A program made the translations under genes and the position numbers. From Vitrella brassicaformis CCMP3155 (Eukaryota; Protista; Chromerida): a stretch of DNA of 64,000 nt. This document shows positions 1 through 64,000 of the stretch, one piece after another (positions within the stretch are counted from its first letter, which is position 1; the number at the start of each line of letters is the position of its first letter). The notes beneath the pieces were generated by a model, which had not been told where the DNA came from, searched no databases, and saw only the letters and a program-made list of their open reading frames with translations. Where the stretch lies: positions 558,001 through 622,000 of the forward strand of contig CDMY01000227.1 in assembly GCA_001179505.1 (NCBI GenBank). The letters run 5' to 3'.

Positions 1-310
1 CCAGCCACAGCACACACACCATGAACCATCATCACAACGCATTCAGATGCGAACGCATTCGTTCATGCATGTGGCCACCGGCTTTGTTGCTCACCATGGT
101 CGGATGCAGCTACACTCACGTGTGTCGGTGGTGCTCACACAGGCTCTCTACAGCGAAAGAAGGAAAAAGAGGCGATCTTGCAAGCTCAGCGAATACAACA
201 GCTCAGCCGACAAAGGGAGAAGGAGCAAATGAACGCGGCTCAGCTGCTCGTGTTGACGGCAGCTAGCAGCTGACGGCGAGATCTGGCAAGATCTGCCAGG
301 CGCCTGCAGG

Positions 311-967
311 ATGGTGTATCTTGAGGACTTCGATGAGTTCCAGAGCGCAGCGCAGGAGCTCTTCGCCAAGAACTCGGGACACAGACAGGTGAACGAACGC
401 ACTCACAGCGTCTGCCGCCAGACACAACTCTGTGCTGCCTGGCCTGGCTTGGCTTGGCTTGTTCAGGTACGTTATCAGGTCAAGTATCGCCACTGCGACG
501 GCAAGGTGGTCCTCAAGGTCACTGACGACCGAGTGGTCAGCCAGTGCCTGCCACGCACCAACCAAGGCAGTCAGCCAGCCAGCGGTCTCTCTGTGTGCGT
601 GGGGGTGACTGTGACTGTGACTGTGTGTGTTCCCCCAGTGTTTGAAGTACAAGACGGACCAGCTGACTGACATGCGGCGGATAGAGCGCCTCACTGTCCT
701 CTTCATGCGATGGACCACGTTCAAGGACGTACAGAAGGCCGACCAACTACCCACAGAGCTTGAAGGTACACAAACACACAAACACACACACAGAGGGACG
801 GACGGACGGACTGACACAACACAAGGACCACCAGGAGAGCCGCAGTCTGCCCAAATGTGTCTGTCCTGTGATTGTCATGTTGTCTGTCTGTGTCGCTTGC
901 AGAGTCAGGCGAGGCAGCGGCAGCCGCTGGCGGGAGGGCACAGAAGAAGAAGAAGCGGCGAGGCTGA
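311..967 (+). CDS. SRP9: Signal recognition particle 9 kDa subunit (4 exons: 311-388, 467-535, 639-765, 903-967)
   Basis: Spliced product MVYLEDFDEFQSAAQELF...RYQVKYRHCDGKVVLKVTDDRVCLKYKTDQLTDMRRIERL matches the SRP9 pattern (YRHCDGKLVLKLTDD, CLxYKTDQ). GT-AG introns keep the frame. Basic C-terminal tail QKKKKRRG. Confidence 0.88.
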
Positions 968-1545
968 CCTGACATGACCAGCCTGCAGCCAGGCTGGTGC
1001 CTGCCTGCCTGCCTGCCTCGACGTCGTTGCTTGGTTGGCTGATTGAGTTGTGTCCTTATCGACTGACTGGCTGAGCGTGCCGCCCAAAGCTGCACGTATG
1101 CCTCGCTTGCTTTTATGTAGAGTGCGGGCGCGAGGCGGGATGAATGGATATGGGTGGACACTGCCTGCCTGTGTGCATACAAACATGCAATTAGTTTCCT
1201 GCGTGTCAGCCAACGTTTTCTTCATAGGCTTAAGTTAACCGCACATAAATTGAGCATTGGTCCATCATATCCGTCCATCCATCCATCCACTCACTCAACC
1301 ATCGGCACCTCACCTAGCACGCCTCCCCTCCCGCCGCACCGCAGCGATTGACAGACAGATAAGTGCCTTTCCTCGGCCTGGCTGACAAATCAATCCCTCG
1401 CACATCGAAACCAGAGAGGGACCATCATGATCTCCTCTGAGATGGGCCGACGGCCTCCCTGCACCTAGCGTACCTGAAGGAGGGAGCATCAAACAGCACG
1501 AAAGAAACAGTAAGCATCACATCGCCCGCTGTCTGCCCATGCTAT

Positions 1546-2941
1546 CTATGTTCTCTTCTCTCCCTGGATGGACGAGCTGAGCTCACCATACCATGCTTTG
1601 AACTCCGCATTGCTGTCCTGCAGGACCTTCAGGGTGGTCATGTCACGCATGGCGCTCAGCTGCCCGTAGATGATCAGGTCGGCCATGTTGGGACTCTCAC
1701 CCCCCCTGCGTTGATTGATTGCGTCACCGCCATCCATCCAGCCATCCATCCGGCAATGTTCGTTTGTGTCGTGCGAGTGAGTGTACGGTACGCACCTGAA
1801 TTTGCCGCCCTTGTCGCTGACGCGCTTCATCCAGTCAGCGATGGCGTCGAGCAGCTCCTGCCTCTCGTCGGTGATGTTGTACTTCTTCTTGAGCTTGGGC
1901 GACACTGCAGTGCATCCATCCATCATTCACGCAGTCGCCAACAGACACAGACACAGACACACGATGCTGTGCGACCCTCCCTCCCTCCCTCCCTCCCTCT
2001 GTGTGGTTGGTGTGGTGTGTGCCGACTGACCGACCCACCGAGCCACATGAAGAGGGAGCCGGTGGTCCTGAGGACCAGCTTCTGCCATGCCGTCCAGGTG
2101 CTCGCACTCTTGGACATGTACTCGAAAGCCTCGTAACTGAAACACACCACACGCACACGTACCAGCCTGCCTGCCTGCCTTGCTGGTGGGTGGTGCCTTC
2201 TGATCTGTCGCAACCGTGCCGACCTCTCCGAGAGCGTCCTGTAGATGTTTGGTGGGAAGAGGATGACCAGCTTGTCGTAAGCCCAGTCGATGTCGGCCTT
2301 CTCCTCCTCGCTGCACTTGTCGAGGCTCTTGAGCGTGGGGGATGCCGAGCCCCTGAGGTCGGCCAGCCTGTCAATGATGTTCTTGCTGTCGTTGACTTGC
2401 TCGCTGTTGACCAGGGCGATGGGCACCTTTCGGTACTTCTTGTCGGGGCTCTGGTCGATCAAGGGGTGCTTCTTGATCTCATCCTTGGTCAGGGGGTTGA
2501 CCTGACAGACACACAGACAGACACAGATGGAGGAGCATCGATGTATGGCTGACGAAGGACTTGATGTGTACTGTACCTCGATGGCTGTGTAGGGCATCTT
2601 GTTGTGGTCGAGCAAAGCCTTTAATCCACAGCAATACGGACACACTGAAACACCGACCGCCACTCAACATACAACGGCATGCAGTGCAGTTCAGTGAGGA
2701 TCCTGTGTTGTGTTTGCTGACCTTCGTACTGGAAGATGGTCACATCCGGCATTCCGGCTGCCGCTGCCGATGACGAGAAGTGCCTGCATCTTGGCACATG
2801 AGAGGGCAGCCGCCTCATAGGTGATGATGCAGCGGGTGTCTGCAAGGCTGAGGTCCATCGCGCTGATGGCTGCAGCACCCCTGTAGCAGGCAACTCATGT
2901 GTCAAACGCGTCAGCGGAGCGATGAGTCTGCGGGCCGACAT
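1546..2941 (-). CDS. PTGES2: Prostaglandin E synthase 2-like glutaredoxin/GST-fold protein with N-terminal organellar-type presequence (multi-exon)
   Basis: IFQYEVCPYCCGLKALLDHNKMPYTAIEVNPLTKDEIK, YRKVPI, NDSKNII, FPPNIYRTLSE, KKKYNITDER and PNMADLIIYGQL follow the mPGES-2 family pattern. CPYC redox motif. Arg/Ser/Ala-rich N-terminus resembles a mitochondrial transit peptide. Confidence 0.85.
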
Positions 2942-3106
2942 CTTCGCTCAGATCCCCCTTGAGCAGCGGAAGAAAAGCGAAAATACAAGAGGGCAGGCAG
3001 ATCTGCACCACCACAAGAGCCTCGAGCGTCTGTTCCGAGGGAGAACCGTTCTGAAACTCTGCGAGCTTCGACTATTCGAGCTAAGCTTCGCGGAAAGGAA
3101 GTTGAG

Positions 3107-4015
3107 ATGAGTTTCTCTTCGTCTTATTCGTTTTCGTCATCGTCCGCGTGGCCGTGGAAGTCCATCGCGCAGTATGCAGGTCTGGCAGCAGCTGTGGGTC
3201 TGGTCTTCTACCTCACGTCGGAGCGACGGCCTCGGCGGCGCACCCTGAAGCGCGAGGAGCTGGTCAACATCCTGTTGGACCTGTCCAAGGACATGTATGT
3301 GGTCTTCACCGACCTGGCGCAGGTGTCGCAGAGCATCCACCGCCAGCTGGTGTCCAAGGGGCTTGACAAGCAGCTGGACAGCGAGCAGCTCGAGGGCATG
3401 CTGATGATGCAGGGCATGCAGCAGAAGTTCAAGGACACCCAGCTGGCCGTCTTCGACCGCCACAAGGTCAGCGAGGGCGACGTGGAAACCGCCACCAAGA
3501 AGCACGAGGACGACCCCGAGGTGCAGAAGTACGTCAAGGGCCTCAAGGTCATGTACAGCGAGGCCATCAAGGGAGACCTTCCGATGTTCCCCGGCCTCCA
3601 GCTGCCCGACACCCTCACCAAGGACAAGTACTTCGAGATCCTCGAGGACATCAACAACGAGAAGCTCAAGCGGTTCCGGCCCATCCTGAGCGAGATGAGG
3701 AGCGACAGCAGCAAGGCCACCAGCCCGGCGTCGCGGGAGGCCGGCGCCCTGCCGTCGAGCGAGCTGACGATGAAGCTCAAGGACGCCAGCGAGGCCGTCG
3801 AGGCCGAGATGATTGTCAAGCACGCGGCCGTCCTGGGCGAGAAGATGATGTTCGCGGCCGCCAATGCCGCCTTCTCCAAGGACGCCGACTTTCGCAAGCG
3901 GCGGTCGGATGTCGACGCTGCCCACCAGGAGCGCATTGTCAACCTTATGAAGACTATCAGTGCGGGGGGTGGTGGGGGCGGGACTGGCAGCAGCAGCAGT
4001 GCTGCCAAGGGATGA
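3107..4015 (+). CDS. Intronless 302-aa hypothetical protein with one N-terminal transmembrane anchor and a helical body
   Basis: Long ORF with strong GC3 codon bias. Hydrophobic stretch YAGLAAAVGLVFYL followed by basic RRPRRR. No microsatellites inside. No family recognised. Confidence 0.8.
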   Translation: MSFSSSYSFSSSSAWPWKSIAQYAGLAAAVGLVFYLTSERRPRRRTLKREELVNILLDLSKDMYVVFTDLAQVSQSIHRQLVSKGLDKQLDSEQLEGMLMMQGMQQKFKDTQLAVFDRHKVSEGDVETATKKHEDDPEVQKYVKGLKVMYSEAIKGDLPMFPGLQLPDTLTKDKYFEILEDINNEKLKRFRPILSEMRSDSSKATSPASREAGALPSSELTMKLKDASEAVEAEMIVKHAAVLGEKMMFAAANAAFSKDADFRKRRSDVDAAHQERIVNLMKTISAGGGGGGTGSSSSAAKG

Positions 4016-4533
4016 GGAATGGCTGGCTGCTGATGGGGGTGTCTGTCTGTCGAGCCAATCTATCGCTTTGCTGCGGCTGTGTGTGTGTGTGCACATTTCT
4101 CTCTCTTCTGTTCATACGTGCCCACAGGGGAGGGAGGAAGGGCTATGGGAGCTGTCGTTACGACCTTGTTTAAGCGAGCCTTGTTGTAGAGTTTCTACTG
4201 TGACGTACATGGATGGTATGTGAGTGCCTGGCCCGTCAGCGGGCCGGCGCGGGAGCCAACAATGATCATTCACTCATTCCCTGTTGCAGTCCTGCACTTG
4301 GATGCTTTACATCCACCCTCAGACAGTGACTTTCTCCCCACACATGACATGAGATGACATGACGTGATGTGTGTGTGGGTGAACGGCTGGGTGGGATGGG
4401 ACGGACCATTGCGTACACAGCACACGAACCATTCCCACCCCCCCGGTTTGTGTTCTGCAATCAAGAAGCTACGCACTGCACCGATACTTGCAATGCATCC
4501 ATCTGCACTACCTCAGCCGACCATCAGCCACCC

Positions 4534-7023
4534 TTAATTGAAGTTGAATCTGCTAGTGAATACGGGCTCTGCGTCGGGCCTAACTGGTGCCATGGCTTGC
4601 CCAATGGCGTCGGGCACCGACACCGACACCGCGCGCTCCCGCACCCACGAAGCTGATGAGCTCATCCAGCGAGCACAGAGACAGAGAGACAGACAGAGAC
4701 ATCGCGCATGTCATTGATTAGCCGGGCGGCTGCTGAAGTTTGTTTACCTACCTCTGTTGTGTTGGATGTGGTGGGTGAGGACGATGTTCTCGGGCAGCAC
4801 CTGCTTGTGCGCGATGCCGACCGAGTGCAGATGCGACAGGGCCATCCCAACCTGTGGGTGGGTGGGCCCGGGTGGGTGGGTGGTCACACACACACAGGCA
4901 TACAGGCAAACACGCAGCCGAGCATCACTCCTTCCTCCCCACCTGCACAACGATGTCCTTGACTATGTCCTCTGTGTACACGAAGATGCGATGCCGCCGC
5001 GGCTGCGAGAACCGAGCCGGACTGCATGGCAACCAACATCCCGCCATCCATCCATCCATCCATGCGCCCACCTGAGCATTGACGACACCATACTGGCCGA
5101 CGCCGCACTCAGCCGGGACCCCTCGGGCCGCACCGACACAGCCGGAGGAGTTGTGTCCACCGCCGTCCGCACGACACCACCACCAGCAGCAGGAGGGGCT
5201 GGGGGCGGGTGCAGGGGAGGGTCCGCTGCGGGTGGTCTGGGTGCCTGTAGGTTGTTGTCGTCCTCGATGTCGCGGCCCTCGCCCTGGCCGGTGCCGGTGT
5301 GGAGTTGGCGGATGGTGTATGAGGCGAGTTGCCGCTTGTACTTCATGGCCTGCCCGCCGGGGGAGAGCTCGGTGATGGCCGTAAGGCTGCGGGACGGCAC
5401 GTCGGCTATGATCTGTTTGGTACACACAAGTAGGGAGAGGGGAGGGGAGGCGGGTGTGTTCTTTGGTGGGTCGGGTCGCTTGCCTGTTTGACGTCAGTGA
5501 CGTGTGGGTGGTGGACCAGTGCATGGAGGGTCAGCGAACGCAACATCTGCAGCCACACACACACACACACATGCAATGCATCCCTCCCTCCATCCCTCCC
5601 TCCCCGGCCACCCACCGACCTGCATGAGTTTGGTCTCCGTCTCGCCACTCGCTAAGGCCGCCGCCTCGCGCCACAGACCCTCACACGCCACATACTGCGC
5701 ACAATAAGAAGGAAACAACACAAAGGGAAGACACACAAGGTCTTTCGCCATTGGATGTGCGTGTGGGGGGTGGTGGGATCAGTCCAATCTCTGACCCGTG
5801 CGGCCATCTGTCCTCCACCCTCGGTATCCTGCACGAGCAGCGTCTTGGAGCGCTTGGTGCGGCCCAGCTCACACACTACTCGATACTTGTCGTCCACCAC
5901 GCCCCCCACACCCACACCCACGCTACCACAGATGCTACGCTCGCCCTGGCCGTCCTCCCCCTCCCTCTCCCCCTCTTGCTGGTCTGGCCGGCCCTGCTCG
6001 TCGAGAGGCAGGCCCCAGTTGTTGGCCTGGGCGAGCCACTCGTCGAGCAGAGAGCCCGCAGACGGCGACTCGGTGAAGCTCTCGCCGTGCATGGCCTGCC
6101 AGATGGAGGCGATGCTGCTGCACACATCACACACGAATATGACACACACGTAGAGATGCATCTGTGGATCGATCTATACCGTCTTGCTGTGGCGGCGGGG
6201 CTATTCTCTTCCTCTACACTCATCATGGCGGCGTCATCCCCGCCGTACGCCGAAGAACCGACAACAGATCTGCACACATGGACAAGTGGACGGATGAAAG
6301 ATACAATAGAGAGGAAGCGGCATGTGTGTGTACGTGTGTCAGTTACTGCATTAGCGGCCGCAGGTGTGCCACCGCCGGGTGTGCGAAAACATCGGGCAGC
6401 GTCAGACGCTGCGAAGTGTCGGGGTGCAGCATGCCTCTGCACCAACCACACACAACACAGACGCAAACAGACCGCTTCATCCATCCATCCATCCATCCAT
6501 CCATGTGTGTGTGTGTGCTGTACTCGAGTAGGTTTCGCATGTCGGTTGAGATGGCCGGTTCGGGAGGGAGGGCGACCCGCAGGTCCCCTCGGTAGCACTG
6601 CAGCTCGTAATCAGACCTCGACAGCTCCCTGCAGTCCACCACCAACAGCCAAACCGAACCAAACCATCCATCCATCCATCCATCCATTTTTGTCCCCGGC
6701 TCACTGACATCCAGGGGATGCGTCCGTAGAGCAGCACGGCCGCCGTGACGCCCAGACCCCACACATCCCTCGCGCGCCCGTCGTGAGATCTGTCCTCCTC
6801 CCCATTGCCGACGAAACACTCTGGCGGGAGGAAGCACGGGTGGCGATACTGACCTGCAGCCGGTACAGTAGCATAGGTCAGATCAGATCAGATCATAGAT
6901 CAGATCCACACAACAGATGGTGGACGCACCTGTGCCGCGCACTTTGAAGTCGGATTCGTTGACGGGTTCCGCCGCGTCAAGCGTGTGAAGCTTCACGGGG
7001 CAACGAAAACCGGGCATCGCCAT
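4534..7023 (-). CDS. CAMKK-like pseudokinase with circularly permuted subdomain order (VII-XI, linker, I-VIb); about 10 exons
   Basis: Spliced order: MAMPGFRCPVKLHTLDAA (VII), FLPPEC (VIII), RDVWGLGVTAAVLLYGRIPW (IX), MLHPDTSQRLTLPDVFAHP (XI), then YRVVCELGRTKRSKTLLVQD (I), MAARYV (II), HHPHVTDVKQIIADVPSRSLTAITELSPGGQAMKY (IV-V), DIVVQVGMALSHLHSVGIAHKQVLPENIVL (VIa-b). In-frame TAG precedes the ATG at 7023. The last exon is uncertain. Confidence 0.75.
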
Positions 7024-7107
7024 TTTCTATATATCAAAGGATTCTTCTCAAAACCGTTTCACAACGGTCGTACAGGCATCGTGTACGATTCCAAGTGGCA
7101 GCGAACG

Positions 7108-7611
7108 ATGGTATTTGCCCTGTCGCTGGCCTCTTTTCTCCCGCGCGGCTGCTGCAGATGTGGCGCAAACCATCCATGAGCGTCGGGCTGCAGATGGCAG
7201 TGGCGGCCCTATCGATACCCTCAAGCAGGAGGTATACAGACGCGCAGCCAGCCAGACACACGGACACACGGACAGACAGACCGGCGTTCTGTGTGGCAGT
7301 TTAAGGAGTTCTTGACGGCTCTCAAGGTGAAGGGAGAATCCGAAGACACCGCTGGTACGCAACAGGTGCAATGCGTGTGTGCCCATCCATCCACATGCGT
7401 GTGAGTGCAGGCAAAGACAGGGAGCAAGGAGAGAAGGAGGACATCGACTCGGAGTCAGACGACCAAGCCACAGAAGAAGACACAGATGACGTTGAGGAGG
7501 ACCCATGGGAGGGTGGGTACCCCATTTCCTTTTTCAACAAGACGGAGGAAGAGCAGGAACAGATACTGCTGCAACAGGTAGGTACACACCCATCCACCCA
7601 CCCACGTGCAC

Positions 7612-7646
<35 letters not shown>

Positions 7647-9278
7647 TGGCCGTCCTCTACCAGGCTGACACGGACGAGCTGATGCTCACTGACGAGGAGA
7701 GGAAGGAGCTCGAGGAAGAGATTGCGGCCAACAGGAAGGCGCGCCAGAAAAAGTGGAAAAAGGGCAAGAAAAAGAAGAAGAACGAACCTCCTAACTTCAT
7801 CATCATGTTTTCCGACGACCAAAGATGGGATGCTGTCGGTACGGACACACACCTAACTATGTGGGTGGGTGGGTCGGTGGATGGATGGGTGGACGTGTGT
7901 GTGTCTGTGTGCAGGTCTGGTCCAGCAGCGGCTGTCTGATGAAGATCGTCTGTTTCCCTTCTTCATGAGCGAGACCCCCCAGATGGACCGCATGATCAAG
8001 TCAGGACGCATACACATACAGAGGCAGAGGATGTGTGTGTGTGCTGCAATCAATCAATGATTGCAGGGAAGGCGTGTTCTTTGAGAATACGTTCGTGACC
8101 GAACCGCTGTGCTCGCCGGCCAGGGCAGCCCTGATGAGCGGTCGGTGGGGCAGAGAGCACCGCACACACACAATCCTGTGCATACGTGTGTGTGTGTGTG
8201 TGTGTGTGCAGGCGAGTACGAGCATTTTCACGGTACGGATGCACAGAGAGAGAGAGAGAGAGAGGGNNNNNNNNNNNNNNNNNNNNNNNNNNNNNNNNNN
8301 NNNNNNNNNNNNNNNNNNNNNNNNNNNNNNNNNNNNNNNNNNNNNNNNNNNNNNNNNNNNNNNNNNNNNNNNNNNNNNNNNNNNNNNNNNNNNNNNNNNN
8401 NNNNNNNNNNNNNNNNNNNNNNNNNNNNNNNNNNNNNNNNNNNNNNNNNNNNNNNNNNNNNNNNNNNNNNNNNNNNNNNNNNNNNNNNNNNNNNNNNNNN
8501 NNNNNNNNNNNNNNNNNNNNNNNNNNNNNNNNNNNNNNNNNNNNNNNNNNNNNNNNNNNNNNNNNNCTGAGGGGTCGACCCACCATTCGTGCGTACGTAT
8601 ACATTGTGTGGTCACCCACCCATTCAGGTGTGTTGGACAATGTGCTCTCTAAGTATCCGGTGCCAGGGAAAGGCGACAACATCACGCGCAACAACGACAA
8701 CACCATAGGGGACATCCTCTCTCAACACGGATACAACACCGCATTCGTGGGCAAATGGTCCGGACGCCCGTTGGACGCCCGTGTGTGTGTGTGTGCGTGT
8801 GTGTGCGTGTGTCAAGGATGCACATCCGTGTTGTGTGTTTGTCTTTGCAGGCTGGGCTCCCCACAGCGAGAAAGGCCTGGGTTCGATTTCAGTGCGTCCT
8901 TTCTGGCCCAGGCAAGCGCATGTGGGTGGGTGGGTGGGTATCATGCACCTCATGTCATGTGCGTGTGTGTGTGTGTGGTCTATAAAGGGTTCGTATTACG
9001 ACGAGTATCAGTTCTACATCAACGAGGAGGAGCGGCCTGACGACAAGAGAAAGGGATGGATCGACGGTAGGCGCCTTCCTCCCCCCTCCGCCCTCCCCCA
9101 ACACACACGTCCATCCATCCATCCATCCATCTCTCTGTCTCTGTGTGTGTGTCTGTGTGTGTGTACAGATTGGTCGACGAGCTTCGCATTGCGGTTCCTG
9201 GAGAAGTACAGACACGAACCGTTCTTCCTCGTTGTCTCACTCAAGGTGACGCACGTGACGATAGGCACACACACATGT

Positions 9279-9309
<31 letters not shown>

Positions 9310-12300
9310 CATGCACCGACCCTCCCCTTTTTGAGTGGATGCCAGGCCCCACATGTGCCTTGGGAGCCCAACACGAAGACGGAGGGCATATACAACAACA
9401 CGGACTTCCCACCGATGCCTAACGAAAACACGACACCCAGATGGTGTGCACGCACGGCACCCACCCACCCACCCACTCATGTGTCATATCCACGTGTGTG
9501 TCGATGTGTGAATGTGTGTGGCCGGGGTGTGTGGGTTAGGTACAACGCTATCAACCACACTAACCGCGAAAAACGGAGGACGACAACATCGGCCGGGTGC
9601 TCAACAAGCTTGACGACCTCGGTGATGCGCACCCTTCCACCCACCCACCCACCCACCCACCCACACCCACGTATATGTGTGCATGCATTGTGGACACATC
9701 AATTAATGTATGCACGGCAGATTTGGCCGACAACACTGTGCTCATGTTTTTCTCCGACAACGGCTATTTCCTGAACTCCCACGGCCGGCTCGGCAAGCGG
9801 TCGCCTTACGAGGAGTCCATTCGGATACCGTTCATCGTCCGATACCCAGACATGATCGAACCCATACGTACGCACAAAATCGCACATGTACCACTCTCTG
9901 TCTCTCTCTCTGTGTGTGTGTGTGTGTGTGTGTGTGCAGCTGACACCGGCCGATTTGAGAAGGACCTAGTGCTCCATTTTGACATCACTGCAACAGTGCT
10001 CGATCTCGCCGGCATCGAGCAGCCACCCCATTACCAGGTCCGTCCGCCACTCACGCCCACACACTCCCAATTGTATGTGTGTGTTTCCATGGACATGCAC
10101 ACACAGGGGAAGAGCCTCCGACCATTATTCGAGAAGAGCCCGGAAGACCCCCCATTGCTCGACGACTGGCGAGAAGGCGTGCTGACCAACTTTCACAAGG
10201 ACCCCGCGCCGACTTGGCCGACATGGTTCTCGTGGCGCACGCAGACGCACAAGATCAACGAGTACTCGCGCTACAAGGACCGGAGGGAGGTGTTTGACCT
10301 TACGAAGGACAAGTATGAGATGACTAATTTGGCCAAGGACGACAGCGACGAGAGCCGGGAGCTGGTCGAGGAGTTGAGGGCTGCACTCAACACCAAGCTT
10401 TATGAGGCCGGGTGAGTGGGTGGGTGGGTGGGTGACATGCCACCACACACACACACACACACACGTGTCCCTCCCTCTCTCCCTCCCTCCCTCCCTGTCT
10501 GTGTGTTTGTCAGGGTGCCACACCGAATGCCATGATTCCGTGACACGCCCGTCAAGCGCCCCTACCCATTCGGGGCACGTAACCCACCCACACCCACACC
10601 CACACCTCTGTGTGCATCAATCAATCAATCATCAGGTGTCCCTATGGGTGTTTGACAACAAGTCCCCCCGTGACCTCCGCAAGAGCAACGACGGGCGGCT
10701 GGAGGGCGGCGCCACCATCACTACCACAGACAGGCGGGGCCCCAACGACGGCCATCTCGTCTTGGGGCAGGGCGGCGAGGGCTATATGGACGTGTCGCAC
10801 GAGTCGTTCGGCAAGGCGGTTGTCGACCGCAGTGTGTCGCTGTGGTTCAAGGCTGATGACCCGCTCATGAAGGACCCACAGACACTATACGCTGAAGGGT
10901 GGGTGGGTGCGTGAAAAGGCGCACACATATGGACGGACACGCAGAATGGGTGGGTGGATGTATGGGGTGTGTGTGTGTGTGCAGGGATGAGGAGGCCGGT
11001 GTATCAATGGCGATCAAGGGCGGCCTGCTGGAAGGCTACGTCGCATCAGAGGGCCGCAACGCCACCATCCGCGTCCACATGACGAGCACCGAATGGACTC
11101 ACGTGGCCGTGCGCTTCCTCGGCGGCAACGAAACCTTCTCCCTCTTCGTCAACGGCAAGCTCATCGCCACACAAGAAACTGAATTCGATGCCATCGCCGC
11201 GAAAGCCGAGAACGCGGCCATTGGTGCTTACCTCCCACCGTCATCCTCCGATAATGAGCCGTCATCCTTTTTCTCCGCCTCGGTCGACGACGTCCGTGTG
11301 TACGCCTTCGAGGAAACGATCCGTGACGACGTGCTGGCGTCGCAGGGGCGGCTGCTTGCCCAATGGTCGTTTGAGGACACTTCCAACGACACCAACGCAG
11401 AGACAAACGGCACTTTCAAGAGAGAGGGAGACGAAGAAACCGCTCATGATGACGAGCAGCAGCAAGAACAACAAGAGGCGTTGAGTGAGGACGCGGCCCA
11501 GGTTGGGAAGGCGCTTGTGCTGGACGGGGAGAGCACGTGGGTGGACATCAGTGGGGACCTCATCACGCGGCGGTTCTCGGCCCTGTCGCTGGCGTTCTGG
11601 ATGAAACCTGGAGGGGAAGATGGCTTCATTGCGAGGGTCTCAAAGTTGAATGAGAGCATGATGATTTTCGAGACAGCTATCATGCACGTGTTGTCTGTCT
11701 GTCTGTGTGTGTGTGTGTGTGTGTGCATGTGTGTGCAGGGCGGAGAATCTGCGGGTGTCTCTGTCGGTCTGGTGCCCATCGACAACACGCTCGACGCTGC
11801 CATTTCAAGCTCAGGTGGGTAATCTCCACCCACCCACCCACCCACTATCCATTGTGTGCAGACGACGACCGGCACATCCTCTCCGTCCCCTTCACCCTCT
11901 CCCTCTACCCCTACGAGCACATCCCCGCATGGACACACATCACCCTCATCTTCGACGGCACCAACAACGGCCTCTTGGCCATCTATATCAACGGCACACA
12001 GGCGGGCAGCGTCGAGACGGGTTTCCACATGATCCCCCACTCCGACGAGAGCAACAGCGCTATCGGCAGGGCGCATGACACCACGGCGTTCGGCCCTCTC
12101 TATGAACCGTACCAAGTGCGAATGGCGAGGGAAGAGCTAGAGAGGCTGGCACGGCTTGCTGACGAGGAAAGGAGGCGACTTGCGCATATCGCAATGGGTA
12201 CGCCACTCTGCCCCTCCCGACCTCCACACACACACACAGACACTTTCGTGTGTGTGTCCATCGATTCATGTGCAGTGCCCGAAGACAGGGAGCATGACAG

Positions 12301-12703
12301 AGGTCCGAGCCGTCCCAGCGGCGGCAAACACACACACGAGGCGCCAACAAGCGACAATGACACAATCGCGGTCAGCAGCACGTTGGTGGCGATTGAGGGT
12401 GAGGACGCCGAGGAGCCGTTGCCAGCTTGGGGATTCTACGAGGGACTGCTGGACGACGTGGCCGTGTGGGACATTGCTTTGTCCGCGGCGGCCGTGGCCG
12501 ACCTCTACGCTAACCCACTCATCCAAAAGTACGCCGGTCGGCCATGCCATTGACACACACACACACACACACACGGACACCCATACACACACGGGGGAAA
12601 TGTCCCTTTGTGTGTGTGTGCAGGTCTTGAGCAAGACACAGACACAGAACAGACCAAGACACACACGAACAACCACACCCACCCGTCTACGACAAATGAA
12701 TGA
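7108..12703 (+). CDS. Cys-type (formylglycine-dependent) sulfatase fused to C-terminal LamG/concanavalin-A-like domains; over 20 exons, 5' end unresolved
   Basis: PPNFIIMFSDDQRWD, FENTFVTEPLCSPARAALMSG (CxPxR, Cys codon 8110-8112), GYNTAFVGKW, PFFLVVSLKAPH, DNTVLMFFSDNGY, GKRSPYEESIRIPFIVRYP. Downstream LamG-type motifs include SVSLWFK, WTHVAVRF, LFVNGKL, SVDDVRVY and GLLDDVAVWDIALS. One 300-N gap lies inside. Confidence 0.88.
8267..8566. other. Assembly gap (300 N) inside the sulfatase gene, after an (AG)n tract
   Basis: Run of N. Confidence 0.99.
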
Positions 12704-13399
12704 CGCCACACGCCCGTCCGAGCACGCCGACGGGCTTTGCGTCTCATGTGCATGGGGGCAGTGGGAATGTGAGCGGGCACGGGAGCGAGACACATGTCAG
12801 TAAGAGAGGTGGGATGATGGTCGATGGAGTGTTGGTCGTGGTGGCTGAGACAGGCGGCACCGAGATCCTCGTTGACGACACACCTGACCTGATGTGTGTG
12901 ATGCGTCCACGTGTTGTATGTCTCTATGGATGGATTGATGCATGAACACAGCGGAGAGGGGGGAGTGGGCCATCGATCAAGTCTGAGTCGGTCGTCGTGC
13001 AAAGACACGGCAGAGACGACAGATATCCAGCTCAGCTCGTGGCGGTCTGTTGTGTCTGTACATCTATCTGTTCTGCCCTTCGCTAGGTCTTCATTTGTAC
13101 TTGTGCCTTGTCTCCGCACGTAGACATGTGTATATTTATTTGTATCCCGTTCTTTCGTTGCGTCTACTCTGCTTCGGCTCTGCCGTCCGTTGACAGAGGG
13201 TTTACACTTGTAAACGCCGCCGTCTGTCTGCGATGATGGTGTGTTTCCGAAAACACTTCAGGAGGCTGAGGACAAGATCCACGAGAAAGTGAAGTGAAGG
13301 AATGAATGAGACAGACAGACAGACAGATGGATGAATGGATGAATGACAAGGAGCTGAGTAGGACTGGAAACGAATGCAATGTCGCATGATCAATGTTCA

Positions 13400-14892
13400 T
13401 TCACACATCATCGTCCAAACCACTCGACATCGCTCATCAATCCGACGCATGGGCACTCCTTTGTTCACACACGAAACCAACGCCCACACAGACACCGAAA
13501 AACCGGTCGTGCGCCAATCGTCACGGCGCGACCATTTTGTGTGGGCCACGGACAAGAACACACCAATGGCGCGAATGCAGCAAATGAGTGCACGAGGGCA
13601 AAAAAACACTACGCAGGACGCATCCAGCAAAGCAGGAGACACCGAAAAAGAGCCATGACCACAGATGTTCTCAGACACTTGACAGATGCCCTCATTCCCT
13701 CAGACCAATCGAACTGCATATTGCATATGTACTGCACTTACCGACAAAACCGCCGTGTGCCAGGTGCGACACAGCGAAGTGCGTTATGTGTGGGAACCAA
13801 AGAGGAACACATTATGATGATGGATGGACGGACGCAGCAGCAAAGACATACCACACACTGCACACACCGACAACCCAAAAAGCCCTCACGTCCTAGTGAG
13901 CCGCAGTCGCCTAGACATTCTCACCCCCAGCAGGAGACCTCCCCCCTCCCCCCCCTCCCCGCCAACTGCCTTAGTGTACAGGAAGTTCTTCTTGATTCAC
14001 ACATGATCGTCCAAACCGCAATCCGACACATAGGCACTCACCTGCGTAGCCCAGCTCTTCAAGTGTGCCAAAAAACCGTCGCGCTATCGTTCACAATATG
14101 TATGTCGCTTCACACACGCAGTACGTCCCGCCCCGGTCACACACGATACGAACCCCCCACACAGGCAGAGAACAACCGGTCGGTGCGCCAACCATGGCGC
14201 GACCATTTGCGTGGGCAACCAGCAAGAAGGCAGACAATGAGTCCAGGGGGGAAAAAACCCTGAGCAGGACCCCCAGCAAAGCAGGAGACACCGAAAAGAG
14301 CCATGACCACAGTATGTTCCTCAGACCCACTTCACAAATGCCATGATTCCCTCGGATTATAATCACCTGCATATATACTGCACTTACCGACAAACCGCCG
14401 TATGCCAGCGAACCAAAGAGGAACACATTAGGACATGGATGGATGGACGCAGCAAAGACAAACCACATACTGCATATACCGACAACGGACAAAGCCATCC
14501 TGCTCACGTCCTAGTGAGCCGAAATGCCCAGACATGCCCACCCCCAGCAGGAGACCTCCCCCTTCCCNNNNNNNNNNNNNNNNNNNNNNNNNNNNNNNNN
14601 NNNNNNNNNNNNNNNNNNNNNNNNNNNNNNNNNNNNNNNNNNNNNNNNNNNNNNNNNNNNNNNNNNNNNNNNNNNNNNNNNNNNNNNNNNNNNNNNNNNN
14701 NNNNNNNNNNNNNNNNNNNNNNNNNNNNNNNNNNNNNNNNNNNNNNNNNNNNNNNNNNNNNNNNNNNNNNNNNNNNNNNNNNNNNNNNNNNNNNNNNNNN
14801 NNNNNNNNNNNNNNNNNNNNNNNNNNNNNNNNNNNNNNNNNNNNNNNNNNNNNNNNNNNNNNNNNNNCCCCAACAGCCTTAGTGTACAGGAA
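13400..14892. repeat. Two diverged tandem copies of a roughly 600-650 bp non-coding unit (copy A about 13400-13985, copy B about 14000-14892, interrupted by a gap)
   Basis: Shared anchors in the same order: ATCGTCCAAACC (13409/14005); CCAGCAAAGCAGGAGACACCGAAAA(A)GAGCCATGACCACAG (13624/14273); GCACTTACCGACAAA (13733/14380); AACCAAAGAGGAACACATTA (13795/14411); CTCACGTCCTAGTGAGCCG; CCCCAGCAGGAGACCTCCCCC; GCCTTAGTGTACAGGAA. Confidence 0.85.
14568..14867. other. Assembly gap (300 N)
   Basis: Run of N. Confidence 0.99.
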
Positions 14893-15017
14893 ATGACCGG
14901 GCGGCCCCGTCCCACCCATCCCCCAAGAACGTGACAGACCGACGGAATACCCGCAGGCCGGGGGGCGGCGGAACCTGGTGTGGCATGTCTCACCTTCCAC
15001 GCCCACCTCGCCTCTTC

Positions 15018-15056
15018 TCACACGACGCCCACTTCGCCCTTCTCCCTCGCCCTCGA

Positions 15057-15087
<31 letters not shown>

Positions 15088-16875
15088 TTGTTGCCGAGCC
15101 GCAGACGGAGAGGGATGCCCTTGTGCAGGATGGTACCGTAGGTCTCGCTGTCCCGGACCAGTGCCATGCCGCCCGGCAGGAACACCACACCCCCCTGGCC
15201 GTCTCTGTCCGTGTCAGATGAGTCACCACAGGGCGGCGATGGCGATGGGAAGCGGCCCGTCGGCAGCAGAGATGAGCAGGGCGTCGGGGACGATGCTGCT
15301 GCTGCTGCTGCACTCCTGCGGCCGATGGCGTCTCGCTGTTCTCTGTCCTCCTCCTGCCGGACCAGAAGGCTCAACGAACCGGTCGGCAGCCCGCCCAGTC
15401 CGCCCACACCGACATTGGCGGTCCTCAACACACCAAAGGGCGGCATCGGGAACATCGTGGGCCCGCATGCCTCGACATCAGGGTCGCCAGGCCAGTCTTC
15501 GTCCTCACTCTCCTCGTCCCTATCCCTCTTCTCGCGCCGCAGCTCACGACTGATGTGGTAGGTCGCGAGTGGACAGGGTCTTCTGTGGCCGGCAAGGGAG
15601 CTGGGTGGCGCCTCTGATGGACCGTATGGGCCACTGGGCGAGAAGGGGATCTGGCTGAATGGAGCGGTATGCACGGCCTGGCGGGGGGTGGTGTCGCTGT
15701 CGCGATGCGCTCGACGGACGCCAACGGCCTGAACCACAGCAATAACGAGATGCACTCATGTGATTTTCCTCTGCATCTGTGTGTCTTACTCGTTTGCATC
15801 GCGGCCATGGCGGCCTTTCCTGTCTTGTCGGCCGCCTCCTTGTCCTTGTCCGTCAATTCATCGCCCCCGGCCTTATGGGGCTCCTCCCTCTCTGATCCAT
15901 CAGCAGCGCTTTCAGCGCCCCCACTGCGGCCGTTTGCGCGTCTCGCCCCTTCCCTGGTCTTACGCACGGCTGACGGCGGCCCAAGACCGACGGGCGATGT
16001 GAGTCTGACGGTCTTGACGGCTTTGATGGCGAAGCATCGAACCAGGTGGCAGAGCTGCAGGATGTTCTGCATGGTCAGGGGCGGCGACTCACTCGGTAGC
16101 CGCAGATGGCCCAGTCGGTCGGTGGAGAGCAAGTGAAGCCACTTATCAAACACCTCGGGACGGAGACATGCGAAGTCCATTGCCACCAGATCACCGCCAG
16201 GCCCGCTGCTATTGTTGGTGTTGGTCCTGATGCTGATGGCGATGTCGCCCTTGTCGTCATCCACCTGCCCGCCCTTCTCCTTTTTGTCACACTGGCAGGG
16301 GCTGGCGTCTTCCGGGCAGAGTAGGGATGGCAGGATGGCGGGACCGCATCCAGCGGTGAGATAATCGCAGAGATGGGCTGCGGGTGCCTTGATGATGGCC
16401 CTCGGGGTGGGGAAAGAGGCGACAGGGGACGTGCAGTGGGAGGGGAAGATGCGGAAAGCTCCGGGGGACCACACAAACAGAGACACCGAATTCAGCTCCC
16501 CGGCTGCCAGAGATGGAACAGAGTGAATTTCAGGTGGCTGCAGCTCCCCCGCACCGACAGAGGCCCTCCAGCCGAACTCACTCAGCCGCAGCAGATGCGC
16601 TGCCAGAAGGTACGCTCCGGCTTCACGCGGCGACGGGAGCTGTTGCGGGAGAGGGAGGGAGGGGTGTCGGGGGGAGTGGAGAAGGGTGAGCGGGGCGCAC
16701 GGGGCGTGGCGGGGGCAGCACAGGAACAGGACCAGCAGCGAGAGGAGGCCGGCTCGTCGGCAACCGGGATGAAGTGCACGATAAGTGGGAGGGGCTGGTG
16801 GTAGGTGCCGTCGGAAAGCAGGATGGGATTCGGCCAAGCGGCCCACCGAGGCCGATAAGGTGGGAGAGTCGCCAT
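15018..16875 (-). CDS. Hypothetical protein with a divergent BTB/POZ-like domain and low-complexity C-terminus (few introns)
   Basis: AAAAAATGGCG start context at 16875. YLLAAHLLRLSEFGW and ACLRPEVFDKWLHLLSTDRL...LTMQNILQLCHLVRCFAIKAV resemble BTB N- and C-terminal motifs. Intron about 15718-15778 joins the C-terminal ORF. First splice not resolved. Confidence 0.55.
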
Positions 16876-16955
16876 TTTTTAATCAAGATTGGTGTCAAAA
16901 GCTCGCATTGGCCGTTGACCGTTGGGCCGCGGCACTGGCGTGCGGTCTTGTCGAG

Positions 16956-18104
16956 ATGGGTGCTGCATTATCGCGGTGTGACGACGCGTGCGCGCATCTG
17001 CTGGGCGCTGAGGAAGGAGAGATGCGCATTCCACCAAGGCGGCAGCGTCTGGAGGATCAGTTGTGGGAGATGTACCTGGACGACGAGAGGTGGCGAGGCC
17101 GCGTTACCCTCCCGCAGATGAATCTCAACACCCAGGAGATCCTGTGGGAGATCCTCGAGGGCACCCTCACGGCTCAGAGAGCGGCGACTCTCGTGACCGG
17201 GGCGGAACTCCGCGTGATCGTCCAGATAGGCGACAGCTACCAGTGGGGCCTCGTGGAGCTCATCATGGAGAGGCGGCCGCCGCTGCCTGAAGCCTGCGAG
17301 ATCATCGACCTCCTGCTCCAGGCAGGCGCCCCGGACGTCACTGCAGGAGACCCCAGCTCCCTCAAGCACGCCATCACCCGCGGCAAGTACGATGTGGCCA
17401 CCGTCATGCTGCGCCACGTCAATCAGAACAGCCCCAACCTGCTGCGGCTGCATCTCCTGCATGTGGTGGCGCGGGAGAACCACGACATCCAGCCCGCCGT
17501 GAAGCTGGCGATGGTGAGCAGCCTGGTGGAGCTGCACCCCGGCCAGCTCCTGGAGCGTGATCGCAACCATCGGCTGCCCATCCACGAATTCTGCCGCCAT
17601 CCTCTCAGCAGCGAGGCCGCACAGGAGGGGCTCATCGACCTGCTGGTGAGGGATGGCGACCGATACACCCTCAACACGACCGACAGGGCGGGAGCCACGC
17701 CCCTTCAGCTCGCCGCCTCCGACCTCAACGCCAGCGGTCTGCTGCGGGGACTGCTGCGGCACGGTGCCAATTTGTGGTCGGCAGGGGTGCCGAGAAGCAG
17801 CCGGCTGGGGAGGGTGGAATGGATGCAACGCGTCGTTGACGCGCATCTTGCCTACCTTCGACACAACTTGCTCCGGCTGGTCCGCCGCTCCCTCAACCGC
17901 GCGCTACAGCCACTTTGGTCCATCCGTGCGGCCACCGACAACGGGATTTTGAGGGAGATCAAGATGAAAATCGCCGGCTACATGTGCAACGCCATTCCGC
18001 TCTACCTGCCCGCCCCTCTCCGACACCGCATCAGCAAGATCACCCGCCTCTTCATCACGGCGGCCCTGGAGAGGACCACTGCAGGCCCCCAGGGAGCATG
18101 TTGA
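16956..18104 (+). CDS. Intronless ankyrin-repeat protein (about 382 aa) with MGxxxS N-terminus
   Basis: Ankyrin-like units SSLKHAITRGKYDVATVMLRH, RNHRLPIHEFC and TDRAGATPLQLAASDLNASGLLRGLLRHGANL. Likely start MGAALSRC at 16956. Confidence 0.8.
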   Translation: MGAALSRCDDACAHLLGAEEGEMRIPPRRQRLEDQLWEMYLDDERWRGRVTLPQMNLNTQEILWEILEGTLTAQRAATLVTGAELRVIVQIGDSYQWGLVELIMERRPPLPEACEIIDLLLQAGAPDVTAGDPSSLKHAITRGKYDVATVMLRHVNQNSPNLLRLHLLHVVARENHDIQPAVKLAMVSSLVELHPGQLLERDRNHRLPIHEFCRHPLSSEAAQEGLIDLLVRDGDRYTLNTTDRAGATPLQLAASDLNASGLLRGLLRHGANLWSAGVPRSSRLGRVEWMQRVVDAHLAYLRHNLLRLVRRSLNRALQPLWSIRAATDNGILREIKMKIAGYMCNAIPLYLPAPLRHRISKITRLFITAALERTTAGPQGAC

Positions 18105-18673
18105 TGTGTCCAAAATGCGCTTTGGATTCGCTGCCAACCATTGTGCTGTGTCGCTCAAGGAGCTGGTGGAGATGGCGGTCAGAAAGGAGGAGGGACTGTG
18201 GGGCGAGGCAGTGACGGTGCAGCTGCCGTGCAGGGACTTGCGAGTCGTGGCGTGTGGCAGCACGCATCACGCCGCGGCACAGTAGGAATGGGATGAGGTG
18301 TATGTATGGAGCTCAATGGGTAAAGTGAATCGGTACGGGCAGGGGGTCTGTGTGTGTGGTGGGTGGATGGCTGCGTGGCTGCGTGGGTGCTGTCATGTGA
18401 ATTCGGTGGGGGCAGGCAGGTATATATAAACACATACATATACGCGACACACCAGTGTCCGTTTGGTATGAGGGGGCAAGGAACGGCAGGTGCGAAAGGG
18501 CGTTTTCTTGGTGTGCTAGGTTAGGTGGTAGGTGGTGTGGACGACGAAGGCAAGTGCGATCGAGTGAATGGTTGCATATCAATTGACGCATGTACGACAC
18601 AGTCAATGTCCATGCTTCTTAAATGTCAATGTGCCATCCATCCATCCATGTGACCAGCCACTCAGCGACTCAG

Positions 18674-19153
18674 TCAGAGGAACCATAGTGATTTCGACAG
18701 CTTCTCGGACGGCAGCTTGTTTTTCAGTGCCGCCGTCACTTTCCGCGCACACCTGAGCCCAATCGATTCATTCTGCACGGAGTAGCTGCATGTGTGGCCC
18801 ATACGCTGCTTACGTCTCGGCATACTTGACAGGCGCCGGAACGCGGATTGGACCTGTCAAGCCATACGCACACACAGACAGATGAACACACACAGGTAGA
18901 CCACCCACCGGGCCAGTTTTGGTAGAGCATGGTGAGCTGCATTGTGAGCATGTGGAGGTTGCCCGCTGACAAGCCTGGCAGAAGGAGACAAGGAAACACG
19001 GGCAGGCAATGGCGACATGAGTGAGACTCGCCTTTGTCCCTACTCACTCCAGTTGTCGCTATGCACCACCTCATACTTGGTCGGCATCACCGTCCCTTCA
19101 CATAAGAGAACACGACAGCGCACCCTTGCTCTGCTGTGCTGTGTTGTCTCTCT

Positions 19154-19192
<39 letters not shown>

Positions 19193-20265
19193 ACCTTGCG
19201 TGACGGCCTGGTGGCAGCCAAAGAATGCGAATCGATTGTCCTCCGACTCAGTCACACCTATATACCATACACACTGCAGCTGCATCTCCCTATCTCATGC
19301 CTTTCTGTTGGTCGGTACATACATTTGTCAAAGATGGTAAGAGGGGGCGGATTGCTGAAATGGCCAAGACGGCGTGGGTCTGGAAAGGAAAATCTGTTGA
19401 GCACAAGACAAGACAGACATACAATCACACATGGATCACGACAGAAGACAGACACATGGATGGATGGATGGATTCATCACCGCTGGCAGGAATTTTCGTA
19501 GTGATGATGAAGGCGATTTCTGGAGAGTAGTCTGCACGAATCTGCTTGAACGTCTCGGTGATGCTCGGCAGCTCGACCGCAAGCGCAGCCGCCTTCTGAC
19601 TATCACTCAGGCCACACCTGTATGTTACACAGGCATATACACATACACGAACAGACGTGAGTGAACATGGCAGACCTATAGACGATAACGCGCTCGGGCC
19701 TGCGGCAGAGGGCTGACTGATAGACGGTCACGGCATCTGCACATTCGTTCAGCATGCCATGCGGCTGGGCTGACCAGCCGCCGATGCCCCACACGACCTT
19801 TGACGAATGCTTGAAGCGTGTGGGGCTCGATGATGTCCTTGAAGCCGTCCTTGATGGTGACCCTAGTGATGTACTCGAGGTACAGCTCGTCACGAGCCGC
19901 AGAGAGCACAAAGACGGTCTTGTCTGCATACACACACATATAGATTCGCACACATGCGTCGCGCATCTCTGTGCTCTGCTGTGCTGTGCTGTGTGAGCCG
20001 TTGCCTTCGGTCTTCCTGACGTCGATTCCGACCACCATCACAGGCTGTATCCAGACAAGCGAAACTTGCACAGACACGTGTGTCAGCAGTGGTGTCAGAC
20101 CTTGTCGTGTATCCTCCTCGTGTCAAGTGCCCAAGCAGCGCCGCCGAGCTTGCAGACCATTTGGGCGACCAAACTGAACACGGCGGGTGGGACGTTGGGT
20201 TCCTGCGACAGTGAATCGAGGGTTCTTGGCCTCACCATCTGCGTGCATGCACATGCCGACGCATA

Positions 20266-20300
<35 letters not shown>

Positions 20301-23300
20301 TTTTTGTCTGGTTGGCTGGCTGTATGTATGGATGGGTAGCAACATGACCTGGCTGTGTGCTACTGGCGTGCCGCCCTTGCCGCATGTCAGCCGCGCCTTG
20401 ATGGCATTGTACACACCCGTCTGCTCTTCCTCCAAACTGTCCGTCCATACACCGACACAAAGGCAAAGACAAAGATGCATAAAGATGGATGGAGGTGTGC
20501 TGTCGTGGGCTATACTCACTGGGGAAGTATCCCAAGGACGAGGGCGCCTTTTTCTGCATCAGTGATGTCGCGGATCTTCTCGGACAGCTCGGCCCAGACG
20601 CTCTCGTCCCGGATGGCGTCCCACCAGCTGGGCAGCTCTGATTTCACAACACACGGACACACACATGTGGATGCATCGAACATGCCGGGAGCTGCACGGT
20701 GGACCGACAACGTCGGCATCTTCGTATTTGATGGCCCACGCTGCAAACCAAATCGAAGATACACATTGCTCGTGCCGCATCGGTGTGTGCTGGTCACTTG
20801 CACTCACCCTGGCACACTCGTTGGATGCTGTCGAGAAGTCTGCGCGCCGTTGGTCCGCAGTCCTCTTGATAGATCACTATCAAGCCGTCAAGGTCCGCCT
20901 GCATGACCGAATCGACGTACACATGCACGTGCATCAGTCCTCCCTCCCTCGCCCCTCTCTGTGCTGTGCTGTGCTGTGCTGTGCTGACCGGTTTGACGAC
21001 TGAGTCGAGTCGGATGTAGCCTGTGTTGGGCGGCGGGGCCTTGAAGCCGGGCGGCTCCGCACTCCCCTCCCCGCGCGGCCCCTCCAGAGGACGCAATGCC
21101 TCTCGTGACGTGAAATACCTAAAGCTGGCTCCGTCACCCTCAAGCAGCTGCTGCCCTGCACACATCAATGCATGCACACATAGAGGTCCATTCATACACA
21201 TATGAATGGCTGATCTCTCTCTCGTCCTTGGGCTGGCTCACCGCAGACCAATTTTTAGACTCTCCGATATGTGGATGCCGTACTGACGCAGGAGACCTGA
21301 CACCGGCAGACACACATGTGCTGACTGATGTGTAGCTGGCCCCTTCAGTGCGTATGTCTGCGTGGTATGCCTGCGGCTGCTGGGCTGTTCATGAGGCAAG
21401 TGGCGAGCTGCTGGCTCTCCCTGAGCCGGTCGCCAGGCGACATGCGGCAGAGCCGGGCGATCTCGTCGCTGAGCTGGGCGCTGTTGCGAATCGAGTCGTC
21501 GAGGCCTGCTCACACAGGAGACCAGATGCATCCATACCATGTCGTCTTTTGTGTGTGGAGAGAGGGGCTTCACCTGTGAGCGCAATCATCTGTGAAGGGA
21601 GGATGCTCTCGTGTACAACTGCCTGCGTGCCGTCGGCTTGCTTCTTCCTCCGACGGCATACGACTAGACAGCGCAAGACAGGGGCCAATATGATGTGTGT
21701 AGGCTGGGTGGGTGTTGGCCTGTGTGTGGGGTTGACTGACCCAGCGGTTGGTTTGGTTCGAGTTTGATATTGTATCTGCTGAAATAGTACTCGCCGACCT
21801 TCCACTCTCGGCCGTTCTTGTCACGGAATGTTCGGGTGGCGGGAGTGTAGTGGAACTCAATCTGCATCAACACATCCACACACGGCAACCATCCAGCCGC
21901 GGGTGTACTTGTGTCATGTGTATATGATATCTATTGCCTCGTCGATGGCGTGGAGCTGTCGCTTGCTGTCGCTCTCCGGCCGCTTGCCTGTGCGAAAGAC
22001 ACACAAATTCTGTTGCCTGTATCGGTGAGCCTTGAGCTAGTGCAGTACGTACGTATAGTGTGACTACGCGCCGGCCTTTGAACTTCTGATTGATCCGGTC
22101 GGCGAAGTTCTGGAGAGTGCCGTTGAAACCGCTCTGATTGATAGAAGTGCATGGAAAACACCCGTGCAGTGGAGCTGCGTGCGAGTGTCTGTGGCGGGNN
22201 NNNNNNNNNNNNNNNNNNNNNNNNNNNNNNNNNNNNNNNNNNNNNNNNNNNNNNNNNNNNNNNNNNNNNNNNNNNNNNNNNNNNNNNNNNNNNNNNNNNN
22301 NNNNNNNNNNNNNNNNNNNNNNNNNNNNNNNNNNNNNNNNNNNNNNNNNNNNNNNNNNNNNNNNNNNNNNNNNNNNNNNNNNNNNNNNNNNNNNNNNNNN
22401 NNNNNNNNNNNNNNNNNNNNNNNNNNNNNNNNNNNNNNNNNNNNNNNNNNNNNNNNNNNNNNNNNNNNNNNNNNNNNNNNNNNNNNNNNNNNNNNNNNGG
22501 GCGGGAGGGTGACCCGTAGTCGCCGCAGGACGTGTAGGAAGCTCTCGTCATGGACAATGCGATGCGTGCGGTCGACCTGTACACACACAGACACACAGAC
22601 ACACGGCGAGCACACCGGCCTTGAAATGTGCAGCAGATTCTTGTCGTCGTGTCGTGTCGTGTTGTGTCGTGTGTTGCACTTGCCCGAAAGTAGAGCCGCC
22701 CCTCGAGGCTCAGCAAGGACGTGATGAAGCCTGGAAGGAGCCTGACTATTCTCTGGATGACGGTGCCGCTGTGCTGCGTGTCGTTCAACATGTTGGGCAG
22801 AAACGATTGACGACCAGCGGACTGAAGCTGCACACACCAGCCATTTGTGTCAGAGAGGGGTGGAGGTGGGTGCATACATTGCACTGCACTGCTTACATGT
22901 AGTTGTCCCATCGCCCTTCTCACAGCGCACTCGATGTATTCGTTGACGTCAGTGAGCACGTCCTTCTCTCGAGCTGACATGGCATGGCACACACCACACG
23001 CGCACCAATACCAAGAGTGAGGGCTCTGCGTGCCGTCTCACTTACATGAGTTGAGTGAGTGTTTTCGTGTGAGTGTGATCGTTTGCTCTTGCTGGCTGGT
23101 GCTCTCCTCGGGCAGTGGTGGGGCGGTGACGGTGATGGGCTCGGCGTCGATCGACGGATTGTCCATGTGTGTCAATGACAAGTGGCACACAAACAGCTTC
23201 ATCCCCTCACACCGGTACCCACAGCAGGGCGCTTGTGTTGGCGTCAAAGCCCAACGCACTCGCTATCTGAGTCACAAGATAGGACACACATGCAACGCAC

Positions 23301-23552
23301 ACAGAAGCGCACTCGGCCTCGCGTACATCGTACCTGCCTCTGGTTGGTATAGATCAGTCGACGCTGCTTGTGTGAGTCGGACACAGAGGGTGGAATGCTG
23401 TTGACAGACAGACAGAATCAAACAAGCAATGAATGACTACTCGTGTGCGCCACTCACTCACTTGCGGCAAAGAGATGGACTCTCATGCCCTCATCCAGCT
23501 TCATCCGGTAGAGGTTGGTATTCGCCAACACCGAAGATGGGACGCTCGCCAT
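18674..23552 (-). CDS. PIWI: Piwi-clade Argonaute (N-L1-PAZ-L2-MID-PIWI), predicted slicer-inactive; about 25 exons
   Basis: ANTNLYRMKL (N), LLPGFITSLLSLEGRLYFRVDRTHRIV (L1), KFKGRRVVTLY...EYYFSRYNIKLEPNQPL (PAZ), GLDDSIRNSAQL...RMSPGDR (L2), VYNAIKARL..SQ..MVCKLGG (MID), VVGIDV, VIVYRCGLSDSQ, NPPPLT, QGTVMPTKYEV, LYQNWPGPIRVPAPVKYAE, and terminal KLSKSLWFL* typical of the Piwi clade. Confidence 0.9.
22199..22498. other. Assembly gap (300 N), probably intronic in the Piwi gene
   Basis: Run of N. Confidence 0.99.
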
Positions 23553-23881
23553 GGCCGCCCGACTCATGACGGAAGGAGGAAAGAAGGGAGCGGAATGACG
23601 AAAGAGCCCACAATCAATGTTGACTCAATGGACGTGTGAGCGGTGTGAAGCACGTCAAAGTCACAGATCTTGAATGTTGCGTCATTGATGGAGTGACATC
23701 GCTTGTGAGCATTTACGTTTTGGCGAGAGGAATTGCAGAGGGGAGCACACTGGACAGGGCCACGCACACACGCATGGTTGGTCAGTCTCCACGCACACAC
23801 CCATCGTTTCATTCCCTTCCCCTCTGCTGTGCTGTGCTATCTACGTAAGTCTGCCGTCCGTCCATCCATTCACTCAGCGAC

Positions 23882-26800
23882 TCACGACCCCTTCGGCACG
23901 GCCGCAGCAGCCGCTGCTGCAGCCCCGCCACCGCCCCCGCCCTGCTGCTGCTGGCGGCCGAAGCTGAAGGCCACCTCGTTGCCACCGCCCCCTCCCGCCT
24001 TGCGGGGCGCCACCGCCGCCTGCTGCTGCTGCTGCTGGTATCTGGGCTCGGTCTTGTTGGCTTTGTGCAGTGCCTCCTTGTGTTTGCGCCTGTGTCGCCA
24101 GTGCTTGACGTCCTCCTGGAAGTCGGTCTCGGGGCTGAAGATGTTCCGGCACATGAAGTTCTTCTTGATCCAACGCGACTGATACACACACACACACACA
24201 CACAGCCATTACACATAGAGGTGGGGCGATGTGAGAATGGGATGAGTGTGTGTGTCTGCGCGTCGGTCGGTTCGGGCAACCTGCAGCAGTTGCTCGAGGG
24301 AGGGGCGACATGAAGGGTCCTGAGTGAAAGAAAGAGACAGAGAAGACTTGCATAGCTGGATAGATGGGTGTCCCTTTCCACNNNNNNNNNNNNNNNNNNN
24401 NNNNNNNNNNNNNNNNNNNNNNNNNNNNNNNNNNNNNNNNNNNNNNNNNNNNNNNNNNNNNNNNNNNNNNNNNNNNNNNNNNNNNNNNNNNNNNNNNNNN
24501 NNNNNNNNNNNNNNNNNNNNNNNNNNNNNNNNNNNNNNNNNNNNNNNNNNNNNNNNNNNNNNNNNNNNNNNNNNNNNNNNNNNNNNNNNNNNNNNNNNNN
24601 NNNNNNNNNNNNNNNNNNNNNNNNNNNNNNNNNNNNNNNNNNNNNNNNNNNNNNNNNNNNNNNNNNNNNNNNNNNNNNNNNGGGAGGGCAGGGCAGGGGG
24701 CTCTCTTCTGGCGGCCATACGCGTGTGTGTGTGTATATATGTCAGCCACCTGCCAACCCACCTTGTGCAGGCACATATCGATGAACTCGCGCAACTCGGT
24801 GCTGAACTTGTCCGGGTACTGAATGCAGACAGACAGACAGACAGACAGACGTCCCGTGCGTTGCGTCTGGTGTGTGGTTGGCCACGTATGTATGTGTGTG
24901 TGTGTCTGTGTGGTTGGTCAAGTACCTGCTGTCTGAGGTTTTTGATTGCCTCTTTCTGCGCGTCCTCGTCGGGATCGGCCTTGAACGGCGCGTGCGATGA
25001 CTGGTCATCACACACACACACACACACAAAACACACATGGATGAATCGGTGTGTGTGGCGGTGCATCTGTGGGTGCGTACACAGAGTTCGTATGCGAGTA
25101 CGCCGAGTGCCCATATGTCGGCCTCAGCACCATAACGCTCCTTGCGCAGCATCTCGGGCGGGATGTAGTCTGAAGCAATGAAATGAAAGAAACGAACAGC
25201 TCTTCTTCATCTAGTCTTCTGTGTGTGTGGAGGGGTGTGGTGCGGTGTTGACCTGCGGTGCCGCAGAATGTCTTGCGGCCGCGGGGCCGGGCGCGCGAGT
25301 GGTCCGACCAGCCGAAGTCAGCCTGATGCATCAAGACACACACCAAGACACACATCAAGAGAGCGGCTTGGTCTGCATGGGTGTGTATGTGTTTATGTGT
25401 GTATTGTTTGTGGGTATTGATTATGATGTGTGCTACGAGTTTGAGGCAGTGCATCGATTTCTGAAGGATACACACAGGCAGGGAGGCGTGTGAGCCTGTG
25501 CTTGTGTCATGTGTTGTTGGCGGCATGTGTGTATTCAGTGCCGACCCCGCCATCGAACGAGCCTACGAGGATGTTCTCCTGCAGCCGACACGTGCACACA
25601 GCCTAGCCTTGGGAGAGAGTGCTGTGCTGCGCTGTGTGATGCATTGTGGTGGTCTGGTCTTGTTACTGTCTGTCTGTCTGTCTGCCTTTGTATTGTGCGT
25701 ACTGGTTTGATGTCTCTGTGGATGATGTGTTTGGAGTGGAGGTACTTCAACGCCCAGATGATCTGCTTCATGTACCTAAACTCAACACAACACACAACAC
25801 ACAAGACGTCCCCTCGAGTGTGTGCCTGTGCGTCTGTGTGTCTCTGTGTGTGGTGCCCATCCATCCATCCATCCATCCATTCATCAGGCTGACCCGGCGG
25901 CCTGGGTCTCTCCGAGTCCGTCGGCTGGTATCTTGTGGAAGAGGTCGCCGTCGGGCATGCACTCCAACACCAAGTAGATCTTCTTGTCGTCCCAGAAAAA
26001 CGTCAACATGCTACACACACACACACACACACACATCGACATATATGGGCACACAGGGGGAGGGAGGGAGGGAGGGAGGGTGAAGTGGGTGTGAATGGTT
26101 CTGCGGGTGTGGGTGCGATACCGGAGTATGTTTGGGTGTCTGAGGTGCCCCTGATTCTCTATCTCTACGACTACGTTCTTCTCCGCGCCCTCCCTGATGC
26201 CAACCAACCAACCACACACACGCCCAGACACAGAGAGGGAGGGAGGGAGGGAGGGGGAGAGAGGGGTGTATGTGTGTGGTGCGTGTGTGTTGTCCTTGTG
26301 TGCCAGCTGACATACGAGATGATCTGCGACTTGGTCATGATTTTGATGGCCACGATGTAGCCCGTGCGGCGCTCGCGACCAACGTACACCGCACCGTAGC
26401 GGCCGTCACCCTACACACAAGTCAACGCACGAGACACATCCGCCCGTCCATGTGTGCATTTGTGTGTGTGCGCGCGAGTACCAGTTTGCATCCTACGTCG
26501 AAGTCCTGCATGGTCCAGCGGCCCTGCGGGTCGCAGTGTATCATGTCCGCCGACGCCACGCTGTCAGACATCTGGCCGGGGGTCGCATACAGGTGGCCAC
26601 CCACACGCGACTGCAACGAACTCCCTACACCGCTGCACAAACGACACACACATACACACACACACACACACACGAAACCGGCCGAGAAAGGGCTGCTGGA
26701 TGGATGGATGGATGGGCTTACGCACCCAGCGGCTGCAAAGGCAAAGAGGGGTAGGGCGGAAAGAGGAAGAGATGGAAAGTTTGTCGATGGGTGTGCGGTG

Positions 26801-27906
26801 CGTTTGTGTGTTGGTCGGTCATGTTATATGTGCGTACGTCTGGTCATGTCGCATATCTTTTTGATGGCGCCGCTGATGTGTTTGAGCAGCTCCGGGCCCA
26901 CCTCGTCGCACACGACACCCATCGGCAGACCCATCTCACGCAACATGTGGTGACTGCACCACATCACATCACATCACATCACATTTGTCCATCCATGTGT
27001 ATGTGTAGGAGTGTGCGTGTGTCTTCCTTTCCATTCCATATCCTACTTGCGATCTCTGTCCAACTCTGCCTGCGACTGAACTCACACACATAGACACACA
27101 CACACAGGGAGGAAAAGGCCAGGCCATCCTATTTATTTGTGGCTGGAGATGTGTGTGTGCTTGATAGATCCATCCATCCATCCATCCAAACGTCCGCACC
27201 TGTGCTAGGTAGATGATGCCGATCTTGGTCTGCCCCCTCTGCACCGAAGGCATGCCCTTCAACTTCAACCACTGCACCCAACATCCATCCAACCATCCAT
27301 CCATCCATTCTCTCTCTCTCTCTCTCTGACTGTGTGTGGTGAGGCGGTATCCATCTGATGTGTGTGCATCGTATCGTGCCTGGTCCTGTAGGATGCGTTT
27401 GAGGGGCTCGTCTTTCTGCTCCTGGACGGCGGCCAGCTCCTTCTTGTTGAACAGCAGCTTGTTCATCGCCTGCCGGTCCAGCACCAAAAAGATGGCGTAC
27501 GGCGGCTCCGACAGACCCAGGCTCTTCACCACCGGCTCCAACTCACACGGAGGATCTGATGCAGCAACCACACACAGCACACAGCACACAACACACACAT
27601 ACATGGCGCCAATGCCGAATGGCGTCCTCTCTCCGTGGCCATCCCATCCTTCCCTCCATCTCTCCCGCACCCACCGATCTGTGCGGACTTTATCCGGAGT
27701 GCCAGCTCTCTGCTGATGGCGAACGTGACGTCGTTCTTGACGGCTGCCGTCCAGACTTCCGTCGCTCGGCCGCCGATGTGGCACGCCAGACCCACACCGT
27801 GGCGCACGCCGCTGCCAAATGCGGCTGGAGGACGATAACCTGAGCCTCCCAACACCGGAGGCACTCCAGACACCGGAGGCACTCCAGATGCCGACGACGC
27901 AGCCAT
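23882..27906 (-). CDS. Aurora-like Ser/Thr protein kinase with long N-terminal extension and Q/G/A-rich tail
   Basis: WTMQDFDVGCKLGDGRYGAVYVGRERRTGYIVAIKIM, EIENQGHLRHPNILR, IYLVLEC, YLHSKHIIHRDIKPEN, ADFGWSDHSRARPRGRKTFCGT, DYIPPEM, ADIWALGVLAYEL. DFGWS and the activation-loop Thr are Aurora hallmarks. Confidence 0.85.
24382..24681. other. Assembly gap (300 N) inside the Aurora-like gene
   Basis: Run of N. Confidence 0.99.
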
Positions 27907-28790
27907 AATGGCGACGGGCAGCACTTCAAACTGGCGCAGATCCCGGCGAGGTTGTGGATTCTTGGCCGAGCGAAGATGGGCAGATCTGTGCACCGATTTA
28001 TACATAAAAGAGTTGAGGAGGCAGACAGACAATTACACGCACCCCATTCCACACGGATGCAGCCAATGACTGGTCCGTCCCCACACGCACATGCAATCCA
28101 CAATATGCACACACATGGGCACATGCACTGGCAGACCCGGAGCCACTCACAGATTGAGAGATGCCCTACAAGAGATCTGCGCACATCACAGAGATAAATA
28201 CGTACATGACCGACCTCCAACCAGCCAACACACGGCGTCGGTACATTGATCACATTCCCTCCCTCCCTCCCCCCCCTCCCCCCATGCCACACGCACACAG
28301 CCACCCACCACCTCATCGACCACACTCACACAGGCATTACAGAGAGCCGAAAGCACAAGGCAGGCCGCGACGACACAACCACACAAACCTGACTTACACA
28401 CGCGCACCGGGAGCCAACAGCCGAAACGAAAGCTCAGTTAATCAACACACACATCAGCCAACAGCAACGAATGAATGAACCGACAAACAAAGCAAGAGCG
28501 CTCAGCCGACGGTGCTGTGCTGCCAGCCTCCCTTCTGACTAATGGGGTGGCCAAGCTACCTTCTGCACTATGGCTCGACGAGCGCCTTGCGCACCTGCCT
28601 GCTCGGTTGCTGGCTGCATTGACTAATGCCACGCACGCACACGCTGCACCACAAATGACCTACCAGCCAACACAGCACAGCTCAGCCCAGCCAACACCTC
28701 CCTCCCCAATCTTCCCATCCACACACAAAAAAAAGAAAAAATAATACAGCGACACACATCGCACAAACACTAGCAGCACGGCTGAACCCA

Positions 28791-29344
28791 TCAAGAGCAT
28801 TCTCCAGGCTTGACGTCACAGCACGACTGCTCATAATACAGCCTCACGAGCTGGCAGTTCCTCGGCTCACTCAGCAGCCCGCCCTCCGTGCACGAGCAGT
28901 CGGCCTGCACCTCATACTCCTGGATGCACCGCCGCGCGCAGCCCTCCGACTGTTGCTCCACTGGCCAATCGACGATGCCCTCCGGACACACCCCCGTCAT
29001 CCGTGCGTCGGCGCAGATCCGTGCGCAGGCGTCGAACCGCGCCGAGTTGATGTGGTCGAGGCACGCTGCTGGGCCGTCGACGTGGACGTGCAGTGCGCAG
29101 TGAGGGCAGAGCTGCTGCTGCTGCGTCGTGCTGCCTCTGAAGGAGGGGCGGTGCTGCGGGACCTCGTCCACTGTCACTGGACCATCTCCCTGAATGTGTA
29201 GCCACACGACGCACGACAGACGTGACACTGTGCTGTTTTGTGCTGTGCGCGAGATTGTGGTTGTGACTCACTCACCGAGCCCGAAGCACTGAAGGCGAGG
29301 ACAGCCAAAAGGACGGCAAGAAGGTATATTTCTCTCACAACCAT
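28791..29344 (-). CDS. Small secreted cysteine-rich protein (2 exons)
   Basis: Signal peptide MVVREIYLLAVLLAVLAFSASG spliced (GTGAGT...TTCAG) to an exon containing 14 Cys, including CARIC, CARRC, CSC and SCC. Confidence 0.7.
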
Positions 29345-30918
29345 CCGTGCCAGTTTCGATGCGAAGCATGCCGAAGCCAAGACACCCGTTCTCGGATGCG
29401 GTCACCGGACGGAAAGAAAGAGGCCGCGGTGTGAGCCGCTTTCTGCCTGGCGCTCAACGCGCCTTCACATCATTCGCAGTTGCATTCAGGGAGGGAATAG
29501 CAGCATACGGAAAACCGAGGGAAGATCCATTCCGTTTGTTTCACGCTGCACGAACTCGGGCAACCTTCGATGCGTGAAACCGCTCTCTCAGAGGAGGACA
29601 CGGCGTGTGGTTCCAGTCATCTGCGTGGATGAACACGGTGATCATCCAAACACACACACAGGCACACAGACAGGCAGGCAGGCAGGCAAGAGACACCCAA
29701 ACAGACGTGTCGCGCCCGCAGCGACAGTCAGCCAAAACCTCAGTCGGGTTGTCCACATCAATCAATCCGTCATGAACCATTGCAGGCAGGCAGGCAGGCA
29801 GGCAGGCAGTACGTCGACACACGTAATACATGTCGGAAAATCAGGTTCGTTCATGCAGACAGACAATCCCAGCCAGCAGTACAATCCATTCCAATCAGGC
29901 GTCGTACACAGACTGTCAAATACGGCGCATCCACACACACATACGTCCTTCCTTCTGCACATACATAGCATTCACACAGTCCGTACACATAAAAACAACC
30001 CGCTTGGAACGAACAACACGCACACAAAACGCCCACACGCAACCCCTCCCTCCCCCCCTCCCGTCTGAATGCATTGCATGCACGGAACAGGATGGCACGG
30101 AGGCCGCGTGTGTGGCATATGTATGTATGCCAGCGCAGTGGTCACACAGAGCCTCACGAGGATGGATGCACCACCATGGATCATCAAGGCAGCCAGGCAG
30201 GCAGGGCGGCAAGGCGGCAGGCAGGCAGGATTGGATAGGATGGGGGGTCAAAGGAAAAGCGTGGCAAAGCATTCATTCAGGCAGGGCGACTCATCCAGGC
30301 AGGTAGGCCGTGAATTCTGTCTCAATCACGATGGATAGATAGCCATTCATTCAAAAATGCGACCAAGTGTGTGATATCCACTCACACAACACAAGTGTGG
30401 TGTGGTGCGGTGAGTGTGTCAGTCGGCATGAGCGAGTGAGTGAGTCCTGGCTTTCCCTCCCTCCCTCCCTCCCTCCGTCTCTCTACCGCATCACCGCGCG
30501 TATACGGCTGGCCGCTTGGTTCCACACACAGCGCGGCACAGCACAGGTATGTATGTGTTATGGCGTGTCACGGATCCGTCAAGCGGGCGCTGGCACCGCC
30601 GGTAAAAAGCATGCAAGTGCCGCACACCCGACGGACCGACGGACGGACGGATGTGCCTGCCTACATTACGTACTGACTGTACAGCTGCTGTGTGTCACAC
30701 ATGTGTGCGCATCTCATGGATACGGACGGACGTGAACGGATCTCTCTCGCTCGGTCGCTCCCCCCCTCCCCTCCTCCCTCCGTCTGTTCCCCCGCCCTCA
30801 CACCAACACCCCATTGCCCGACAAACAAAACACGCACAGATACATACATACGCATATGAAGAGAGCACCCACCCCCCATGTGTCAGGCTGGCACCCTGTC
30901 TGTCTGGCTAAGTCGCTG

Positions 30919-31869
30919 TCACTGGTAGATTCTCGTTCGAATGAAAGAGCCGGGCGTGAGGACCAGCGTGTTGACCAGAATGGCCAGCTGCTTGTCGGCC
31001 TGCGTGTGAGCCTGCCCCTGGTCGCCGTCGGAGTCGCTGTGCACCGACCCGTGTGTGGGTGAGGTGTGCTCGCTCGATTTGCTGCTGGTGGTCGACGCCC
31101 GCGAGAAGCCGCCGCCGCCCTCCTTGTCCTCCTCCCAGGTCGTACTCGAGGGGCTGCCGAACACAAACGTGAAGCTGCAGCGAGCCTGAGAGCGAAACAA
31201 ACACACAACAACCAACAGTCATGAAGAACACGCCACTCGGTTGTGTTGTGTGTCTGTGTATGCGTCTAGATGAGATGTACCTCTGATATGTATTTGTCGT
31301 CCGTGAATAGGAGGTTGCAGTGGCCCGAGTAGGCGGTTGCTCTGCCGAGGTCCGTGAGGTCGCTCTCACTCACATCAGACGACACCAGAACCTCAACCTG
31401 ACACACAACACAACAAAAAACCGACACACACCACGTCAACACGACCGACACGCACATGTACAGGCAGGCAGCTTCGGTCACGTACGTCACCTTGGTCTGG
31501 TTGAATAGTTCTTGGAATGCCAGCATGATGTTGCCATTTCCCTTGTGCAGGCCAGCCGACGCCGACTTGCCGTCGGGAGGGATGTTGAGGATGAGCGAGG
31601 ACGAGTCGCTGTACAGCTCCGACACGGCCGACGCGTCGCCACTCTCCACGGCACACTTCCACTGCGCAAGCACTGATGAAATGCCGTCGCTGCGCTGCAT
31701 ATATACACACCCACACGTACAGCCACACGAATGAGAGAGAGAGATTGATTGACTGGCCTCTCCTCTCGGTCTGTATCCTCTGACTGACCTGTGCAGGCTT
31801 AGGCAGCCGAGTGGTGCTCTTCGCCTCGGGGTCGGACTCCGTGAACGACTCCATTACCTCGCCCACCAT
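30919..31869 (-). CDS. NTF2/SnoaL-like fold protein (multi-exon)
   Basis: SVLAQWKCAVESGDASAVSELYSDSSSLIL...GNGNIMLAFQELF resembles the NTF2/SnoaL N-terminal helices. Later exons have beta-strand-like patterns. Fold call is inference. Confidence 0.6.
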
Positions 31870-32039
31870 CACAAAAACGCGGAAATGAGATGCCCTCTCA
31901 ACCAATGCCTCTTCGCCTGTATTCCTGTGCTCGGGAATAGGGCGAGGAAAAAAGTAGGCAAACCTCACAGGAATTTCGAGCGCGATCTTTTCCAGACAGA
32001 GTGGGGGCGCCCCCAGTCTTTTTCCTCGGGCCGCAAACA

Positions 32040-35000
32040 ATGGAGGCCATGGATGCCAGCATCGAGCTCAAGCCGCAGCTTCAGAACCTGCCCTCTGGTG
32101 GTAGTGAAAAAGGTGAATGCAGGGCAATCGAGCGACCGATGACGCGTTTCGAGCGTTCGCAGTCCTATGGTGGGTGGGAGGATACACAAGTAGCAAGTGT
32201 CTGTCGTGCACGCAACGTTCACCAACCAACGGCTCGCTCGTCATCATTGGTGAACGTTGCGTGTACGAGGTGCTCCATCATCCTTACGCACAGAGTGGCC
32301 ACGTCACTGGATTTCTTCCCTTGGTTTTTCCCTTGCAGGCATCGACTGTGAGGATGAACTTATATGGCAGAACTGGACGGTCGGCGGTGAGGTGAAGAAG
32401 CGGCTGGTGATCCGGAATGTCAGCCTGGTCACCCAGACAGTGCAGTACAAAGTGCCCAAGACCAAGCTCTTCAACATGGACTTCCCCCAGACTATCAAGC
32501 TGCCGCCCGGGATGGAGAAGGTCCTCATCGTGGCCTTCAGGCCCATCATGTACCAGCCGTACGTCGACTCAATCGAAATCATCACCAAGAAGGGCACCTT
32601 CCACGTGGCCGTCAAGGTAGGCACTCATGCATTCATGGGGTCGAATGGCTGTCGGTGCATCCCTGTGTCTGCCGGCCAGGCGCTTGTGAGGGAGGCTTCC
32701 CTCACCGTCCCAGAGGGCGTGGATTTCGGTCTCTGTCCCGTGAACGAAGTGACGTCCGTGCCCATCTACGTCTACAACACGGGCACCCTCCCCTGCCGCT
32801 TCCGATGGCACTCCCTCCCTCCATTCTCTGTCTCCCCAGCGGCCGGCTGCGTGCCCGTCAGGGGGGCCGTCGAGTGCACCGTGTCCTTCACGCCGGACCG
32901 AGCATCGGTTTACGACGCGACGGTCACTTGTCACGGCCGTGCTGATGACGGCACAGATGTTGATGTGCTGGAGATCGAGGCTCACGAAGAGGGCCAAGGA
33001 GGCCTGTTGCGGCAGATGGGTGTGACGGGCATCGCCAAGGTGGCTCACTTGAAGCTGCCCCGCAGCGCCGCGCCCGAGATCCATTTCGGGTGTGCAGCCC
33101 CGGGGGTGCGGCAGGAGACCAAAATGTTGGTGCAGAACACAACACCCGTGAGGACGTCGTTTGAGGTGTGCGCCGCGTCGGGCCCTCATGAGATCGCTCC
33201 CCTGCCTCCTTTGCCCTTTCGTGTGACCCCTACACGGGGCGTCATCCCTCCTGAGGGCACTCTCGAGCTGAAATTCGCCTTCCAGAGCTGGACGGTCGGG
33301 GAGACATCGCGGCAGAGATTCCAGGTGGATGCGCCCCAGAATAATCAGTGGAGAGTGCTGTCGGCATCCGTGTGTGTGTGTGTGTGTGCCCAGGTGCGGA
33401 TGAAGAGCGGAGTGCCTCTCTGTCTCACGTGTGTGGGGCACATCGACCCCCACCCCGTCACCATTTCGACACCCAAGCTCTCATTCGGCGACGTACCGAC
33501 CGGCAAAAGGGTCGGCATACCTACCGAGCGCATGCCTATCATTACTAGTCTTTCTCTGCCTGCCTGCCTGCCTCTCTGCCTGCCTTGCAGACGTCCCGTG
33601 TGTTTCAGCTGGAGAACGGCAGCCCGCTGCCGCTGCCGTACCACTTTCCCCAGATGGACCCCGCTGGCACGTCTGTCTTCTTCCTCGACCGGCCCTCGGG
33701 CGTCGTTCCGGCCTCCTCCTTCATCAACATGACCATGTACGGCTGGCCCACCGCGGCAGCCAACTACTTCAAAAGGTTCTACTGTCTCGTCAAGGGTACC
33801 GAGGGGCCGCTGACCCTCGATGTCGTCCTGACCTGCTTTGATCCCGCTCCCAATGCGCCCAGCCGCCCGGCGCCACTCGCCATTAGCCATGTGTGGTCCT
33901 TCCGGTGAGTAGCGGGGGAAAGAGCGCTCCGGCTGGCCGTCACGTGTGGATGTTTGTTTTCCCATGTGTGAAGTAAGATGCAGCTTGGCGGCCAGAGAGA
34001 GTTCCCGAAGGACGTGCCGCCGCCTGAGAGAGAGGGCGAGACGGCGGTTGTGGCGCCACCTGAGGAGACCCCCACTGCCCTTTACATGGACCTGCTGCTC
34101 GATGACGCTTCATCTCTTAGGTGCATCACCTGGACCGATCATGGGAAAAAGACATACAACGTTGATTGCATTGCTTTCTGGCTGGTGTGTGTGCGTGTAG
34201 GGACATATGTGTGTCGCCTGATGTGCTCGACTTCGGTTCCTGTTCGCCTCTGACCATGTCACAGCCACGTGTCGTCACGGTGGCCAACCAGACGTCGCAG
34301 AAGGTGTCGTGCGTGTGGCTCATCCCAGAGCAGACAAAGCCGCCGCTCGACAAAGGCGATGCGGCGCCCTTCGTGGTGCTCCCGGAGCAAAAGGACATCC
34401 TGCCGCACTCAAGCACGGACTTCAAGTCAGTGAGCCACTCTGCATATCAGCACGGCAAAACTCACACACCATCAATCCAGCCAGCCATTCGTCTTGTGTC
34501 TCTCTGTCTGATGAAGGGTGTGCTATCGGCCGTCAGCCGTGGGCACCTTCGACACCGCCCGTCTGGAGGCCAACGTGTACCCCAAGGTCAACCGCTCCTT
34601 TCGTTTGGTGGACGCGCACCGGTTCACGCCTCCTTGGTCGGCCGGCTGCCTCGCCATGGGCAACTCCTTCGTCGCGGGGGCGAACAAGTACGTGCCGCAC
34701 AGCGAACTGTCCGAGACGGCCATCCGATTCAGGCCATGTGCCATTGGTCCGTGAACGGCGTGAATGGGTGTGTGGGTGGGTTTGTGAGCCTTCCGCTCAG
34801 AAGGCAATGGTCATGGTGTTGTTGAGTGGATGTTGTTTTGTGTGTGCGCAGGTGAGGGGCGGTATCACGTGCTGCAGCTGCGCAACCAGTCGGACACGCC
34901 AATGTCGTACCGCTTCCGGGACGCTCAGCTGGCGGCCAGGCTCCCGTCGACGGAGGACGAATCGGCCCTCCCGCCGTCAAACCCTTTCATATTCAGGTAG

Positions 35001-38000
35001 CCGATGAAGAGGCCACGAGTGGGCCACAGAGGGATAACACGCCCTGTGTGGCGTCTTTCTCAGGGCGTACCCCAAGTGCGGCTGTGTCCCGCCCCACACC
35101 TTCCATCTGCTGCTGTTCGAGTTCCGCCCCACGCAGGCCGCCAACACCACCCCCCTCACCGCCACCTTCCAGCTCGTCCTCAACGAAGATGACAAGTCTG
35201 TCCTGCCCATCGCTGTCGCAGGCCGCGCGTGGATGCCGAAAGGCGTCCTGGCACATGGCAAATCTGAAATGGTCAGTCAGACGCAGAATGGCAAGTCGTG
35301 CCTCGTTTCCATTCATTTGTGATGCATGGCATGCCATGACATGTATGTGTGTGTACAGTTTTTCCCTCCGACATGTGCAGGGGTGGCGGGTACGGACGTG
35401 GTGCCCCTCCGCAACGCCACCGAGATCCCCCTGACGTTCTCGTGCCGCCTGCCGCCCAAGGCGACGCCCCACTTCACTCTCCCCTGCCCCAGTGGCTACC
35501 TGGGGCCGGCAGAGGAGGTGTCGCTGCCGTGCCAGTTCTACCCCGCTGAAGCCAAGACATATGCCACACCCCTCTATGTGGCTCTACGCGCCGCAGCAGA
35601 TGACACACAGGCGAGACGAGGCGAGACACAGACGAGCCCTCGGTCGATAGGGGAACGTCTGTGTTGTTTGGGTGCCTTGCAGGCGGTGTTGGGTCCGCTG
35701 AGGCAGCTGGTGACGCCCCCGCCCGCGCCCTCCCCCCGTAGTTGCGAGTTGGCGCTTCGTCTGGTGGGTCAGGCGACCGGCCCTGTGCTGTCTGTGTCGC
35801 CATGCGACGTTGACCTCGGAGACGTCGCGGCGCTCGATACTGTCGAAGGACAGGTGGGAAGGGAATTGGCATCACTGTCTGGTGCACACACATGTGTGTG
35901 TGTGGGTTTGTGCAGGTGACGCTTCACAACAACTCGACGTCGGCCATCTACTACACGGTTGAGGTGCAGTTCTGCCCCCAGGAGCCATCCGACGACCTGT
36001 TCGGCCGATCCACACCTCCACCCATAGGGCCGCCCTCCGCATTCGACCAGCCCCATGACACCGAAACCAACACGGGTAGAGCAAGCGTAATGGATGATAC
36101 GTCGTGCATGTGGGATTTTTGTTTACTGCAGAGCCCGCCGGCACTGCAGCAGCGGCAGCTGCCGCAGCTCCGCCCCAGCACCCCCACTCGCCGCCTTCCC
36201 CCCTGCCCCCTCCATGCGATGACGAGCTCAACCAGCTGGACAGGCAGCAGACCAGGGGCTCCGTCTACTGGGACCAAGACAGGTCCAGACAAGCCGACGG
36301 GGCACTGCGCGTGGCGGCGGGTACAGAGGGCGATGGCGTCATAGAGGGCCGCTGCACCGAGAGGATCCGCTTCACTTTTGCGCCGATGGTCCGGGGGCCC
36401 CATCAGTACTGCGTCAACGTGGTGCCGTTCGCGCAGCCCTCAGACAAGTTCCTGGAGCGGCGACAGCTGACGTTTCCCAGGAACACCCACCACCGCAGTG
36501 AGACGGGAGCAGACACACACTCGCACAGAGGAGTCATGGATGGATGGATGGATGTGTGCAGGCGAGCGGCGACCCGAGACAGAGGAGACACTTGCAATGG
36601 AGCTGCATGCCAGCACCTCGTCGTCGATGGAGATGGACGCCATGGCTGCCGAGGCAGGTGGTGGTGCGTCGCTGAGGCCGCGCACCCGCAGCGTCCACGC
36701 GGCTCACGGGGTCAAGTTCTGGGTGGGAGCCAACGTCATGCACCCATTCTTCCAGATCGTCGACATCCGCTGCACCACCGCCGCCCTCTCGCCCTCCCAC
36801 CTGTGGGCCTCATTCCAGGCAGACAACATCAACAGGCTCTTCCGCAGCGAAGTGACGGACGGTGAGCGTGCCTTCCTGCACGCCAAGGGCATCGACGCGC
36901 GCAAGCGGCAGCTGCGGCATCTGCAGAGCTTCACGCTCGACTGCGGCGCGTTTCCCATGGGCGGCGTGCCCCCCTACTTCACCCTCACCCTGCACAACCC
37001 CGCCCCAGTTGACGTGTCCTTCCGCTTCCTCACCCCCAAGAAGTTGAGCCTCGAGGACATTCCCTTATGGGCCGATGACCTGGACATACAGGGGCAGATG
37101 CAGGGGTCGGAGGAGGCGCATTACGACTTTGTGGAGTCGAAGCGGCTGTTTGAGGTGTCCCCTGCCGCCGGGCGCATCTCTGCCCGGGGCTCGATGCAGC
37201 TGCGGCTGGCGTACCACCCACTGAAGGAGGGCTCACATGTGCTGCCGGTGGTGCTGAGTGTCGACAAGGGACACTCGGTGCTGCTCTACTTGACCGCTGC
37301 GGCCATCATTTACGGTGTGCCCAAGCTGCAAGTCAGGGCGTCAATAATGGTATGTATGGTGAGGGCGACCTCTAGAGGGTCAGTCGTCTTGCTGGTGGTG
37401 AGTGTCCTTGTCTGTCTGTCTGTCTGTCTGTCCGTGTTGGTGCATGCCATGCAGCACCTGCAGCCGGTCCCTCTGTCGATGAACCCCGGCCCCGTCCAGG
37501 CGGTCGAGGTGTACAACCGGGGGTCGAGTGCCTCCCACTGGCAGCTCGACCCCTCCTCACTCTCCGACCTCTGCCGCGACAACTTCAGCTTCCAAATCCT
37601 CCAGTGCCAGCCGCTCTCGGGCGTGCTGCAGCCCTTCACCACCACACACATCCACTTTGTCTTCACGCCGCTGGAGGCCAAGACGTACACCTGCCCAATC
37701 ACCATACGCACACACAAAGATGACACACCAGAAGCGACGGTAAGTGGCGGATGGGAGAGGGGGCAGGGGAGGGGAGAAGATCATCGACAGCCTACATACC
37801 TAGGTGTGTGCAGGTGTTGGACACGCTGACGTTTGAGCTGCACATGGAGGGTTACCAGCAGCCTGCCGACGGGTCCGCCCCAAGCGCCCTGCCGTGCGTC
37901 GACCGCAAGTTCCCCCCCACCCTGCCAGATCGCACCTTCACCGCCCCCCCAAGATGTGCTGCATTCACCTCCCTCGACGCAGTCAAGTTCTGGAAATGCC

Positions 38001-38248
38001 CACCAAAGTAAGCGCAGCACAGCACAGCACGGACCAATCCATACACTCACTGGTCATGAGATTGTGTGTGTGTCAGTGCGTTTTGTCACCGGCTGCTGGT
38101 GTTGTCCAACACGAGTCCGCGGTACGAGATGCACTTCAGGTGGGACCAGCAGGGGCTGCTCGGCGGAGACGACAACCAACTCGTTATGATAGTCCCTTCA
38201 CAGGGTCAGCCAACCACCACCCACCCTGGCAACCTCAACGAGCCACCC

Positions 38249-38280
<32 letters not shown>

Positions 38281-40282
38281 TGCACACATACGTCTCCACG
38301 TGTGTGTATGTGTCGTCTTTCTGCCTGTCTGACTGCCTGCAGGTGTGCTGAGGAGCGGCCACCACTGTTTGGTGCATTTCATCCTGGCGCTCGACGACCA
38401 GCCGCTGGACATATCGGGCGAGGTCGCGTGTCGCGTCGAATGGGTAGCCGCACCCACAACCACCAACGGCGAAGGCAATGGGCGCACCTCACTCAAGAGG
38501 AGGCCATCGAGAGGTGGGTGGGTTAACGGGGGGCACACAGGCGCGCCGTATGTCTGTGCGCCGTGCCATGCAGACGACCCCCATGAGGTGTTTGCGACCC
38601 ACAAAGTGCACGTGCACGAGCCAGTCTACTCGAAGCTCGACCCCGCCTCACAGCAGCGCACCGGACCGCACCGGTCGGTCGTCAGCCGACTCACGCGCTC
38701 GCGCTACTTCGCACTCAGGGCCACCAAGGGGGGCCAGAGATGCCTCGAGAACCAGGTAGGTACTGCTGGGAAGAAAGACAACCAGCCGCTGCATGCCCAT
38801 GTGGTGGGTTGGCATGGATGTCACTTAGTTCGATTCTGAGTTCACCAAGGTGTCGAGTAGCCACGACAGCAAGGGCCGCTCCAACGCGTCGGCGGCCGCC
38901 ACGGTGGGCGACGAGGACGTTCTCGAGGACCCCACACAAGTCGGCGCCACTCTGCCCTCCAAGGCGCCTCTCTACGTGCGGGTGGAGGTCCTCGCCGGCT
39001 CGTTCACTTGCGAGGGAGGTGAAGCGGACGACAGATTTGTGTGTGTGCCGCCGCTGGCTCTACCCAATTACGATGAGTTGGTGGTGGGGTCTGAGGAGGT
39101 GAGCCCCACGGCCACGGACGAGTCGGCCGACATGGCCAGCAGACGATCCTCCAAGATGCCCGACAATAAGAGGAAACAGCACCTGGAGGTGCCATCGGTA
39201 GGTAGGCCCAGGGATATAACCACAGGGTCTCCTTTCTCGCAGGCAGAGGAGTATGTTATGTGTCTCGTTGGCGCAGGAGTATGAGGCCGCCGCTACCCAC
39301 GAGGAGACCGACACCTCCCCCAGTGCATCCACCTCCCCCCGGCCACACGAGCATACGGACGCCTTCCACTCGCTGCCTCTCGCCGAGCGGGCGGCACCCG
39401 TCATCCAGCACATCTTCACGGAGCTCTTCAGGGCGGCGCTGGCCGACCCCAGTCTGCCGGGGCTGATCCAGGACATGCTCCGGCAGCCACCGCCCCTCTG
39501 CCGGCAGTTCCACGACTCGCCCGCGCCCACTCCGCCACCCGTCGACCCTTCATTTCCTCTTGAGGAGAAAGGCGGAGAGCGGGCGCTTGATTTGGCACAC
39601 CAAGGGGAAGTTGAGACGACACATGCGACTGCAGATGCGGATCAAGTGGTCGAGGAAGGGCAAGAACAGCAGCAGCAGCAGCAGCAGCAGGAGAGCGGGC
39701 CGCCAGACGAGCGGCTTGAGCAAGAGCATGACGAGGAAATTGGAGAAGAGGAGGCTCCAAGAGAGGAGGGCGAGGAGACATCACCTGACGAGCAGGAGCA
39801 TCACGACGCAGATGAGCAGGGCCCAGAAGAAAGCGAGAAGCCCCCACAAGCAGCGACGGAAGAGGCCCCGGCTGCAGCAGGCGAGCAGCCGATGGACACC
39901 AGCTTGCTGCATCACAACTGGTCACCTCTGACGATGGACTACTTCGGAGACAACCCCAGCCACATCACCGAACTCAGGGTAGGCTATCCGTCAACCTCCA
40001 CATACGCATGACAGACACCGACACAACGTGCGACACCGACCGATTGGTTTTGGGTCGGTTGGGTTGATCGATCAGGAGCAGCTGCAACGGCGAAGGGCGT
40101 CTGCGGCGAGTGTGGAAGAGGAGATCGTCGAGATGGGTTGGGGGGACCACGGCCGGCGGCCTTTGCGTGAGTTGGCCATTGAGCTTCAGAGTCTGCCGAC
40201 TGTCTTGTCGGAGATCTACCGTGAGATGTTGGCAGAGCTGCTGCAGGACATTATCGATAAGAGGACGCCACTTGCTGAGTAG
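32040..40282 (+). CDS. CFAP65: Cilia- and flagella-associated protein 65 (CCDC108) homologue with multiple ASH/PapD-like Ig domains
   Basis: GIDCEDELIWQNWTVGGEVKKRLVIRNVSLVTQTVQYKVPKTKLFNMDFPQTIKLPPGM, VDFGLCPVNE, YNTGTLPCRFRW, PTLQIVDIR-like HPFFQIVDIR, FTPLEAKTYT and LSNTSPRYEMHFRW match the CFAP65 domain series. Acidic low-complexity C-terminus. Confidence 0.85.
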
Positions 40283-40463
40283 CGAGCACCTGCGTGGGCG
40301 CTGTGCGCGTGTCCACGAAAGTGTGTCCTCGAGGTGTGTTGCGTGAGTTTGTGCTCAATCGCTATATAAAGCTGGATGCATCCATGTTAGCTGACAGTGT
40401 CAAGGATCGAAGGACCTGTGTGTCGCGCGGATGGGCGCACAAGTCACTCACACACACACACAG

Positions 40464-40477
40464 TTAGGGTTTCAGGG
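40464..40477 (+). promoter_or_regulatory. Telomere-repeat-like (telo-box-like) motif TTAGGGTTTCAGGG about 100 bp upstream of the next start codon
   Basis: Sequence seen directly; regulatory role is inference. Confidence 0.25.
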
Positions 40478-40577
40478 CACCGGCGGCCAAGATACGCCCC
40501 CTCGCCCCTCCATTCCCCGTTTCGTGAGAGACGAGCAGCCGTGAAGTCCCCATCCCTGCTTCCATCCCGCTAATCGG

Positions 40578-42306
40578 ATGATTCGGCTCCCGATGGCTCT
40601 CTATACCTGGTCGCTCTGCATCGCCCTGATCCTCTGTCAGCTGTGTCAACAAGTCTCCTCGTCTCGTGTCGCGGTGGGGGATCTGGTGAGCTGCTCACAA
40701 CCGCCCGAGAACCTCGCTGAGGAGCCAATCGACATCAGGTGGATAAGAACAGATATAGACGGTATCCCTTGCTTGTCTTGGCCGCTGCAATGAATGGCAT
40801 TGCATCGATTGCAGTTGTTCTGTGAAGGTCCCTGAGGCGTTCAGGCAGCGCATGCAGGCAAACCTCAGGGGCAAAGACACGCTCGGTGTAGTCTTGGCAA
40901 TGCGTCTCCTCCCAGAGGAGGATTCCCCTCTTGAGGTGTCACTGCAGGAGGTATGTATTCCGAAGCGACCGACTAGATCCATCATAAGACGTCTCCCTCA
41001 GGTGGAGGGGCTGGACGTGACAGATGGTGAATGCGTTTTGTATATCTATCCGCACGAATGCTACTTGGGGAGGTATGTGCATGACCGAGAACACAAGCTG
41101 TCAGCCCTTTTATGTATTATTGTGTCTCTGTCCAGTCTGAAGAAGGCCGACAAGCTGAGTGGCAACACCCTTATCGTCGGAATGTTATCATGGATTGACC
41201 ACTTTTCGCCTGCCTACGGCTGCACAGAGGTGACAATCTATGACGCAAGCAGCATCAAGGAGATGTATGTGCTCTCAAAAGCAGGTACGCGCAGAAGATG
41301 CACAGGTTCTGACATGCACATCGATATGTTCAATTCGTCGGCATGTGCATGTCAGGCTTCTACTATCAATCCTTTGGCTTCCAGCATGCCCCTCCGGCGG
41401 ACCAAGACAAAAAAGGAAGCTGCAAGAAGATGACCATCTCTCTTTTTGACAGGAAGGCGGACATTCTTCCAACCGCCGAATTCAATCTCGTCGTCAATCT
41501 CGTCAAGAGCATCCGCAGGAGCGCCTGGATGCACGAGAAGAAGAAGAAGAGGGGCGCGTTCGACCAGAACCAGAAGGTCCTCGACATCGACATTAATGAT
41601 GGCGCCGCCACACTCGAGCCAGTGGCAGTCGAGCACCTCCGCCGCAGAACGGTCACAAGCGTAGAGCAGGAGAGCGGCTTCAAGAAGGAGATGACGGGCT
41701 GGCTGCGCACAGTGTTCGTCGTCCTCAAGGCTTGGCCGGAACTCGAAAAGATGACTCGTGAGTGCGTGGCGAAGCAAGAGAGGATTGCTGACGGCCCGCA
41801 AAACCCCCAAGCCGATCTTCTGCTGCCCCATCTGGCCCCATCAGTGACCATCGACCGCAGCTACCCCCCAGGCAGCACGGCCCACCAGGTCATTACATGG
41901 ACTCAGTACGCGCTCAGCTGCCTTGATTGATGGTACAGGTGTGTGTCTCTCTCCTGGTGTGTGTGTCACCAAACAGATCATGTGTCTCATTCAGTCAGCC
42001 GGTCTGGTGCTCGTGAAGAGCGGAGACAAAGAGGTGCTCCGGAAAGAGATGGGGAGAAAGCCGTCCCTCAACCTGCTCAAATTCAGCCTCCCTGACGATG
42101 CGCAGCGATGCCTACGCGTCAATGATGGTGTGCGGCAGCTGAACGACACACATGCCTACAGCCTGGTGGAAGAGTTTGCCCCGGAGCTCCTGCAGGAGAA
42201 CGGGGAGAGGCAAAGAAGCGAAGAGGCACAAGAGGAGGAAGCAAAAGAAGCGAAGAGGCAAAAGAAGAAGAAGCAGAAGACGGATGACACTCAAGAGGCA
42301 CATTAA
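40578..42306 (+). CDS. Hypothetical protein with signal peptide and a possible degenerate GNAT-like segment (multi-exon)
   Basis: Hydrophobic N-terminus MALYTWSLCIALILCQLCQQVSS. GNTLIVGMLSWIDHFSPAYGCTEVTIYDAS...GFYYQSFGF resembles GNAT motifs A/B. Lys/Glu-rich tail. Confidence 0.6.
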
Positions 42307-42781
42307 TATCAATTGTAGCAACCATGAGACACGAATCATCCGGGCCACCTGCCTCTTCGTGTGGGTTGAGGGCTGACCCTTCATGACTGACCCGCAGTGA
42401 CGGAGCAACGGCAATTAATGCGTTTCTTCGAGACATAAAACGGAGCGACCTCTAAGGCTTTTCAGACAAGTACACTTATGACCTTCTTTCGGCCGGTGTT
42501 CGGGTAAGCGGAGCTCAAAGAAGGAGCAACTCAGCGAGACACGCGGCATACCCGGAACGCATGTCTGCACCTTTTGCCGACAGTTTGGTGGGTGTTTTCC
42601 GTTCTTGCTGCCAACAGATTCATTGTCGTGCGTGTCCTCAGTGAGTCTTTGGCCTTGTGACCCTGTCTACCTCTCGCTATGCCAAACACAGCCGCACACT
42701 CAGAGACACACACGCAGGCAGCGACTCATCTCATTCTTTATCCATACACATACACGCATCAACACGCAGCAGGCACACAAG

Positions 42782-42837
42782 TCACTCACTCACTCACTCA
42801 CTCACTCACTCACTCACTCACTCACTCACTCACTCAC
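42782..42837 (+). repeat. (TCAC)n microsatellite, about 14 units, intergenic
   Basis: Perfect tandem TCAC run. Confidence 0.95.
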
Positions 42838-42975
42838 CACACACACACACACCACAGAGCTAAGCCGGCTTGAGTTTGGTAAGTCGCAAACCCAGAACCC
42901 TGAACCCCAGACCCTAGAACTTCCGGGATCATTCTATGCCTTGGATTTCCTGCGCTGCAGCTCCTTCTCCTCAGC

Positions 42976-44050
42976 ATGCCTGCATCTGCGATGAGATCCG
43001 GTGAAACGCCTCATCGGCCTCTGTTAAATGCGACCGTCACCTCGCCGGGAGCCGCTGCCTCGGCCGACTTGTCAGCCCTGGGACGCATTCCAGCCTCACT
43101 GATGGACAGCAACCCGTCAGAAGCCCCGCTCGTCTGCTACGACTGTGGTGTTCTCATCGGAAGGATTGTCAACAATGAGACGGAAGGCAGGCACACGTCG
43201 GTGTTCCTGCAGCGCGTTACCCACTGCGGACAGGACAGAGGGAGGCTTTACTGTCTTGGCTGTCTGAAGACACTTGGACGAATCGACCACAGGCCAGACT
43301 CAGAGTCCCATCAATCTGAGTCGGCCGATGACAGGAGCCGCTCCTACGTGCCCGCGCCTGTCACGTATGGCTACCGGTTGTCGGTGGATTGTGTGGAGAG
43401 GAAGACGCGGCCGCTGCGAATTATCGTTTATGGGCTGAAGGAGGCGACTGTGAGCGAGATGGCCTCTTGGTGGAGGAGGGCAGTGCCGACACAAGGGGGG
43501 TGGGTTGTGGATGAGGTTGTGCTCATGAAGGCGCAGCTTCGGGGGTTCCTTTTGGCCGAGAGAAAAACTGCTGTGGATATGGTGGTCATCGTGCACCGAA
43601 ACGAGGGACGGGTGAGGGAGTGAACAGAGAGAGAGAGACTCTTCAGGCGCCCCATTCAGTCAGTGATGGGATGGATGCACTGTTGGTCGTTGTGTCGTCC
43701 TTCAGCTGCTGCTGACGGACCGAAATGGGCTGTACAACGACGTGCTGCAGGCATGCTGGCACGCCACCAACGCCAACGTCGTCATTATTGTCACAAAGGT
43801 CACAAAGACGGAGCTTGTGGCGTCCCTGTCAAATCGTTTCCTTCGCCCTTCACCTGTTCAGGTTCCCACCTCACCTGACACCCTTAACGATTCGGCCCTC
43901 GTGGCGACGCTCGCCCACCACGCCGATCAGCCCACCATTGGGGCCCTCAGTGCCGCGGGCAGACTGATCACATACGATCAGACGCCATCCCAACGACAAG
44001 TAAAGAAACGACCGACACGCGACAGATCCTACGGCTGTCGGTTTCATTGA
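42976..44050 (+). CDS. Hypothetical protein with two CxxC pairs (Yippee/Mis18-like Zn site) and an alpha/beta C-terminal domain (2 or more exons)
   Basis: LVCYDCGVLIG and LYCLGCLKTLG. Intron after HRNEGR joins LLLTDRNGLYNDVLQACWHATNANVVIIVT. Confidence 0.55.
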
Positions 44051-44750
44051 ACGAGTCCGATTCTTGTTTGTAGGCGGACTATCTGTTAGAATTCGCCCAG
44101 GAGAGTTTCTGTCGATTACCGCTGCGGTCGTTTCCCGGGATGCCGCCCGGGTTCCAGCCCGCACCGAGGCGGCCCCACACATCGAGGGGAGGGGGTGCTC
44201 CGGCTGCCAAGAGACCGCCTCACCAGGCCTTCTTCCGGTGCACTCTGCTGTGACGATGTGACGAGCGGGCGAGTTTGTAGAATAGCTATCTATACATGTG
44301 TGTGTATGGAGGAAGGAAGGAAGGAATGGATGGGTGTGGAGGGGGTGTGTGCGAATGGAATGCGTGTGGCCTTGAGGGGGGGGTGTATGGTATGACATGT
44401 ATAGGTTGTCGGTTGGCATGGCAAGCTGACTGGCTGATCGATGGCACGGAAGGATGAGATGAGTGTGTTGTGCACACGCACACATGGATGGGATTGACTC
44501 AATGAATGCATTGCGTTGAGACGTCTGTCTGCCTGACTCACGCACGTACGGGTCGAGACCTATCGACTAAACCAAGCCTTCCTTCGCACACCTCCCGCTC
44601 CATATCTACTCATAAACACGCACCCCGAGGTCTTATCTAACATGACTCGACTCGTCCATCTATCGCATGCACGCCATACACACGGAGCTTCATTGTCAGA
44701 CAACACACACACAGACAAACACACTGGAGCGGGGGGCATCAGCCATCTAC

Positions 44751-46624
44751 CTACACGAGGTCGTCAGCTGGGGTAGAGAAGGACGGTGGCAGGTACAGGT
44801 AGCCCCTGTCGGAAAGCTCCTTCTCGAAGTCGTCATACTCCACCAGCACCAGGCCGTACCCCTGTGCGTCCTTGAACGCTGCGCACACACACACACGCGC
44901 ACACAACGCACAGACACACGCACATCCAACCACACGGATGACGGCAATGAATGACCAATGCACACACAAACACACAGCGCCGCTCAGCTCACCGGCAACG
45001 TTGGTGCCGATTCCGGGCACCGGGCCGGTGAAGCCCGCATTCAGCGACGGACCCTCCTCTACCACATTCCTGCTCACACACACACACACACACACACACT
45101 TTTCTGCACAAGGCCGGCAAGCGCGTCTGCCTGGCCCACCGCGAGAGAATGGCGAGCTTGTCGAAGACGCTGCCGACCTCGATTGGCGTCTTCTTGGCGA
45201 TTTTCTTGTCCTGCTGCACCAAGAGCAGTCCGAATGTGTCTTCCGAGTAGCCCATGTAAGCGCTCTCTTGCGGCTGCTTTGGCTCGAGGGGCGAGTCGGG
45301 GTTGTAGCGGGCCTTCTGGTAGGGCAGCTCGCGCATCCCAAGCCGAGTCTGATTGATGGGAGGAACGATTGATGAATGCATCATCCCATCCACCAGACAG
45401 GCGGTGCAATGCAATGGGGGCCGACCTCGTAGAAGCTCTTGGCTGCGCTGAGGTCCTTGACGGTGAAGCATGCGAACATGAAGGGATCACGGCGCTCCCC
45501 GATGATTATCTGGAAACGGACAACAAACTCCACGCCCAGACGAACGCATGGCTGCGTCACTCGTTTCGATACACCTGCACTGCACTGCCACCCACCCTGA
45601 GCGGCAGTCCTCCTGGCGCATCGACCTCAATCCACCCATAAGCCCTGCATGAAACAAACAAACAAACAAACACACACACACAAAGATGCCATGCACCTCC
45701 ATCCATGTGTGCCTGAATGAGGGATGCACTCCTTCTTCACCTCCTGATGTTCCCGCCGGTCTCGGCGAGCTGGGACACCCTGAGGAATGGCAGTGCGATC
45801 TGCAGGAACTGCACGCCGTTGCCCGGCTCGTAGGCCTGCACCACGGGCTGCGCGTCCTCATCGTCGCTCTTGAGCTCAGGCGGCACCCTCTTCTCGATCA
45901 GCTCCAGCGTGAAGTGCGCACCGTATTCGTTGTAGCTGCTGATACTGGGAGAGTGGGGTGGGGCAGCAGCAGTGCATGTGTGGGTGGCATCATGGCTGGT
46001 GTAGCGTAGCGTACCCTGGCCTGAAGCCGTTTTCGACGCGTTTGAGGTCGAGGGTCTCTGGGCCGTAGCCGACAAAGGTGACGTTATTGGTCTTGGCGGG
46101 GTTTGTGCGCGTTCGGATCACCTGAATGAGCGATGGATGAGTGAACCAACCGCGAGGAATGGACACACACACGCGTGTGGAGCCCATGTGTGTGAGGGCG
46201 GTCACTCACCCTCATACCGAGCCCCCGTGTGTAGAAGTTGAGTGCGTCATCCATCTTGGGCACATTGACAACGGCGTGCTGAATGTACCTGCACGAAAGA
46301 ATGAATCAACAAAGCCGCACACGGAGGCACAGTCACCGCAGACGCGTAGATCTGGTGCATTCATTCATCGCGTCACCTCTCCAGGTTCTGAGTCTCCGGC
46401 AGCGTCCCCATCCCATTCAATGCTGTCCTGCCTGCAGCGTTCCGCAATGCCGCTCGCCATGGATATGCAAGCGGAGAGAATGCTGCTGCGTCGGCCTTCA
46501 GATTCGCCGAATGCTGCCCATGGCGTCGTCGAAAACTGGGCACATGCGATGAGATGCAGGCGATGAACGCATGAATAAGGACAAGGGCACGAATCGGCGC
46601 ATAGGTCAAATGCAACGAGATCAT
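44751..46624 (-). CDS. Two-module VOC/glyoxalase I-like protein with bipartite (signal plus transit) plastid-type presequence
   Basis: YIQHAVVNVPKMDDALNFYTRGLGMR, TFVGYGPE, HFTLELI, FLQIAL, RRDPFMFACFTVKDLSAAKSFYE..LGM, DKLAIL and AFKDAQGYGLVLVEYDDFEKEL. N-terminal hydrophobic signal followed by AAAFSPL...RTAL. Confidence 0.8.
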
Positions 46625-46813
46625 TGGGAGGGAGGAATGAAGTACAAGCTCGCAATGGATTTAGGGAATCGCGCTGGTGAAACCGTCACAATGTGAGCGT
46701 TCACACGAGCGCGGCGAAGGAGAAAGGAAAGGCACAATCGCCTCCTTGTGACCGAGATCTACCTTCACTCTGCTTTCGTGACCAAGATCTGCCTTCCTCT
46801 GCTGCCAATCAGC

Positions 46814-47413
46814 ATGATGTTCCTCCTGGCTGTTGCTCCTTGCTGCTGTTGCTCCGGAAGACAGGGGTGCCGCATCGTGACCGCCATCTTCACCGTCGTT
46901 TGGCTCGTCGCTGGCCTGGCGTTGCTGTCTACTGGCGCAATCAAGAAGATCAAGGCGGACTCACTCAACCCAGCTGCTGATTTCGAAGCTCTCGGCCGGG
47001 TGTGCACCATCGACGACATCGGTGCCAAGCAGTACCAAATCACGGGATCCGAGGAGCGTGACCGCTGCGAAGAGGAGTACAAGTACTTCTTCACCGTCGG
47101 CAACGGGACGAGAATATACACCTCGCGGATTGAGAAGCAGTCCCGGCCCGGCCCATGCCCAGTGGGGTTTTTGGACCTTCAAACGTATGCCGTAGGCCAG
47201 ACAGTGGACTGCTGGAGGGCAAGGAAGGAGGTCAGCTCGGTGTACCAATGCGGCAACAAGCCGGAGTGCTACAAGATATTCGACCCTGCGGCCGAAGCCA
47301 AGGAATGGGCCAAAACCGGAGTGACTCTCATGATAATAGGGGGAGCGTTTATTGGTGTAGCCGTGCTCTTAGCGGGTATTCATCTGCTTTGTATTCGCGT
47401 CTGTCGTCAGTAG
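46814..47413 (+). CDS. Intronless two-transmembrane protein with a Cys-rich loop
   Basis: TM1 IVTAIFTVVWLVAGLALLSTGAI and TM2 VTLMIIGGAFIGVAVLLAGIHLL. Loop has 6 Cys and an N-glycosylation sequon NGT. N-terminal CCCC cluster. Confidence 0.75.
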   Translation: MMFLLAVAPCCCCSGRQGCRIVTAIFTVVWLVAGLALLSTGAIKKIKADSLNPAADFEALGRVCTIDDIGAKQYQITGSEERDRCEEEYKYFFTVGNGTRIYTSRIEKQSRPGPCPVGFLDLQTYAVGQTVDCWRARKEVSSVYQCGNKPECYKIFDPAAEAKEWAKTGVTLMIIGGAFIGVAVLLAGIHLLCIRVCRQ

Positions 47414-47827
47414 GACAGACAGGCAATCCATCCATCCATCCATGAGTCAGATTTTGGCTGTCGTGTGGTGTCGTGTGGTCTGACCTGGTCTAAGCTGACC
47501 TGTTCTCACAATAGGCTCTTTGTCTTACTTCATGAGTTCCTTCATGACTTTGCTTTGTGTTCTCCATGTGTGTGCGCGTGTGTTTGTTCCTCGGTCTCGT
47601 CTCGTTCATTGCTGTCAGCAAGTCGGTCTATCCTATGCGATAAGCGTGACAGTGCGATGGTGACTGTCCATGCATGGCCATGCCTGTGTCCTTGGTTAAT
47701 TCAATGTCCAATCGACAAATCTACTCTAGATAGACGCATGCCACCCGGCCCCTCATTCAATCTCTCCAATTCCGTAGACTCACTCACAGCCACAGACCTC
47801 CACCTCGCTCACTCGCGATCCATCCCA

Positions 47828-50800
47828 TCACAGCAGGTCTGCCGGTGGTGATGCGCCTTGCCTGCCGCTGCCGAGGTCGCTCAGCTCCGTCACGAACTGA
47901 CACGGCGCCACGAAGTCCGTGCAACCGTACACAACCTGACACACACACATACACACACACACACACAACTTGACACACACACATGAGCAGCAGACTTGCA
48001 GATAGATACACGTTGGATGCACACGGCTGTCTACAGATGCAGAGTCTGTCTGTCTGTCTGTCCGTCTGTGGACGTGTGGTGTGGGTCGGCCATGACTCGA
48101 TCATCTCCCTTTCTGACGGCGGCAGACCGGCACGAGCAAAGCAAAGCAAAGCGAAGCAAAGCTCTGGGAGATGGCCTTAAGGAGCCGACCGCGGGCAGTC
48201 ACACAGGTGGGTAAGACACCCACCGTGTCAGTGTGGTGCTGCCGGCCGTCTCTCTCCCAAAGTGTCTGGCCCCGGCCGGCGGCAGAAGTCAGCCGTGCCG
48301 AGGAATTGTGCTCTGGGGTCGGTGTCTGGCTGGGCTGCACTGCCTGCCCACCTGGCTCTAGGCAGCCTCACTCAGTGCATGTGTGTGTGTAGGCCCACCT
48401 GCTTTTGCGATTTGAGTACGAGCTCTTGGAGTGCGTGGGCCTCGACAAAGTTGCCGCCGCCAACGACAAACACCAAGGCTGATGGATGGATGGACACCCA
48501 CACGTATGTGTTCCTTCCTCCGTCAGCTGCCTGCCGACCCACCCACCTTGTTTGAATGGGGTGCGCATCCTCGGCGCCTCGCCGCCGACCTGCATGGCCT
48601 GCACACACAAGACACATCAATCTATGAGTCAGGACTGCTATGTGTAAGGGAGGTGTTGTGTTGTGTTGTGACCTTTGGGTCAAGGTAGAGGTAGTGGTCC
48701 GTCGGCGACGAGGGCTTCTGCTCGAGGATGGCCTCCACGATGCGCGTGATCGGCAGATCCTTCTTCTGTGGCAGAAACGCCTTCACACCTGCACCCCGCC
48801 CCCACCCGACACACACCTCCACACACCCTCTCCCTCACTCTACTGGTCATGGCTCGTACCTTTGAGCAGCCCCCTTCCGTGATCAGTGACCTTGGCGGCC
48901 AGTCCGCCGAGCGCCGAGACGGCCGTCTTGGCTGCGGCGCCTCCGAGGCTGGTGCCGGCCGTCTGGCCTGGCAGCGTCTTGACCTCCATCTGCATGCTCT
49001 TGATTGACTGACGGGGGGGTAGAGAAGCACACAGATGGATGGATGGATGGATGGAGGGCGAGAGGGGGGTTGTTGTTTGTCTATTTGGTGGCTTGGCTGG
49101 GCTGGCCTACGGCAAGGTTTTGGAGGTAGTCGAGTGCCGCTGTGGATGCCCCGGCTGCCGTGAGGGCGTCGCTGAGGGCGGACAGCTGCTGCTTGGGGAT
49201 GTTCTCTGATCGGTGACAACCACCAGACAGACAAAGAGGCAGGCAGGAGGGAATGTGAGTGCGGTGTGGTGTGTGGATTGGATTGGGTTGACGGTGTGGT
49301 GCCTGCCCTGCCTACGTCTGAGGAGGTAGAGCACCAGGAGGGCTCGTGTCTTGTCGACCAAGGTGCCTGATCCAATCCAACCAACACACAGATGATGATG
49401 CCCCACCCGTCTCCATCCAGCCATCCCATTCATCCCACGTGTATCCATCAGTTCAATTACCTCGTGTGCTGTGTTTGATGAAGGCCTCCATTTGTGAGAC
49501 CAGCGAGGTCAGCGAGCCACCGGGCACCTCGTCCTCAAACTCGTAATACTTGTCCAGCTCACGAGCCTAATCCACACACACACAGAGGGACAGAGGGACG
49601 GACACACAGGGTCTGTCTGGGTGGGCGAGTGTGTTGGATTGGATGTGCGAGTCAGTTGAGGCACCTACCCACCCACCTTGATTTCGTTGACGAGTGCAGT
49701 GGCGAGGTTGGTGTGCATGTCGACGCTCCGTTTCTTCTCGGTCATCTCGGGCAGCGCATTGATGGCCGACGCCAGCCCTGCCGTCAGGTCCTCCTCCATC
49801 GGCAGCTCTGAGAGGCAGACCACAGCCACCCGCCCCCACCCACACACGTACCCGATTCTGTGGTGTGTGGTGTATGGTGCGGTGTGTGTATACCATACCT
49901 GGGTTTCCATTCGGCATGGCTGATGACGCCGAGGACGCCTGGCCGCTCTGGATCTCCTGCATCCTGCGATTGTACTCGTTCAATGCCTCGTGAATCGCCT
50001 GCAGCCACGACAGACATGAGAGCACAAGACCAAAAGGGGCGAATGCGGTGCGGTAGAGCCGTGCTTGGGTGAGTGAGTGAGTGAGGGTACTGACCGTGGC
50101 CACTGCTGGGAATGCCACGCCAGCATATTGGCTCCAGAAGGCATCCGAGCTGTCGAGGTCGTATGTCTTCTGCTTGGGCGGCCCGTCGCCCTCAGAGGCC
50201 CCGCCCTCATACACAGGAACCGTCACACGGTTCAACCTGACCACACACATACACACATTCACACACGCCGACACGCGCGTATGGTATGGAAGTGGAAACG
50301 TGTGTGTGTGTGTGTGTGCGTGTGTGTGTTTAGGGATTGGTCTGACTTGAACTCGAAGACGTCGTGTATGAGTGCCTGGTAGGTCCAGGTGTGCTGAATC
50401 ATCACTGACAGATCGATGTCACGATCCTGCAGACACACAGACAGCAGACAGACAGACAGACCCAGGTATACCGACCCGCACACGCACATACGGTCCCTCC
50501 CCCCGCGTGTGTGTCGGTGTGGGACTGACTGACCAGGATGATGAGCACGGGCCTCTGCAGGCTGGCGCTGCTGCTGGCGAAAATCGACGACGCACTCGAG
50601 CCGCGCTGAGACAGAAACTCGCGCAGACGAGCCTGACACACGCGCAAACGCAGAACACACGAAGGGTTTCAATGACCACACACTCACAGCCGGGCTCACC
50701 TCGAGTTTCCTGGCGACCATTTCTGCCGCATCGTTCGGTGGACACCTTATCACCGGAACCACACCTGAATGAGTGAGTGATGTGAGGCAACACACACACG

Positions 50801-51771
50801 CACATGTGTACGGGCCGGGCCCATCTTGTGTTGTCTTGTCGTCCCCTCCCTCCCGGCCACCAACCGAGTGTGGCCAAGACGGAGAAGAGGCCCTCGACTA
50901 CACGGTCAATAAACGCCTCGATCTACACACACGCACAGACAAAGTGTGACCACACAAGCACTCACTCGCAGCTACGCGCGCGCCTTTCTCTCTCGCCCTC
51001 TCTCTTTTCTACCCAGTCAGTCTCCCTCCCTAACCTCGTGGTCCTGTATGGTGGCGTCGTGGAGCGTGCGGTATGCATTGGTTAGGTTGAGCGAGAACTG
51101 GCTCGGCGACAGCGACACGAAACTCAAGAACCGGTCTACCACACGAGTGATCTGATGAACCGAATTCTGACCACCACACCACAGGCCACCACACCACACC
51201 ACAGACACCTCATCCTCTGTCCTGGCTGTCTGTCTGTCTGTCTGTCTATTCGTCCGTCGCTTGCTCACGGCCTGGAGGACGCCCTGTGCGAGTGTTTCGA
51301 GGAGCGGTCGGGGGATGGATGAGCTGAAGTTGAGGTGGTACCTCTCGTAGAGGTTCCGCTGGCAGTCTGCGATGATCCTTTGGATGTTCTGGGGGGTGGG
51401 CTCCACGAAGTACACCGACGGCACCTCAGGCACAGCACTCCTCTCGCTGTGCAGCGGCAGATGCAGCGTCACGCCGTGCCGACGGAGGCCGCCAACCTGA
51501 CACACATCACAATCACAGTGGTGTCAGTCAGGGAGTGTGATTGATGCCCACTCCACTCACTGACCTTCATCAGTGGCGCGAGGACGTCCTGGCAGAATCG
51601 GTCGTAGATGACGATCTTCCAGGTGACGCCTTCTGTCGAGGGCCCTCCCCAGCCACTCATGCCGCCCCCGCCGCCTCGCAAGGGGTCCTCCATGCCGCCC
51701 GACGGAGCCACCTGCAGCAGCAGCATCTTGGTCACCGCGTTCTTCTGACATTCTTGCACGTTGAGAGCCAT
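47828..51771 (-). CDS. SLY1: Sec1/Munc18 family protein, SLY1/SCFD1 type (multi-exon)
   Basis: TWKIVIYDRFCQDVLAPLMKVGGLRRHGVTLHLPLH, VYFVEPTPQNIQRI, YHLNFSSSIPRPLLE, RPVLIIL, DRDIDLSVMIQHTWTYQALIHD, LPEMTEKKRSVDMHTNLATAL and FVVGGGNFVE. Confidence 0.92.
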
Positions 51772-52028
51772 CGGCAGGCAACACCTGACCTGACGGTATA
51801 GAGCGTCCAGCTGAGTGTGCAGATGAGTGAGTCCTGTGCACGGCGTGGTTGTTGTGTGTTGCGCCACCTGCAGAATTCTGTTTTCTCAGCTGGTCTGCTG
51901 CTCATCCCTAGCCATAGCCATTGCCATTGCCATCGCCATCCTCTGTACCCTCTCCACGTTTGAAGAAAGCTCGCCAATTCTAAGCTCGCAGGAAAGGAGA
52001 TCTGAGGCCAGGAGGTCCGTAGCACGTC
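51772..52028. promoter_or_regulatory. Putative bidirectional promoter between SLY1 and clathrin light chain
   Basis: 257 bp between divergent start codons; contains a (GCCATT/C)n run and an AGATCT palindrome at 51998. Confidence 0.5.
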
Positions 52029-52848
52029 ATGGATCCGAGCGAGGACTTTCTGAAGTCCGAAAATGGCTTTGGCGACAGTTCACAGATGCAGGGCGACTTC
52101 GGCAGCCCCTCTCAGTACGACACCTTCGACTTCGCCGCGTCGACAGCCCCGCCCGCCCAGCCGCCCGCCGACTCGGCCGCAGCCACCACCGGCGGCATGA
52201 GGGCATTCGACATGCCCGCCGATAACGGGTATGCGCCGCCTGCGCCGGCAGCCGTGCCCCTCGACATGGGCGGAGGCGGTGCCGGTGGTGCTGCTGGTGG
52301 TGGTGCGTCGGATGGTGTGATAGAGGGCGGCGGCATGGGAGGGGGCCCGGCGTACATTCCTGAGGTCAACCCGCTCACCGAGTGGGAGGAGAAGCACAAC
52401 GCCGAGCTCGACGACAAGAACCGACAGGTGAGGGAGAGAGGGAGGGAGGGAGAGAGGGAGGGAGGGAGGGTGCAAGCGAAAGTCATGACACACAAAGGAT
52501 GAACACGTGTGTGTCTGTGTGTGTTGTACATATACGTGTGTGTGTGTGTGTGATGCCCTCCCTTCCCTCCAGGAGGATGAGGCCAAGAAGCAGGCGCGAG
52601 CCAAGGCGCAGGAGGACATCAAGAAGTGGTACGAGGAGTACAAGCTGAGCGTCGCCAAGCGCAAGGAGCAGAACCAGCTCGAGGAGAAGGAGGCCATGGC
52701 CGCCAGGGAGACTGACCTCACGCGAGACAACGCCTGGGAGCGGGTCTGCACCATGGTCGACCTCAACAAAGAGTCGCAGCGGGACACCTCACGGATGAAG
52801 CAGACTTTCATCCAACTCAAGAACAACCCACTGCCGAGTGCCTCGTAG
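52029..52848 (+). CDS. CLC: Clathrin light chain (2 exons; intron 52428-52572)
   Basis: Acidic N-terminus, LTEWEEKHNAELDDK, AKAQEDIKKWYEEY coiled coil, NAWERVCTMVDL and RDTSRMKQTFIQLK. Confidence 0.88.
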
Positions 52849-53202
52849 GCAGGGAGGGAGAGAGAAAGAGAGAGGGGGACAGGAAGGCGTCCACATAGAT
52901 TTTGGGGTGGCCGGGCAGGCTGCTCTGCTCAAAGGGCGGGCGGGGGGTTGGGCGGTCGGGGGACGTAATTGAGTGGGAGGCTTGTGTGTGAGTGTGTATG
53001 GGGTGGTGGTGCACGGCGTGATGATCCTTCCCTCGTCGCATGGACAGTGGACACGTAGAGTGCGAATGACACTTGAATTCATCCCTATATCACTCACTCA
53101 TGGATACCGAGAAGCGGTCTGTCGGTCCGTTCACTGCTGCAGGTGTGTGTGTATCGTACCTACAAGAGAGAGAGGGAGTCTGCTGGCCGGGCCGCTAGGT
53201 AG

Positions 53203-56200
53203 CTAAGCTCCTGGTTCGGCGTCGCGTACGGTGACGGCGTCATGGATAAAGTTGTAGAGCTCCTTTGCGTTCTTGCTGCCGATCAGCTGGGTCAGCTCGT
53301 CCAGACCCATCTTTGCCAAATCCGCCAGACATGACACCTGCACCACCCCGACCGACACACATACACACACATAGCGAGGGAGGGATAACCATGCCCTCAC
53401 TCCACTCCACTGCTGGCAGTCGTACCTACCGCGTTGACGAGCCTCCGTTGGTTGTGGCCCGTCACGCCCGGCATCTTGCGTAGCAGATCCACAGCTACGG
53501 TGTTGTCGGCGCTGTCAGGCGAACGATTCTTCCTCGCCGAACCACCACCGGCAGGAGCACCACCACCACCACTGCCATTCACCGCGCCACTCGCCTGGGG
53601 CCCGTCTGAAGCAGCTGCTGCTGCTGTTGCTGCTGCCGCCGCCGTCCAGTCGTTGTCTACGGGGCCGTCCTCCGCCTCCGCCTCTGCCTCTCCTGGCTGC
53701 TTCTTGCCGTCCATATCGACGTCGGTGCCATTGTTGTGGTTGCTATGGGGCTCTGCGGGAGAGGGTGTGTCGTCTTCCTCATTGCCGACCCTGGATGCGA
53801 CCTGGAAGTCAGGCTGCTCGCGGTTGGCCTGACAAGACAGAGATCGATCAAGGTGTGACGTCTGCATGGGGTGGGGTGGTTGGGCGACTGACCTTGAGTT
53901 TGATGAACAGGTTGGCGGTGAAGTGGCAGTGGGGCGACCAGATGAGGCGCAGTGTCGGGAAGTGCAGCGTCAACAGGATCAACCTGGCGATATCAGGCAG
54001 ACGGACAAACAGGCAGGCAGACAGACAGGCAGAAGGCACGGTGATTTCTCTCTCTCTGTCTGTCTCTGACGTGTTTGTGTGTCTTGCCGACTTTTCGATG
54101 ATTTTTTGTTCCTCGATGGTTCTTCCGATCTGTTGGTTCCTGAGAGCGAAGCCCCGCCGCTCGTCGAACTCTATCAGCAGCGTCGGGTGGCTGTAGTAGC
54201 GACGCATCTGCTCGGCCTGAGCGAATGCATCCAATGCACCGACAGCACAGCGCAACACACGGGCTCGCTGGCGGCCTTTGGGCGCTCCATTCCAGTGTGC
54301 AGATATTCACCTGGTGGTATAGCCTCCCCGAGTTGATGGAGCTGATCAGGTCAGGAAGAGCCTTCCGCTCCACACACATGTGCCTGACACAACACAACAC
54401 GACACGACACTTGTCCATCCATCCATCCATCCATGCACCTATTGGCCGACTCACTTGGAGAGCACATAATCGCCGACAGTGAGTGTGATGGGGTAGACGC
54501 TCAGCCCCTTGACAAACAGCTCATACGGCAGCGAGGAGCGGAACTCGCGCATGTCGACCACGACGACAGGACGGATCTGCTTGGCGAGCTCGGCGGCCCT
54601 GGCAGCCCCCCCGCCGCCCTGGCGCGTGTTGCCCTCGGCCGCCAGCTCGAACAGCAGCCTGTCGTCGGCTGTGGTGAGCTCGTCGACCGGCACGATCAGG
54701 TGCTCCTTCTGACGCATCAGCGACTCCCACGCCTGCTTCTCCTTCTGTGGAGAGAGAAAAAAAATGGATGGATGCCGGTGGGGCGGGGGATGTTGCCTAG
54801 TTAGTACCTGGAGAGCGTTCTTGAACTTGTACTGGTCGACTGAATTCTGGTCGTACCACAGCATGTACACCTGCAGGCCACCCCACCCCACAGACACGAA
54901 GAGAGCGAGCGAGAGAGAGAGACCCCCATTCCTCCCTCCCCCCACCCTCGCCCTCGCCCCTACACTCTCCCTCACCCCCACCGACCGACCTTCAGGTCCT
55001 TGCCCACGATGATTGCATCGTCCTCCCCACCACCACCACCAGCAGCAGCACTACTCGCCTCCCCCTCTCCCTTCTCCACATCCATGACGTCATCACCGTC
55101 ACCATCCTCCGTCCGGTCGGGGCGCCCTTCCTGCTTGACGGCAGCGGCCATCCTCCGCTGCCGCCTCTCAGCCTTGTTCCGCTCGTGTGCGTGGTAAAGC
55201 TCGGCGCAGTAGAGCTCGCTGGCCCGGATGAGGGGGATGTCGGCCTCGTAGATGACCACACAGTGGGGGCGGAAGGCGCGAAGGGACAACTCGTACAGAC
55301 CTGGTATGAGAAACAGACACAGGCAGATGCGCACAGGGGGGAAAGGCCGAAGGTCGCCTGTGTGTCTGTGTGTGAGGGTGGGGGTGGGGGTGGAGGAGGA
55401 GGCTGGCTGGCTGGCTGCCCGGCTCACCTCACTCACCGTCGTATCTACTGGTGGTTACGATGGACACGTGTGGCGTGACAGGCATGTTGTTCTGCCGGGC
55501 GAGCACCGCCAGCACCTCGTTCATCTCATCCTCACCCACATCACGGCTGGAAGGAAGGGGTGGGGACCACACACAAAGGACAGACACGACACACGGGCAG
55601 GAAGAAAACTAACTTGCTGTCGTCTGTCTGTCTGTCTTTGTTCTTTACTTGGGCACGACGTTCCTGAGTATGGCCACCTGCTCCGTGAGCAGCTCCAGCT
55701 CCATCCGCTGGGCAGCTGACATTTGGGGAGCACCACGACGACCACCACCCCCAGCACCCCCAGCAGCCCCTGCAGCCGCGGCTGATGCTGCTGCAGGGCC
55801 GCCACCGCCCTTGGCAAAACCCTTTCGCTGCCTGAAGACCATCACACCATCACCCACACCACACCACACCACACCACACATATCGGTAACATATCGGTAG
55901 GTGTTGGGTGCGGGTGCACCTACTTGTCCTTAGCGGCCTGTTGTCGTTTCTTCTGGTTGTGGCTGGTGAGGTAGTGGAGTAGTGACCCCTGCAGCGTGGG
56001 CACAGCGCCCTCAGTCAACACCTGACGACCAATCGGTCGGATATATCGATGAAGAGGGAGGCACATGAGAGAATGCCACGCCACGGCCTCCTGCACTGCA
56101 CTGCACTGCACTGCCTGACCTGCATGAGCTGCCTACGGGTGACCTCTTCGTTGACGGCCACCAATATGCGATACGTCGGCCTGTCGTCCGCCCCATCCTC

Positions 56201-57947
56201 CCCGCCGTCCATCTCTATCACGTCATCACCGTCGCTATCCACAGCCACCCCAGCCGACACTCCTCCCTCTCCGTCCACACGCCGCCTCTTCTTGCGCTCC
56301 TCACTCAGCCGCCCGGCCTCACCCACAGCAGCACCACCACCAGCCGCAGCAGCCGGCCTCTTCTCACCCACAGCCGCAGCCGCCGACGACGCTCCCTCGC
56401 CACCGCTCTCTGCCTCTTCTCCTTCCTCCTTCTCCCTCTGTTGGATTCTCTTGAGCTTTGCGACGACGCTGCCGGCTGGGGGCGTCTGGGTGAGCAGCTT
56501 CAGAAGCGACTCCCACTTAGGGGTCACCTCGAGCACCAGGTGCAGGGATGACGTCCTCTTGGGCGGCGGCGGGGGCTTGGGCTGCCCGGCCTGCTGCTGC
56601 TGCTGCTGCTGTTGTGGGTCGGGGCGGCTGGGGCCACTGTTGTTGTCTGGTGGGCTGGGGGTGGGGGAGGGAGAGGGAGAGTGGGTTGGTGATGGGGCTT
56701 TGGTGCGGACGACCTGGTACACTCTGATTGATTGATAAGGGACACGGAAGACGGAGAGAATGGATGGGGTTTTGTGTTTTCGTGTGTGTTTTCGTGTGTG
56801 TGGTCGCCCGTGCCTTTCTTTGGCGAGTTTGAAGATGAGGTCCGCCTCGGTCGTCCCCATCCACCCACTGCTGCTGGACTGGCGGACGGATGCACACACA
56901 AACGTACAAGAAGGTCAGGCCGCTCTCCCCATCTCTCCCTCCCTCTCGTCTGTCTGTCACCTCCCTCACCCACATTGCTCCACCCACCTCACCCACCTTG
57001 CTTGAGTCGTGAAGGCTCTCGACGTACATGAAGAACGTGACGGCGTCGTATCTGAGCATGTAGTGGAGCATCTTCCTGACCTCCCCGATGGCCTTGATGA
57101 GCGACTCCACCTCCGGCCCCAGCTTGTTCCACACGGGATCGCACTTGTCCCGCAGCTGCACCTCAAACGCCTTGAACAGGCAGTCACCCACCGTGGCGAT
57201 GCCCTCCAGGTCGACCACCTTGTTGCGCTTGAGCTTCTCCAGGCCGCCCTGCAGCAGCTTGACCACGGCATGCTGCATCGAGCGCACGCTGTCCGTCAGA
57301 GGCAGCTGCACCTCCTCGGTGTCAGGCTCAGCCAAGCCGCCCAGGGTGTGGCTGACGTCAGATTGGATGCGGGGAAAGAGGTGCAGGCGTGTGACGGCGA
57401 GGGCCTTCATGACCTTCTCGACGGCTGCAAAGCCTCGCATGAGCATCTCAGGGCGGTCGGTGAGGCCCTTGATGAAGCCCCGCTTGTTGCGCTTGCGGAA
57501 GAGGCGAATAATGAAGGCCTCGTTCCAGCGGTCCGTCAGGGTGTGGGCGTGCATCACCAGCAGCCCGTCAATCATCTCGGGCGGCAGCTTGTTCATCAGC
57601 AGGTCCGTCACCAGAATCTGCGACGACACCAGGAAGCACCCGCCCTTGGCGTAGAGGTCGCTGCGCTCGCCCTTGTCGGTCTCGGCGGCGATGGCGTAGA
57701 TGGGCATGCCGATCCCGCCCTCCTGCGCCACTCGCCGCTGGAACACCGTGGTTTCCTCTTTGCTCGCCAGGTTGAGCAGGAAAATGAGTTTGTGGGCGCA
57801 GCCGAAGGAGCGGAGGTAGTGGATGGCCACCGAGTAGAGACCCAGGCCACGGGCGGCCACGACGAGGCAATCGGACTCATTCAGTCGGTCTACTATGCGC
57901 TGCTGGAAGCCGAGAGCCGGACTTTGTTGCTGCCGACGCTCAGCCAT
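53203..57947 (-). CDS. ERCC4: DNA repair endonuclease XPF/RAD1 (multi-exon)
   Basis: LVVAARGLGL, LYAKGGCFLVSSQILVTDLL, EAFIIRLFRKRNKRGFIKGLTDRPE, VVVDMREFRSSLP, LTVGDYVLS, VERKALPDLISSINSGRLYHQ, YSHPTLLIEFD, LTLHFPTLRLIWSP, and C-terminal HhH2 LLRKMPGV. Nuclease motif intact. Confidence 0.93.
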
Positions 57948-58153
57948 GCTCAGAGGGAGTCAAATGGGCATCTATAGATCAACGCTGTCGCAGCGGTCGG
58001 GATGGTGTGATCTCTCACCGCGGAGTCGCCTCATCCCCGAACCCAAGAAACCCTGGACCCAAGAAACCCTGCTCTCTTCCACCAGATCGTCCCGGGCATC
58101 CTCCAGTTTTTTGACTCATCGTCCTGCTTGTCTGAGCCGCAGGTGTTGTGCAG

Positions 58154-58850
58154 ATGGACGAGAGATGTGACCAGTTCTTCAGCGATGCCCAATCACTGAC
58201 CCAGCAGGCGACAGTGCTCAACAGCAAGGTCTCCAAGGACCTCGGCAAGCTGCGGCGCTTCCTAATGAAGAACCAGGAGCACCGCTTCACTCCCAAGGCG
58301 CAGCAGCGGCTGTTCGATACTATTGGAATCTATGTCACCTGGGTCAAGAGGACCGAGATGGGCGCAGGTAATGAGGATTCCGTGTCAGCCGTGCTGGATG
58401 TGGTCAAGGACGCGCTGGCCATGCCCTTCACAGGTGGGTGGGTGCGACGGGCAAGGAAGCACCAGATGGAACAGAGAGAGTTCTCCCTTTCATTCGGTTT
58501 GTCTGGTCTGTCCTGTCTGTCATGCAGTGTTTGGCACAAAGCACAAGACCACACTGCTCCAGTGGCACGACCATCTCACCGCAGCAATAGCCGACCGTCC
58601 TGGCGGATCCGGTGGCGACGGGACGGAAGACGCGGCGCAAGAGTATCAAGCGCTGAGCCTGGATGAGGGAGGCCAGTGCGTGACGGTGTGGGACGAGTCT
58701 GCAGAGGCGACGCTCGAGGGGATAAATGTGCGGGACGAGGCCATGCGGGGGCGGGTGAAGGTTGGGATTGACGAGGGGAAGATGGTCCATGTGCGAGTGG
58801 GGCTTAAGGACAGAACAGTGCTGAGTGTGAGGGTGGAGGAGGGGGACTGA
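58154..58850 (+). CDS. Hypothetical protein: helical N-domain plus eIF5A C-terminal-like OB fold (2 or more exons)
   Basis: EYQALSLDEGGQCVTVWDESAEATLEGINVRDEAMRGRVKVGIDEGKMVHVRV resembles the eIF5A C-domain. No hypusine motif (STSKTGKHGHAK) seen. Confidence 0.62.
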
Positions 58851-59157
58851 CTAGCCTGGTCAGTGAGTGAGATTAGATTGCCAGGGAGAAAGGCAATTGA
58901 TCAACATTTAGTGAATGCTCCAGAACAGATCAGACCAAGGTGGGTGCATTCAAGCTTTTGGTGTCTTCCCGCTGAAGGCAATCATGTCCCCCCAGATAGA
59001 ACCTGCTTGTCTCCCTCACGTAGCACAGTACCGCACCCAGAGAGCACACACACACGCAGACGGACAGCGTCACGCAAGAGAAGCGAACAAATATGACGGA
59101 AGAGAGACACAAGAAGACATCACACGCACATCCATCACGACAATCTCTGGTAGCAGG

Positions 59158-61265
59158 CTACGCCAGTCCCATAAGACTCTCGTGCATCCCCACGAACGCC
59201 TGCAAAGCGCCCCGGCATCGTTCAACCGGTGCCCTCGCACGGCCGCAGGGTGGGGTATACGAGGCATTCGATGAACCTGTCCGCCACCTCATGGGGTCAA
59301 GCCCTGCTGTCGCAATCCTTACGCGCGACCGCATTACACTTCCCGGCTTGCGGTGAAGGTGGAGAGGCTCAACGAGGGGTCCGTCGGTGGGTGTGTGTAC
59401 GAGTGGGGGGTTGGTCATGGTGCCGCATCCCGCGCCCCGATAGTTTCTGGGGGGAGCAGATGGGGGCGGCCGTGCAGTGGCCAGGGCGGAGTTGATCAGA
59501 TCAGTGAGGGGAAACAGGAGGTCTGGCGGGCCGTCGTTGCTGCAGGCTGTGACTCCGGCCGCCCACTCGTGGACCTTGTGGACAGAGGGGTCATAATGCG
59601 GCATGGTGCCGGGCAGGATACCTGCGGAATCGGCCAGTTCTATCAGCTCGCTCCTCAGCGCCCTCATCTGTAGTCTCTCGACAGTCGACAAGTCTCGGAA
59701 CTTGTCGACCTTCTCCGAGTTGCTCCGATCAGCGTCCGCAGCGCCCGGGGGGCCCCTCTCGCTGATGGGCGGCAGAAGGCCGGGCGACCCCTCTCGCATT
59801 GACATCGGTCCCGTGTCGGCCGTCTCCATCTCACGCCAAAACACGTCTTGTGTGTCGCTGAAGCGTGCTGACGACGAGGGGGGCATCAGGGCCAATACAT
59901 CTTCGGGAGGCTCGTCACACAGTCGGAATGTCTGGAAGGGGCGAAACATGCACGGCCATGCCGGCCAGATGCGATGCGTGGGCCTTGGCTGGTCGTCCTG
60001 GCTATGTGTGTAGTGTGCACCTCTTGCGAGATCATCTTGGCACGCGGCGGGCTGCGGAAGGTCTTTGAGCTCCTGGTGCTCACACTGACTCCAGACTTGC
60101 GCAGACGATCGTCACGCAGGGATGTCCAGGTGCTCATCATACTGTCGCATAGAGACCCTGATGAAAGGCATACAAACAACCGACATCCACACAGCGGGGT
60201 GGTTGTGTCAGTATGCTCGCTCGTCGCGACCGACCCCACCTGAGTATGGCGTGATGGCGAGAAACCGCTCCATGACTGTCGCAGGCGCAGAGGGGGAGGG
60301 GTTGCTGAGAGCCCTGTAATAAGACCGCTGGCCGACCGGCCGCGACTTGGGCGTCACCAGAGGCGTCAGGTCTGACAAATCGGTACCCAGCCGGAGTCGA
60401 GGACGCTCTGTCAGGCCCTGCATTCACCGCACGAACAAAGCTGTGATGACCCACACCATTCCACTCGGCCATGTGAAGCACATGAACCCACCTGTTCGTC
60501 TTTCACACGCCGAAAGTCGTCGACCACCGAAGGGCTCGACGTCAGCACCTCGGATAAACTGAACCGCCCAGCTGGGACGTCCCCCGCCGCCCTTTTATCC
60601 TCCCTCCGGTCCCTCCACGAGCCGCTCCGTCTAGGCTGCCTTCTCATTGCGAAGCGCCGCCCACTCTGGCTCAAAACGGGCTCTTCACGCCCCGGAGGGC
60701 CTCTCTTGAGCTTCACGCGATAACGAAAGGGCACGTCTGCAGCCGGCGGTGGCTCCAAAGGGGCCTCTGCTGCTTCTGACGGCCTCTCCCCCTCAGCTTG
60801 CAGTGGGCTCTTGTCTTCTTCCATCTGCTCTTGCCCATCCTCCAGCTGCTTCTCCCTCTCCCCGTCTCCTCCGTCGCCCAGTCTGAGTCTCTCCTGAATT
60901 TCAATCGAGGAAGTGGGCGCGAGCTCCCCCACGTCCAGCAAGAGCGCAGGCAGGCGCTGGCTGGGCTGCGTCGACGACCTTTTGCCGTTGTCTTGACTGG
61001 GCCTCGCGAAGGCAAGAGACCTCGACCGCTGGGAGAAGACGGAGCCATGTGTGGCTGGGGTACTGATGACTGTGGCTCGGCTGCTCGGGGCCCTTGACCG
61101 CCGCGCGCCTGCTGTCGTCGCCTGTTTGGCCGCCTTCTTAGCGCTTTGTTGGAGGGCATGGAGGCAGCTGGCGAATGCGCTGAGCTGCGTTTGGCCTCCC
61201 CTCGATATAAGGTGGTTGATGACCTCCACATGGAGGACTTTGCCTGGCTTTCCCTCTGAGAACAT
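59158..61265 (-). CDS. Large low-complexity/disordered hypothetical protein (multi-exon, boundaries uncertain)
   Basis: Long codon-biased ORF segments 60411-61367 and 59158-59949 separated by GT-AG intron-like sequence. No family recognised. Confidence 0.45.
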
Positions 61266-61500
61266 CACCCTCTCTGCTAACCACGACGAGGTAACAAACA
61301 ACAACAAACCGGGAGGCGATCGTCGAGATGTACGGAGATAAAGGACCGTGACGAGGGTTTGACGCACTGAAAAACTCTACGTCCTGCTGAGCCAAGAGGA
61401 CTTCTCTGAGCAAAGATCACTCGAGAAGGAGCCAGCTCCCGAGGTGACAAAGCCTCTCCACGGCGCTTCTCATTGTTCTCACGTGGGGTTGGAGAGAAGG

Positions 61501-63366
61501 ATGGCACTGCTGTGGTGGGAGATCTTCATCGTGGTTTTCTTTGTGTTGGCGGTGCTCCTGCCTGCCGCCGTCATCGCGTTCAAGGTATACGCAGCGGGGG
61601 GGACGGTGGTCTGGCAGGCGCTCACCTTCTCTGTGAGTCTCGCGTGTGTGTGCGTGCAGCCACAGTGGGTGTTTTTCAGCAGGGGAGCGAAGAAATCCAA
61701 CGCCGAGACCATCAATCTTGTCAGGTGCGGTGCGTCCTGGAGATGAGAATGGCCGCGGCAAACACGGCCCCCACGCACACCCATGATGATGTGCTTGACC
61801 ATGTGTCACTGTGTATGTCTTGCTTGTCTGTGCGTGGCTGACAGGACCTTCATGACGCACTATTCCCTCCCTCTCGGCATGGATCCCTTGCACCGACAGC
61901 TGTGTCTCGCTTTCATGGACCCCTTCGTCAAGGTGAGGGAGAGGTCACCAAGCCAAGACACGTGTCTTCGCCATGTGTATTGCAGACGGTATACTCGTTG
62001 TTTGCCATCCTCCCCGACCCCTGGATGGTGGCAATATGCCGGGCGGTTGACGCGTTCCCAGGCAACACTCTCAGATATATCCTCCACGCCATTATTGGTA
62101 GGCACATGGGCATATCACGAGGGACACACACGCACCGGCATCCGTCAATCGTTTCCCTACTGCAGGCCGCACCCACCTGATTGATCATGTAGTAACCGAA
62201 GGCATCAAGCGTGCCGGCCTGGGGCGATGTCAGTGGGTCTTGCTTGGCGCAGGTAACAAGACACGCTCGACAGACAGACAGACAGACGGACAGACGGACA
62301 GGCAGATCGACGTACCGTCACCCACGATTGTTGTCCTGTCCTGTCTCTCTGTCTGTTGCCATGCCATGCAGGCTACGATAATCGCACGTACAGGATGGCC
62401 CCCCTGAGGCAGGCGTATCAAGTTGCCACGTTTGAGGTCGACCAGGAGCCCCTGCAGCAGGACAAACTGAGGCGATTGAGGAAGGTAGGTAGGTCGACAG
62501 GAAACCTGCTGATGGGATGGGATGGCCCACGGCTGATGTCGGTCGGTTTGTGTTGGTTCCTTCATTCAGTGTGCGGCGGTGCCTCCCTCTGCTTATGAGG
62601 ATGTCAAGTACGTGACATGTAACTTCAACACCGAGCGCGTGCAGGACGTCCTCCTCTCCGCCAACTACCAGCCGGGCAAGCGCACCATCTTCCTCCTTGA
62701 AGGCGTCTCCATGTACCTCACCAAGGAAGGCTTCGCGCAGACCCTCGCCGCCATCAAGGAGCTGTGCCCGGACGACTGCACCCTCACTTTCGACTACGTT
62801 GACGAGCGGGTCATCAACGCATACAACGGCCGCACCGACATCGTGGATCCCCCCACGCCCCCCCTCGGCAGCCCCAGGAGCGTCGAATCCACCACACTCG
62901 ACGAGGGAATGAGCGACTGTGAGGAAGGCGCGATGGTCGTCGACAAGAAGACGGCTGCGAGCAAGAAGGAGGAGGTGGCCAGCCGTGCGTCGACCCCCTT
63001 GACAGCTGAGGAGCGCCGGTATGGTGTGCAGTACTGCTCGGTGCTCGAGAGGAACCAGACGCCCGTCACCTTCGGGCTGGACCCGTCGCGACTGGAGACA
63101 CAGATGGCTGGTGGGTGGGTGGGTGAGACAGGAGAACGAAGAGAGGATGTCATTCATTGTGCCCACCTTAATTGTGTCGTTGTGTGGGTGTGCATTCAGA
63201 GCATGGGTATGAGATCGTGCAGCACTGGTCTCCCGATGAGCTGGCGCAGCAGTTCCTCAAGTGGCCTGGCGGCAAGGAGAGCAAACATGGGGGCGAGATC
63301 GTATCACGGGCGTGCACCTACTTTTACTATTGCACTGTCCGGCCGGTCAGGGGGAGTGCCGTGTGA
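61501..63366 (+). CDS. LCM-family (TIGR00027-like) SAM-dependent methyltransferase with N-terminal membrane anchor (multi-exon)
   Basis: RTHLIDHVV, QWVLLGAG-YDNRTYRM, FEVDQEPLQQDK, YVTCNFN, RTIFLLEGVSMYLT and LTFDY follow the LCM/Rv0726c-type pattern (LGAGxDxR, EGVxMYL). Hydrophobic N-terminus LLWWEIFIVVFFVLAVLLPAAVIAF. Confidence 0.8.
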
Positions 63367-64000
63367 CACACAAACAACACGCGTGCGGGCCTTTTGTTCT
63401 TTCTTTCGATCTTTCTTTCTGGATGTGTGTATGGCGACTCCTTTTTGATGCATACCCTGCCTACATCCACACACACTTACTCGTAAGCGAGTGCAAGCTT
63501 TGGTGTTTTCTTCTTTCCTTTTGGGTCTTTTGGGGGGCAGAAAGAATAGCCAGTCGATCACGTTGATGCATGCTTCGTCCGTTGGTTGTTGTTGTGGTGC
63601 GCGTCTAGTGCGTGTGTGTTGGTTTTGGTCTTCTCTCTGTGGCGGTGTCTATGCTGGATGGATTCCTGCTGAGCGAGGCGAGACAGACAACATCTCTGCG
63701 TGTGGCCCAGTCATGGCGTATGTGTGTACTCACGTCACGTCTTGTACAGACAGACAGACAGGCTGATGATTCCCACGGCAGAGACGCATCATAAGGGCGT
63801 GGGAGAGGGGAATATGTATGGTTTTCATACGGTGTTTTCGCGGGAAAGGATATACGGAATGCAATGCGCCCATTTGTTTTGTCAAGACCGGCCTGTGGCG
63901 TGTGCGCACTCATTCCTACCTACATGTGTTCTCTCTCCGTGTGTGTGGGTGTGTGGGGGGGGATCTGAATTTGATCTTCTTGATACCGTGAGCTTTGCGA

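What the first reader, a model, noticed from the sequence alone, without database searches (positions are those of the whole stretch)
4534..7023. Naturally circularly permuted CAMKK-like pseudokinase (subdomains VII-XI precede I-VIb)
Seen: one continuous spliced frame begins at beta8 (VKLHTLDAA, DFG position) and runs through FLPPE, DVWGLG and subdomain XI. It then crosses an acidic linker and supplies the N-lobe, hinge, alphaE and catalytic loop, ending just after beta7 (PENIVL). The two halves are complementary, with the break at the beta7-beta8 hairpin and no subdomain duplicated or missing. An in-frame stop precedes the ATG, a divergent gene begins within about 100 bp, and only about 500 bp without kinase motifs separate the 3' end from the convergent neighbour, so there is no room for missing halves. 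Catalytic residues are degenerate: VAIK Lys to Arg, HRD to HKQ, DFG lost, Gly-loop lost. Established: the EIIDDP...EYxxGGxxMxW pattern is CAMKK-like, and tandem duplication followed by terminal trimming is the classic route to circular permutation. Inference: the halves assemble into one permuted pseudokinase fold acting as a scaffold.
Basis: partly seen in the sequence, partly recalled or inferred. Interest (0 to 1): 0.78.

Follow-up and report, generated by a model that had tools for sequence, protein, structure and literature searches.

The report
Kinase gene with swapped halves
A single-copy gene of the alga Vitrella brassicaformis encodes a catalytically dead protein-kinase-like protein in which the back half of the kinase domain comes before the front half; no natural case turned up in three literature searches, but whether the two halves fold together is untested.

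Summary
Window 7023..4534 (minus strand) is a 12-exon gene with consistent intron phases (ten GT-AG introns, one GC-AG). Its exon-by-exon reading equals the deposited Vitrella brassicaformis protein CEL95453.1 / A0A0G4EHJ5 (538 aa).

On that protein, Pfam Pkinase positions 161-261 match residues 35-133. Kinase positions 39-137 match residues 297-493. Alignments to solved ULK3, CaMKK1 and MAPKAPK2 structures show the same swap.

The catalytic residues are degenerate: VAIK Lys to Arg280, HRD to HKQ, no DFG in register, Gly-loop lost. Several structural core residues are kept.

Independent k-mer assemblies confirm that the subdomain-XI exon sits directly upstream of the N-lobe exons, with no missing half downstream. 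One spliced RNA contig confirms introns 8, 10 and 11, but it retains the 50-nt intron 9, which breaks the frame. No RNA was found for exons 1-7.

The gene is single copy and no relative was found in the searches run.

Three points are not shown:
- Residues 1-34 are assigned to beta8 and the activation loop by position only.
- The "CAMKK-like" label is really only "CAMK-group-like".
- Folding of the halves into one domain is untested: AlphaFold runs were uninformative, and the ESM Atlas model has pTM 0.65.

The scan holds no similar finding on other DNA.

The parts
6930..7023 (-). Exon 1: ATG at 7023 (deposited start 7017), residues 1-29 of P0001. Inferred beta8 (PVKLHTL), a DFG-position remnant (T12-L13-D14-A-A) and the start of the activation segment.
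   Evidence: In-frame TAG at 7029-7027. Exon maps to P0001 1-29. The beta8 assignment is by position only.
6709..6853 (-). Exon 2: P+1 loop/APE (CFLPPE, Glu41) and alphaF (DVWGLGV, Asp59). Subdomains VIII-IX.
   Evidence: Exon alone matches Pkinase 162-198, E 0.0016. It lies within the 35-133 match to model 161-261.
6524..6628 (-). Exon 3: subdomain X (alphaG region).
   Evidence: Within the Pkinase 161-261 match. Aligned to ULK3 and CaMKK1.
6347..6436 (-). Exon 4: subdomain XI (alphaH-alphaI, Arg123, HPAV), the end of the kinase domain.
   Evidence: It lies in the same Logan contigs as the N-lobe exons.
6180..6269 (-). Exon 5: 90-nt Gly/Ser/Ala-rich linker exon. Skipping it would keep the frame. 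It is the only exon without GC3 periodicity.
5796..6117 (-). Exon 6: linker (two predicted helices, then an acidic low-complexity stretch), followed by beta1-beta3. Gly-loop remnant LGRTKRS; MAAR with Arg280 in place of the VAIK Lys.
   Evidence: N-half HMM positions 2-79 match residues 252-343. Arg280 is in the AxK column. No homologue among 1.84 billion representatives.
5620..5694 (-). Exon 7: start of alphaC (Glu300 aligns with the alphaC Glu).
5484..5546 (-). Exon 8: end of alphaC and beta4 (HHPHVTDVKQ), followed by a GC-AG intron.
   Evidence: ULK3 alignment. The splice is confirmed in RNA contig L193.
5072..5412 (-). Exon 9: beta5, hinge and alphaD (ITELSPGGQAM), then a Pro/Ala/Gly-rich insert of about 95 residues.
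5022..5071 (-). Intron 9: 50 nt, contains a (GGAT)n repeat. It is retained in the only RNA contig, which shifts the frame to a stop after ...CTQRT.
4943..5021 (-). Exon 10: start of alphaE.
   Evidence: Joined to exon 11 in RNA contig L193.
4752..4851 (-). Exon 11: alphaE, catalytic loop (His481-Lys482-Gln483 for HRD, Asn488 kept) and beta7 (IVL).
   Evidence: Exon alone matches Pkinase 109-134. N-half HMM positions 93-130 match residues 455-492. MAPKAPK2 alignment.
4534..4652 (-). Exon 12: 38-residue tail with no family match, plus the TAA stop (4536-4534).
   Evidence: Joined to exon 11 in RNA contig L193.

Best explanation
This is a real, single-copy, transcribed gene of Vitrella brassicaformis. 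One reading frame encodes a protein-kinase-like domain in circularly permuted order, laid out as follows:
- Residues about 6-135 carry (inferred) beta8 and the activation segment, then the APE motif and helices alphaF to alphaI.
- A linker of about 115 residues follows, partly helical and partly acidic.
- Residues about 251-492 carry beta1-beta5, the hinge, alphaD, a roughly 95-residue insert, alphaE, the catalytic loop and beta7.
- A 46-residue tail ends the protein.

The new chain ends fall at the beta7/beta8 hairpin.

The catalytic Lys, the catalytic-base Asp, the DFG motif and the Gly-loop are gone, so the protein cannot be a conventional phosphotransferase.

Inference: the N-terminal helical half packs against the C-terminal half to rebuild one kinase-like body. 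The linker would span the old C- and N-termini. The protein would then act non-catalytically, as a binding or scaffolding pseudokinase.

Inference: it arose from two adjacent kinase copies that fused and lost their outer halves, long enough ago that no trace of those halves remains.
For: SHOWN.
- The swapped order of significant kinase matches on one deposited protein.
- That protein equals the exon-by-exon reading, with 11 phase-consistent introns.
- There is no gap (N) in window positions 1-8266.
- Logan contigs from two runs are 100% identical to window 6505..1976 and 6505..5218. They carry the subdomain-XI exon, the linker, the N-lobe exons, the stop and the next gene.
- RNA contig L193 has introns 8 (GC-AG), 10 and 11 removed exactly as in the model.
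- GC3 is 0.77 against GC2 0.49 in both halves and the linker; introns are 0.54.
- The gene is single copy with no close paralogue.

INFERRED.
- The sequence is about 25% or less identical to any other kinase, yet it keeps 540 open codons and all splice sites. That argues for selection on the protein.
- Core residues that link the two halves in canonical kinases are kept: His481 of HRD and Asp59 of alphaF; Glu41 and Arg123 (the APE-Arg pair); Ala278/279 in beta3; I-V-L in beta7.
- The ESM Atlas model of this exact sequence has pTM 0.65.
Against: - There is no direct evidence that the halves pack together. AlphaFold2 gave pLDDT 34.5 without an alignment. With an N-half alignment it left residues 1-100 at pLDDT 27-44, with pTM 0.38. 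Foldseek on that model found nothing significant.
- The only RNA contig retains intron 9, which would truncate the protein before alphaE and the catalytic loop.
- No RNA was found for exons 1-7, so the junction between the halves is not confirmed in RNA.
- No orthologue or same-order relative was found, so conservation cannot be measured.
- Beta8 in exon 1 is not supported by sequence statistics.
- No remnant of the supposed lost halves was found.
Confidence: 0.5

Rival explanations
1. It is an evolutionary leftover. Two neighbouring kinase copies fused and lost parts, and the result is still transcribed and annotated but makes no stably folded kinase-like domain. Transcripts are frame-broken or degraded, and the gene is an orphan on its way out.
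For: - All catalytic motifs are degenerate.
- The gene is an orphan with no detectable relative.
- The only RNA contig retains intron 9 and ends in a premature stop.
- Structure prediction gives no confident whole.
- Exon 5 lacks a coding signature.
Against: - 540 codons are open and 11 introns are intact, despite divergence to about 25% identity or less from any kinase. That is very unlikely without selection.
- GC3 periodicity is strong in 11 of 12 exons.
- Fold-core residues are kept while catalytic ones are lost, which is the usual pattern of working pseudokinases.
- Intron retention in one short-read contig does not give the splicing ratio.
Confidence: 0.27
2. The protein is made, but the halves do not close on themselves. 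The N-terminal C-lobe piece of one molecule pairs with the C-terminal piece of another (head-to-tail dimers or chains). Alternatively, each piece works as a separate binding module, as the C-lobe-derived KIND domain does.
For: The long linker and the chain ends at the beta7/beta8 hairpin allow either intra- or intermolecular pairing. Standalone C-lobe modules are known from established knowledge of the KIND domain. AlphaFold2 did not dock the halves within one chain.
Against: The N-terminal piece lacks alphaD, alphaE and the catalytic loop, which belong to a self-standing C-lobe. Pfam's KIND family does not match (one search lists only two kinase families at E up to 10). The failure to dock reflects a missing alignment for that half, not a negative result.
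Confidence: 0.12
3. There are two separate products: a short protein from exons 1-4 (retaining intron 4 gives a stop directly after ...RPLMQ), and a second protein that starts at an internal Met in exon 6.
For: The donor of intron 4 reads cag|gtaa, so retaining the intron ends the frame right after subdomain XI. Exon 5 has weak coding signal. There is no RNA across exons 4-6.
Against: - Only 230 nt lie between exon 4 and exon 6, which is too little for a 3' end plus a promoter.
- The splice sites are canonical and phases match with or without exon 5.
- The deposited model joins them.
Confidence: 0.07
4. It is an assembly error that swapped two segments of an ordinary kinase gene.
For: (GGAT)n repeats in introns 2, 3 and 9 break k-mer assemblies; the Logan contigs stop at 6505. 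A scaffold gap lies at 8267-8566.
Against: - The junction that matters (subdomain XI exon, then linker, then N-lobe, then stop, then next gene) lies inside repeat-free contigs from two runs.
- The breakpoints needed for a swap do not coincide with the repeats.
- Exon 1 has its own ATG behind a stop and exon 12 has its own stop.
- Spliced RNA agrees with the 3' half.
Confidence: 0.03

Closest known systems
Eukaryotic protein kinase domain (Pfam PF00069), CAMK-group kinases such as ULK3, CaMKK1/2 and MAPKAPK2
   Same: Significant sequence matches to subdomains VIII-XI and to I-VIb (weakest over beta1-beta3). The same core residues are present: HRD His, catalytic-loop Asn, alphaF Asp, APE Glu and its Arg partner.
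   Different: The order of the two halves is swapped. The Lys, catalytic Asp, DFG and Gly-loop are lost. There is a linker of about 115 residues between the old ends and an insert of about 95 residues between alphaD and alphaE.
Pseudokinases (e.g. Tribbles, CASK, VRK3, ROP5)
   Same: A kinase-like sequence in which catalytic motifs have degenerated while fold-core residues are retained. Tribbles 1/2 and CASK are among the PDB matches.
   Different: All described pseudokinases known to me keep the normal N-lobe-then-C-lobe order.
Natural circular permutations by duplication and trimming (e.g. circularly permuted GTPases of the YlqF/YjeQ type, saposin/swaposin)
   Same: The same set of structural segments appears in cyclically shifted order within one chain. 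Origin from tandem copies is plausible.
   Different: Those cases have many homologues and solved structures. Here there is one gene in one genome, no structure and no remnant of the duplication. Three literature searches found no such case for the protein-kinase fold.
KIND domain (kinase non-catalytic C-lobe domain)
   Same: A kinase C-lobe-derived piece used without catalysis.
   Different: KIND is a complete C-lobe standing alone. Here the C-lobe is split, and its first part (alphaD, alphaE, catalytic loop) sits after the N-lobe at the other end of the chain. There is no Pfam KIND match.

Membership tests
Protein kinase superfamily (Pfam Pkinase PF00069) | Whole-protein score above the curated cut-off | tested here: met
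   72.2 bits against 31.7. PK_Tyr_Ser-Thr scores 26.1 against 23.1.
Protein kinase superfamily (Pfam Pkinase PF00069) | Domain segments colinear with the model (N-lobe before C-lobe) | tested here: not met
   Model positions 161-261 match residues 35-133. Positions 39-137 match residues 297-493.
Active protein kinase | VAIK Lys, HRD catalytic Asp, DFG Asp in register, Gly-rich loop | tested here: not met
   Arg280; His481-Lys482-Gln483; Thr12 at the DFG-Asp register, with Asp14 two residues later; LGRTKRS for GxGxxG.
Pseudokinase | Kinase-like sequence lacking at least one of the three catalytic motifs | tested here: met
Pseudokinase | Adopts the kinase fold | tested here: inconclusive
   AlphaFold2 gave pLDDT 34.5 and 52.9. 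Foldseek found nothing significant. The ESM Atlas model has pTM 0.65 but is not inspectable.
Circularly permuted protein | Same segments in cyclically shifted order, none duplicated or missing | tested here: met
   VIII-XI then I-VIb are demonstrated. Subdomain VII is inferred by position only. No second copy of any segment was found.
Circularly permuted protein | One polypeptide from one transcript | tested here: inconclusive
   Phases are consistent and the deposited model is identical. RNA exists for exons 8-12 only, with intron 9 retained.
Circularly permuted protein | Same three-dimensional fold as the unpermuted family | not testable with these tools
   The alignment tool cannot hold rows for both halves in permuted order, so no adequate alignment could be given to AlphaFold2.
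CaMKK family | Closest to CaMKK rather than to other kinases | tested here: inconclusive
   PDB ranking: ULK3 4.7e-12, CaMKK1 1.4e-10, MAPKAPK2 3e-9, CaMKK2 5e-9, BRSK2, Tribbles.
CaMKK family | Arg/Pro-rich insert after beta2-beta3 and a C-terminal calmodulin-binding autoinhibitory segment (from established knowledge) | not tested
   No such insert is evident in residues 264-280 by eye. No dedicated test was run.
KIND domain | Match to the Pfam KIND family | tested here: not met
   Only Pkinase and PK_Tyr_Ser-Thr are listed at E up to 10.

The most novel reading that the evidence does not exclude
This is the first natural circular permutation of the eukaryotic protein-kinase fold. It would be a working pseudokinase whose chain starts at beta8 and ends after beta7. 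The old termini would be joined by a long linker, which would show that the fold tolerates being re-threaded at the beta7/beta8 hairpin.
Probability: 0.45. Interest if true: 0.8.

Novelty: new variant of a known kind. Interest (0 to 1): 0.6.

Why it matters
The protein-kinase fold is among the most studied folds. Its two lobes and the spines that link them are always described in one chain order.

A natural protein that keeps the parts but re-threads the chain would be informative in three ways:
- It would show where the fold can be opened.
- It would give a natural template for engineered split or permuted kinases and sensors.
- It would add a new route by which pseudokinases arise.

It would also warn that domain-order-blind annotation ("protein kinase domain-containing protein") can hide such rearrangements.

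If it is instead a decaying fusion, it is only a curiosity of one algal genome.

Tried and rejected
HOMOLOGUE SEARCHES (all blank beyond self).
- Exon 6 against 1.84 billion representatives. The only other hit, P0002, is an unrelated Glu-rich repeat protein.
- Full-length P0001, the exon-6 ORF (candidates of 95-303 aa) and residues 1-140 against the 5.8-billion set.
- JGI metagenomes.
- Own genome.
- Limits: the length window means shorter or longer relatives of the C-half, and any relatives of the N-half alone, were not covered.

TRACES OF THE LOST HALVES.
- tblastn of P0001 on the whole window gave noise only.
- Exon 1 against exon 12 peptides share AEPVNESDF/AEPVFTSRF, but p = 0.07 by shuffling and other exon pairs score higher.
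- DNA flanks against exons were at shuffle level.

ALPHAFOLD2 WITH BOTH HALVES COVERED.
- I cut 75 viral and about 60 Vitrella kinase genes into N- and C-half references.
- MAFFT always overlaid the two sets, both in the sandbox and in the tool.
- N-only rows also needed trimming. The tool put Gly-loops and beta3 onto the linker exon 5, which HMMER does not support.

OTHER IDEAS.
- Trans-splicing to restore the normal order: exon 11's donor joined to an AG just before exon 1 is out of frame and hits a stop. Exon 11 to exon 2 is in frame but would skip beta8. Rejected as unnecessary.
- RNA look-ups for the 5' half by unspliced ORFs were blank.
- Bacterial promoter and terminator scans are irrelevant to a eukaryotic gene.
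Full report
WHAT THE SEQUENCE IS. The window is contig C227:558001-622000 of a 72.7-Mb, 1064-contig assembly. The protein encoded at the finding is deposited as CEL95453.1 / UniProt A0A0G4EHJ5, "Protein kinase domain-containing protein", from Vitrella brassicaformis CCMP3155. Nothing here is human.

HOW THE PROTEIN WAS HANDLED. All exon work was done by reference. All full-length work used the database entry P0001, which a search with exon 6 returned.

GENE MODEL.
- Reading the minus strand gives 12 exons from ATG 7023 to TAA 4536-4534.
- The exons sum to 1623 nt, which is 541 codons including the stop.
- Every junction keeps the frame. Ten introns are GT-AG and intron 8 is GC-AG.
- Each exon's translation is found in order in P0001 at residues 1-29, 31-77, 79-112, 114-142, 144-172, 174-280, 281-305, 306-326, 327-439, 441-466, 467-499 and 501-538. 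The skipped residues are the split codons.
- P0001 starts at the second Met (7017). A TAG lies one codon upstream of the first ATG.
- Codon-position GC is 0.68/0.49/0.77 for the exons, against 0.54 for the introns. It is alike in the C-half, the linker and the N-half. Only the 90-nt exon 5 lacks the signal.

THE SWAPPED ORDER IS REAL.
- On P0001, Pkinase scores 72.2 bits (cut-off 31.7), with residues 35-133 on model positions 161-261.
- PK_Tyr_Ser-Thr scores 26.1 bits (cut-off 23.1), with residues 297-493 on positions 39-137.
- Even single exons give the swap: exon 2 matches model 162-198 and exon 11 matches model 109-134.
- Against solved structures, ULK3 (E 4.7e-12) aligns chain residues 55-100, 107-145 and 186-269 to query residues 303-350, 454-492 and 50-135. 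CaMKK1 aligns 191-288 to 33-135. MAPKAPK2 aligns 110-150 to 453-493 and 177-313 to 35-168.
- I cut 97 N-half and 98 C-half pieces out of Vitrella and giant-virus kinase genes and built one HMM for each half. The N-half HMM hits residues 252-343 (beta1 to hinge) and 455-492 (alphaE to beta7). The C-half HMM hits residues 37-130.
- MAFFT with only N-half rows, or only C-half rows, places them in the same way.

RESIDUE MAP (P0001 numbering).
- Residues 6-16, PVKLHTLDAA: inferred beta8 and DFG position.
- Glu41: APE motif.
- Asp59-Val-Trp: alphaF.
- Arg123 and HPAV 132-135: subdomain XI.
- 136-250: linker. Both AlphaFold runs predict two helices at 167-183 and 191-206, followed by an acidic low-complexity stretch.
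- Gly258: sole survivor of the Gly-loop.
- Arg280: replaces the VAIK Lys, exactly 22 residues after Gly258, as in PKA.
- Glu300: aligns with the alphaC Glu in the multiple alignments. A pairwise ULK3 alignment instead puts Ser309 there.
- HHPHV 317-321: beta4.
- ITEL 339-342: hinge.
- About 356-450: Pro/Ala/Gly-rich insert.
- 455-476: alphaE.
- His481-Lys482-Gln483: replaces HRD.
- Leu485: replaces the catalytic-loop Lys.
- Asn488: kept.
- IVL 489-491: beta7.
- 492-538: tail.
These assignments rest.

The protein therefore fits the sequence definition of a pseudokinase. The residues that tie the two halves together in ordinary kinases are retained: the HRD His with the alphaF Asp, the APE Glu with its Arg, and the hydrophobic beta3 Ala and beta7 residues. 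That reading rests on established knowledge of the kinase spines, not on a test here.

1. Beta8/DFG in exon 1 is not supported by statistics. Exon 1 alone hits nothing in PDB. The C-half HMM alignment starts at residue 37. A beta8 profile ranks CPVKLH 7th of 533 positions. The assignment rests on position, on length (27 residues from Asp14 to Glu41, against 24 in PKA), and on two PDB alignments that reach back to residues 6-7.
2. "CAMKK-like" is not specific. ULK3 scores higher, and MAPKAPK2, BRSK2 and Tribbles are close behind. "CAMK-group-like" is the defensible label.

NO ROOM FOR MISSING HALVES.
- On the plus strand, a sulfatase/N-sulphoglucosamine-sulphohydrolase gene runs away from the kinase gene. 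SGSH_C (4.5e-19) and Sulfatase (7e-11) match at 9597-10412. Acidic and sulfatase-like exons appear from about 7150. A candidate signal-peptide-like start ATG lies at 7108, 85 bp from the kinase ATG; that start is my inference.
- Downstream, a 302-aa plus-strand ORF ends at 4015.
- tblastn of P0001 on the whole window, and DNA comparisons of the flanks with the exons, show no decayed kinase pieces.

IS THE ASSEMBLY RIGHT?
- There is no N in window positions 1-8266. The nearest scaffold gap is 8267-8566.
- Looking up the unspliced exon-6 ORF found two Logan contigs from runs ERR558151 and ERR558149. They are 100% identical to window 6505..1976 and 6505..5218. Two more, from ERR558200 and ERR558149, cover 1990-5876 and 2034-5212.
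- These contigs carry, in one piece, the subdomain-XI exon 4, exon 5, the N-lobe exons, the stop and the next gene. The key adjacency (end of the kinase domain directly upstream of its beginning, with no C-half after beta7) therefore does not depend on the reference assembler.
- The contigs stop at 6505, inside a (GGAT)n repeat of intron 3. Similar repeats sit in introns 2 and 9. These explain k-mer breaks, but they do not coincide with the breakpoints a swap would need.

RNA.
- The neighbour's ORF led to contig L193 from run SRR646408. It aligns to window 3106-4654, 4752-4854, 4936-5419 and 5484-5546.
- Introns 11, 10 and the GC-AG intron 8 are thus removed exactly as in the model. Translation of the contig reads ...HPHVTDVKQIIADVP......DIVVQVGMALSHLH... 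and ...IQHNRASWVRER....
- The 50-nt intron 9 (5071..5022) is retained, which shifts the frame to a stop after ...CTQRT.
- The best-conserved kinase motif of the N-half (alphaE and the catalytic loop) lies downstream, in the frame that requires removal of exactly this intron. No other acceptor keeps the frame. I therefore take retention to be an isoform or an assembly choice rather than the rule, but the ratio is unknown.
- The contig ends at the 5' edge of exon 8. Six further look-ups for the 5' half and one for the spliced 70-aa product found nothing new.
- A transcript joining the two halves is therefore likely, because only 230 nt separate exons 4 and 6, the phases match with or without exon 5, and the deposited model joins them. 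It has not been shown.

RELATIVES.
- No relative was found in the searches run. Exon 6 against 1.84 billion representatives found only itself and an unrelated Glu-rich repeat protein.
- Three word-indexed searches (full length; exon-6 ORF for fragments of 95-303 aa; residues 1-140) found only P0001. A metagenome scan found nothing.
- The own genome has a single copy and no near paralogue. The best other hit to exon 2 has E 0.007, and tblastn against 30 strong Vitrella kinases found only one marginal hit.
- These blanks do not cover short or very long relatives or the N-half alone.
- The consequence is mixed. Conservation cannot be measured. However, such deep divergence together with an intact 540-codon frame and 11 intact introns is hard to explain without selection on the product.

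FOLD.
- AlphaFold2 on the single sequence failed (pLDDT 34.5, pTM 0.21).
- To give it an alignment I prepared N-half and C-half rows by reference. MAFFT overlays the two sets whatever the mix.
- I therefore used an N-half-only alignment, trimmed after the tool misplaced Gly-loops and beta3 onto exon 5.
- The result was pLDDT 52.9 and pTM 0.38. Aligned N-half parts reached 70-92, residues 1-100 stayed at 27-44, and residues 101-140 reached 57-66.
- Foldseek on that model lists almost only kinases, but none below E 0.04.
- This neither supports nor refutes packing.
- The ESM Atlas holds this exact sequence with pTM 0.65 and mean pLDDT 0.60. Its order-dependent structure hits are kinases covering one half at a time. 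That is a hint of a compact whole, no more.

LITERATURE. Three full-text searches for circular permutation together with kinase-fold terms found no natural permuted protein kinase. The accession numbers occur in no held paper. From my own knowledge I know of none either. The scan's notes hold no similar finding elsewhere.

VERDICT.
- The gene-level circular permutation of a dead kinase-like domain is real (about 0.9).
- That it yields one polypeptide carrying both halves is probable (about 0.75).
- That the halves rebuild one kinase-like body with a non-catalytic role is the best reading but remains an inference (about 0.5).
- The main rival is a transcribed evolutionary leftover.
- It is a new variant of a known kind, of real interest to kinase structural biology if a structure or a full-length transcript confirms it.

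Noticed in passing
window 6660-6700, 6470-6510, 5040-5065, 7375-7395: Short (GGAT)n / TGGATGG repeats recur in introns 2, 3 and 9 and in the neighbouring gene. Logan k-mer contigs from two runs end exactly at the intron 3 repeat (6505).
   Followed up: partly
window 3106-4654 (locus L193 1-1549): One RNA contig (SRR646408) runs without a break from the convergent 302-aa ORF (3107-4015, plus strand) across the 520-bp spacer into exon 12 of the kinase gene. The 3' ends of the two convergent transcripts therefore overlap or abut.
   Followed up: partly
window 3107-4015 (+): Single-exon 302-aa ORF with very high GC3 (0.88) and no Pfam family (weak HSR, E 0.11). It is present in RNA contig L193.
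   Followed up: no
window 7108-10412 (+), gap 8267-8566: Divergent sulfatase / N-sulphoglucosamine-sulphohydrolase gene. Its candidate start (MVFALSLASFL...) lies only 85 bp from the kinase ATG, which suggests a very short shared promoter region. A 300-N scaffold gap interrupts the gene.
   Followed up: partly
window 10899-12550 (+): Two ORFs with Laminin_G_3 (concanavalin-A-like lectin) matches, E 1e-11 and 1.5e-10.
   Followed up: no
window 6180-6269 (-), P0001 144-172: Linker exon 5 reads SVVGSSAYGG..., which resembles a kinase Gly-loop. MAFFT repeatedly aligned canonical Gly-loops and beta3 strands to it, but HMMER places beta1-beta3 at 252-281. It could be chance in a Gly/Ser-rich exon or a relic of an older N-lobe start.
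   Followed up: partly
window 6345-6348 (-): The donor of intron 4 reads cag|gtaa. Retaining this intron would end the frame directly after subdomain XI and give a 143-residue protein with the C-half only.
   Followed up: no
P0002 (database protein, 2451 aa): The only other hit of exon 6 is a repeat protein with about 16 copies of a unit ending in a SUN-domain-like motif. The match is driven by Glu-rich composition (no BLAST hit).
   Followed up: yes

What the first reader, a model, noticed from the sequence alone, without database searches (positions are those of the whole stretch)
18674..23552. Full-length Piwi-clade Argonaute with intact guide pocket but a broken slicer tetrad
Seen: MID 5'-phosphate pocket residues are retained (YNAIK, SQ, CKLGG) and the first catalytic Asp is present (GIDV, 20021-20023). 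The third tetrad residue is Cys (YRCG instead of YRDG, codon 19614-19616) and the fourth is Glu (YAE instead of YAH, 18816-18818). The N-terminus is short and has no RG/RA repeats. Established: NWxGxIRVPAP and the hydrophobic FL* terminus mark the Piwi clade, and slicing requires the DEDH/DEDD tetrad. Ciliates use Piwi-clade proteins, whereas Plasmodium lacks RNAi. Inference: a non-slicing Piwi in a photosynthetic relative of apicomplexans points to an uncharacterised small-RNA-guided pathway, such as chromatin, repeat or translational silencing.
Basis: partly seen in the sequence, partly recalled or inferred. Interest (0 to 1): 0.7.

Follow-up and report, generated by a model that had tools for sequence, protein, structure and literature searches.

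The report
Slicer-dead Piwi gene, frame-broken transcript
This is a real, transcribed Piwi-type small-RNA-binding gene of the alga Vitrella brassicaformis that has lost two RNA-cutting residues. The only available transcript cannot be read through to the end, so it is probably an ordinary, possibly decaying, member of a known kind of non-cutting Argonaute.

Summary
The gene is the deposited Vitrella brassicaformis CCMP3155 protein CEL95457.1 (A0A0G4EGT3, "Piwi domain-containing protein"). It maps at 100% identity in 26 exons on the minus strand, 23166 to 18677. A public cDNA contig confirms both disputed junctions, YR|CG and YAE|T.

The first catalytic Asp is kept. The third tetrad residue is Cys and the fourth is Glu. 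The MID pocket residues Y, K, Q and K are present. Solved Piwi-clade proteins score 100-155 bits against it; human Ago2 scores about 54.

The assembly gap lies inside an intron. Alignment to mouse MIWI runs across that junction without a break, so no coding sequence is missing there.

"Full-length" is not established. The cDNA leaves two introns unspliced. Its junction 19481|19393 reads the conserved NPPP exon out of frame, which gives an early stop. The deposited model hides this by using a weak donor that the cDNA does not support, so 25 of its residues are out-of-frame translation. An in-frame isoform through a cryptic acceptor at 19379 remains possible.

Earlier notes of this scan report many similar slicer-dead Piwi copies elsewhere in this genome.

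The parts
18674..23166 (-). Deposited coding sequence of CEL95457.1 / A0A0G4EGT3 (769 aa, 26 exons), including stop codon 18676-18674
   Evidence: P0008 maps codon for codon at 100% identity. The record is CDMY01000227.1 of GCA_001179505.1 and is 100% identical to the window. Pfam gives Piwi 5.3e-38 and PAZ 1.1e-11.
23219..23567 (-). Possible extra N-terminal exons (23567-23458, 23397-23334, 23266-23219) upstream of the deposited start. They contain no RG/RA repeats.
   Evidence: Read by eye with GT-AG sites and consistent phases. No Pfam or PDB support. This is inference only.
22134..22513 (-). Intron that contains the assembly gap 22199-22498
   Evidence: Donor cgg|GTCACC and acceptor atcag|AGC are both phase 0. 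The MIWI 9s0z_B alignment runs straight across the junction RRLR|SGFNG with only a 2-residue gap.
21465..22112 (-). PAZ domain exons (protein residues 143-264)
   Evidence: Pfam PF02170 at 1.1e-11. Isolated PAZ structures of Piwi-like 1 and 2 also match. Coordinates.
20149..20411 (-). MID 5'-phosphate pocket: Y458 and K462 (YNAIK, 20411-20397), Q478 (20351-20349), K508 (CKLGG, 20151-20149)
   Evidence: Aligned residue for residue with MILI: YGAIK, SQ, CKLGG. Coordinates.
20021..20023 (-). First catalytic Asp (D532, GIDV)
   Evidence: Aligns with GMDV of MILI and GIDC of MIWI. Coordinates.
19826..19837 (-). Glutamate-finger position, which is ambiguous: D567 or E570 in FKDIIE
   Evidence: HMMER aligns the Glu of MIWI GQELVD with D567. 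E570 lies at the canonical distance of about 32 residues from Cys602.
19614..19616 (-). Third tetrad position is Cys (C602, YRCG)
   Evidence: Aligns with position 669 of human Ago2 and with YRDG of MIWI. The junction is confirmed by cDNA.
18816..18818 (-). Fourth tetrad position is Glu (E743, YAE)
   Evidence: Aligns with YAH of Piwi-A, MIWI and MILI, and with YAK of Drosophila Piwi. The junction is confirmed by cDNA.
19319..19393 (-). Exon x21, where the frames conflict. The cDNA and the deposited model read DFPFQTHAVLAISAIRPLLPSLTNV. The conserved frame reads RFSFPDPRRLGHFSNPPPLTIFDK.
   Evidence: The cDNA junction is 19481|19393 and the cDNA donor is 19323|19322, giving TNV followed by a stop. 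The conserved frame adds about 13 bits against Piwi structures. R-F at K+5/K+6 matches MIWI, Ephydatia Piwi and P0007. The model's donor at 19319 scores 0.0 bits against 6.4 for the cDNA donor.
19924..20004 (-). Model intron x17|x18, which has a GC donor and is retained in the cDNA (in frame)
   Evidence: The donor scores -2.2 bits.
19717..19797 (-). Stretch left unspliced in the cDNA. The model's intron is 19774-19717. An alternative 61-nt intron, 19797-19737, fits Piwi alignments better.
   Evidence: Retention shifts the frame to a stop at YRL*.
17282..20672 (-). Stretch covered by the public cDNA contig L001, with 11 GT-AG introns removed
   Evidence: JGI 3300017148 Ga0186167_102855. MMETSP Transcript_15541 has the same structure.

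Best explanation
This is one paralogue of the Piwi-clade Argonaute genes of Vitrella brassicaformis (CEL95457.1). By descent it encodes a small-RNA-guided binder. The MID pocket would hold the guide's 5' phosphate and the PAZ domain its 3' end. The PIWI active site cannot carry out canonical two-metal cleavage, because the third Asp is Cys and the fourth His is Glu. Such a protein would silence by binding targets and recruiting partners, not by slicing; that mechanism is inferred from known non-slicing Piwis. This particular copy is transcribed but is most likely disabled or decaying. The assembled mRNA joins exon x20 to exon x21 one base out of register with the conserved frame and stops 26 codons later. 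It also keeps two introns, one of which has a weak GC donor. The deposited full-length protein exists only because the gene predictor chose an unsupported donor, which turns a conserved exon into 25 out-of-frame residues.
For: Identity with the deposited gene. Domains. Piwi-clade scores of 100-155 bits (MIWI 155, Siwi 100) against about 54 for Ago2. Structural neighbours are Piwi-like 1 and Aubergine clusters at TM 0.8. Tetrad and pocket residues. Frame break: the cDNA reads IPAS+DFPFQ...TNV and then stops. The other frame of the same exon carries the conserved NPPP motif and the R-F pair at K+5/K+6 that is seen in MIWI, Ephydatia Piwi and the relative P0007. Retained introns. The model's donor is weak.
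Against: All 26 exons are open, and the 122 codons after the break are still well conserved (68.9 bits to Ephydatia Piwi). So the lesion is either recent or bypassed. A cryptic acceptor at 19379 (ttccag|AC) would keep the frame, and it scores better (6.1 bits) than the acceptor the cDNA uses (3.2 bits). The cDNA contig starts inside an intron and may partly reflect unprocessed RNA. The two assemblies probably come from the same reads. No raw reads could be examined.
Confidence: 0.55

Rival explanations
1. It is a functional non-slicing Piwi. A minor or condition-specific isoform uses the acceptor at 19379, giving IPAS-D-PRRLGHFSNPPP, and removes the two retained introns. The result would be a complete PAZ-MID-PIWI protein that binds guides and silences without cutting.
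For: Reading frames are open and motifs are conserved throughout, up to the exact Piwi-type C-terminus. The acceptor at 19379 scores higher than the one the cDNA uses. The gene is transcribed and mostly spliced.
Against: No cDNA shows that junction. That isoform would lose the R-F pair conserved at K+5/K+6 in all compared Piwis. The GC donor of intron x17|x18 is very weak, and that intron is retained.
Confidence: 0.32
2. The frame break is a sequencing or assembly artefact and the gene is simply intact.
For: A single missing base near GCCAGCG|GT would be enough to cause it. The scaffold is a draft with gaps.
Against: The genome assembly and the transcriptome contig agree base for base across both exons and the junction. 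Two transcript assemblies give the same ORF end.
Confidence: 0.08
3. The protein still slices, using a non-canonical site in which Cys and Glu replace Asp and His.
For: An acidic residue (Glu) stands at the fourth position.
Against: The third Asp is a direct metal ligand in Argonautes (established knowledge). Cys is not a usual Mg2+ ligand. No such active Argonaute is known to me.
Confidence: 0.02

Closest known systems
Mouse MIWI (Piwi-like protein 1, PDB 9s0z)
   Same: It is the best solved match: 155 bits, E 2.8e-44, aligned from the L0/L1 region to the last residue. The PAZ-MID-PIWI order, the MID pocket motifs and the NWPGxIRVPAP...L C-terminus are all shared.
   Different: MIWI has the full D-E-D-H tetrad and slices. 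Here positions 3 and 4 are Cys and Glu. There are no N-terminal RG repeats. The transcript is frame-broken.
Drosophila Piwi (PDB 6kr6) and other slicer-independent Piwis such as mouse MIWI2
   Same: It is a Piwi-clade protein with a non-His residue at the fourth tetrad position; 6kr6 shows YAK where this gene has YAE. These proteins work by binding nascent targets and recruiting silencing factors, which is established knowledge.
   Different: Drosophila Piwi keeps the third Asp. No partner proteins, piRNA-like guides or nuclear role are shown for the Vitrella gene.
Ciliate Piwi-clade proteins (Tetrahymena Twi, Paramecium Ptiwi)
   Same: They are alveolate Piwi-clade Argonautes in expanded families, some members of which lack catalytic residues. 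This is from my own knowledge and was not tested here.
P0007, a marine metatranscriptome fragment (MERC ERR1712083)
   Same: It is 40% identical over 82 residues and has the identical NWPGPIRVPAPVKYA motif. It also has a non-His residue (Asn) at the fourth position.
   Different: It is only a 115-residue fragment of unknown organism. It keeps the K-R-x-x-x-R-F motif in frame, whereas this gene's cDNA does not.

Membership tests
Argonaute superfamily (eukaryotic long Argonautes) | PAZ and PIWI domains in the same protein, in that order | tested here: met
   Pfam gives PAZ 1.1e-11 (residues 143-264) and Piwi 5.3e-38 (residues 475-751) on the deposited protein. Per-exon hits are consistent with this.
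Argonaute superfamily (eukaryotic long Argonautes) | MID pocket residues Y, K, Q and K for the guide's 5' phosphate | tested here: met
   YNAIK, SQ and CKLGG align with YGAIK, SQ and CKLGG of MILI.
Piwi clade (as opposed to the Ago clade) | Closer to Piwi-clade than to Ago-clade proteins over the whole length | tested here: met
   MIWI 155 bits, Ephydatia Piwi 141, MILI 130, Drosophila Piwi 119 and Siwi 100, against human Ago2 at about 54. The nearest structural clusters are Piwi-like 1 and Aubergine.
Piwi clade (as opposed to the Ago clade) | Placement inside the Piwi clade in a phylogenetic tree that includes Ago, WAGO and ciliate sequences | not tested
   No set of homologues could be fetched. 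The three word searches returned only fragments of this same gene and P0007.
Piwi clade (as opposed to the Ago clade) | N-terminal RG/RA (methyl-arginine) motifs for Tudor partners; this is typical of animal PIWIs and does not define the clade | tested here: not met
   There are none in the deposited protein or in the possible upstream exons.
Slicer-competent Argonautes (DEDH/DEDD tetrad) | Asp at tetrad positions 1 and 3, Glu finger at position 2, and His or Asp at position 4 | tested here: not met
   Position 1 is Asp (D532). Position 2 is ambiguous (D567 or E570). Position 3 is Cys (C602). Position 4 is Glu (E743).
Intact protein-coding gene | The transcript can be read in the conserved frame from start to stop | tested here: not met
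   The cDNA L001 and MMETSP Transcript_15541 retain two introns. They join 19481 to 19393 out of the conserved frame and stop after TNV.

The most novel reading that the evidence does not exclude
Vitrella keeps an expanded set of slicer-dead Piwi proteins that serve a small-RNA-guided, cleavage-independent silencing pathway, for example of repeats or chromatin, in a free-living relative of apicomplexans. This copy would contribute to it through an in-frame isoform that uses the acceptor at 19379.
Probability: 0.3. Interest if true: 0.5.

Novelty: new member of a known kind. Interest (0 to 1): 0.25.

Why it matters
Chromerids are the closest photosynthetic relatives of apicomplexan parasites, and some apicomplexans have lost RNAi. 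The state of chromerid Argonautes therefore bears on how that loss happened. This gene adds one more Piwi-clade copy that has lost its cutting site. It also shows that the public protein model (CEL95457.1) contains 25 residues of out-of-frame translation and that its N-terminus and one intron are doubtful, so it should not be used uncritically in phylogenies or structure work. On its own the gene does not open a new question. It is ordinary, and perhaps decaying.

Tried and rejected
- Per-exon Pfam and PDB searches gave only sub-threshold but consistent Piwi/PAZ hits.
- I spent the one exhaustive protein search on the YRCG exon. It found only a cDNA-derived fragment of this gene and three repeat-protein false positives.
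- The search for related loci in metagenome contigs found nothing.
- The three word-based homologue searches returned only fragments of this same gene plus P0007, because of the length filter. No paralogue or outgroup set could be assembled, so no tree was built.
- The N-terminal exons got no support from Pfam or PDB.
- Literature searches found no paper on chromerid Piwi or Argonaute genes, and none on GC-AG intron frequency in Vitrella.
- I considered programmed -1 frameshifting at the break and rejected it by eye, because I saw no slippery heptamer.
- I considered that the YRCG or YAE readings came from mis-splicing and rejected that, because the cDNA confirms both junctions.
- My own joined exon models (the N-terminal extension and the frame-corrected exon x21) were used only inside a local script to check frames. 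They were not sent to any search or folding tool.
Full report
**What is there**

The minus strand between about 23.2 kb and 18.7 kb holds a gene of many small exons. Single exons gave weak but specific hits: Pfam Piwi at 3.3e-5 and PAZ at 1.1e-4. The YRCG exon aligned with human Ago2 at YR(D669)GVSEGQ.

**Identity**

An exhaustive search with the YRCG exon found an 89-residue protein, P0001, that is already spliced across YR|CG. It lies on a 2,658-base JGI transcript contig, L001. L001 matches the window at 100% identity, with introns removed.

A cluster look-up of its C-terminal ORF brought up P0008. This is CEL95457.1 / UniRef100_A0A0G4EGT3, "Piwi domain-containing protein", from Vitrella brassicaformis CCMP3155, 769 residues. 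P0008 maps codon for codon onto the window in 26 exons, 23166..18677, with stop at 18676-18674. The genomic record CDMY01000227.1 (GCA_001179505.1) is 100% identical to window 15674-26166, including the same N gaps. So the organism is settled and the protein is already public.

**The gap (tested first, as asked)**

The gap 22199-22498 falls inside model intron 22513..22134. The donor is cgg|GTCACC and the acceptor is atcag|AGC, both phase 0. In the alignment to mouse MIWI (9s0z_B), the sequence on the two sides...FLHVLRRLR|SGFNGTLQNF..., runs on with only a two-residue gap. No coding sequence appears to be missing there. No transcript covers this junction, so this rests on the alignment and on the splice phases.

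All are correct:
- Y458 and K462 (YNAIK, 20411-20397), Q478 (20351-20349) and K508 (CKLGG, 20151-20149) align with YGAIK, SQ and CKLGG of MILI.
- D532 (GIDV, 20023-20021) is the first catalytic Asp.
- C602 (19616-19614) stands at the third position.
- E743 (18818-18816) stands at the fourth, aligned with YAH of Piwi-A, MIWI and MILI and with YAK of Drosophila Piwi.
- The glutamate-finger position is ambiguous. HMMER puts the Glu of MIWI opposite D567 of FKDIIE, while E570 lies at the canonical spacing from position 3.

The cDNA removes intron 19675..19618 and intron 18813..18753 at canonical GT-AG sites. This proves both the YR|CG and the YAE|T junctions. Alternative splicing that would restore YRDG or YAH is not seen.

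**Clade**

The deposited protein scores 155 bits to MIWI, 141 to Ephydatia Piwi, 130 to MILI, 119 to Drosophila Piwi and 100 to Siwi. It scores about 54 to human Ago2. The last 97-122 residues align to the final residue of Piwi proteins only. The ESM Atlas model of this protein (pTM 0.73) is nearest to Piwi-like 1 and Aubergine clusters, at TM about 0.8. I could not build a tree, because no homologue set could be fetched.

**Why "full-length" does not hold**

The cDNA L001 and the independent MMETSP assembly Transcript_15541 (P0005, P0009) differ from the deposited model in three places.

1. Model intron 20004-19924 has a GC donor, aag|GCAACG. It scores -2.2 bits on a small matrix built from this gene's own introns. 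It is retained in the cDNA, in frame.
2. The next intron is unspliced in the cDNA. This shifts the frame to a stop (…YRL*). The model's choice here (19774-19717) gives GRVGHRRL. A 61-base intron (19797-19737) would instead give DAVTVYQ, which lines up without gaps with Ephydatia Piwi and MIWI.
3. This is the most important difference. The cDNA joins 19481 to 19393 and leaves exon x21 at 19323|19322, so the frame reads IPAS-DFPFQTHAVLAISAIRPLLPSLTNV and then stops.

The other frame of that same exon reads RFSFPDPRRLGHFSNPPPLTIFDK. That frame carries the conserved NPPP..D motif and adds about 13 bits against Piwi structures (56.1 rising to 68.9 bits). It also places R-F exactly at K+5/K+6, as in MIWI (KRVNARFF), Ephydatia Piwi (KRITTRIF) and the relative P0007 (KRIVHRF). 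So the ancestral reading ran IPAS-RFSF, and one base has been lost near the junction.

The deposited model regains the frame only by using a donor four bases further on (19319|19318). That donor scores 0.0 bits against 6.4 for the cDNA donor, and the cDNA does not use it. Residues 647-671 of CEL95457.1 are therefore out-of-frame translation.

**What keeps the question open**

The 122 codons after the break are intact and well conserved. A cryptic acceptor at 19379 (ttccag|AC, 6.1 bits, against 3.2 for the acceptor used) would give an in-frame product, IPAS-D-PRRLGHFSNPPP, lacking RFSFP. The cDNA contig begins inside an intron (20672), so it partly reflects unprocessed RNA.

**Reading**

The most likely explanation (0.55) is a transcribed, slicer-dead Piwi paralogue that has recently been disabled or is decaying. 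The main rival (0.32) is a working non-slicing Piwi made from a minor in-frame isoform. In either case the protein type is a guide-binding, non-cleaving Argonaute, which is a known kind (Drosophila Piwi, MIWI2, human Ago1 and Ago4). That such a protein acts by recruiting partners is inference from those systems, not something shown here.

**Context from this scan**

Earlier notes report about 25 Piwi findings in this genome. They include other slicer-dead copies, some frame-broken; a copy with the same D-E-C-E pattern on another scaffold; a DEDD copy; and Dicer-like genes. I confirmed the organism and found comparable damage in this copy. I did not test the other copies.

My own joined exon models were used only in a local frame check. 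They were not sent to any search or fold tool.

Noticed in passing
window 22683, 21937, 21370 and 20004 (first intron bases, minus strand): Four of the 25 introns in the deposited model have GC donors (cgg|GCAAGT, gag|GCAATA, cag|GCATAC, aag|GCAACG). The only one covered by cDNA is retained. This is either a lineage habit of GC-AG introns or donor decay in this copy.
   Followed up: partly
window 19127-19148, 19972-19993, 20957-20988, 23825-23841 (minus strand): An (ACAGC)n pentanucleotide repeat sits in three introns of this gene and just upstream of it. There are 14 matches in the window against 0.03 expected by chance.
   Followed up: partly
window 16785-18104 (+) and 17282-18676 (-): A convergent single-exon ORF has weak ankyrin-repeat hits. 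The Piwi cDNA contig runs 1.4 kb past the stop codon into this ORF, so either the two transcripts overlap at their 3' ends or the unstranded assembly merged them.
   Followed up: partly
P0007 (MERC ERR1712083_1036400): A marine metatranscriptome fragment carries the identical NWPGPIRVPAPVKYA motif and has Asn at the fourth tetrad position. Relatives with a non-His fourth residue therefore exist in ocean plankton.
   Followed up: partly
window 22052-22045 and 19322-19315 (minus strand): There are tandem GT donors four bases apart (GTACGTAC and GTATGTAC) at two exon ends. The choice between them sets the reading frame. The model uses the second donor in both cases, while the cDNA uses the first at 19322.
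   Followed up: partly
window 23219-23567 (minus strand): About 75 codons upstream of the deposited start look like the first strands of a Piwi N domain (…VLANTNLYRM…LFAASDIPPSV…). The public protein may therefore be N-terminally truncated. No database support was obtained.
   Followed up: partly
window 8267-8566, 14568-14867, 24382-24681: There are three further 300-N assembly gaps in the window. The one at 24382-24681 lies about 0.8 kb upstream of the possible start of this gene.
   Followed up: no
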